A DNA stretch of 39,327 nucleotides from Pseudomonadota bacterium. GTDB taxonomy: Bacteria; Pseudomonadota; Alphaproteobacteria; Kiloniellales; J153. Positions 1-39,327 of this stretch are shown piece by piece. The notes under the pieces were generated by a model, which saw nothing but the letters and a program-made list of their open reading frames with translations, did no database searches and was not told where the DNA came from. The translations under genes were made by a program, and so were the position numbers. Positions within the stretch are counted from its first letter, which is position 1; each line of letters opens with the position of its first letter. The stretch covers positions 1 through 39,327 of the forward strand of contig JACZWN010000003.1 of the NCBI GenBank assembly GCA_022572105.1, given 5' to 3'.

Positions 1-72
1 GAAGGCGCTCAATGGGGAGATGGAGACGGGCGTGCCACCGGAATCACCGAGGAAGCAGAAACTGAAGACTAG
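1..72 (+). CDS. 3' end of an unidentified ORF running in from outside the window
   Basis: Frame 1 is open from base 1 (EGAQWGDG...ETED) to TAG at 70-72; too short to assign. Confidence 0.3.
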   Translation, partial: EGAQWGDGDGRATGITEEAETED

Positions 73-116
73 CCCGACGAAGAAACAGGTGCATTCAAAA
101 ACACGAGAGCCGGAGA

Positions 117-377
117 ATGGCTGATAATGACGATAATGATAGTGACATTGAGGCCGCTTTCTATCGGGTGATTGATCGCTGGGAAGCGGAAGTGTTGGAG
201 AGCTTGAGAAAGGACGCGCAAATTTCAGGGCGTCCGATTGATCGCCGCTTGTTGGATGCTCGGCTAGAAACATTTAGGCAAGAACATCTCCAATCTCCCA
301 CTATTCGGCATGAGCGGGAATTACGCGAACTTCTAATTTCAGAGCTAACAGAGAGACTTCGGAACAAAATTCGATAG
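117..377 (+). CDS. Hypothetical protein, 86 aa, acidic N-terminus, probably helical
   Basis: GGAG at 112-115 before the ATG; protein-like composition; no recognisable motif. Confidence 0.6.
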   Translation: MADNDDNDSDIEAAFYRVIDRWEAEVLESLRKDAQISGRPIDRRLLDARLETFRQEHLQSPTIRHERELRELLISELTERLRNKIR

Positions 378-380
378 CCA

Positions 381-671
381 GGTAGTGGGTCAGAGAGGAG
401 CGCATAGAATGCTTACTCGCAGCGAAATCCTAGAGAAGTTTGGATTGCCTGATCGTGCTGCCTTTGAAATGAACCCGGAACGCGACCCTCACGGAATATG
501 GAGGATCAAAGTCAGCTACGAAGGCGGCGCTGCCCTACACATGAGTCAGGGTCACGCGGCAAAGCTTGCTGATGTAATCCGTTCTGTCGATCAGCGTCTC
601 GCAGAACAGGTTGATGCCTGTATTGCAGAGGCGAGACGCTGATTCAAATATTTTCAAACTGACCTACTATC
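381..671. mobile_element. Non-autonomous IS1-family-like mobile insertion cassette carrying one passenger gene
   Basis: Terminal inverted repeats GGTAGTGGGTCAG (381-393) and CTGACCTACTATC (659-671), 11/13 complementary. 8-bp direct repeat GATAGCCA at 373-380 and 672-679. GGnnnTG ends with 8-9 bp duplications are the IS1-family signature. No transposase inside. Confidence 0.6.
409..642 (+). CDS. Hypothetical passenger protein, 77 aa
   Basis: GAGGAG at 395-400 precedes ATG 409, preferred over the GTG at 385 that lies inside the IR; ORF fills the cassette. Confidence 0.6.
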   Translation: MLTRSEILEKFGLPDRAAFEMNPERDPHGIWRIKVSYEGGAALHMSQGHAAKLADVIRSVDQRLAEQVDACIAEARR

Positions 672-1303
672 GATAGCCAGGTTGGTTTGCCAACCGGATA
701 ATTCCGACCGGTGATTACCGAGTGGCTGCCAAAAAAGTGTGTTTACGATCTAAACCAGACTTTTTGGGAATCGCCCGCCCGCGAGCCCACTTCCCAGCCC
801 CGCGCCGCTTCACCCTGGCCCTCAATGCCCGAAAGGGCATGGTTGCGATGGTCGACGCCCAAGCCGCTGCCCTCTGAGCGACGAGACGCACGGCCAGGCG
901 GCGCACCGACACCGCCAGGGCGCGTCTCTCACCCCGTATGCGCCGCGGGGCCTCCAGAGCCAAGATTGCGACAGCGGCGTGCTTTCCCGGGCTTGTGCGT
1001 CGTGGGCGCGGGCGCCAGAAGCCCGGGAAAGGTGCATAGCATCGCGATCCCGCTCCCGAAGCACCCGAGGTACCACCCGAGACCGAAATGCGCCCTATGG
1101 CCTCTCGCGAGCACGTCCGGGCGCGGCCTTTCGCGACCAATACGCGTGCGCGAGGCGAGAGAGGGGCGGATCGGGGGCGATGCGCGCCTCTCCCGGTATA
1201 GCGCCATTCGGCGGCCAAAAGGTAACCCTTCAATGACTAGGGCATATTCCTCGTCCGTACATGCGGCCCTCGCCCGAGCTCTCCAACTTCTAAGGCAGCC
1301 TGA

Positions 1304-1330
1304 AACCTCGTCCGACCGTCGGATGAGGTT
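1304..1330. repeat. 27-bp near-perfect palindrome
   Basis: AACCTCGTCCGAC-C-GTCGGATGAGGTT; one mismatch (G.U in RNA). Confidence 0.7.
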
Positions 1331-1353
1331 GGGTTGGCACGTTTACCAGGGGT

Positions 1354-1637
1354 GCCGTCTTAGCGAAAATTCCACTGGCGAAAAATCGCTAAGGGTTCAA
1401 CGGCAAAAACCCAGCAGCGGATTGCCGACGAATTGGGTGTTCCTAGGCGAACCGTTGCACGCCATCTTGGCCAAAATTCCACTGGCGAAAAATGGCCAAA
1501 CGGCGGTCTTAGCGAAAATTCAACAGGCGAAAAACCGCTAAACGGCGGCGAGGGCTCAACGCCGGACGCTTCGGGCGCTCACGACAACCGCCACCTTACC
1601 GAAAATTCAACAGGCGAAATTTCGGTGAACGGCGGCG
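1354..1637. repeat. Array of four ~45-bp repeats with conserved core AAAATTC(C/A)AC(T/A)GGCGAAA and self-complementary flanks
   Basis: Copies at about 1354-1397, 1461-1506, 1503-1550 and 1590-1637; cores start at 1365, 1472, 1514 and 1601. Confidence 0.9.
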
Positions 1638-1750
1638 GAGCGATACAATCGCCGGGTCCGAGAGACATTCGACGAATTGGCCTGAGTGAGCCAGGCGCGG
1701 CGGGTGTCAAGGGAACTGTCACAGAATAACGAAACGTTATATTGTGACGC

Positions 1751-2416
1751 ATGGCACGGACGCCCATCTTCGACAACCCGATGACGCCGGCCGAGCGCCA
1801 GCGCCGCTCACGCCAGGCGAAGCGCGAAGGTGTCCAATTGCGGGGCGGCCTTGGCGACCCGAAGTCCTTGGCGAGGATGCTCGGCGGCTCGCCTCAGTTC
1901 TATCGGGACATGTCCTATGTTCAGCAACACGGTGTTCCCGAATGGAAACAGTTGCTTGAAAACGGCAAGGGCAGAATGATCATCGGGGCGGCGGCTCAGC
2001 GCCAGATGGTCAAGTACCTGTCGCCGAAGGACCAACGCGACATGATCGAGATCGCGAAGGAGGACAAGAAACACGCGCTCGCGGTCTGGCGACTCTTGAA
2101 GGGGGCCTCGGAATCAAGTGAGACGCGGAAGGACTCGCCCTTCCGGCCTTGCCGTGCTTCCATCGGGGTGTTAGCAACCGGGGAGGCGATGATGGCTGAA
2201 AACAGCACCGGCCAAAAGGAGTCGAAGCGGCCATATGTTAGCGGCGTGTCTGACCTTAAAGTTACGCCAAACGGAGATACGTTGCTTTTCACCGTTCAAA
2301 CCGTGCCTATCCGGTTATCACCCACACCCACAACATCTAGGGTGCGCCCTCGCCTGCCGTTGAGTGTACACCCAACATATAGTGGGTGTGGGTTTCAACC
2401 GGATAGGCACGGTTGA
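1751..2416 (+). CDS. Phage/plasmid-type DNA-binding protein (MTPAERQRR motif plus ParB-like HTH region); 3' third probably a fused or degenerate second gene
   Basis: PMTPAERQRRSR motif; segment LARMLGGS...HGVPEWKQLLENG...AAAQRQ...LSPKDQRDMI resembles the HTH region of phage ParB-like proteins. Internal GGGAGG at 2181-2186 with ATGs at 2189/2192. Confidence 0.5.
   Translation: MARTPIFDNPMTPAERQRRSRQAKREGVQLRGGLGDPKSLARMLGGSPQFYRDMSYVQQHGVPEWKQLLENGKGRMIIGAAAQRQMVKYLSPKDQRDMIEIAKEDKKHALAVWRLLKGASESSETRKDSPFRPCRASIGVLATGEAMMAENSTGQKESKRPYVSGVSDLKVTPNGDTLLFTVQTVPIRLSPTPTTSRVRPRLPLSVHPTYSGCGFQPDRHG
2299..2414. repeat. 116-bp imperfect palindrome
   Basis: Perfect 18-bp arms AACCGTGCCTATCCGGTT (2299-2316) and AACCGGATAGGCACGGTT (2397-2414); inner 12-bp arms ACCCACACCCAC (2320-2331) and GTGGGTGTGGGT (2382-2393). 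Confidence 0.9.
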
Positions 2417-2586
2417 TTTGATGAGGCGGGGGCCAACAAATCCACTATTGGGCGACACGAGAGGATTTGCGGGCCATCACCCATTGCGGAGGTGAATTTG
2501 TGGGCGCACGCGCAGGAGCAGACTTGAAAATACGCCGGGCAGAATACACGACGGATTCCGCCTGGTTACCGTTCGACGCAACATTG

Positions 2587-2865
2587 TCACTCAATCACAC
2601 GCGGATGCTTTCTTTCGTCATGAAGCTCGTATCTCCCATCGGGTCGCAGGAATAGAAACTGCTTTGAGGCATTCCAGCGGTGTCTTGCTGGAACCAAATT
2701 GATGGTCCGGGCCATGAAGTGCTGCCAGATCGTATCGTCACTCCATTCCCCACGACTTTTGACACGGTCATATAACTCAGAACAGGAAATCACCTCATCT
2801 GCACTGATGACTTCCCTCATCACCTCATCGCAGCTTTCGCCATTATACCCCTTTGTTGCTCCCAT
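2587..2865 (-). CDS. Small hypothetical protein, probable winged-helix fold, partner of the nuclease
   Basis: 92 aa; ATG overlaps the upstream stop (TAATG); pattern ELYDRVK..W.DDTIWQH...N...FL....GRYEL suggests a winged helix. Confidence 0.7.
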   Translation of the reverse strand: MGATKGYNGESCDEVMREVISADEVISCSELYDRVKSRGEWSDDTIWQHFMARTINLVPARHRWNASKQFLFLRPDGRYELHDERKHPRVIE

Positions 2866-3668
2866 TAGGATTCTCCCTCACGGTCCTTGATCATCGCGGT
2901 CTCCTTGAGCACTTCCAGTTGGCCATCGTCAGACAGGAAGAAAAAAGCTACGTCGGAAACGAGGCTGCCATACCTCTCAAGCCACTTCTCCGGCACACGC
3001 CGGTCATTTCCAAACACGAGAAATTTCTTCTCGGCATCGCATTTTTCGAGGAGCCACACATATTCGGCGATCACCGAGAATTTCGCGGGCGGTAAGCGTT
3101 CTCCCTCCACCATGGTGAAATACTTTGCATCCCCGACCACTTTCCCATCGGATGATGTCATATCGAAAACCTTATTGACTCCCGGCGACTTTCCCGGGGC
3201 AAGACTTATTACGTAGGCATCGGACATCACCCAACGGGCCAGTTGCTCAAAGAGAGTGTGCGTTGACCCGGCGTGCCTATCTGACGCGGTTTGAGCTGCT
3301 GTAATTTCTGTCGTCTGTGCATCGAGTCCGCGTTTTTCATTTTGGACAACACCACCCTCGGACATCTCTCCGCCTTTTTCAGGAGCGCTCCTCAATACCC
3401 GCTCAAACACCAGCGTCTCATCGCTAAGATCGACGTTCCGCGCTTTCCATCCTGCCCGTTGCCAGGACTGGGCATGTGTATGACTCCCAGAATTGCTCTG
3501 GTTCGCCCACCACGCTTGGTAGGTCCTCGCACTCTTAGGCAGGGGGAAACCAAGAATCGCTTCAACTTCTGCGAACGATGCATGCCACCTATCCTTAACA
3601 AATATCCGCAAGAAGTCATGCAATGGAGAATATTTCCCTGTGACAGCGGTATTTCCTGTCTCGTTCAT
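2865..3668 (-). CDS. DUF7662-like N-terminal domain fused to a PD-(D/E)XK restriction-endonuclease-like domain
   Basis: N-terminus KYSPLHDFL...SFAEVEAILGFPLPKSA...WWAN...SWQRAGW; C-terminus FEQLAR...FDMTSSDGKVVGDAKY gives an E...D...D-x-K triad. GGAGA upstream of the ATG. Confidence 0.7.
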   Translation of the reverse strand: MNETGNTAVTGKYSPLHDFLRIFVKDRWHASFAEVEAILGFPLPKSARTYQAWWANQSNSGSHTHAQSWQRAGWKARNVDLSDETLVFERVLRSAPEKGGEMSEGGVVQNEKRGLDAQTTEITAAQTASDRHAGSTHTLFEQLARWVMSDAYVISLAPGKSPGVNKVFDMTSSDGKVVGDAKYFTMVEGERLPPAKFSVIAEYVWLLEKCDAEKKFLVFGNDRRVPEKWLERYGSLVSDVAFFFLSDDGQLEVLKETAMIKDREGES

Positions 3669-3700
3669 GGCAGAGTCTCCATGATACCCGTGTTTATATT

Positions 3701-3723
3701 ACAACACGTGTAACACGTGTTGT
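3701..3723. promoter_or_regulatory. Perfect 23-bp palindrome, putative operator of the nuclease operon
   Basis: ACAACACGTGT-A-ACACGTGTTGT, 33 bp upstream of the minus-strand ATG at 3668 and next to an AT-rich TAATATAAA stretch on the minus strand. Confidence 0.5.
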
Positions 3724-4731
3724 TCAGTGATGCAATTGGATTCTTGACCGATGCACCCCCCTTCGTTTTCGAGAAACTTGATATTCAACGGATAGATGAC
3801 TGGCGCATGCGGAAATTTGAGAGGTCTGGCCCCCCGCCCACAGTAGCCGCCCTAACCGCCCGTCGACTGCAGCGAGGCCGGCGAAGATCAGGGCCATGCC
3901 GGCGAAGGCGGCGGCGTCCGGGCGCTCGCCGAGCACGAAGGTACCGAGCAGCAGCGCGCTGACCGGGACGAGAAAGGTGACCAGGAGCAGGTTGGTGGCC
4001 CCGACCGCGGCCAAGATGCGGAAGTAGATCAGGTAGGCGAGCGCGGTGCTCAGGAGCGCGAGGCCCAGCACCGCGGCCCAGGTGAGCGCGCCCGGGCTGG
4101 CCTGCCAAGGCCGTTCCACGACGAGCGCCAGCGGCAGGGTCAGGACCGCGCTGCAGGTGACCATGCCGGCCGCGGCGACGGCCGGCGGCAGGCCCTTGAA
4201 GCGGCGCCCGTAGATGCCGGCACAGGCGTAGCTGAAGGCGGCGCCAAGGACCGCGACCTGGGCCAGCCCCTGGGCGCCGAGCGCGCCCAGGACGTCCGGC
4301 CCGACCAGGACCGCCACGCCGCCCAGGCCGAGCAACACGCCGAGCGCGCGGTTGGGCGTCATTCGCTCGTCCCGGGTCAGAAGGTGGGCCAGCGTCACGG
4401 CAAAGAGCGGCGTGGTGGCGTTGAGGATCGAGGCGAGGCCGCTGTCGATGGTGACCTGGCCCCAGACGATCAGGCTGAACGGGATCAGGTTGTTGAGTGC
4501 GCCCATGACCAGGAACGCGCCCCAGAGCCCGGGCGCGCCCGGCATGCGCCGGCCGCTCAGATAGACGAAGGCGACGAGCGCCACGGCCGCGATGCCGACC
4601 CGGCCGAGCACCACGGTGAAGGGGCCGAGCTCGCCCAGCGCGACCTCACTGAAGAAGAACGACCCGCCCCACAAGACCGATAATGTAACCAGCAGCAGCC
4701 AGTCCCGGCCCGCCATGGTCGGGCTTTGCAT
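3724..4731 (-). CDS. DMT/EamA family transporter
   Basis: About 10 hydrophobic helices; LWGGSFFF, ASILNATTP, TALAYLIYFRIL, LGERP motifs. The last ~37 aa are atypical read-through into island DNA. Confidence 0.9.
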   Translation of the reverse strand: MQSPTMAGRDWLLLVTLSVLWGGSFFFSEVALGELGPFTVVLGRVGIAAVALVAFVYLSGRRMPGAPGLWGAFLVMGALNNLIPFSLIVWGQVTIDSGLASILNATTPLFAVTLAHLLTRDERMTPNRALGVLLGLGGVAVLVGPDVLGALGAQGLAQVAVLGAAFSYACAGIYGRRFKGLPPAVAAAGMVTCSAVLTLPLALVVERPWQASPGALTWAAVLGLALLSTALAYLIYFRILAAVGATNLLLVTFLVPVSALLLGTFVLGERPDAAAFAGMALIFAGLAAVDGRLGRLLWAGGQTSQISACASHLSVEYQVSRKRRGVHRSRIQLHH

Positions 4732-4894
4732 CGCGTCCCCATCCTAGCCGTGGAATTTCCGAGCGATTTACCGGCCTGCCGGCACCGCTTTCTATCCGAA
4801 TCCTGCGGGCCTACCCGCGCGGCGGCCGGTGGGGCGTGGCGAAAAGCGAGCCGCGCTTGCGCGCGTCCCCGGGCGGTGTCATAAGAGTCCTTTA

Positions 4895-5926
4895 ATGACC
4901 GCACCGGGGCTCGCCGCCGCCAATCTTGGCTACGCCCACCGCCATCTCCTCGGCATCGAGGGGCTTTCGGCGGACGAAATTTCGTTCCTCCTGGACCTTT
5001 CGGAAAACTACGTCGAGCTGAGCCGGCGCGGCAACAAGAAGACCGCGCTCCTGCGCGGGCTCACGATCATCAACCTGTTCTTCGAAAACTCGACGCGCAC
5101 GCGCACCTCCTTCGAGCTGGCGGGCAAGCGCCTGGGCGCCGACGTCATCAACATGTCGGTCGCCTGGAGCTCGATCAAGAAGGGCGAGACCCTGATCGAC
5201 ACGGCGATGACCTTGAACGCCATGCACCCGGACGTTCTGGTCGTACGCCACCCGGATTCGGGCGCGGTCAAGCTGCTCTCGGAGAAGGTCACCTGCGCGG
5301 TCATCAACGCCGGCGACGGCTCCCACGAGCACCCGACCCAGGCGCTCCTCGACGGGCTCACCATCCGGCGCCGGACCGGCCGGCTCGAGGGCCTCATCGT
5401 CGCCATCTGCGGCGACATCCTGCACTCCCGCGTGGCGCGCTCCAACATTCAGCTGCTGGGCATCATGGGCGCGCGCGTGCGCGTCGTCGCCCCGCCGACG
5501 CTGCTGCCGGCCGCGGTCGAGCGCCTCGGCGTCGAGGTCTTCTTCGACATGAAAGAGGCGCTCAAGGACTGCGATATCGTGATGATGCTGCGCCTGCAGA
5601 CCGAGCGCATGCACGGCACCTTCGTGCCCTCGACCCGCGAGTACTTCCGCTTCTACGGCCTCGACGCCGACAAGCTGAAGGCGGCCAAGCCGGACGCCTC
5701 GATCATGCATCCCGGGCCCATGAACCGGGGCATCGAGATCGACAGCGAGCTGGCCGACGACATCGACCGCTCGCTCATCCGCGAGCAGGTCGAGATGGGC
5801 GTCGCCGTGCGCATGGCCTGCCTCGACGCCCTGACCCAGGACCTGCGCGGCCACAACCTGGCGGCCGCAGAGGTCGGCCCAGAGGTCGGCCCAGAGGTCG
5901 GCTCCGGGGCCGGCGCCCGGTCATGA
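4895..5926 (+). CDS. pyrB: Aspartate carbamoyltransferase catalytic subunit
   Basis: [44 protein letters not shown] motifs; ATG 4895 chosen as start. Confidence 0.97.
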
Positions 5927-7248
5927 ACGACAGCGCGGGCACGCCCGGCCGGACCGCCGTGCGTCGGACCGCCTTCGTCAACGCGCGCCTGCTCGACCCG
6001 GCGAGCGGCCTGGACGCGCCCGGCGCGCTCGTGGTCGAGGACGGACGCATCGCCGACCTGGGGCCCGGCCTCTTGGCCGAGGGCGTGTCCGAGGGCATGG
6101 CGCGCATCGACTGCGGCGGCCACTGCCTGGCGCCGGGCCTGATCGACATGCGCGTGCAACTGCGCGAGCCGGGCGAGGAGCATAAGGAGACCATCGCCTC
6201 GGCCGGCGTGGCGGCGGCCGAGGGCGGCGTCACCTCGGTGGCGGCGCTGCCCAACACCGAACCGGTGGTCGACGATGTCTCCGGCGTCGAATTCGTCGCG
6301 CGCCGCGCGCGCGAAGCCAAGCTGGTCAAGGTCTACACCTACGCCGCGGCGACCCGCCGGCTCGAAGGCAAGGAGATCACCGAAATCGGCTTGCTCGCCG
6401 AGTTCGGCGCGGTCGGCTTCACCGACGGCCTGCACGCCGTCGCCGACGCCCTGGTCATGCGCCGCGTGCTCGACTATGCCCGCGCCTTCGACCAGCTGAT
6501 CGTCCAGCACCCCGAGGAGCCGAGCCTCGCCGCAGGCGTGATGAACGAGGGCGAGGTCGCGACCCGCCTGGGCCTCGCCGGCATCCCGGCCGCCGCCGAG
6601 GCGATCATGGTCGAGCGCGACCTGCGCCTGGTCGAGCTGACCGGCGCGCGTTACCACGCCGCCCATATCTCGACCGCGGCCGCCGTCGAGGCGATCCGCG
6701 GGGCCAAGGCGCGCGGCCTGGCCGTCACCTGCGACACCGCGCCCCACTACTTCACCCTCAACGAGCACGCGGTCGGCGACTACCGCAGCTTCGCCAAGGT
6801 CTCGCCGCCGCTGCGCGCCGAGGCCGACCGTGCGGCGATCGCCGCCGCCGTGGCCGAGGGCACCATCGACGCGGTCGCCAGCGACCACAGCCCGCACGAT
6901 CAGGAATCCAAGCGCCTGCCCTTCGCCCACGCCGCGCCCGGCATCGCCGGGCTCGAGACCCTGCTGGCGCTCACCCTGGCGCTGTACCACAAGGGCGAGC
7001 TGGGGCTCTTGGACGTGCTCGGCCGGATGACCGTCCGGCCGGCCGGGATCCTGGGACTAGAGGCCGGGCGCCTGGCCAAGGGCGCGCCGGCCGACCTGGT
7101 GCTCTTCGACCTGGAGCGGCCCTGGCGCATCGATCCGGACGCTTTCCGCAGCAAATCGAAGAACTCGCCCTTCGAGAACCACCCCGTCCAGGGTAAGGTC
7201 CTGCGCACCGTGGTCGACGGCCGCACCGTCTTCGAGGCCGGGGCCTAA
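5923..7248 (+). CDS. pyrC: Dihydroorotase-family protein, probably the PyrC'-type ATCase partner
   Basis: [38 protein letters not shown]; ATGA overlap with pyrB. The metal-binding HxH is replaced by RVQ. Confidence 0.9.
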
Positions 7249-7253
7249 ATTCC

Positions 7254-7874
7254 ATGCCCGACCCGATCTCCTGGGAATTCGCCGGTCCCTATCTGTTGGC
7301 CGCCTTCGCCGGCGGCTATCTTTTGGGCTCGATTCCCTTTGGCCTCTTGCTGGCGCGCCTGGCGGGCTTGGGCGACATCCGCGGCATCGGATCGGGCAAC
7401 ATCGGCGCGACCAACGTGCTGCGCACGGGGCGCAAGGGGCTGGCCGCGGCGACCCTGCTGCTCGACGCCGGCAAGGGCGCGGGCGCGGTGCTATTGGCCG
7501 GCGTCTGGGGCCCGGACCCGCAACTCATGGCCGCGCTCGGCGCGGTGCTCGGCCATCTCTTCCCGCTCTGGCTCCGCTTCCGGGGCGGCAAGGGGGTGGC
7601 CACCGCGCTCGGCGTGCTGCTCGCGCTCGCCTGGCAGGCGGGCCTGGCCGCCTGCGCGACCTGGCTCCTGGTCGCCGGCCTGCTGCGCTACGCCTCGCTG
7701 GCGGCGCTCCTCTCGCTCGCCGCCGCGCCGCTTTATATCTGGCTGTTCACCCGCGACCTGCAGCTGGTGGAGCTGATCGCGGTTTTGGCGGTGCTGATCT
7801 GTATTCGCCACCGCGTCAACATCGTCCGCCTGCTCAAGGGCGAGGAGCCGAAGATCGGCGGAAAACGGGCGTGA
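7254..7874 (+). CDS. plsY: Glycerol-3-phosphate 1-O-acyltransferase
   Basis: [17 protein letters not shown]...[16 protein letters not shown]...GEEPK motifs. Confidence 0.96.
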
Positions 7875-7947
7875 CCGGCCCCGGCACGTGGACAGCTCGA
7901 TTAACGCAAGCTTGACGTGCGCGCACGCCGCCGCCCAAGGTAGTGCG

Positions 7948-9096
7948 ATGCACAGCCCCGCGCCGCGTAGCCTGGACCGAGCCGAGCGCCTGCAATGGCT
8001 GCGCCTCATTCGCAGCGAGAACGTCGGACCGATCACCTTCCGCCAGTTGCTGGCCCGCTTCGGCTCGGCGGGCGCGGCGCTCGACGCCTTGCCCGATCTG
8101 GCCAAGCACGGCGGACGCCGGCGGCCGATCGCGATCTGCTCGAAGGCGGTGGCCGAGACCGAGCTGGCGCGGCTCGAGGCCGTAAACGCGCATACGATCG
8201 CGCTCTGCGAGCCGGAATACCCGCCGGCCCTGGCGGTGCTCGAGGACGCGCCGCCGGTCTTGAGCTGCCTCGGTCACGCGCACCTGCTCCAGCGCGACGC
8301 GATCGCCGTGGTCGGCGCGCGCAACGCCTCGGCCAACGGACGGCGCCTGGCGCGCCAGCTCGCCGCCGACCTGGGCCAGGCCGGGCTTCTGGTCGTCTCG
8401 GGTCTGGCGCGCGGCATCGACGCCGCCGCCCACCAGGGCGCGCTCGAGGCCGGAACCGCGGCCGTGGTGGCCGGCGGCATCGACGTGATCTATCCGGAGG
8501 AGAACACCGCGCTCTACGAGGAGATCCGCTCGCGCGGCGTGATGATCTCCGAGATAGCGGTCGGGACCGCGCCCCAGGCGCGCCACTTCCCGCGCCGCAA
8601 CCGGCTGATTTCCGGCATGTCGCGCGGCGTCCTGGTGGTCGAGGCGGCGTTGCGCTCCGGCTCGCTGATCACGGCGCGCTGCGCGGCCGATCAGGGGCGC
8701 GAGGTCTGCGCCGTGCCGGGCTCGCCGCTCGACCCGCGGGCGCGCGGCTGCAACAATCTGCTGCGCCAGGGCGCGGTCCTGGTGGAAACCGCCGCCGATG
8801 TCCTGGACGCCCTGGAAGGGATGCTCAAACCGCCCGCCGAAGAGCCGAAGGTGGCGGATTTCCTGGCTCCGGCGGCGCCTGCGCCCGACCAGCGCGAGCT
8901 CGCCGCGGCGCGCGATGCGGTGCAGGAACTGCTCGGTCCGACGCCGGTCCCGGTTGACGAAGTGATCCGCGAGTGCCATGTGTCGCCCGCGATCGTGCAC
9001 ATGGCCCTGCTCGAGCTCGAGCTGGCCGGCCGGCTCGAACGGCATCCGGGAAACCGTGTCGCGCTGATCGCCGGGAGTTCGGCCGCGGCATCGTGA
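7948..9096 (+). CDS. dprA: DNA-processing protein DprA
   Basis: LIRSENVGP, AVVGARNAS, SGLARGIDAAAH, FPRRNRLISG, VEAALRSGSLITA, VPGSPLDPR; C-terminal winged helix. Confidence 0.96.
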   Translation: MHSPAPRSLDRAERLQWLRLIRSENVGPITFRQLLARFGSAGAALDALPDLAKHGGRRRPIAICSKAVAETELARLEAVNAHTIALCEPEYPPALAVLEDAPPVLSCLGHAHLLQRDAIAVVGARNASANGRRLARQLAADLGQAGLLVVSGLARGIDAAAHQGALEAGTAAVVAGGIDVIYPEENTALYEEIRSRGVMISEIAVGTAPQARHFPRRNRLISGMSRGVLVVEAALRSGSLITARCAADQGREVCAVPGSPLDPRARGCNNLLRQGAVLVETAADVLDALEGMLKPPAEEPKVADFLAPAAPAPDQRELAAARDAVQELLGPTPVPVDEVIRECHVSPAIVHMALLELELAGRLERHPGNRVALIAGSSAAAS

Positions 9097-9142
9097 CCGC
9101 CGGCCGTTGCACAATTCATCGCGGAAGAGCGCGCGGCCGTAC

Positions 9143-11794
9143 ATGAACGTCGTCGTCGTCGAATCGCCCGCCAAGGCGAAGACCATCAACAAGTACCTGG
9201 GCCCGGGCTACCGGGTGCTGGCCAGCTACGGCCACGTTCGCGACCTGCCCGCCAAGGATGGCTCGGTCGACCCGGAGCGCGACTTCGCCATGATCTGGGA
9301 GGTCGACGCGCGCGGCGAGAAGCAGCTCCAGGCGATCGCCGCGGCGGTCAAGGGCGCCAAGCGGCTGTACCTGGCGACCGACCCGGACCGCGAGGGCGAG
9401 GCGATCTCCTGGCACATCGCCGAGGAACTGGCCCGGCGCGACGCGCTCGACCATGTCCAGGTCCAGCGCGTCGTCTTCAACGAGGTCACCAAGCGGGCCG
9501 TCATCGAGGCCTTCAAGCACCCGCGCGAGCTCAACAAGGAGCTGATCGAGGCCTATCTGGCGCGCCGGGCACTCGACTACCTGGTCGGCTTCACGCTGTC
9601 GCCGGTGCTCTGGCGCAAGCTGCCGGGCAGCCGCTCGGCCGGGCGCGTCCAGTCGGTTACGCTACGTCTCGTCTGCGAGCGCGAGGCCGAGCTGGAGACC
9701 TTCCGCGCGCGCGAATACTGGACCGTCGAGGCGCGCCTGACCGGCCCCTCGGAGGAGCCGTTCAAGGCCCGGCTCACCCACCTCGAAGGCCGCAAGATCG
9801 AGAAATTCGACCTGGGCGACGAGGCCGCGGCCGGCGCGGCCGCCCGGGTCCTGGAACAGGCGCGGGACTTCACCGTCGCCGCGATCGAGCGCAAGACCGT
9901 GCGCCGCAACCCCCAGCCGGCGTTCACGACCTCGACCCTGCAGCAGGAGGCCTCGCGCAAGTTGGGCTTCGGCGCGACCCATACCATGCGCACCGCCCAG
10001 CGGCTTTACGAGGGCATCGACCTCGACGGCGAGACGGTCGGCCTCATCACCTATATGCGCACCGACGGCGTCCAGGTCTCGAGCGAGGCGATCGAGGCGG
10101 CGCGCGGCCTGATCGCGCAGAAGTTCGGCAGCCATTACGTACCGGTCGTGCCGCCGGTCTACAAGACCAAGGCCAAGAACGCCCAGGAAGCGCACGAGGC
10201 GATCCGCCCGACCGACCTGTTCCGGCAGCCGCAGGACGTGGCGTCCCGCCTCGGCCCGGACGAGCTCAAGCTGTACCGCCTGATCTGGACCCGCATGCTG
10301 GCCAGCCAGATGGAGAGCGCGCGCCTGGATCAGGTCGCGGTCGATATCGCCGTCGACGGCGCGGCGGCACGGCTGCGGGCGACCGGCTCGGTGGTCCTCT
10401 TCGACGGCTTTCTGGCGCTCTATCAGGAAGGCCGCGACGAGGGCCGCGACAACGATAATACCGACGGGGCCGGGCGCGCGGGCAACGCGGATTCCGAGCG
10501 CCGGCTGCCCGAGCTGCTCGACGGCGACCGCCTGACCCGCCTCGCGGTCCTGCCCGAGCAGCACTTCACCCAACCGCCGCCGCGCTACAGCGAGGCGAGC
10601 CTGGTCAAGAAGCTCGAGGAGCTGGGGATCGGGCGGCCGTCGACCTACGCCTCGATCCTACAGGTGCTCCAGGACCGCGACTACGTGCGCCTGGAAAAGC
10701 GCCGCTTCGTGCCCGAGGACCGCGGCCGCCTGGTGACCGCCTTCCTGAGCAGCTTCTTCGAGCGCTACGTCCAGTACAACTTCACCGCCGATCTGGAGAC
10801 CCAGCTGGACGACATCTCGGGCGGACGCAAGGCCTGGAAGACCGTGCTCGAGCAGTTCTGGCACGCCTTCAACAAGAAGGTCAGCGAAACCAAGGAGTTG
10901 TCGATCAGCGACGTCATCGACACCCTCGATCGGGATCTGGGTCCGCACTTCTTCCCGGCCGACCCGGAGGCGCCGGACAAAGACCCGCGCGCCTGCCCGA
11001 CCTGCGGCGACGGGCGGCTCGGCCTGAAGCTGGGGCGTAGCGGCGGCTTCGTCGGCTGCTCCAACTATCCGGACTGCCGCCACACCCGGCCGCTCGCGGT
11101 GCCGGGCGCGGGAGACGAAGCGGCGGACACGGAGCTGGCCGGCCCGCGCGAGCTCGGCACCGACCCCGAGACCGGCGAGACCGTGACCCTGCGAAAGGGG
11201 CCCTACGGGGTCTACCTGCAGCGCGGCGAGCCGAAGGGCCCGAAAGGCAAGGAAAAGCCGCCGCGCGTCTCCCTGCCGAAGGGACTGGCGCCGGCCGAGA
11301 TCACCCTCGGCACGGCGCTCGCCCTGCTCGCCCTGCCGCGCAGCATCGGCGCCCATCCCGAAACCGGGCAGCCGATCACCGCCGGCATCGGGCGCTACGG
11401 CCCCTACGTCAAGCACGAGTCGACCTACCGCAACATTCCCGACCCCGAGGACGTGCTCACCATCGGCCTCAACCGCGCGGTCGCCCTGATCGCCGAGGCG
11501 ACGACCCGGCGCGGCTCGAGCGCCGGCAAGGAGATCGGCTCCCACCCGGGCGACGGCAAGCCGGTCACGCTGCACTCCGGGCGCTACGGCCCCTACGTCA
11601 AGCACGGCCGGACCATCGCCTCCCTGCCCAAGGGCCAGTCCGCGGACGAGTTGAGCTTCGAGCGCGCGCTCGCGCTCCTGGCCGCCAAAGCCGAAAAGGA
11701 CAAGGCCAAGGGCAAGAAGACGGCCACGCCAGCGAAGAAGAGGCCGGCCAAGAAGGCCAAGCGCGCGAAGAAAGCCAAGAAGGCCGCGAACTGA
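9143..11794 (+). CDS. topA: DNA topoisomerase I
   Basis: VESPAKAKTI, ATDPDREGE, SAGRVQS, ITYMRTD (catalytic Tyr), a Zn ribbon, GxYGxY C-terminal repeats and a Lys-rich tail. Confidence 0.98.
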   Translation: MNVVVVESPAKAKTINKYLGPGYRVLASYGHVRDLPAKDGSVDPERDFAMIWEVDARGEKQLQAIAAAVKGAKRLYLATDPDREGEAISWHIAEELARRDALDHVQVQRVVFNEVTKRAVIEAFKHPRELNKELIEAYLARRALDYLVGFTLSPVLWRKLPGSRSAGRVQSVTLRLVCEREAELETFRAREYWTVEARLTGPSEEPFKARLTHLEGRKIEKFDLGDEAAAGAAARVLEQARDFTVAAIERKTVRRNPQPAFTTSTLQQEASRKLGFGATHTMRTAQRLYEGIDLDGETVGLITYMRTDGVQVSSEAIEAARGLIAQKFGSHYVPVVPPVYKTKAKNAQEAHEAIRPTDLFRQPQDVASRLGPDELKLYRLIWTRMLASQMESARLDQVAVDIAVDGAAARLRATGSVVLFDGFLALYQEGRDEGRDNDNTDGAGRAGNADSERRLPELLDGDRLTRLAVLPEQHFTQPPPRYSEASLVKKLEELGIGRPSTYASILQVLQDRDYVRLEKRRFVPEDRGRLVTAFLSSFFERYVQYNFTADLETQLDDISGGRKAWKTVLEQFWHAFNKKVSETKELSISDVIDTLDRDLGPHFFPADPEAPDKDPRACPTCGDGRLGLKLGRSGGFVGCSNYPDCRHTRPLAVPGAGDEAADTELAGPRELGTDPETGETVTLRKGPYGVYLQRGEPKGPKGKEKPPRVSLPKGLAPAEITLGTALALLALPRSIGAHPETGQPITAGIGRYGPYVKHESTYRNIPDPEDVLTIGLNRAVALIAEATTRRGSSAGKEIGSHPGDGKPVTLHSGRYGPYVKHGRTIASLPKGQSADELSFERALALLAAKAEKDKAKGKKTATPAKKRPAKKAKRAKKAKKAAN

Positions 11795-11806
11795 CAGGAC
11801 GACTTT

Positions 11807-14227
<2,421 letters not shown>

Positions 14228-14259
14228 AGCCGGGCAACACCGGGAGCTATGAGCAAAAT

Positions 14260-14277
14260 ATGGTTAATAAAGGTTAA
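14260..14277 (-). promoter_or_regulatory. Possible CtrA half-sites in an AT-rich intergenic region
   Basis: Minus strand reads TTAACCAT (14260-14267) and TTAACCT (14271-14277); the TTAA elements are 6 bp apart rather than the canonical 7. Confidence 0.35.
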
Positions 14278-14443
14278 GTGATTGTGAATCTCGACTTGCC
14301 CGCAGTGCCGAATATTCCGTAAGAGGCCGGTTATTAACAATTTTATTTGAAATATAAGTAGCCTTACGCAGGCCCGGTCGGGTACCATGGCGGCGCGCCG
14401 GGTACCAAAAAAAAACTTAGCGATGCGGGGACAGGTAGTGGCT

Positions 14444-16060
14444 ATGGGAGGACAGGTGAGACTTCGGTTTTCGCGGCGGGGCCGGGAGGCCTGGCGGCGT
14501 CTCGGCGCTATTTCCGTCGCGTTCCTCATGGTGGCCTGCGCCTCGCAGGACACGCGGGTTACCGCCGAGTCCGACCTGTCGCTCGCCGATCGCCTGTTCA
14601 GCACCGGCTACCAGGATATCGCCGACATCTACATCGACGAGGTGACGGCGGCGAATCTCGCTCTGGCGGGACTGGGCAACCTGTCGAGCCTCTACCCCGA
14701 CGTCTCGGTGACGCAAAGCGGGAACTGGGTGACGCTTTCGGTGGACGGCCGGCCGGCGGGCAGCTTCAGCGCTCCGGACGGTCTCGACGCCGAGGGTTGG
14801 GGCGAGCTCACCGCGTCCGCGCTCAGAATCGGGCGCGGCCATTCCCCGGAAATGAGCGGCGCCGAACCGGAAGAGATCTATGAGGTCGTCTTCGACGGCG
14901 TGCTGGGCGAGCTGGACAGTTTCTCCCGCTACGCCGGCCGCGACGAGGCGCGCGAGAACAGGGCGAGCCGGGACGGCTTCGGCGGCATCGGCGTGCGCAT
15001 CCGCCTGATCGACCAGGGTATCCGGATCCTCTCGGTCATGGAAAACACCCCGGCCGAGCGCTCGGGTCTTCAGGACAACGACATCATCGTCGAGATCGAC
15101 GGGATCCCGACGGTGGGGCTCAGTCAGCGCGAGGTGGTGCGACGCCTGCGCGGCCCGCTGCGCAGCCGCGTCGAGTTGACGGTCGAGCGCGAGACCCAGC
15201 CCGCCGCCCTCGATATTGCGGTGGTCCGGGCGCACATCGTTCCGCAGACCGTCAAGTACGAGCGCCAAGGCAATCTCGCCGTCATACGGATCAGCGGCTT
15301 CAACCAGAGCACCACGCGCTCGCTACGCGAGAAGCTCGAGCTCGCTGAAGACGAGATCGGTCCGGCGTTGGCCGGTTTCGTGCTCGACCTTCGCGGCAAC
15401 CCCGGTGGCCTGCTCGATCAGGCGGTCGCGGTGTCCGACCTGTTTATCGGCGCCGGCCGCATCGTCTCGACCCATGGGCGGCATCCGGACAGCCATCAAT
15501 ACTTCGACGCCGACGCCGATGACTTGGCGAAGGACCGGCCCGTGGTGGTCCTGGTCAACGGCAACTCGGCCTCGGCCTCGGAGATCGTCGCCGCCGCACT
15601 TCAGGATTCGGGCCGCGCCGTGGTGATCGGCAGCGGATCGTTCGGCAAGGGCACGGTGCAGACCGTGCTGCGCTTGCCCAACGAAGGAGAGTTGACGCTC
15701 ACCTGGGCGCGCTTCCACGCGCCCTCCGGCTACGCCTTGAATGGGCGTGGCGTGCTGCCCGACATCTGCACGACCGCGGAGGACCTGAGCGCCGACGACG
15801 TGCTGGAGCGCCTGCGCGAGGGGACCTTGCTCTTCGATCGCACGGCCCAGCGCAGGGACATCGACCCGGACGACACCGCCGCCATCAAAGCCTTCCGCGC
15901 CATGTGCCCGGCACGCCAGGGCGACCCCCAGTTGGACATCGAGGTGGCTCGGCGCCTGATCGAGGACCCGGTTCTCTTCGCGCGCGCCTTGGGCGCCGGA
16001 ACGCCGGATACCGCCCGCCTGGAGACCGGCCAGTCGGCCGTCGCGCCCAGCCCCCAGTGA
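14444..16060 (+). CDS. S41-family C-terminal processing protease with PDZ domain, probable lipoprotein
   Basis: FGGIG PDZ loop, DLRGNPGG, SASASE (catalytic Ser), FGKGTVQ (Lys); LMVAC lipobox. Start could be 14423, 14444 or 14456. Confidence 0.9.
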   Translation: MGGQVRLRFSRRGREAWRRLGAISVAFLMVACASQDTRVTAESDLSLADRLFSTGYQDIADIYIDEVTAANLALAGLGNLSSLYPDVSVTQSGNWVTLSVDGRPAGSFSAPDGLDAEGWGELTASALRIGRGHSPEMSGAEPEEIYEVVFDGVLGELDSFSRYAGRDEARENRASRDGFGGIGVRIRLIDQGIRILSVMENTPAERSGLQDNDIIVEIDGIPTVGLSQREVVRRLRGPLRSRVELTVERETQPAALDIAVVRAHIVPQTVKYERQGNLAVIRISGFNQSTTRSLREKLELAEDEIGPALAGFVLDLRGNPGGLLDQAVAVSDLFIGAGRIVSTHGRHPDSHQYFDADADDLAKDRPVVVLVNGNSASASEIVAAALQDSGRAVVIGSGSFGKGTVQTVLRLPNEGELTLTWARFHAPSGYALNGRGVLPDICTTAEDLSADDVLERLREGTLLFDRTAQRRDIDPDDTAAIKAFRAMCPARQGDPQLDIEVARRLIEDPVLFARALGAGTPDTARLETGQSAVAPSPQ

Positions 16061-16066
16061 GCGTTA

Positions 16067-16798
16067 TTGACTATCGTTAGACCGGCCATTAGACCGGCCG
16101 AAGCCGCCGGCCTCGTCCTGATCCGCCAGGCGCGGAGCGCCGCCGGCGACGACGAGGTGTTGCTCGGCCGCCGCAGCCAAGGCTCCCGGTTCATGCCCGG
16201 CGTCTACGTCTTTCCCGGCGGCCGACTTAGCGCGCTCGATCGTAGGCCGTCCGGATTCGCCGAGGACTTGGCGCCACCGCCACCCGGGCTCGACGCCCGG
16301 ACCCGGACCCGGCTCGCGGTCTTCGCCCGCGCCGCCCTGCGCGAGACCTTCGAGGAAACCGGACTGTTGCTGGGCTTGCCGACGCCGGCAACGGCCCCCG
16401 CGGACGCCGCCACGACGCGTGCGCCCGACGTTTGGGCCGCCTTCGCGCGCGCCGGCCTCGCCCCCGCCTTCGGCGCGCTCGGGCTGGTCGCCCGGGCGAT
16501 CACGCCGACCGCTTCGCCTCTGCGCTTCCACACCCGCTTTTTCCTGGCCGAGGGCGCGAACGCACACGGGCCGCTCGGCGGCGACGGCGAACTCGAGGAT
16601 ATTCGTTGGGTCCCGGTCCCAGCCGCCCCCGCCCTGCCGATCCCCGAGGTCACTTTGCGCGTCCTCGAGGAAGCGCTGGCGCGCCGCGCCGAGGACGCCC
16701 AGGGCGCGCGCGGCACCCGGCCGGCACCCCTGTTCCGATGGGTCGGCCCGAAGATGCGGCCCCGCGCCTGGCCCGGGCCGCTCGGCCGGCGGGCTTGA
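16067..16798 (+). CDS. NUDIX hydrolase
   Basis: FMPGVYVFPGG...AALRETFEETGL Nudix box; ITP...RFHTRFF. Confidence 0.88.
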   Translation: MTIVRPAIRPAEAAGLVLIRQARSAAGDDEVLLGRRSQGSRFMPGVYVFPGGRLSALDRRPSGFAEDLAPPPPGLDARTRTRLAVFARAALRETFEETGLLLGLPTPATAPADAATTRAPDVWAAFARAGLAPAFGALGLVARAITPTASPLRFHTRFFLAEGANAHGPLGGDGELEDIRWVPVPAAPALPIPEVTLRVLEEALARRAEDAQGARGTRPAPLFRWVGPKMRPRAWPGPLGRRA

Positions 16799-16879
16799 CT
16801 TCCGCGGCGCGATGCGCTGAATACCGAAACTCAATCATTTGGGTATAAGATCTAAGATCCGCGCGGAAAGGAAAGCGCC

Positions 16880-17047
16880 ATGGCCAAGCCGACGACGCAA
16901 CTGATCAAGATGGTAAGCACCGCGGACACCGGCTATTTCTACGTGACCAGGAAGAACTCGCGGACCATGACCGAGAAGCTGCAGCTGCGCAAATACGACC
17001 CGCGCGCGCGCAAGCACGTGATCTTCAAGGAATCGAAGATGAAGTAG
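16880..17047 (+). CDS. rpmG: 50S ribosomal protein L33 (not in the ORF track)
   Basis: Manual translation [55 protein letters not shown]; AAGGA upstream. Confidence 0.97.
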
Positions 17048-17077
17048 GCTCGCCCCCGACCGGGACCCGAGATCAGC

Positions 17078-17102
17078 GCGGCCGCCTCACGGGCGGCCGT
17101 TT
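17078..17102 (+). terminator. GC-rich hairpin, likely terminator between convergent rpmG and pleD
   Basis: GCGGCCGCC-TCACG-GGCGGCCGT followed by only a short T run. Confidence 0.5.
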
Positions 17103-17162
17103 CGCGTTACCGCACCGAACGCCTATAGCCAGCCCCACTAACGTGGAATCGCGCCGGCCCGC

Positions 17163-18590
17163 TCATCCGCCGGCGACGGCGTTCATGGGTTCGGCCGACG
17201 CCTCCCCGTCTTCGGGCGCATCGGCCGAGCGGACCCGGTTGCGCCCGGCGTCCTTGGCGGCATAGAGCGCCGCGTCGGCCCGTCCCAGCAGGTTCTGGGA
17301 CGTCTCCGTGGGATCGGTCGTCGTGGCCACGCCGAGCGAGGCGGTGATCGGCAGCGCCTGGTCGCTGCCCGAGATCTCGAAGGGCTGCGCCGCCAGGCGC
17401 AGGCGCAGGCGCTCGGCCACCATGGCGGCCGGGTCCGGCGGCGTGCTCGGCATGATGACGACGAATTCCTCGCCGCCGTAGCGCGCCAAGAGGTCGAAGT
17501 CGCGGATGCTGTCGCCGACCCGCTCGGCGACCGTCTTGAGCACCTCGTCGCCGGCGGCGTGGCCATAGGTGTCGTTGACCCGCTTGAAGTGATCGATGTC
17601 GAAGATCAGCACCGACACCGGCTTCTGGGTGTCGGAGATCTCCATGATCTTGCGATCCAGGTGCGCGTTCATGTAGCGCCGGTTGTAGATGCCGGTCAGC
17701 GGGTCGGTGTAGGCGAGCGACACGCTCTTGGCGAGCATCTCGTGCAGCTTGTCGTGATAGCGCCGGCGGCGGATTTGGGTGCGCGTGCGGGCGAGCAGCT
17801 CGTTCTGGTCGATCGGCCGGATCAGGTAATCGGTCACGCCGAGATCGAGGCCCTTGGCGAGCTGTTCCAGATCGCCCTCGTCAAGGATGAGCAGGATCGG
17901 CACGTGCCGCGTCTCTTCCTGCGAGCGGTACTGGGAGCACAGCCTGAGGCCGTCCTCCCCGGCCAGATGAAGGCTGACGATGATGAGATCCATATCCTGC
18001 TCGCGACTGCGCTCCAGGGCCTCGGCGGCGCCCGTCGTGCGGAAGATATCGTGGCCGGCCGCGCTCAGGTACTCGGTCAATTTCTCGGCCAGCAATTCCT
18101 CGCTCTCGACCAGCAGGATACGGCCGTTTCGGGCATCGTCCTCGGTATCCAGCGGCGCCTCGTCGGTGATGTCGAGTTGACCGGTCGTCGCGTGGCGCAC
18201 GCGCAGTTCGTCCATCATGACCTTGAGCCGGGTCAGCGAACGCACGCGCGCGAAGAGAGCGATGTCGTTGACCGGTTTGGACAGGAAATCGTCGGCGCCC
18301 GCCTCGAGGCCGCGGACACGGTCGGCGGTATCGGTCAGCGCCGTGATCATGACGATCGGAATATGCCGCGTCTTGATATCCGTCTTCAGGCGCCTCGCCA
18401 CCTCGAATCCGTCCATGCCCGGCATCATGACGTCGAGCAGGATCAAATCCGGAGCCTGGGCCTGGGCCGCTTCCAGAGCGGAGAAACCGTCGTTCGCGGT
18501 GAGAACCTCGAAGTACTCGGCGGTCAGCTTCGCCTCAAGCAAACGGACGTTGGCCGGAATGTCGTCAACAACCAGAATCCGGGCGGTCAT
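17163..18590 (-). CDS. pleD: PleD response-regulator diguanylate cyclase (REC-REC-GGDEF)
   Basis: MTARILVVDD, LLDVMMP, RDFD I-site, GGEEF; directly downstream of divK. Confidence 0.96.
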   Translation of the reverse strand: MTARILVVDDIPANVRLLEAKLTAEYFEVLTANDGFSALEAAQAQAPDLILLDVMMPGMDGFEVARRLKTDIKTRHIPIVMITALTDTADRVRGLEAGADDFLSKPVNDIALFARVRSLTRLKVMMDELRVRHATTGQLDITDEAPLDTEDDARNGRILLVESEELLAEKLTEYLSAAGHDIFRTTGAAEALERSREQDMDLIIVSLHLAGEDGLRLCSQYRSQEETRHVPILLILDEGDLEQLAKGLDLGVTDYLIRPIDQNELLARTRTQIRRRRYHDKLHEMLAKSVSLAYTDPLTGIYNRRYMNAHLDRKIMEISDTQKPVSVLIFDIDHFKRVNDTYGHAAGDEVLKTVAERVGDSIRDFDLLARYGGEEFVVIMPSTPPDPAAMVAERLRLRLAAQPFEISGSDQALPITASLGVATTTDPTETSQNLLGRADAALYAAKDAGRNRVRSADAPEDGEASAEPMNAVAGG

Positions 18591-18611
18591 CTGCTGGTTC
18601 CGGCGGAGCGA

Positions 18612-19007
18612 TTAGCTGAGGAATCGCTGCACGGTTTCCAGGAAGTTGGTGACCGAGATGGGCTTGGCGATGTACGCCTCGCACCCGCCCTCGCGGATTT
18701 TTTCCTCGTCGCCCTTCATGGCAAAGGCGGTGACCGCGATAACGGGAATGGATTTCAGGTCGTCGTCTTCCTTGATCCATTTCGTTACCTCCAGGCCGGA
18801 GACCTCCGGCAACTGGATGTCCATCAGGATGAGATCCGGCTTATGCTCGCGCGCCAGACGCAACGCATCCATGCCGTCCTTGGTCTGAAGGATATTGTAG
18901 CCGTGCGCCTCCAGGAGGTCGTGGAACAGCTTCATGTTGAGTTCGTTGTCCTCGACCACGAGGACGGTCTTTGCAGATCCATTCGTCGATTTGGTGGCCA
19001 CGCCCAT
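18612..19007 (-). CDS. divK: Single-domain response regulator DivK
   Basis: [37 protein letters not shown]; AAGGGAG before the ATG at 19007. Confidence 0.96.
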
Positions 19008-19513
19008 GCTCCCTTCTTGAGCCGACCCCTTGCGTAACCGTTCGCCATCCCCGCCGCAAGCCAAGCCGCGGCAGGAAGGCATTCAACCGACCGGAGATCC
19101 TCCGGCCACGGTCACGCGCAAGGCACTGTTACGGAACCTGGCTCAAACACTAGAAGAATAAAATTAACGATTGGTAAGGATTTGTCCAAAGCTGGTTACC
19201 GCGCTGCGATGCCTGCGCGCCCATCGGCTAGCCGGCATCCGCGGCGGATGCACGCCTTTCGGTTTATTTCTATACTTGAGAAATAGCTCTGAAACATTTG
19301 ATTTTACAAGAATTTATTGGAAAGACGTTCTTCGATTCTTCGCGCCGGAACCGACCGGCTTATTTGGACCTCGGCACGGCTCGGCAGGACCGGCGCCCGA
19401 ATTCCCGCCCTTGCCCATTTGCCAGCGCGGGTGCGGCTTGTTAGGAACGCCCTGCCGCCGCGGCGGCAGCGAGCACGGAAACAAACGCAAACAAACGACC
19501 ACCCGAGACCTCC

Positions 19514-19888
19514 ATGACCGTGGTTTTCGCCGTTGCCGCGGGCGGTGCGCTGGGCGCGCTCGGCCGCTATCTGGTTCTATCGTGGCTCGGCCACCGGCTC
19601 GGGTTCGGCTTTCCTTTCGGCACGCTCGCGGTCAACGTGCTCGGTTCGTTTCTGGCGGGCCTATTGCTCGCGCTCAGCTCCACGGTGTGGCCGGCGCCGC
19701 TTGAGCTGAGGCTGTTTCTCGGCGTCGGCATCCTCGGCGCCTTCACCACCTTTTCGACCTTTGCCATGGACACCGCCTACCTGGTCGGCCAGCATCGGCC
19801 GGCAGCGGTCGCGATTTACGTCCTGGCCTCGGTCGCGCTCTCGCTGGCGGGAGCCTTCGCGGGCTATCATCGGCCTACGCGGCCCTAG
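19514..19888 (+). CDS. crcB: Fluoride efflux channel FluC/CrcB
   Basis: GGALGALGRY, FPFGTLAVNVLGSF, GILGAFTTFSTF motifs. Confidence 0.93.
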   Translation: MTVVFAVAAGGALGALGRYLVLSWLGHRLGFGFPFGTLAVNVLGSFLAGLLLALSSTVWPAPLELRLFLGVGILGAFTTFSTFAMDTAYLVGQHRPAAVAIYVLASVALSLAGAFAGYHRPTRP

Positions 19889-19990
19889 CCTGACGCGGCC
19901 CTGGCCTGACGCGGGGCGGACGCGCGATACTGCCGACGGATTGGGACCGGCGACCCGGGTCGAGCGCACCCGAAAAGACCGGCCGAAGCC

Positions 19991-20950
19991 ATGAGCGAAC
20001 CTGACCACCTTCGCCTGGGCATCGACCTCGGCGGCACCAAGATCGAGGGCATCGCGCTCGACGCGCACGGCCGCGACCTCCTGCGTCGGCGCGTCCCTAC
20101 GCCCCGGGGCGATTACCAGGGCACGGTGGCGGCGGTCGCCGGGCTGGTCGCGTCGATGGAGGGCGAGCTCGGCCGGCGCGGCAGCGTCGGGGTCGGCATC
20201 CCGGGCGCGGTCTCGCCGGCGACCGGTCGGATCAAGAACGCCAATTCGACCTGGCTCATCGGCCGGGCCTTCGACCGCGACCTGGCGGCGGCGCTCGGGC
20301 GCCCGGTGCGGCTGGCCAACGACGCCAACTGCTTCGCGCTCTCCGAGGCGGTGGACGGGGCGGCGGCCGGCGCCGGGGTCGTCTTCGGCGTCATCCTCGG
20401 CACCGGCGTCGGCGGCGGCATCGCCATTGGCGGGCGCCCGCTCGTCGGGCGCAACGCGATCGCCGGCGAGTGGGGCCACAATCCCCTGCCCTGGCCGCGC
20501 GACGCGGAGCGCCCGGGTCCGCCGTGCTACTGCGGCAAACGCGGCTGCATCGAGACCTTCCTGTCCGGCCCGGGCCTGACCCGCGATTATGCCGCGGCCG
20601 GCGGAGCCGAGGTCCCGCCCGAGGAGATCGCGGCCCGGGCCGAGGCCGGCGACCCGGAGGCGCTGGCCGCGCTCGAGCGCTACGAGGACCGGCTGGCGCG
20701 CGGGCTGGCTCAGGTCATCAACCTGCTCGACCCGGACGCGATCGTACTCGGCGGCGGCCTGTCCAACCTGGCGCGCCTCTATGACTCCTTGCGCCGGCGC
20801 CTGCCGGCCTACGTCTTCTCCGACCGGGTCGACACGCGCCTCAGCGCGCCGCGCCACGGCGATTCGAGCGGCGTGCGCGGCGCCGCCCGGTTGTGGGCCG
20901 AGGACGAGATCGCCGCGGCGGTCGGCGGCCCAGGCGCGCCACGGCCATGA
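19991..20950 (+). CDS. ROK-family sugar kinase (fructokinase/Mak-like)
   Basis: GIDLGGTK, NDANCFALSE, GTGVGGG, GEWGH, CYCGKRGCIE. Confidence 0.93.
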   Translation: MSEPDHLRLGIDLGGTKIEGIALDAHGRDLLRRRVPTPRGDYQGTVAAVAGLVASMEGELGRRGSVGVGIPGAVSPATGRIKNANSTWLIGRAFDRDLAAALGRPVRLANDANCFALSEAVDGAAAGAGVVFGVILGTGVGGGIAIGGRPLVGRNAIAGEWGHNPLPWPRDAERPGPPCYCGKRGCIETFLSGPGLTRDYAAAGGAEVPPEEIAARAEAGDPEALAALERYEDRLARGLAQVINLLDPDAIVLGGGLSNLARLYDSLRRRLPAYVFSDRVDTRLSAPRHGDSSGVRGAARLWAEDEIAAAVGGPGAPRP

Positions 20951-20963
20951 GCGCGCCGCGGCC

Positions 20964-22283
20964 ATGAGCGCCCTGTGCCGCGACTGCCTGGCCACCTTCG
21001 CGGCGCCGCCGGAGTCCGGCGCGCCCGGACGCCGCTGCCCGGCCTGCGGCGGGGCGCGGGTCATCGCCCATCCGGAGCTCGCCGAGCTGTCCATCGCCCA
21101 TATCGATTGCGACGCCTTCTACGCCAACGTCGAGAAGCGCGAGCGGCCCGAGTTGCGCGACCGGCCGGTGATCGTCGGCGGCGGCCGGCGCGGCGTCGTC
21201 GCGGCCGCCTGCTACGTCGCGCGGCTCTACGGCATCCACTCGGCCATGCCCATGTTCAAGGCCCTGAAGGCCTGCCCCGATGTCGTCGTCATCCGCCCGG
21301 ACATGGCCAAGTATCAGCGCATCGGCCAGCGCATCCGCGAGATGATGCGCGCGGCCACGCCGCTGGTCGAGCCGCTGTCCATCGACGAGGCCTTCCTGGA
21401 CCTCACCGGCACCGAGGCCCTGCACGGCGGCCCGCCCGCGCGCACGCTGGCGCGGCTGATCCTGCGCGTCGAGGACGAGCTCGGCCTGACCGCCTCGATC
21501 GGCCTCAGCTACAACAAGTTCCTGGCCAAGGTCGCCTCGGAGCTGGACAAGCCGCGCGGCTTCGCGGTGCTCGGGCGCGCCGATGCGCCGAAGTTTCTCG
21601 AGGACCAGCCGGTGCGCATCATCTGGGGCGTGGGCAAGGCGCTCGAGAGGAATCTGACGCGCGACGGCCTGCGCACGCTGAGCGACCTGCGCGCCCGCGA
21701 GGAGGCCGATCTGGTCGCGCGCTACGGCGCCATCGGACGGCGCCTCAGCCGCTTTGCGCGCGGCCAGGACGAGCGCCGGGTCGAGCCCGACGCGCCGGTC
21801 AAGAGCATCTCGGCCGAGACCACCTTCGATGAGGACATCGCCGCGCCCGAGGCGCTGCTGGCCCGCCTCTGGCCGCTCTGCGAAAAGGTTGCCGGCCGGC
21901 TCAAGCGGGCCGGGCTCGCCGGCGCCAGCATCACCCTCAAGCTGAAAACCTCGGAATTCCGGCTGCTCACGCGCGCGCGCCGTCTGGGCGCGCCGACCCG
22001 CCTGGCCGAGGTGCTGTACCGCGCCGCGGCGCCGCTGCTCGAGCGCGAGGCCGACGGCCGGCGCTTCCGCCTGATCGGCATCGGGGCGGGCGATCTGACC
22101 GAGGGCGCGTGCGCCGACCCGCCCGACCTGCTGAACCCGGAACGCCAACACGCGGCGCGCGTCGAAGAGGCCATCGACGCGGTCCGCGCCAAGCTCGGCG
22201 AAGGTGCGATCGCCAAGGGACGCAGCCTCGAGCCGCTGCGCAAGCCCGCGCCAGCCGGGGGCACGAAACCGCGGTCACAGTGA
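20964..22283 (+). CDS. dinB: DNA polymerase IV with N-terminal Zn-ribbon (alphaproteobacterial type)
   Basis: CRDC...CPAC, HIDCDAFYA, SIDEAFLD, KFLAKVAS...KP; real start is ATG 20964 (MSALC). Confidence 0.95.
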   Translation: MSALCRDCLATFAAPPESGAPGRRCPACGGARVIAHPELAELSIAHIDCDAFYANVEKRERPELRDRPVIVGGGRRGVVAAACYVARLYGIHSAMPMFKALKACPDVVVIRPDMAKYQRIGQRIREMMRAATPLVEPLSIDEAFLDLTGTEALHGGPPARTLARLILRVEDELGLTASIGLSYNKFLAKVASELDKPRGFAVLGRADAPKFLEDQPVRIIWGVGKALERNLTRDGLRTLSDLRAREEADLVARYGAIGRRLSRFARGQDERRVEPDAPVKSISAETTFDEDIAAPEALLARLWPLCEKVAGRLKRAGLAGASITLKLKTSEFRLLTRARRLGAPTRLAEVLYRAAAPLLEREADGRRFRLIGIGAGDLTEGACADPPDLLNPERQHAARVEEAIDAVRAKLGEGAIAKGRSLEPLRKPAPAGGTKPRSQ

Positions 22284-22307
22284 CACGCGCGCGTTGACAC
22301 GCGCGCG

Positions 22308-23150
22308 TTACTCCGGCTTGCAGCCCGGATCCGGCAGGGCCTCCAGCGTCCCCAGGTCGGCCCGGAGCACGAAATCGCCGTAGTCGAGCAGCATCTCGTC
22401 CACCACGCCGTTGGCGTAGAGGCGCAGGGCCTGCTCGTGCTCGGGCTCGGCGACGGTCTCGTCCATGCCGAAATAGGCCAGGTGCAGGCGCCAGGACGCT
22501 TGGCCGCGCAGCAGCGGCGAGTCGAAGCGGCCCGGGGCCCCGGCCGGCAGCGTCTCGGACAAGGCCGCGTTGATCCCGAACAGGCCGGTATCGCCCGAGC
22601 CGTCGAACACGGTGACCCACAGCGGCAACTCGCCGTTCCGGGCCGCTTCCATCAGAAGCAGCGAATGAGCGGTCGGAAACAGAGTCCCCTTGGGCAAGGG
22701 CAGCTCGCGCGGTTCCGGCGCACTGAAGGCCGCCACCCCGCCCTCGCCGGCTTCGCCGAGAAGCGCCTTGCCACGCAGCTCCTCGCTCGAGCCGTCGATG
22801 TTGAGGCGGCGGATGAAGAAACGGTAGCTCCGGCCGTCCCGGCCTTCCAAGGCGTTGAGCGTCCAACCGAAATCGAAGACCTGGCCCTCGACCGTGGTCA
22901 TGCGGACCCGGGTGCGCTGGCTGATCGTCCAACCGGTGCAGACGTCGGCCCATTCGAACTCCAGCCTGCCCGAGGCCCCGATGACCGAGCCGCTGGAGCG
23001 GGACTTGGCCAGGCTCAGGTCGTAAACCGCCCGGTGCGACAGGAAGCCCGCTGCGGCCTCGGCCGCGCCGGGCACGCCGACGCCTGAGACCAGGGCGCCG
23101 ACGAGCCACCCCCAGCAAACACATCGCACGGCTTGGCGCGCAAAAGCCAT
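22308..23150 (-). CDS. eipB: Cell-envelope integrity protein EipB family (DUF1849)
   Basis: Signal peptide; HRAVYDLSL...GRL.FEW..C.GW; FPT.H, FDGS, NGV...LDYGDF; C-terminal Cys. Confidence 0.8.
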   Translation of the reverse strand: MAFARQAVRCVCWGWLVGALVSGVGVPGAAEAAAGFLSHRAVYDLSLAKSRSSGSVIGASGRLEFEWADVCTGWTISQRTRVRMTTVEGQVFDFGWTLNALEGRDGRSYRFFIRRLNIDGSSEELRGKALLGEAGEGGVAAFSAPEPRELPLPKGTLFPTAHSLLLMEAARNGELPLWVTVFDGSGDTGLFGINAALSETLPAGAPGRFDSPLLRGQASWRLHLAYFGMDETVAEPEHEQALRLYANGVVDEMLLDYGDFVLRADLGTLEALPDPGCKPE

Positions 23151-23324
23151 CGTCGAAGCCCTCAAGTCGGCGGCCCGGGCGGCGCCGGGCGCGGTTTCCG
23201 GTTAAACATGGCGCTCACACACCGTAGTATCCCGACAGCGTATTAATCAAACGTACAAAAACGGCACGATCAAGGCCGGCCGCGGCGCGGCCGCGAGCCG
23301 GAGTCCCGCCCGAAGGAGACATCG

Positions 23325-24290
23325 ATGACTGCAAAGCCCAGCCTTCTGGTCACACGCAAATTGCCCGACGCCGTCCTGGAGCGCGCCGCGCGCGACTATG
23401 AGGCCCGGCTCAACGCCGAGGACAAGCTCTACGGTCCGGACGAGATGATCGAGCGCGCCCAGGGCTGCGACGCGATCCTGACCTGCTCACCGGAGAAGTT
23501 CACCGCCGAGGTCATCGCGCGGCTGCCGGCCAGCGTGCGCGCGGTCGCGACCTTCTCGGTCGGGACCGAGCACATGGATCTGGAGGCGGCCCGGGCGCGC
23601 GGCCTGGTCGTCACCAATCCCCCCGACGTGCTGACCGATTCGACCGCCGACATCACCCTGCTCGTGCTCCTGGGCGCGGCGCGGCGCGCCTACGAGGGCC
23701 AGCGGATGGTACGCGAGGACAAGTGGTTCGGCTGGACCCCGACCCAGTTGCTCGGCGTCCAGGTCAGCGGCAAGCGCCTCGGCATCCTGGGCATGGGCCG
23801 GATCGGCCTTGCCGTGGCCAAGCGGGCGCGCGGCTTCGACATGGAGATCCACTACCACAACCGCAACCGCCTGGCGCCCGAGATCGAAAGCGGCGCGCGC
23901 TATCACGCCCAGGCCGAGGCGATGCTCGGTCACTGCGACTTCCTCTCGATCAACTGCCCGGCGACGCCCGAGACCCACCACTTCCTGGACGCGCGCCGGA
24001 TCGCGCTCCTGCCCGAGCGCGCGATCGTGACCAACACCGCGCGCGGCGCCATCGTCGACGACGGGGCGCTCATCGCCGCGCTCAAATCGGGCCGGCTGGC
24101 CGCCGCCGGCCTCGACGTCTTCGAGGGCGAGCCGGACATCCATCCCGGCTATCGCGACCTGCCCAACGTCTTCATCCTGCCGCACATGGGCAGCGCCACG
24201 CTGGAGACCCGCAACGCCATGGGCTTCAAGTGCCTCGACAACCTGGACGCCCACTTCGCCGGAGCCGAGCCGCCGGACCGGGTCGCCTGA
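23325..24290 (+). CDS. D-isomer-specific 2-hydroxyacid dehydrogenase (glyoxylate/glycerate reductase-like)
   Basis: GILGMGRIG Rossmann motif, NTARG, LDVFEGEP, PHMGSAT; AAGGAG RBS. Confidence 0.93.
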   Translation: MTAKPSLLVTRKLPDAVLERAARDYEARLNAEDKLYGPDEMIERAQGCDAILTCSPEKFTAEVIARLPASVRAVATFSVGTEHMDLEAARARGLVVTNPPDVLTDSTADITLLVLLGAARRAYEGQRMVREDKWFGWTPTQLLGVQVSGKRLGILGMGRIGLAVAKRARGFDMEIHYHNRNRLAPEIESGARYHAQAEAMLGHCDFLSINCPATPETHHFLDARRIALLPERAIVTNTARGAIVDDGALIAALKSGRLAAAGLDVFEGEPDIHPGYRDLPNVFILPHMGSATLETRNAMGFKCLDNLDAHFAGAEPPDRVA

Positions 24291-24474
24291 TACCCCACCG
24301 CGAGGACGCGCCCGCCTTTCCGCCGCGCTTGCCTGGCAGAAGCTGCCGCACGGCAAAAGATGCCGTGGAATCTGCTCAATAAGCCGTTGTAAATCAATGG
24401 ATTAGAGTTTGGCACGCGGCTTGCGTTTCCCAAGCCACAAGTCTTCGCGCCAAACAATAGGGGCCGAGCGAGCC

Positions 24475-25188
24475 GTGAACCTGAACCGTCTTAAAACCAG
24501 TCTCGATGACTTCGAATCCGATCCCTTGCCGCAGCTTTGCGCGGCCACGGACCGCCTGCGCCGCCTGGCCGGCACCGAGATCCACCATCTCAGCCCGGGC
24601 CACAAGGAGCTGATCGACGAGGTGCTCACCGCCGCGGTCAGGGCCGAGCAGACCCTGGCCATCCAGCGCGCCCGCATCCGCTATCTGGAGGGCCTGTCGA
24701 TCACCGACGAGTTGACCGGCCTGCTCAACCGGCGCGGCTTCCATCTCGAGCTGAACCGGTCGCTGGCGCGCGCCCAACGGGCGCAGGAGACCGGCCTGCT
24801 GCTGCTCTGCGACCTCGACCACTTCAAGACGATCAACGACACTTACGGCCACATGGCCGGGGACGCGGTGCTCTGCGCCGTGGCCAGCCTGTTGCAGACC
24901 AAGACCCGGCGCAGCGACTACGTGGCCCGCCTGGGCGGCGACGAGTTCGCCGTGCTCATGACCGACAGCGCGCGGCCCCAGGCGGAGCGCCGGGGGGCCA
25001 TTCTGGCCGGCCTGATCAACAACCTGGTGATCGAGTGGGAGGACCACAAGATTCCGGTCTCCGCCAGCTTCGGCTTCGAGGGCTACCACCACGGCAGCCA
25101 GCCCGACGCGCTTCTGTTCCTGGCCGACCGCGCGCTCTACCGGCGCAAGGGCCCGCGCCTGGTAAACACCGGCCTCGCCGGCTCGTAA
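24475..25188 (+). CDS. Diguanylate cyclase (GGDEF) with short helical N-terminus
   Basis: TDELTGLLNRR, DLDHFKTINDTYGH, RRSD I-site, RLGGDEF; start uncertain (GTG 24475 or TTG 24409). Confidence 0.9.
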   Translation: MNLNRLKTSLDDFESDPLPQLCAATDRLRRLAGTEIHHLSPGHKELIDEVLTAAVRAEQTLAIQRARIRYLEGLSITDELTGLLNRRGFHLELNRSLARAQRAQETGLLLLCDLDHFKTINDTYGHMAGDAVLCAVASLLQTKTRRSDYVARLGGDEFAVLMTDSARPQAERRGAILAGLINNLVIEWEDHKIPVSASFGFEGYHHGSQPDALLFLADRALYRRKGPRLVNTGLAGS

Positions 25189-25246
25189 AGGCAGCACGAC
25201 AGGAAATTCGCTTATCCTGCGCACCCGGCCCTATAATAACCGGGCC

Positions 25247-25744
25247 ATGAAGTTTCCGCGCTGCATCCGCCTGGATCCCTCCGACCTCAACATCTTTCAC
25301 CGCGCCGCCGAGCCCGGCGAATGGGCGGTCGCGGGCGGCTTCACCTTCGCCGAGGCCGACCCGAGCGCCTTCGACAACAAGGACAAGCTCGCCTTCCAAA
25401 GCGGTTGGCTGGGCACCGAGAGCTTCGGGCGCGCCTCGCTGGTCGAGGTCGCCGAGATCGACGAGGCCGGGTTCGCCCGGGTGGTCGAGCGCCTGGCGCG
25501 CCATTTCGTCGAGGCCTACGGCGCGCCGGAACTCGCCGCGGCGCTCCCCGCCGCGCGCCGGGAGGCCGACGATGCCGCCGGCCTCTGCGATCACAAGCTG
25601 TACAGCCTGCTGGCGCTCGAGCGCGAGATGACCGAGGCGGGCGTGGTCGAGCGCTTCCGCGTGATCGTGCCCGAGCGCACCGCGGACCACGCCAGGATCT
25701 GGGAGATCGTGCCGGAGGCGGATGACGCCCAAGACGCCGATTGA
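25247..25744 (+). CDS. Conserved hypothetical protein, DUF6505-like
   Basis: R.IRLD.SD..IF..AA.PGEWAV.GGF.F and F..GWLG..SFGR.S.V.V pattern; core-like codon usage. Confidence 0.65.
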   Translation: MKFPRCIRLDPSDLNIFHRAAEPGEWAVAGGFTFAEADPSAFDNKDKLAFQSGWLGTESFGRASLVEVAEIDEAGFARVVERLARHFVEAYGAPELAAALPAARREADDAAGLCDHKLYSLLALEREMTEAGVVERFRVIVPERTADHARIWEIVPEADDAQDAD

Positions 25745-25859
25745 GTGCGGCGAAGCGGGAGGCGGCGTCGAGCCGGCCGACTTCAACGCCGACCGCTTCC
25801 AGCCCCGTATCCCCGGATAAAAGGACACAGTTCATTTTTCACCGGGATGAACGACACCG

Positions 25860-26795
25860 TCACCCGCCCTCGACCGGCGTCAGCCAGCCGTGGTCGTCGG
25901 GGTGCTCGCCGCGCACGATGCTCAGGAACCGCTCCTGCACCCGGGCCGTGACCGGGCCCATCTTGCCCGCGCCGACTTCGATCTTGTCGACGCTGCGGAT
26001 CGGCGTGACCTCGCTCGCGGTGCCGGTGAAGAACAGTTCGTCGGCGGCGTAGAGGATCTCGCGCGGCATGACGCATTCGCGCACCGGGATGTCGAGGTCG
26101 TGGGCGATCTGCATGACCGAGGCGCGGGTCACGCCCTGCAGGTTGCTGCCCTCGATGGGCGGCGTCATCAGCTCGCCGTTCATGACCGCGAAGAGGTTCT
26201 GGCCGCTGCCCTCGCTGATCACGCCCGAAGTGGTCAGGGCGATCGCCTCGACGTAGCCGTTGGCTTGGGCCTCGAGCTTGATCAGCTGGGCGTTGTTGTA
26301 GTGGCCGGCCGACTTGGCCATGCCCGGGAAGGTGTTGCCATGGGCGCGTTGCCAACTCGAGACGCAGACATCGACGCCGCGTTCGAGCGCGTCCTGGCCC
26401 AGATACCGGCCCCACTCCCAGGCCGGCACGTAGGTGTCGATCGGGCTGCCGATGCCGTCCATCACCATGGAGCCATAGCCGCGCAGCACCATGGGCCGGA
26501 TATAACAGGCCTTGAGGGCGTTCTTGCGCACCACCTGGCAACAGGCCGCGGTCAGATCGGCCTCGGAATAGCCGGGGTCCATGCGGTAGATGCGGCACGA
26601 GTTCCTGAGCCGGCGCAGGTGCTCGGGCAGGCGGAAGATCGCCGGGCCCTGCGCGGTGTCGTAGCAACGGATGCCCTCGAACACCGAGGAGCCGAACTGC
26701 ACCGCCGTCGAGAGCACGTGCAGCGTCGCCTCGGCCCAGGGCACGAACGCGCCGTTCTTCCAGATCCAGTCCGCTTCCTTGACCGTCGCGCTCAT
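25860..26795 (-). CDS. ilvE: Branched-chain amino acid aminotransferase (PLP fold IV)
   Basis: VFEGIRCY, YIRP, AKSAGHY (PLP Lys), EGSGQNLF, LQGVTR, ELFFTGTASEVTPI. Confidence 0.93.
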   Translation of the reverse strand: MSATVKEADWIWKNGAFVPWAEATLHVLSTAVQFGSSVFEGIRCYDTAQGPAIFRLPEHLRRLRNSCRIYRMDPGYSEADLTAACCQVVRKNALKACYIRPMVLRGYGSMVMDGIGSPIDTYVPAWEWGRYLGQDALERGVDVCVSSWQRAHGNTFPGMAKSAGHYNNAQLIKLEAQANGYVEAIALTTSGVISEGSGQNLFAVMNGELMTPPIEGSNLQGVTRASVMQIAHDLDIPVRECVMPREILYAADELFFTGTASEVTPIRSVDKIEVGAGKMGPVTARVQERFLSIVRGEHPDDHGWLTPVEGG

Positions 26796-26898
26796 GGCAT
26801 CGGGCTCCCGTCGTTGGCCGCCGCCACTCTAGGGCATTTTCGGATTGCACGGAACCAGCCCACGCCCCAAGGAACACGAGGCTATAGCGGGGATCGTG

Positions 26899-26972
26899 AT
26901 GTCCGCTTCGGTAGTAAGCCGGCCTCAATCCCTGGTGGCGTTAGGGTCCGCTTATAGACACAACCGCAAGTT
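26899..26972 (+). repeat. Bipartite GTCCGCTT boundary motif, copy A
   Basis: GTCCGCTT at 26901 and 26946 (45 bp apart), at the left edge of the accessory tract. Confidence 0.55.
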
Positions 26973-26989
26973 GGTACGGCCCGAGGATG

Positions 26990-27398
26990 CCGAGCTTGGT
27001 CATTGACGACGCTACGGGAGAAGCTGGTCAAGATTGGCGCCAAGGTCGTCCGCCACGGTCGCTATGTCACTTTCCGATTGGCAGAAGTGGCGGTGCCGAG
27101 GGACCTGTTCCGGAAAATCCTCCGACTCATCGATGGGCTGCGACGAGCCCCTTTGCCGCCATGACGGCGGCCCATCCAGATGCATCAAGGCCACCCGACA
27201 GGACAGGTCTGTGCCGTGCAGGTCCGAGTGCGCCCTCTTCTTGCGAAATGGTCACTGGGCCGAGTTACTCATCGCCAAATCAGCCCGATCAAGAGCGGGA
27301 CTACAGCCTATCGTGACAGCTCAAGGCCGGATTGGCGGTCGGATGCCCATTGTGCTACCATTGTCCGCGATTGGGAGGAGCCATCTGGGGAATCCCGG
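26990..27398 (+). mobile_element. IS1380-family remnant: transposase C-terminus plus right end
   Basis: 26997-27164 translates WSLTTLREKLVKIGAKVVRHGRYVTFRLAEVAVPRDLFRKILRLIDGLRRAPLPP*, the typical IS1380 transposase tail. CCATCTGGGGAATCCCGG at 27381-27398 resembles the family right end. 5' part is missing. Confidence 0.85.
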
Positions 27399-27441
27399 AT
27401 GAATTTGCTCGTCTAACAGACAAATCAGAGAGGACGCAGCG

Positions 27442-28293
27442 ATGAACGGAATCGCAAAACTGATATTGCCGTTGGTCGGCACGTTGGTGCTGGCCGGCTG
27501 CGCCGGCATGGAGCTGCAAAGGGCACAGGAGATGTCGCCGCAAGGCTCGGCGTTCAATACCAACCTCTACGAGGGCTACGTGGACCTGGCGGCCTCGGAG
27601 TACGCCGAGGCCGACTATCGGGATTCCGATACCTTCGCCGCACGGGCGATCAGCGCCGGCAGCGGCCAGCTGGTCAGGCCCGAGCAAATCGACCGTCGCG
27701 CCCTGCCCGAGGACAAGGTCGGCGAGTTGATGGCCGCGCGCCGGCGCCTGGCGATGGCGCTGAGTACCGGCGCGTCGGAACGGAATCCCGCGGAAGCGGC
27801 CCGCGCCCAGGTGATGTTCGACTGCTGGATGCAAGAACAGGAGGAAAACTTCCAACCCGAGGACATCGCCCGCTGCCGCGGGGCCATGATGGCGGCCCTC
27901 GACATTTTGGAAATGAAGCCGGTCGCCATGGCGGCGCCCGCGCCGAAGCTGGCCCCGGTTCCGGGGCCTTACGTGGTGTTCTTCCAGACCGATAGCTTCG
28001 AGCTCAATGAGAAATCGCTCGCGATCATCAAGGACGCCGCGGGCAATGCATCGTCCGCGAAGGTCATGAAAGCGGTTCTGAGCGGCCATACGGATACCGC
28101 CGGATCGGACGGCTATAACAAGGGGTTGTCCCGCGCCCGGGTGATTGCCGTTGGCAACGCCCTGATGGAGGCCGGGGTGTCGCGCAAGCTCGTGCAAAAG
28201 GACTACTACGGCGAATCCAAGCTCCGGGTCGCGACGCCGGATGACACGGCGAACCAAGATAACCGGCGCGTCGAGATCAAATTCGACCGCTAA
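27442..28293 (+). CDS. OmpA-family lipoprotein
   Basis: LVLAGC lipobox; C-terminal GHTD..G...YN..LS..R...V and NRRVEI peptidoglycan-binding motifs; GAGGA RBS. Confidence 0.92.
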   Translation: MNGIAKLILPLVGTLVLAGCAGMELQRAQEMSPQGSAFNTNLYEGYVDLAASEYAEADYRDSDTFAARAISAGSGQLVRPEQIDRRALPEDKVGELMAARRRLAMALSTGASERNPAEAARAQVMFDCWMQEQEENFQPEDIARCRGAMMAALDILEMKPVAMAAPAPKLAPVPGPYVVFFQTDSFELNEKSLAIIKDAAGNASSAKVMKAVLSGHTDTAGSDGYNKGLSRARVIAVGNALMEAGVSRKLVQKDYYGESKLRVATPDDTANQDNRRVEIKFDR

Positions 28294-28309
28294 CATGCCG
28301 GGGCAGCAT

Positions 28310-28334
28310 CCCCGCCGTCGTCGAGGCGGCGGGG
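28310..28334 (+). terminator. GC-rich hairpin after the OmpA gene
   Basis: CCCCGCCGTC-GTCGA-GGCGGCGGGG; no U-tract. Confidence 0.35.
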
Positions 28335-28645
28335 TCGCCGCAACGGGAACGAACGCGGTTTTGCAATCGATGCCGAGGTGCGATTAGGCCTCGGTTGTGG
28401 GTCTCAGGCGCGCTGTCCCTTCCCTTTAATCAGTCCGGCCCGAACTCGGGTTCGGCCCAGTCTTCTATGGCGGATATGTGGATATCCGCGCCAGGTTAGC
28501 TCTTACCTCTCGACTCAGCGGCGCCGATCTGCCCTCCGCAATCGAAGTGAGCTGGGCAGTATGCCGTTTTCCCGAAAGCCCAATGAGTCTAAGCTAACGA
28601 GTGGTCCTAATAATTGGGGAGAGGCCCTACAAGGGGACGGCGACC

Positions 28646-29410
28646 ATGGAAAAGAGGAAGTGCTTGTTGAGCGCTGCCGCGTTTAGCGTCGCGGTCGTAC
28701 TATCTTGTGCCCTCACAGGCACGGCACAGGCTCAGTTTGATATCCTCAAGTCGGCAAAAGAGGCCCTAGGCTCGTTTGGAGGGGCAACCGGCGGCGCCGG
28801 CGCGCTCACCGACGCGGAGATCGGTGACGGCCTGATCGAGGCGCTAAGGGTCGGCACCGAACGGGTGGTCGGGCAGGTGGGCACAGCAGACGGCTACAAC
28901 CTGGATCCGGACATCCACATCCCGCTACCGGGAGTCCTCAAAGACGTGCAGAAGGTTTTGAAGTCCATCGGCATGTCCAGCCTTGCCGACGACTTGGAAC
29001 TGCGTCTCAACCGGGCGGCCGAGGTGGCTGCGCCCGAGGCCAAGGAGCTGTTCTGGCAGGCTATCAGCGAAATGACGCTGGACGACGTGCGGCAGATCTA
29101 CGAAGGGCCAGACGACGCCGCCACTCGCTATTTCCAGGATAAGATGACACCGCCGCTGGCCAAGCGCTTGCAGCCGGTGGTTAACCGCTCGCTAGCCGAC
29201 GTGGGAGCGATCCAGTCTTACGACAACATGATGGGGCAATATAAATCGGTGCCTTTCGTGCCCGACGTGAAAGCGGATCTGACCAGCTACGTGGTCGAGA
29301 AGGCTATGGATGGCCTTTTCTATTACGTCGCCAAGGAGGAAGCCGCGATCCGCAACAATCCGGCGGCGAGGACGACCGAGCTGCTGCAAAAGGTTTTCGG
29401 GGCGGGTTAA
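28646..29410 (+). CDS. DUF4197-family exported protein
   Basis: Signal peptide (AQA); GL.EAL..G, I.IPLP, LNRAAE.A, G.DDAAT.YF, GLF...A.EE..IR.NP.ARTT.LL.KVFG. Confidence 0.85.
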   Translation: MEKRKCLLSAAAFSVAVVLSCALTGTAQAQFDILKSAKEALGSFGGATGGAGALTDAEIGDGLIEALRVGTERVVGQVGTADGYNLDPDIHIPLPGVLKDVQKVLKSIGMSSLADDLELRLNRAAEVAAPEAKELFWQAISEMTLDDVRQIYEGPDDAATRYFQDKMTPPLAKRLQPVVNRSLADVGAIQSYDNMMGQYKSVPFVPDVKADLTSYVVEKAMDGLFYYVAKEEAAIRNNPAARTTELLQKVFGAG

Positions 29411-29464
29411 GTAAACCGTCCCGGAAGCGTGTAGCTTTCAGCGGCTAGGCGCCCAGCGTCACGA

Positions 29465-29540
29465 ATGTCCGCTTTGGGTTAAACTCGAAAATGCGACGAT
29501 GCCATCGCGAACGTCCGCTGCTGGCGCAAGAGCGGAAATC
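29465..29540 (+). repeat. Bipartite GTCCGC boundary motif, copy B
   Basis: ATGTCCGCTTTGGGT at 29465 and GTCCGC-N13-GCGGAA at 29513-29537 (GTCCGC units 46 bp apart). Confidence 0.6.
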
Positions 29541-29612
29541 GATAAGGGGGCGTTCGAGCATTACTCCGGCATCGTGCGCCTGATAGATCGAGCCCGGCAA
29601 TATCGCGGTCGA

Positions 29613-30926
29613 CTACCGGACCGACGGATCGCCGCCGGTGTCAATTCGGGCGCGAGCCTTCGCCGGCCCCGCATCGACATAGGTATACTCGATCTTCCTG
29701 AAGTCGCCGTACAACACGCGCAAATACGCCTCGGTTTGGTTCGGGCAGGCAACGTCGCCGCCGAGAAATGGGACCGTCGACGTCGGTAAGACGATCTCCT
29801 GCGGCACGCCGTAACCCCCGCTCTCGGTGGCCGGCATGGCGCCCTTGTGGCTCTGCCTTTCGAGCACGGCTTCACCGTGGCTGATCGCCCGCCGGTAAAT
29901 CATTATGTCGGCCCGGATTTCGCCGCGCAGGCGATTGCGTTCCCACCGGAAGGGCCATCGTTTCGGCGGATCGAATGAGATCGAGATGAAATCTTTCTTC
30001 TCGAAAAGGTCGACGAAGTAACCATCCCGCGCGCCACGTTCGGCGAGCCCGGCCGCCAACCGCTCCCAGGTCATGTCACCGTCGAGCAGAACCGACAGGT
30101 CGATGTCGTCCTCCCAATCGAGAAGCGCGCCGCGCTCCCTCACGGCGCCAAGAAGGCTGCCCCCCTCCAGCCAGTGCACGACCCCCATTTCGCTCAGGCA
30201 GGCGGCAACATGATGGCTGAGTTCCTTCATGTGCTCACGGCAGCAGGGCGCGGTGTTGAGGCCGAGACGGTTGACGTAGAGATTGAACGGGCAGGGTGGC
30301 GTCGATTTCCCACAACCCCTCCAACTGACGGCGCCCTTCGATAGCACCAGTTCGCGGATGCCATGGCGCCGTCGGAATGCCACGATATCGCCCTTCACCT
30401 GGGTCTCCAGGACCGACAGGTCGCGATCGCTCAAGGGATATAGCCGGCGCCGTCGGCCGGCCCAACGCTGGCGAAGGAACCACGTTAGTTCGATTGCCAT
30501 GGCGGCCGCCAGGACCGCCTGGAGCTTGATGTTGGGGATGGCCAAACCGGCGAGGAGGGCTGGGCCGAGCAGCCACAGTCCGGCGTAGTCACCGTGCTTC
30601 GCCAAGAATTCGACCATTCGGGAAGCCGGTCGGGAGGCCGGTCGGAAGGCGATTGCAGGGGCCGCGATGATGTAAAACACGACGACCACGAAGCCGACCG
30701 AGATGTAGAGGGCGGGACGGTCGAGGCCATCGGGCGACAGCGACACCAGCGCCACCGTAAGGGCCGCCAGAACCCCCGTCGCCAGGGATGCAGGCAAGCT
30801 GGGCGGATACCAGTTCCGTGGATATCTCAAGAGGCGGACGAAGGATAGATAAGTCGCCACATAAAGGGCGGCGGCGATCAGAGCGGCGATCACCTGGGTG
30901 GTCGCTGATGCGCCGATGCCGGTCAC
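29613..30926 (-). CDS. Membrane-anchored LicD/fukutin-family phosphotransferase, FKRP-like
   Basis: About five N-terminal TM helices; WLEGGSLLGAVR...WEDDIDL nucleotidyltransferase motif; C-x6-C...PCC cluster; YL...YG C-terminal motif. GTG start overlaps the upstream stop. Confidence 0.88.
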   Translation of the reverse strand: MTGIGASATTQVIAALIAAALYVATYLSFVRLLRYPRNWYPPSLPASLATGVLAALTVALVSLSPDGLDRPALYISVGFVVVVFYIIAAPAIAFRPASRPASRMVEFLAKHGDYAGLWLLGPALLAGLAIPNIKLQAVLAAAMAIELTWFLRQRWAGRRRRLYPLSDRDLSVLETQVKGDIVAFRRRHGIRELVLSKGAVSWRGCGKSTPPCPFNLYVNRLGLNTAPCCREHMKELSHHVAACLSEMGVVHWLEGGSLLGAVRERGALLDWEDDIDLSVLLDGDMTWERLAAGLAERGARDGYFVDLFEKKDFISISFDPPKRWPFRWERNRLRGEIRADIMIYRRAISHGEAVLERQSHKGAMPATESGGYGVPQEIVLPTSTVPFLGGDVACPNQTEAYLRVLYGDFRKIEYTYVDAGPAKARARIDTGGDPSVR

Positions 30927-31735
30927 AGCCTTTGTGTCTCACCTCGCGCCATGTCCCGTCCGATCGTCATTGCCGCGCGGCGGTTACCCTCCGCCGTCAG
31001 AATGCGCGGCAGGACCTCGGCATGGGCGCGCTCGATGTCGGCGGCGAAATCGATCTCGATCCAAGGCATGCCGGTGATGTCCTCGAATGCGAAGGTGCCG
31101 CGTGGCGAGGTCAGCAGAACATCGCGGATCGTCTCCTCGTAAGGTTCGTGGCGGCGGCCTTGGCGTAAGTAGAGCTCGGTCTGAAGGATGATCTTCTTGG
31201 CCACCTCGGCCGACAGCTTGAAAAAGCCCACCGATTCACCGCAGAAATCGAACTCGGCGCTCAACCATTTGCGGAACTCGACGATCTCGCCGTCCCGGAC
31301 ACATACTTTGACAGGCTCATCGCCCGGATCGAAGCCACGATCGAGGAGCAGGCAGTTCTGGTGGCGTGAGTTGACCAGACGCTCCACCAATGCCTCGTCG
31401 TAGAGGACGTCGGCGTCCATTAGGAGGACCGGCCCCCCGCAACACAATTCGTCGCGCAAGGCCCACAGGGTGACGATGTTGCCCGCTTCATAATCCTCGT
31501 TGAACACGGTTCGCACGTAATCCTGTGCCCCTAGGGCAGCGATCTGCCGCTCGATGTCTTGGTGGTGATAACCGACGCCGAGTACCAACTCGTCTATGCC
31601 GTGTCGCCTGAGAATTTCGATATGGAATTGTAGCAAAGATTTACCACCGAAGCGCAGCAAGACCTTCGGTGGAGGTTTGGTGGCCGTAAATCCGAGCCGG
31701 GCACCGATCCCGGCCGCCAACATAACTACCTTCAT
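30923..31735 (-). CDS. LicC-like (phosphocholine/sugar-alcohol-phosphate) cytidylyltransferase
   Basis: MKVVMLAAGIGARL...PKVLL, VGY, N..Y...N, MDADV, GESVGFFKLS, WIEIDFAAD; ATG 31735 with GGGGA upstream. Confidence 0.88.
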   Translation of the reverse strand: MKVVMLAAGIGARLGFTATKPPPKVLLRFGGKSLLQFHIEILRRHGIDELVLGVGYHHQDIERQIAALGAQDYVRTVFNEDYEAGNIVTLWALRDELCCGGPVLLMDADVLYDEALVERLVNSRHQNCLLLDRGFDPGDEPVKVCVRDGEIVEFRKWLSAEFDFCGESVGFFKLSAEVAKKIILQTELYLRQGRRHEPYEETIRDVLLTSPRGTFAFEDITGMPWIEIDFAADIERAHAEVLPRILTAEGNRRAAMTIGRDMARGETQRL

Positions 31736-32058
31736 ACGCCATTCCCCACAGCAGCGGCCGCTCACGGCGACGATAAGTCGGCGCCGCGTGCGCTGCCAGG
31801 CAGCGTGGCGCGCCTACCTTCCTCGACGAGTTGGGACGCATTGATACAGAAAGATCGGATCAATCTAACCGATCGCGCCCCATTTGGCTAATGGCGGGCA
31901 ATAGGGCGAGGCAAGGCGGCCCCTTTGCTTGCGCCAACCCAAGGGTGGCGCTGGTTTAGCGGTGGGTCGTCATGGACGGTGCCGGCTTGATCCGATACCG
32001 CAAAAGAAAGCGCATGGTCTCTTTATTGAGGGTCTGCGCTTGGCCGGATTTTCTGAGA

Positions 32059-32086
32059 AATGACCGCTTCGGGCCGATCAGCGCTC
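32059..32086 (+). repeat. Degenerate boundary motif, copy C
   Basis: AATGACCGCTTCGGGCCGATCAGCG resembles AATGTCCGCTTTGGG of copy B; lies at the right edge of the accessory tract. Confidence 0.45.
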
Positions 32087-32093
32087 CTTGGTA

Positions 32094-33392
32094 TCAGCCC
32101 GAGGTCTCGACGTACTGCCGGCCGATGCCCAGGCGGTGGCGCACGACGGCGCTGATCGGCACGATGGCGAAGCCGCGCGCGCGCGCCTCGGGCAGCCAGC
32201 GCGCCAGCACGTCGAGGGTGGCGCGGTGCGGATGGCCGATCCCGATGGCGCTGCCGCGGCGCAAGGCCACGGCTTCCAGCCGCTCGAACTGGCGGGCGAT
32301 CGCGGCCCGGTCGCTCCATTCGTTGTCGAGGAAGATGTCGCGCTCGGCGTAGGCCACGCCGGCGTGCCGGGCCATGGCGGCGCCGACGCTGGCCGGCGAG
32401 GTGACCGAATCGAGGAACAACAGGCCGCGGCTCCTGAGCGCGCCCATGACGGCAGCCATGCCCCGGGGCGAAGCGGTGAAGCGGCTGCCCATATGGTTGT
32501 TGACGCCGACGAAGCCGTCGAAGCGCTCCAGACCCCAGTCGAGCCGGCGCGCGAGCTCCGCGTCCGGCAAATCGGCGCCGAGCACGTTGGGCCCGGGATC
32601 GTAGCTCGCATCGCGCGGCTCCATGGGCACGTGCAGCATCAATTCGTGACCGGCCGCCCGCGCCTGCCCGGCCATGCGCCCCAGGCCCTCCGCATAGGTC
32701 ATGAAGGAGAGCGTGAGCGGCCCGGGCAGCGCGATGGCGCGCTGCGTGCCGGCGCGATTGAGGCCCAAGTCGTCGAGGACCACCGCGATCATGGGCCGGG
32801 TGCCGAGGTTGGCGACCGGCACCGCGAAACGCCGCCAGGCCGGACGGCGCGCCGTGGCACCCTCGGGCACGGGCGGGACCGGCAGCGCCACCTGCTGCAG
32901 CGCGCCAGCGCCGGGCGGCCCGGCCGTATTTGGCGCCGGTCCGGCCGATTTTGGCGCCGGTCCGGCCGCGGTCTCGAGCGGCTCCTCGTAGAGACGCGCG
33001 AACGCGGCTTCGGTAGCCACGGCGAGCACTTGCGTTTCGCCCAACGGGGCCGGCGCGGCGTCGGGAGCGGGCACGGCCAGCTCGAACCGCGTCACCTCGC
33101 CCAGCGCGATCCGGGCCCCGCCGTCGTGGGTGACGCCGGAACCCGCGCCGTCCTCGATCAGGCGGATTGCGACCGAAGATCCGGTCCCGTAGCCGGGCCG
33201 GCCGCCGTCCGCCAGGTAGACGCCCGTGAACCCGCCGAGCAGAACGCAGGACAGGCCCAGACCGGTGAGCACCGACATGTGGCGCCGCTTCGCGCGTGCG
33301 CGCTTGGCCGCGTCGTCCGCGTCGCGTTGACGGGCGTGCGCCCTGGCCTGGTCGACGGCTTGACGGTGTGATGACTTTCCGGTATCCGGCAT
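32094..33392 (-). CDS. Divergent polysaccharide deacetylase (YibQ / Polysacc_deac_2 family)
   Basis: N-terminal TM; IAVVLDDLG, GHELMLHVPMEP, GVNNHMGSRFT, LFLDSVT, RDIFLDN, AIGIGHP. Confidence 0.92.
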   Translation of the reverse strand: MPDTGKSSHRQAVDQARAHARQRDADDAAKRARAKRRHMSVLTGLGLSCVLLGGFTGVYLADGGRPGYGTGSSVAIRLIEDGAGSGVTHDGGARIALGEVTRFELAVPAPDAAPAPLGETQVLAVATEAAFARLYEEPLETAAGPAPKSAGPAPNTAGPPGAGALQQVALPVPPVPEGATARRPAWRRFAVPVANLGTRPMIAVVLDDLGLNRAGTQRAIALPGPLTLSFMTYAEGLGRMAGQARAAGHELMLHVPMEPRDASYDPGPNVLGADLPDAELARRLDWGLERFDGFVGVNNHMGSRFTASPRGMAAVMGALRSRGLLFLDSVTSPASVGAAMARHAGVAYAERDIFLDNEWSDRAAIARQFERLEAVALRRGSAIGIGHPHRATLDVLARWLPEARARGFAIVPISAVVRHRLGIGRQYVETSG

Positions 33393-33620
33393 GCGTTTAT
33401 ACCAAGGAGCGCTTCCCCGATTCGATCCATCGGGCAGCCTACCACGGGGGCCGCCCCGGCGCCTAACGGCGCCCGGGCGGTATAGCCCTAGATTCCTTGC
33501 CGATTAATTAACGTTTTCGCCCCCAAATCCGCCCGCGCCCGCCATCGACAAGCACTGGCTTCAACGGAACGGATGGCTACAATCTTCCTGAGCTGCCACT
33601 GATACCAAGGAGCGCTGATA

Positions 33621-33824
33621 ATGACCAAAGCTAGGGCCCGCCAACGGGCAAAGGCGAAAGCGGGGCAGAAAGCGAGAAAGCGAGAAGCCAACGCCGACCG
33701 GCCCGGCCAAAAAATCCAGCCGGGGCGGTTCGATCCGGGACCAAGTTCGATAAAAAGCCCGCGCGTGAATGCCAACGCCAAGAACTTCGCCAGGACCAAA
33801 CGCGGCGCGGCGCGGTCGAGATAG
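33621..33824 (+). CDS. Small, very basic hypothetical protein (67 aa)
   Basis: AAGGAG at 33607-33612; ORF occupies the gap between the deacetylase gene and cueR; K/R/A-rich. Confidence 0.6.
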   Translation: MTKARARQRAKAKAGQKARKREANADRPGQKIQPGRFDPGPSSIKSPRVNANAKNFARTKRGAARSR

Positions 33825-33841
33825 GCCGTGCCCCCGAATTC

Positions 33842-33866
33842 GTCCGCTCCAACCCCGACCGCGGAC
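33842..33866 (+). repeat. GTCCGC-N13-GCGGAC hairpin, copy D
   Basis: Perfect 6-bp arms with a 13-nt loop, same geometry as 29513-29537. Confidence 0.55.
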
Positions 33867-33922
33867 TTCCAAGGCGGCCCAAAGGGCGCTCGTGACAATA
33901 CTTTAAGTTTCCCCGCCCCCGC

Positions 33923-34315
33923 CTAAGCGTCCGTGCCCAAAGCATCCAAAATAGGGCACTCGGGCCGATCGTCGCCGTGGCAGCGCTCCATGAGGTAGGT
34001 GAGGGTTTCGCGCATGCCGCGCAAGCCCGCGATCTTGCGGTCGATCTCGGCGACATGGTTCGCGGCCAGCGCCTTGACCTGGGCGCTGCGGCGTTCCGAA
34101 TCGCGCCACAGCGCCAGCAGATCGGCGACCTCGCCGACCGAGAAGCCGAGCCCGCGCGCGCGCTGGATGAAGCGCAGGGTCTGAACGTCGTGATCGCCGT
34201 AGACGCGGTAGCCCGAATGGGTCCGCGCTGCGGCCGCGATCAGGCCGATGCTCTCGTAATAGCGGATGGCTTTCGCCGAGATGCCGGTCTTATCCGCGAC
34301 GGTTCCGATCTGCAT
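33923..34315 (-). CDS. cueR: Cu(I)-responsive MerR-family regulator
   Basis: IRYYESIGLI, GYRVY, RARGLGFS, C-terminal CHGDDRPECPIL metal loop. Confidence 0.96.
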   Translation of the reverse strand: MQIGTVADKTGISAKAIRYYESIGLIAAAARTHSGYRVYGDHDVQTLRFIQRARGLGFSVGEVADLLALWRDSERRSAQVKALAANHVAEIDRKIAGLRGMRETLTYLMERCHGDDRPECPILDALGTDA

Positions 34316-34326
34316 GGCGGTCTCCC

Positions 34327-36714
<2,388 letters not shown>

Positions 36715-36792
36715 GTTTCCCTCCGTTCGCGCGGTCCCCGCAGGCGGCATCCTCGCCGCTCAGGTACCTATGAATCGCCATGGAATAGGCGT

Positions 36793-36823
36793 CATATAGG
36801 CCTTCCAGTTACTGGAAGGTCAA
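36793..36823 (-). promoter_or_regulatory. CueR-dependent promoter of copA-cueR
   Basis: Minus strand: -35 TTGACC (36823-36818), 19-bp spacer, -10-like TATATG (36798-36793); dyad CCTTCCAGT-T-ACTGGAAGG at 36801-36819. This is canonical MerR/CueR geometry. Confidence 0.92.
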
Positions 36824-36977
36824 GGTTTGAACGATAAAAAAAACCCCGCGCGCCCGGGCCCGTCGCGGTTCGGCCAAAACCGCCGCGCGGCTTGCTTCCG
36901 TCCGCTTGGGCAAGCTGTTATAAAGGGGGGAGGCATAGCTGAAAGAAGATCTTAAGAATACCCTCTAGGTATCTGAA

Positions 36978-37583
36978 ATGTTTCTGCTGATCGACAACTA
37001 CGACTCTTTCACTTACAACCTCTACCACTTCCTGGGAGAGTTGGGCGCCACGATCGAGGTGCGGCGCAACGACGCACTCAGCGTGGACCAGGCCCTGGCC
37101 CTCCGGCCGCAGGGCATCGTCATGTCGCCCGGCCCCTGCGACCCCGACCGCGCCGGCATCTGCCTGGACCTGGTGGCCGCCGCCGCCGGCAAGCTGCCCA
37201 TGCTCGGCGTCTGTCTGGGCCACCAGGCGATCGGCCAGGCCTTCGGCGGCAAGGTGGTGCGCGCGCCGGTCTGCATGCACGGCAAGCTGAGCCAGGTGCA
37301 CCACCACGGCCAGGGGCTGTTCGAGGGCCTGCCCTCGCCGTTTTCCGCGACCCGCTACCATTCGCTCACGATCGCGCGCGAGGGCCTGCCCGAGGTCCTG
37401 GAGGTGACCGCCGAGACCGACGACGGCGTCATCATGGGCCTGCGCCACAAGGAGCTGCCCATCCACGGCGTCCAGTTCCACCCGGAAAGCATCGCCTCCG
37501 AGCACGGCCACGCGCTGCTCGCGAACTTCCTGCGGATCGCCGGCCACAACGTGGCGGAGGAGCCGCGGAGGGCGTCCGCATGA
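36978..37583 (+). CDS. trpG: Anthranilate synthase component II (glutamine amidotransferase)
   Basis: [34 protein letters not shown]. Confidence 0.95.
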
Positions 37584-38662
37584 GCGCCGTGGCGGGCGAC
37601 CTGGCCCAGGCGGGCGACCTGAAGGCGCTGCTGGGCGCGGCCGCGAGCGGCCGGGCGCTGGACAGCGCCGAGGCCGAGCGCGCCTTCGACATCATCATGT
37701 CGGGCGACGCCACCCCGGCCCAGATGGGCGGCTTCCTGATGGCGCTCCGGGTGCGCGGCGAGACCGTGGCCGAGATCACCGGCGCGGCGCGCGCCATGCG
37801 CGCCAAGATGCTGACCATCGAGGCGCCCGAGGGCGCCATCGACACCTGCGGCACCGGCGGCGACGGCAAGGGCACCTACAACGTCTCGACCGCCAGCGCC
37901 CTGGTGGCGGCGGCCTGTGGCGTGCCGGTGGCCAAGCACGGCAACCGGGCGCTCTCGTCCAAGAGCGGCGCGGCCGACGTGCTGGCGGCTTTGGGCGTCA
38001 ACATCGACGCCGACATGAGCCTGGTCAAGAAGGCGCTCTGGGAGGCCAAGGTCTGCTTCCTGATGGCGCCCCGGCACCACAGCGCCATGCGTCACGTCGG
38101 CCCGACCCGGGTCGAGCTGGGCACCCGGACCATCTTCAACCTGCTCGGGCCGCTGTCCAACCCGGCCCGGGTCAAGCGCCAGACCATCGGCGTGTTCGCG
38201 CCCGACTGGGTCGAGCCCATCGCCCAGGTGCTGAACGGCCTGGGCCACGAGCGCGCCTGGGTGTTCCACGGTGCCGGCGGCCTCGACGAGCTCTCGACCA
38301 CGGGCGCGTCCACGGTCGCCGAGCTCAAGGACGGCGAGGTTACGACCTTCGAGGTGACCCCGGCCGACGCCGGCCTGGCCACTGCCAAGATCGAGGACCT
38401 CAAGGGCGGCGACGCCGCGCACAACGCCCAGGCCATGCGCGCCATGCTCGACGGCGAGCCCGGGGCCTTCCGCGATATCGTGCTGCTGGCCAGCGCCGCG
38501 GCGCTGATCGTCGCCGGCAAGGCTACCGATCTCAAGGACGGCGCCGCCATGGCGGCCGAGGCCGTGGACGGCGGCAAGGCGCGCGCGACCCTGGCGCGCC
38601 TGGTCGCGATCAGCAACGAGCCGCCGGCCCCCGTGGCGGACAGGTCGGGAGCCGAGACGTGA
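37580..38662 (+). CDS. trpD: Anthranilate phosphoribosyltransferase
   Basis: [42 protein letters not shown]; ATGA overlap with trpG. Confidence 0.97.
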
Positions 38663-39327
38663 ACGACGTGCTGGCACGCATCTGCACCGACAAACGCGAG
38701 CTGGTGGCCGCGCGCAAGCGCGAGACGCCCGCGAGCGCGCTGGAAGCGCGCGCCCGGGACGCCGAGCCGGCGCGCGGTTTTCACCGGGCGCTCGCCGAGC
38801 GCGCCGCCTCGGGGCGCTTCGGACTGATCTGCGAGATCAAGAAGGCCTCGCCCAGCAAGGGCCTGATCCGCGCCGACTTCGACCCGCCGGCCTTGGCGCG
38901 CGCCTACGCGGCCGGCGGCGCGACCTGCCTGTCGGTGCTGACCGATACGCCCTACTTCCAGGGCCAGGACGCGGACCTGGCCGCGGCGCGCGCCGCGGCT
39001 ACGGCGCTGCCGGTGCTGCGCAAGGACTTCATGCTCGATCCCTATCAGATCGTCGAGTCCCGGGCGCTCGGCGCCGACTGCGTGCTGCTGATCATGGCCG
39101 CGCTCGGCGACGCGCAGGCGCGCGAGCTGGAGGACGCGGCCCGGGCGCTCGCCATGGACGTGCTTGTCGAGGTCCACGATGGGGCCGAGCTCGAGCGGGC
39201 GTTAAAGCTGCGCGCGCCGCTGATCGGCGTCAACAACCGCAACCTCAAGACCCTCGAGGTGGATCTGGCGACCACCGAGGCGCTGGCCCCGCGCATTCCC
39301 GCCGGGCGCCTGCTGGTCGCCGAGAGC
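38659..39327 (+). CDS. trpC: Indole-3-glycerol phosphate synthase (partial, runs off the window; not in the ORF track)
   Basis: GTG 38659 overlaps the trpD stop; translation includes [38 protein letters not shown]. Confidence 0.96.

Follow-up and report, generated by a model that had tools for sequence, protein, structure and literature searches.

A bacterial membrane-anchored LicD-family phosphotransferase with a predicted FKRP-type zinc-finger loop, encoded in overlap with a cytidylyltransferase

A pair of overlapping genes

The stretch of DNA analysed here (39,327 nucleotides, hereafter the window) carries two overlapping genes on its minus strand. The upstream gene, at 30923..31735, encodes a cytidylyltransferase of the LicC/PntC/IPCT group, and the downstream gene, at 29613..30926, encodes a membrane-anchored phosphotransferase of the LicD family, 437 aa long, with a GTG start and a putative zinc-finger loop of the FKRP type. 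In the ORF table the frame of the cytidylyltransferase is open from 30923 as far as a GTG at 31765; the start supported by the orthologue alignment together with the DNA is the ATG at 31735, the end coordinate of the original prediction, which yields a protein of 270 aa, with orthologues beginning at the MK of residue 11. Its TGA stop (30925-30923) and the GTG with which the phosphotransferase gene begins (30926-30924) overlap, so that the DNA and the ORF table both read GTGA at 30923..30926 on the minus strand, an arrangement that would couple the translation of the two genes. No sigma-70-like promoter was detected around the pair, where terminator-like sites occur at chance level, and an Rfam scan of the window returned no RNA families. 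The two reading frames, the overlap and the peptide strings quoted for the phosphotransferase had all been called in the original prediction and were all recovered. The observation of an FKRP-like phosphotransferase with a coupled cytidylyltransferase is confirmed, and its interpretation is supported with four qualifications, concerning mobility, the choice between LicC and PntC, the core tree and the protist relatives.

The membrane domain

Residues 1-157 of the phosphotransferase (30456..30926, minus strand) constitute an N-terminal membrane domain with five predicted transmembrane (TM) helices, as judged from AlphaFold2 (AF2), hydropathy and alignment. The AF2 model (mean pLDDT 91.8) places the helices at residues 8-32, 44-62, 70-92, 115-129 and 133-157, with a short extra helix at 103-110, which agrees with the hydropathy scan and with the prediction of about five helices ahead of the cysteine loop. 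An alignment of 13 sequences reveals the motifs YLSF..LLR.PRNW, EF.A.H and IE..W.LR on the presumed cytoplasmic side. Because basic residues are present in loops 1-2 and 3-4, and as RRRR after helix 5, the catalytic domain is expected on the cytoplasmic side. The stem domain of FKRP (FKRP_N, PF22921) has no match in the phosphotransferase at E <= 0.01 and is matched in the animal homologues P0208, P0213 and P0245, in line with the proposal that a multi-pass anchor takes the place of the stem. Residues 1-165, taken as the membrane domain, found no usable match in a protein atlas; hhalign aligned the membrane domain with its counterpart at the N-terminus of the protist relatives (probability 93.2%, E 3e-7, 148 columns).

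The catalytic core and the zinc-finger loop

Membership of the LicD family is borne out by a PF04991 match of 36.8 bits (cut-off 22.6), of which the aligned part covers only residues 248-280, and by the presence of a nucleotidyltransferase (NTase) fold, the hG[GS] motif, DxD and a distal Asp. The NTase-fold catalytic core, residues 230-425 (29652..30239, minus strand), was delimited from VIA-align and column counts. Its conserved hG[GS] motif is G255-G256-S257, followed by E272-x-D274-x-D276 at 30099-30113 and D340 at 29907-29909. In an alignment of 44 rows (32 bacterial and protist, 12 FKRP-type), D274 and D276 are each present in 44/44 and D340 in 43/44, while position 272 is Glu in 30 rows and Asp in 14.

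FKRP is the nearest solved relative of the phosphotransferase by sequence and by fold. It was the sole match at E <= 10 when all PDB sequences were searched with phmmer (6kaj, E 6e-14), and the resulting alignment bears out the FKRP motifs given in the original prediction and pairs them with those of the bacterial enzyme: WRGCGKSTPPC with WFGCNKETTRC, TAPCC with TPPCC, WLEGGSLLGAVR with WLEGGSLLGAAR, and WEDDID with WDYDVD (FKRP second in each case). The structural comparison suggested in the original prediction gave the same answer. FKRP chains fill Foldseek ranks 1-13 (E ~2e-11; following family, E 3.7e-4), and VIA-align superposes the AF2 model on FKRP with a Z of 20.9 and an rmsd of 2.7 A over 195 residues, against a Z of 12.8 for the second family; the NTase-fold matches LnuA and ANT(2'') score Z 11-13, from residue 229 onward.

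The core is preceded by the predicted zinc-finger loop, Gly204-Cys229 (30240..30317, minus strand). In FKRP this loop extends from Gly288 to Cys318, and its Arg295 is the residue that binds the acceptor, ribitol-phosphate, through its phosphate. The zinc ligands of FKRP are Cys289, 296, 317 and 318 (PMC6965139), and phmmer aligns them with Cys205, Cys212, Cys228 and Cys229, the presumed Zn ligands of the bacterial enzyme and the very cluster noticed beforehand at 30240-30314. All four are invariant in 44/44 aligned sequences from bacteria, protists and animal FKRP, and the loop pattern was matched by 0/119 ordinary LicD proteins retrieved, which agrees with the statement that typical bacterial LicD lacks it; conservation of the C4 loop is therefore more than chance. 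The position of Arg295 is occupied by Pro211 in the phosphotransferase. In this column the 32 bacterial and protist rows have Pro (28), Ala (3) or Thr (1), and the FKRP-type rows have Arg in 12/12. Full-text searches of the literature returned no bacterial or protist LicD protein described with the FKRP zinc loop.

Relationship to FKRP, classical LicD and protist proteins

The phosphotransferase lies outside the sampled ordinary LicD group both in a quick PMSF tree and in a careful LG+G4 tree, and protist proteins with five TM helices and a zinc loop form its sister clade (SH-aLRT 91 in the PMSF tree, 90/36 in the LG+G4 tree). The original prediction had staked itself on conserved cysteines and on a position apart from ordinary LicD proteins; the cysteines are conserved, and both trees keep the enzyme apart from the ordinary LicD proteins sampled. 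An AU test on the catalytic core did not reject a grouping of the bacterial clade with ordinary LicD (p 0.218, lnL difference 20.8). Because of this result the core tree is not proof of FKRP affinity, which rests on the loop, the pairwise scores and the fold; the claim of a protein nearer to FKRP than to classical LicD stands on these three grounds but not on the core tree. Classical LicD proteins differ further in being ~260-330 aa long, soluble or peripheral, and devoid of the Cys loop.

Comparison with human FKRP (PDB 6KAJ and related entries; Kuwabara et al. 2020, PMC6965139) reveals a common LicD/NTase-fold domain, C4 loop, hGGS motif, acidic-x-D-x-D and distal Asp, and probably also a common reliance on a CDP-activated donor from a dedicated cytidylyltransferase, which in animals is ISPD. 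In contrast, FKRP has an FKRP_N stem instead of five TM helices, a Cys2-to-Cys3 spacer of 20 rather than 15 residues, a Golgi-lumenal rather than a predicted cytoplasmic catalytic domain, an IspD-like rather than a LicC/PntC-like partner, and the acceptor-binding Arg295 where Pro is found here. Orthology to FKRP was rejected on account of the missing stem domain, the Pro at Arg295 and the predicted cytoplasmic catalytic domain. Among eukaryotes it is membrane proteins of protists (e.g. Thecamonas), and not FKRP, that are related to it most closely. Thecamonas trahens AMSG_04464 (P0181) and the EukProt proteins P0155, P0171 and P0162, whose source labels alone define the taxonomy of this group, share the whole architecture, the loop spacing and the Pro before Cys2; they are uncharacterised, only 24-27% identical, 470-570 aa long and extended at their N-termini.

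Distribution and mobility

The gene pair has a patchy distribution, being found in 2/31 related genomes and also in Acidobacteriota. Among 55 assessable loci the cytidylyltransferase gene is directly upstream in 41, elsewhere in the locus in 3, reduced to a remnant in 3 and missing in 8. Flanking genes differ between copies, and IS elements adjoin some of them. The system had been called mobile; patchiness, changing flanks, occurrence in another phylum and IS elements at some copies speak for horizontal spread, but no mobility genes were found beside the window's copy. Locus L013, labelled Acidimicrobiia, was not counted towards transfer between phyla, as the hit coordinates in its genome are those of G010, a genome of the same family as the window's.

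An acquired pair may also decay, and the GC3 of the two genes (0.74-0.78) is below that of their neighbours (0.84-0.97), while other copies lack the cytidylyltransferase or, at L020, are broken by IS elements. With the patchy distribution, these points would fit a decaying or non-functional remnant in the window's genome. However, both frames are unbroken, the overlapping start and stop are preserved, the catalytic and Cys residues are all retained, and there is 75-99% identity to 120 clusters of full-length homologues, which makes this reading very improbable.

The cytidylyltransferase and the likely donor

The cytidylyltransferase matches Pfam NTP_transf_3 (6.3e-11). In the PDB it is closest to Tde-PntC (6pd1, E 5.6e-16), aligned over residues 13-262 (250 residues, full length), and LicC (1jyk) comes second (4.4e-11), aligned over the N-terminal residues 7-110 only. 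The label LicC-like thus holds for the N-terminal part, but PntC, which is specific for 2-aminoethylphosphonate (AEP), is the better match and extends over the full length. Glu104 and Glu196 of Tde-PntC contact the AEP amine (PMC6697681), and the amine-contacting positions are acidic here as well, with D117 for E104/D105 and E210 for E196 of PntC/LicC; D117 is the Asp of the LicC type, not the Glu of PntC.

The donor favoured by the context is CMP-2-aminoethylphosphonate or one with another amino head group of this kind, because the PntC match is full length and both amine-contact positions are acidic, and because phosphonate genes accompany some copies of the pair. At L021 the order is PhnA, cytidylyltransferase, LicD, PehA-like hydrolase, PhnW and Ppm::NTP-transferase; at L123 a Ppm::NTP-transferase is situated 2.5 kb from the pair; and a PehA-like gene adjoins it in L019, L021, L095 and L117, PehA being a phosphonate monoester hydrolase (PMC5751337). 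Loci without an adjacent cytidylyltransferase are in genomes with Ppm over the cut-off in 4/4 cases, against 2/14 for loci with it, a contrast that also speaks for AEP; since L015, L016 and L018 are near-identical, the 4/4 amounts to about two independent events. The window's genome carries phnW-phnX and therefore handles AEP. The case is weakened by the lack of Ppm over the cut-off in 13/19 carrier genomes, several of them incomplete, and by the sole Ppm-like gene of the window's genome (contig C121), which reaches 267 bits against a cut-off of 319.55 and recurs in close relatives without the pair; no ppm was found within the window. It is further weakened by the LicC-type D117, by the top-ranking NCBIfam model for the cytidylyltransferase, IPCT/DIPP synthase (inositol-1-phosphate cytidylyltransferase; 8.8e-20, far under the cut-off), and by the use of CDP-ribitol in FKRP. 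Co-occurrence of PhnW was rejected as an AEP signal, the enzyme being over the cut-off in 13/19 carriers and 22/31 relatives.

In Haemophilus and Streptococcus LicC and LicD decorate surfaces with zwitterions, as does Mf1 in Mycoplasma. Were the present pair to act in this way, CDP-choline or CDP-ethanolamine would be the donor, and phosphocholine or phosphoethanolamine would be placed on LPS, a glycolipid or a lipid-linked glycan. This is compatible with the rank of LicC among the PDB matches and with D117, and the sole NCBIfam match of the phosphotransferase is Mf1 (NF045866), a glycolipid cholinephosphotransferase, although partial and far below the cut-off (20 bits vs 225, E 5.7e-4). Mf1 of Mycoplasma fermentans is likewise a LicD-family enzyme and equips a membrane glycolipid with a head group, but has neither zinc loop nor polytopic anchor. 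Two choline-kinase/APH-like genes are present on contig C159 of the window's genome, two SAM methyltransferase genes precede the phosphotransferase gene at L003, and PLP decarboxylases, which adjoin the pair at five loci and could supply an amino alcohol, point to an amine and not to AEP specifically. The LicC match, however, covers 104 residues as opposed to 250 for PntC, the recurrent neighbours are phosphonate and not choline genes, and no licA or licB gene adjoins the pair in any locus examined, nor any kinase or permease gene in the window, so we regard choline-type decoration as unlikely. The Lic and Pnt pathways (PMC6697681) share with this system the logic of a cytidylyltransferase and a LicD-family transferase, and phosphonate genes are found beside some copies; they differ in that neither licA nor licB accompanies the present pair and ppm is unlinked in the window's genome.

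Transfer of a polyol phosphate from CDP-ribitol, CDP-glycerol or CDP-inositol, added or polymerised on a lipid-linked glycan, would make the system resemble FKRP, fukutin and the capsule enzyme Cps7C in function. In known systems CDP-ribitol and CDP-glycerol are made by enzymes of the IspD/TarI and TagD types. The cytidylyltransferase belongs to neither, with TIGR00453 (IspD/TarI type) at 1.2e-3 only and PF01467 (TagD-type) absent among its Pfam matches. IPCT, in addition to its NCBIfam rank, matches with its structures over the full length (1.2e-7), but carries Met at a position that is acidic in PntC, LicC and the present enzyme. The closest characterised relative, FKRP, uses CDP-ribitol (PMC6965139), and the LicD-family capsule enzyme Cps7C handles polyol phosphate (PMC11666461); against this, the acceptor-binding Arg of FKRP is Pro in most bacterial and protist rows, and no polyol-phosphate synthesis genes were found near the pair in the window or the loci examined. 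Within lipid clusters of the hopanoid type, paralogues of the cytidylyltransferase (~50% identical) adjoin a gene for a CDP-alcohol phosphatidyltransferase, a pairing reminiscent of IPCT-DIPPS. Taken together, polyol transfer appears improbable.

Proposed mechanism

The preferred reading is a two-enzyme module for head-group transfer whose donor would be CMP-2-aminoethylphosphonate or one with a very similar amino-alkyl head group, a specific reading for and against which we find the evidence about evenly balanced. In the cytoplasm the cytidylyltransferase would join CTP to a small phosphate or phosphonate monoester, which gives a CDP- or CMP-activated donor. The phosphotransferase, held in the inner membrane by its five helices with the catalytic domain on the cytoplasmic side, would use E/D-x-D-x-D, the distal Asp and a divalent metal to move the phospho- or phosphono-alcohol from this donor to a hydroxyl of the acceptor, releasing CMP, while a C4 zinc site may, like that of FKRP, pin the loop down above the active site. 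The acceptor is probably a membrane lipid or a lipid-linked glycan, a lipid being suggested by the association of the paralogues with CDP-alcohol phosphatidyltransferases in hopanoid-type clusters; no acceptor-pathway genes are conserved beside the pair in the loci examined.

Biological and evolutionary significance

A large part of the dissolved organic phosphorus in the sea consists of phosphonates (10.1101/2020.11.04.368217), and in 2019 Rice et al. described the step following nucleotidyl activation of phosphonates as unknown (PMC6697681). A conserved pair found near ppm, phnW and phosphonate-monoester-hydrolase-like genes is a candidate for this post-activation step. A LicD-type AEP transferase surfaced in full-text searches only as a mention of 'LicD-like phosphotransferases' in the passages returned from PMC6697681.

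The zinc loop, so far described only in FKRP, turns up here both in protist proteins and in a bacterial membrane enzyme of wide occurrence; it is therefore older than the dystroglycan pathway and characterises a wider LicD subfamily. Animal FKRP could have arisen when an ancestral membrane domain was exchanged for the stem, genes having passed between bacteria and early eukaryotes. It is a tentative and rather doubtful proposition that the family provides both the missing transferase for AEP-type head groups on lipids or lipid-linked glycans of marine bacteria and, in its five-TM zinc-loop architecture, the form ancestral to FKRP. The bacterial enzyme offers a tractable model of this loop, which in FKRP is the site of the mutation Cys318Tyr of Walker-Warburg syndrome. 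A search of the atlas with the protist protein P0155 returned solely bacterial and eukaryotic LicD clusters.

Zinc-finger loop and fold of the transferase

The transferase belongs to the LicD family and combines a membrane anchor with an FKRP-type loop. The original prediction described such an enzyme from the sequence alone; its observation was confirmed and its interpretation is supported. Both predicted reading frames are real when read from the DNA, and the quoted peptide strings are present in the translated transferase (29613..30926, minus strand, 437 aa, GTG start), where the Cys cluster noted at 30240-30314 corresponds to Cys205, Cys212, Cys228 and Cys229. The only Pfam match is LicD (PF04991; 36.8 bits, cut-off 22.6), restricted to residues 248-280. 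Among all PDB sequences, FKRP (6kaj) was the sole phmmer match at E <= 10 (E 6e-14, query residues 182-319). In this alignment the GGS and acidic-x-D-x-D motifs match those of FKRP column by column, and the four Cys pair with FKRP Cys289, 296, 317 and 318 (zinc-ligand numbering from PMC6965139).

The AlphaFold2 model, built with a 44-sequence alignment as input, is of high confidence, with a mean pLDDT of 91.8 and a pTM of 0.88. The proposed fold comparison placed FKRP first by two methods: Foldseek ranks 1-13 are all FKRP chains (E about 2e-11), followed by LnuA (3.7e-4), and VIA-align superposes model residues 166-425 on FKRP with Z 20.9 and an rmsd of 2.7 A over 195 residues. The next family in VIA-align, LnuA and ANT(2''), reaches Z 11-13 and is aligned only from residue 229 on, past the loop.

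Conservation was assessed in 44 rows (16 close bacterial orthologues, 7 distant bacterial, 9 protist-type and 12 FKRP-type). All four Cys are kept in 44/44 rows, which answers the question of their conservation in homologues, as are D274 and D276; D340 is kept in 43/44, and position 272 is Glu in 30 rows and Asp in 14. The residue preceding the second Cys is Arg in 12/12 FKRP-type rows, equivalent to FKRP Arg295, which binds the phosphate of the acceptor (PMC6965139); the other 32 rows, bacterial and protist-type, have Pro (28), Ala (3) or Thr (1). These column counts suggest that the active site and a putative zinc site are kept and that acceptor recognition differs. The Cys-loop pattern occurs in 0 of the 119 ordinary LicD proteins retrieved.

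The transferase is not an FKRP orthologue: neither the stem domain nor Arg295 was found in it. In Pfam searches the stem domain FKRP_N is present in animal homologues and was not found in the transferase. The loop itself is shared with FKRP; PMC6965139 describes it as conserved only in FKRP orthologues and missing from fukutin. An FKRP survey (PMC8478517) covers animals only, and the grouping of fukutin and FKRP with LicD in PMC2794190 does not include the loop. The capsule enzyme Cps7C, noted as homologous to FKRP (PMC11666461), has a TPR domain and not a membrane domain. A literature search of main texts found no description of bacterial or protist LicD proteins that carry the loop.

Relatives and phylogeny

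A word-indexed protein search with the transferase gave 726 matches, the best 120 of which are full length and 75-99% identical; they come from metagenomes and from MAGs of Alphaproteobacteria and are annotated as 'LicD family protein' or as hypothetical. An exhaustive representative search gave 782 matches at E <= 1e-3, in which four groups were distinguished by inspection: bacterial orthologues with five TM helices, whose identity goes down to 37%; multi-TM proteins 470-570 aa long that bear the same loop; FKRP proteins, which have the stem domain; and further loop-bearing lineages (P0197, P0215, P0241, P0252, P0265). The second group is taken as eukaryotic because of its source labels, which cover four proteins only: P0155 and P0171 belong to one EukProt transcriptome and P0162 to a second, while P0181 is protein AMSG_04464 of Thecamonas trahens, encoded on a contig of 527 kb. 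The bacterial and protist membrane domains are homologous (hhalign 93.2%, E 3e-7, 148 columns).

Trees were computed from sequences cut from 30 residues before the GG motif, with the loop left out (62 rows, 253 columns). In a quick PMSF tree the bacterial clade (support 94) and the protist clade (95) are joined (91), FKRP forms a clade (99), and ordinary LicD lies on one side with support 77, which becomes 91 when two multi-domain proteins are included. A careful LG+G4 tree gave 99/93 for each of the bacterial and protist clades, 90/36 for their union, 100/99 for FKRP and 85/63 for ordinary LicD, with the deeper branching order left without resolution. Nesting, which would have spoken against the original prediction, was not seen: the transferase lies outside the sampled ordinary LicD proteins in these trees and, as judged from sequence, is not nested among them. 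Three changes of the loop are required on the LG+G4 tree. An AU test did not reject a bacterial clade held with ordinary LicD (p 0.218); kinship with FKRP therefore rests on the shared insertion, pairwise scores and fold, and not on the core tree. Two other proteins, P0233 (673 aa) and P0246 (440 aa), contain three and two tandem LicD domains, respectively, all without the Cys loop.

Membrane domain and topology

Five helices (8-32, 44-62, 70-92, 115-129 and 133-157) and a short one (103-110) are modelled by AlphaFold2, in agreement with the approximately five TM helices first proposed and, together with the missing FKRP_N, with a multi-pass anchor instead of a stem. Basic residues lie in loops 1-2 and 3-4 and in an RRRR motif after helix 5, which predicts that the N-terminus is out and the catalytic domain cytoplasmic. 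CTP-derived donors are made in the cytoplasm. The kept polar motifs of the membrane domain (YLSF..LLR.PRNW, EF.A.H and IE..W.LR) are on the predicted cytoplasmic side and may form part of the acceptor site.

The gene pair

The longest reading of the cytidylyltransferase gene (30923..31765, minus strand) encodes 280 aa from a GTG; its start is likely the ATG at 31735, because 12 orthologues start with the Met-Lys that is found here at residue 11. The expected GTGA overlap of its stop with the transferase start is seen at 30926-30923. Coupling was surveyed in 66 genome and metagenome loci that contain 60% or more of the transferase gene; in 11 of them the DNA on the upstream side is too short for a call. 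Of the 55 others, 41 have the cytidylyltransferase immediately upstream, 3 retain a C-terminal remnant, 3 have the gene elsewhere in the locus and 8 lack it. The enzyme would work as a LicD/FKRP-type phosphotransferase fed by a dedicated cytidylyltransferase.

Relics of 40-60 codons that match the cytidylyltransferase at its C-terminal end only lie directly 5' of an intact transferase gene at L015:363-482, L016:3467-3604, L018:3123-3266 and L094:1737-1916, and are leftovers of a deleted activator gene. At L020:6007-7302 a broken transferase gene reads as two ORFs, of 165 and 248 aa, between transposase genes of the IS110 and DDE_3 types, with the cytidylyltransferase 1.3 kb downstream on the opposite strand; the same inverted order occurs in L115, L116 and L119.

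Possible donors

The donor is most likely CMP-AEP or one with a similar amino head group; with the general mechanism included, we consider the chances about even. The cytidylyltransferase matches NTP_transf_3 in Pfam, and its best match of solved structure is PntC of Treponema denticola, a cytidylyltransferase for AEP (6pd1; 5.6e-16, residues 13-262). The gene had been called LicC-like: LicC is matched (4.4e-11), but over residues 7-110 only, and PntC is matched better. A choline or ethanolamine donor is possible but improbable. Amine-facing residues are Glu104 and Glu196 in PntC and Asp105 and Asp192 in LicC (PMC6697681); the window's enzyme has Asp117 and Glu210, kept in 12 orthologues and 3 paralogues. 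A polyol donor seems similarly unlikely. Inositol-1-phosphate cytidylyltransferase is a further solved relative (1.2e-7) and IPCT/DIPP synthase the best NCBIfam match, at 71 bits, below its cut-off of 580, and the first amine-facing position is Met in IPCT (Tyr in Ppm-fused transferase domains).

Gene neighbourhoods bear on the CMP-AEP reading. At L021 the order is phosphonoacetate hydrolase PhnA, cytidylyltransferase, transferase, PehA-like hydrolase, PhnW and a Ppm::NTP-transferase fusion, with PhnA and PhnW over cut-off and the PehA-like protein at 585 bits versus 900. L123 has such a fusion and an aminotransferase at most 2.5 kb away. PehA is a phosphonate monoester hydrolase (PMC5751337), and PehA-like genes, counted for phosphonate, adjoin the pair in L019, L021, L095 and L117; the proposed transfer would yield a phosphonate monoester. 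Ppm is over cut-off in 6/19 carrier genomes versus 3/31 relatives (3/30 without G022), all three of the latter without the transferase. Genome loci without an adjacent cytidylyltransferase (L003, L015, L016, L018) are in Ppm-positive genomes in 4/4 cases, about two events because L015, L016 and L018 are near-identical, versus 2/14 of those with one. The window's genome has phnW-phnX, so AEP reaches its cytoplasm.

Counted against phosphonate are the 13/19 carrier genomes in which Ppm over cut-off was not found, the equal frequency of PhnW in carriers and non-carriers (13/19 versus 22/31, or 21/30 without G022), five loci with a diaminobutyrate-decarboxylase-like PLP enzyme instead, and the Ppm-like gene of the window's genome, which scores 267 bits, lies on another contig and is common to relatives without the pair. 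This PEP-mutase-like gene (L024, G000:C121:1-2443; TIGR02320 cut-off 319.55) may encode 150 additional aa at the N-terminus, and it overlaps with the gene of a 2-hydroxyacid dehydrogenase that resembles phosphoglycerate dehydrogenase. G001 and G002 also have a gene of this sub-cut-off type.

Possible acceptors

No conserved glycan or lipid genes were found adjoining the pair among the loci. Genomes that lost the adjacent cytidylyltransferase hold a paralogue of it (48-53% identical), within a gene set conserved in L051 (G031:C34:20000-38000), L052, L053 and L054: an MMPL transporter, the cytidylyltransferase, a CDP-alcohol phosphatidyltransferase, an HpnA-type epimerase (over cut-off), an LPG-synthase-like membrane protein, LytB and an HpnH-like radical-SAM/DUF3463 protein. 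The G031 copy is 6 kb away from a Ppm::NTP-transferase and an aminotransferase. The cluster possibly represents a pathway that supplies hopanoid-associated lipids with phospho- or phosphono-head groups, and it would link this family of cytidylyltransferases to the head groups of membrane lipids. Because of this cluster and the polytopic anchor, we favour a lipid or lipid-linked acceptor. The G031 cluster also adjoins MlaC and a lipid A acyltransferase-like gene.

Distribution and genomic surroundings

The window's genome has a single copy of the transferase gene, which is present in 2/31 genomes of the relatives set, the window's genome included (2/30 without G022, which is flagged unpublished and has no match), and in 1/13 of the same family within that set. 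Among 21 loci in genome contigs the flanks vary, the nearest relative excepted. The two copies from Vicinamibacterales, of which one is located on a chromosome of 5.35 Mb, group as a clade (99) within the alphaproteobacterial copies, and a Pseudomonadales copy groups with a Rhodospirillaceae copy (100). IS-type transposases are matched in 10 loci. Horizontal spread of the pair is well supported, and this part of the earlier 'mobile' stands, by flanks and cross-group clades; a mobile element as carrier is not supported, and no mobility gene lies beside the pair in the window. The surroundings are ordinary chromosome (pyrB, plsY, dprA, topA, rnr, dinB, ilvE-like, copA/cueR, trpGD), and GC3 is 0.74-0.78 in the pair versus 0.84-0.97 in adjoining genes.

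Locus L013 has match coordinates identical to those of G010, of the same family as the window's genome, and shares copA, cueR, deacetylase, pair and aminotransferase with the window; its label 'uncultured Acidimicrobiia bacterium' is probably wrong. At window positions 27442-29410, OmpA/Pal-like lipoprotein and DUF4197 genes separate the ilvE-like aminotransferase from the transferase. In the nearest relative (L002/L013), as in metagenome loci L076, L080 and L084, nothing separates the transferase from the aminotransferase that follows it, so these two genes were gained here or lost elsewhere. At the contig end, positions 1-3700 have a GC content of 0.55 versus about 0.70 elsewhere; no Pfam family was found for ORFs 711-1541 and 1751-2416, and a DUF7662 protein (2865-3668, minus strand) is the sole Pfam-assigned ORF of this block, which looks foreign.
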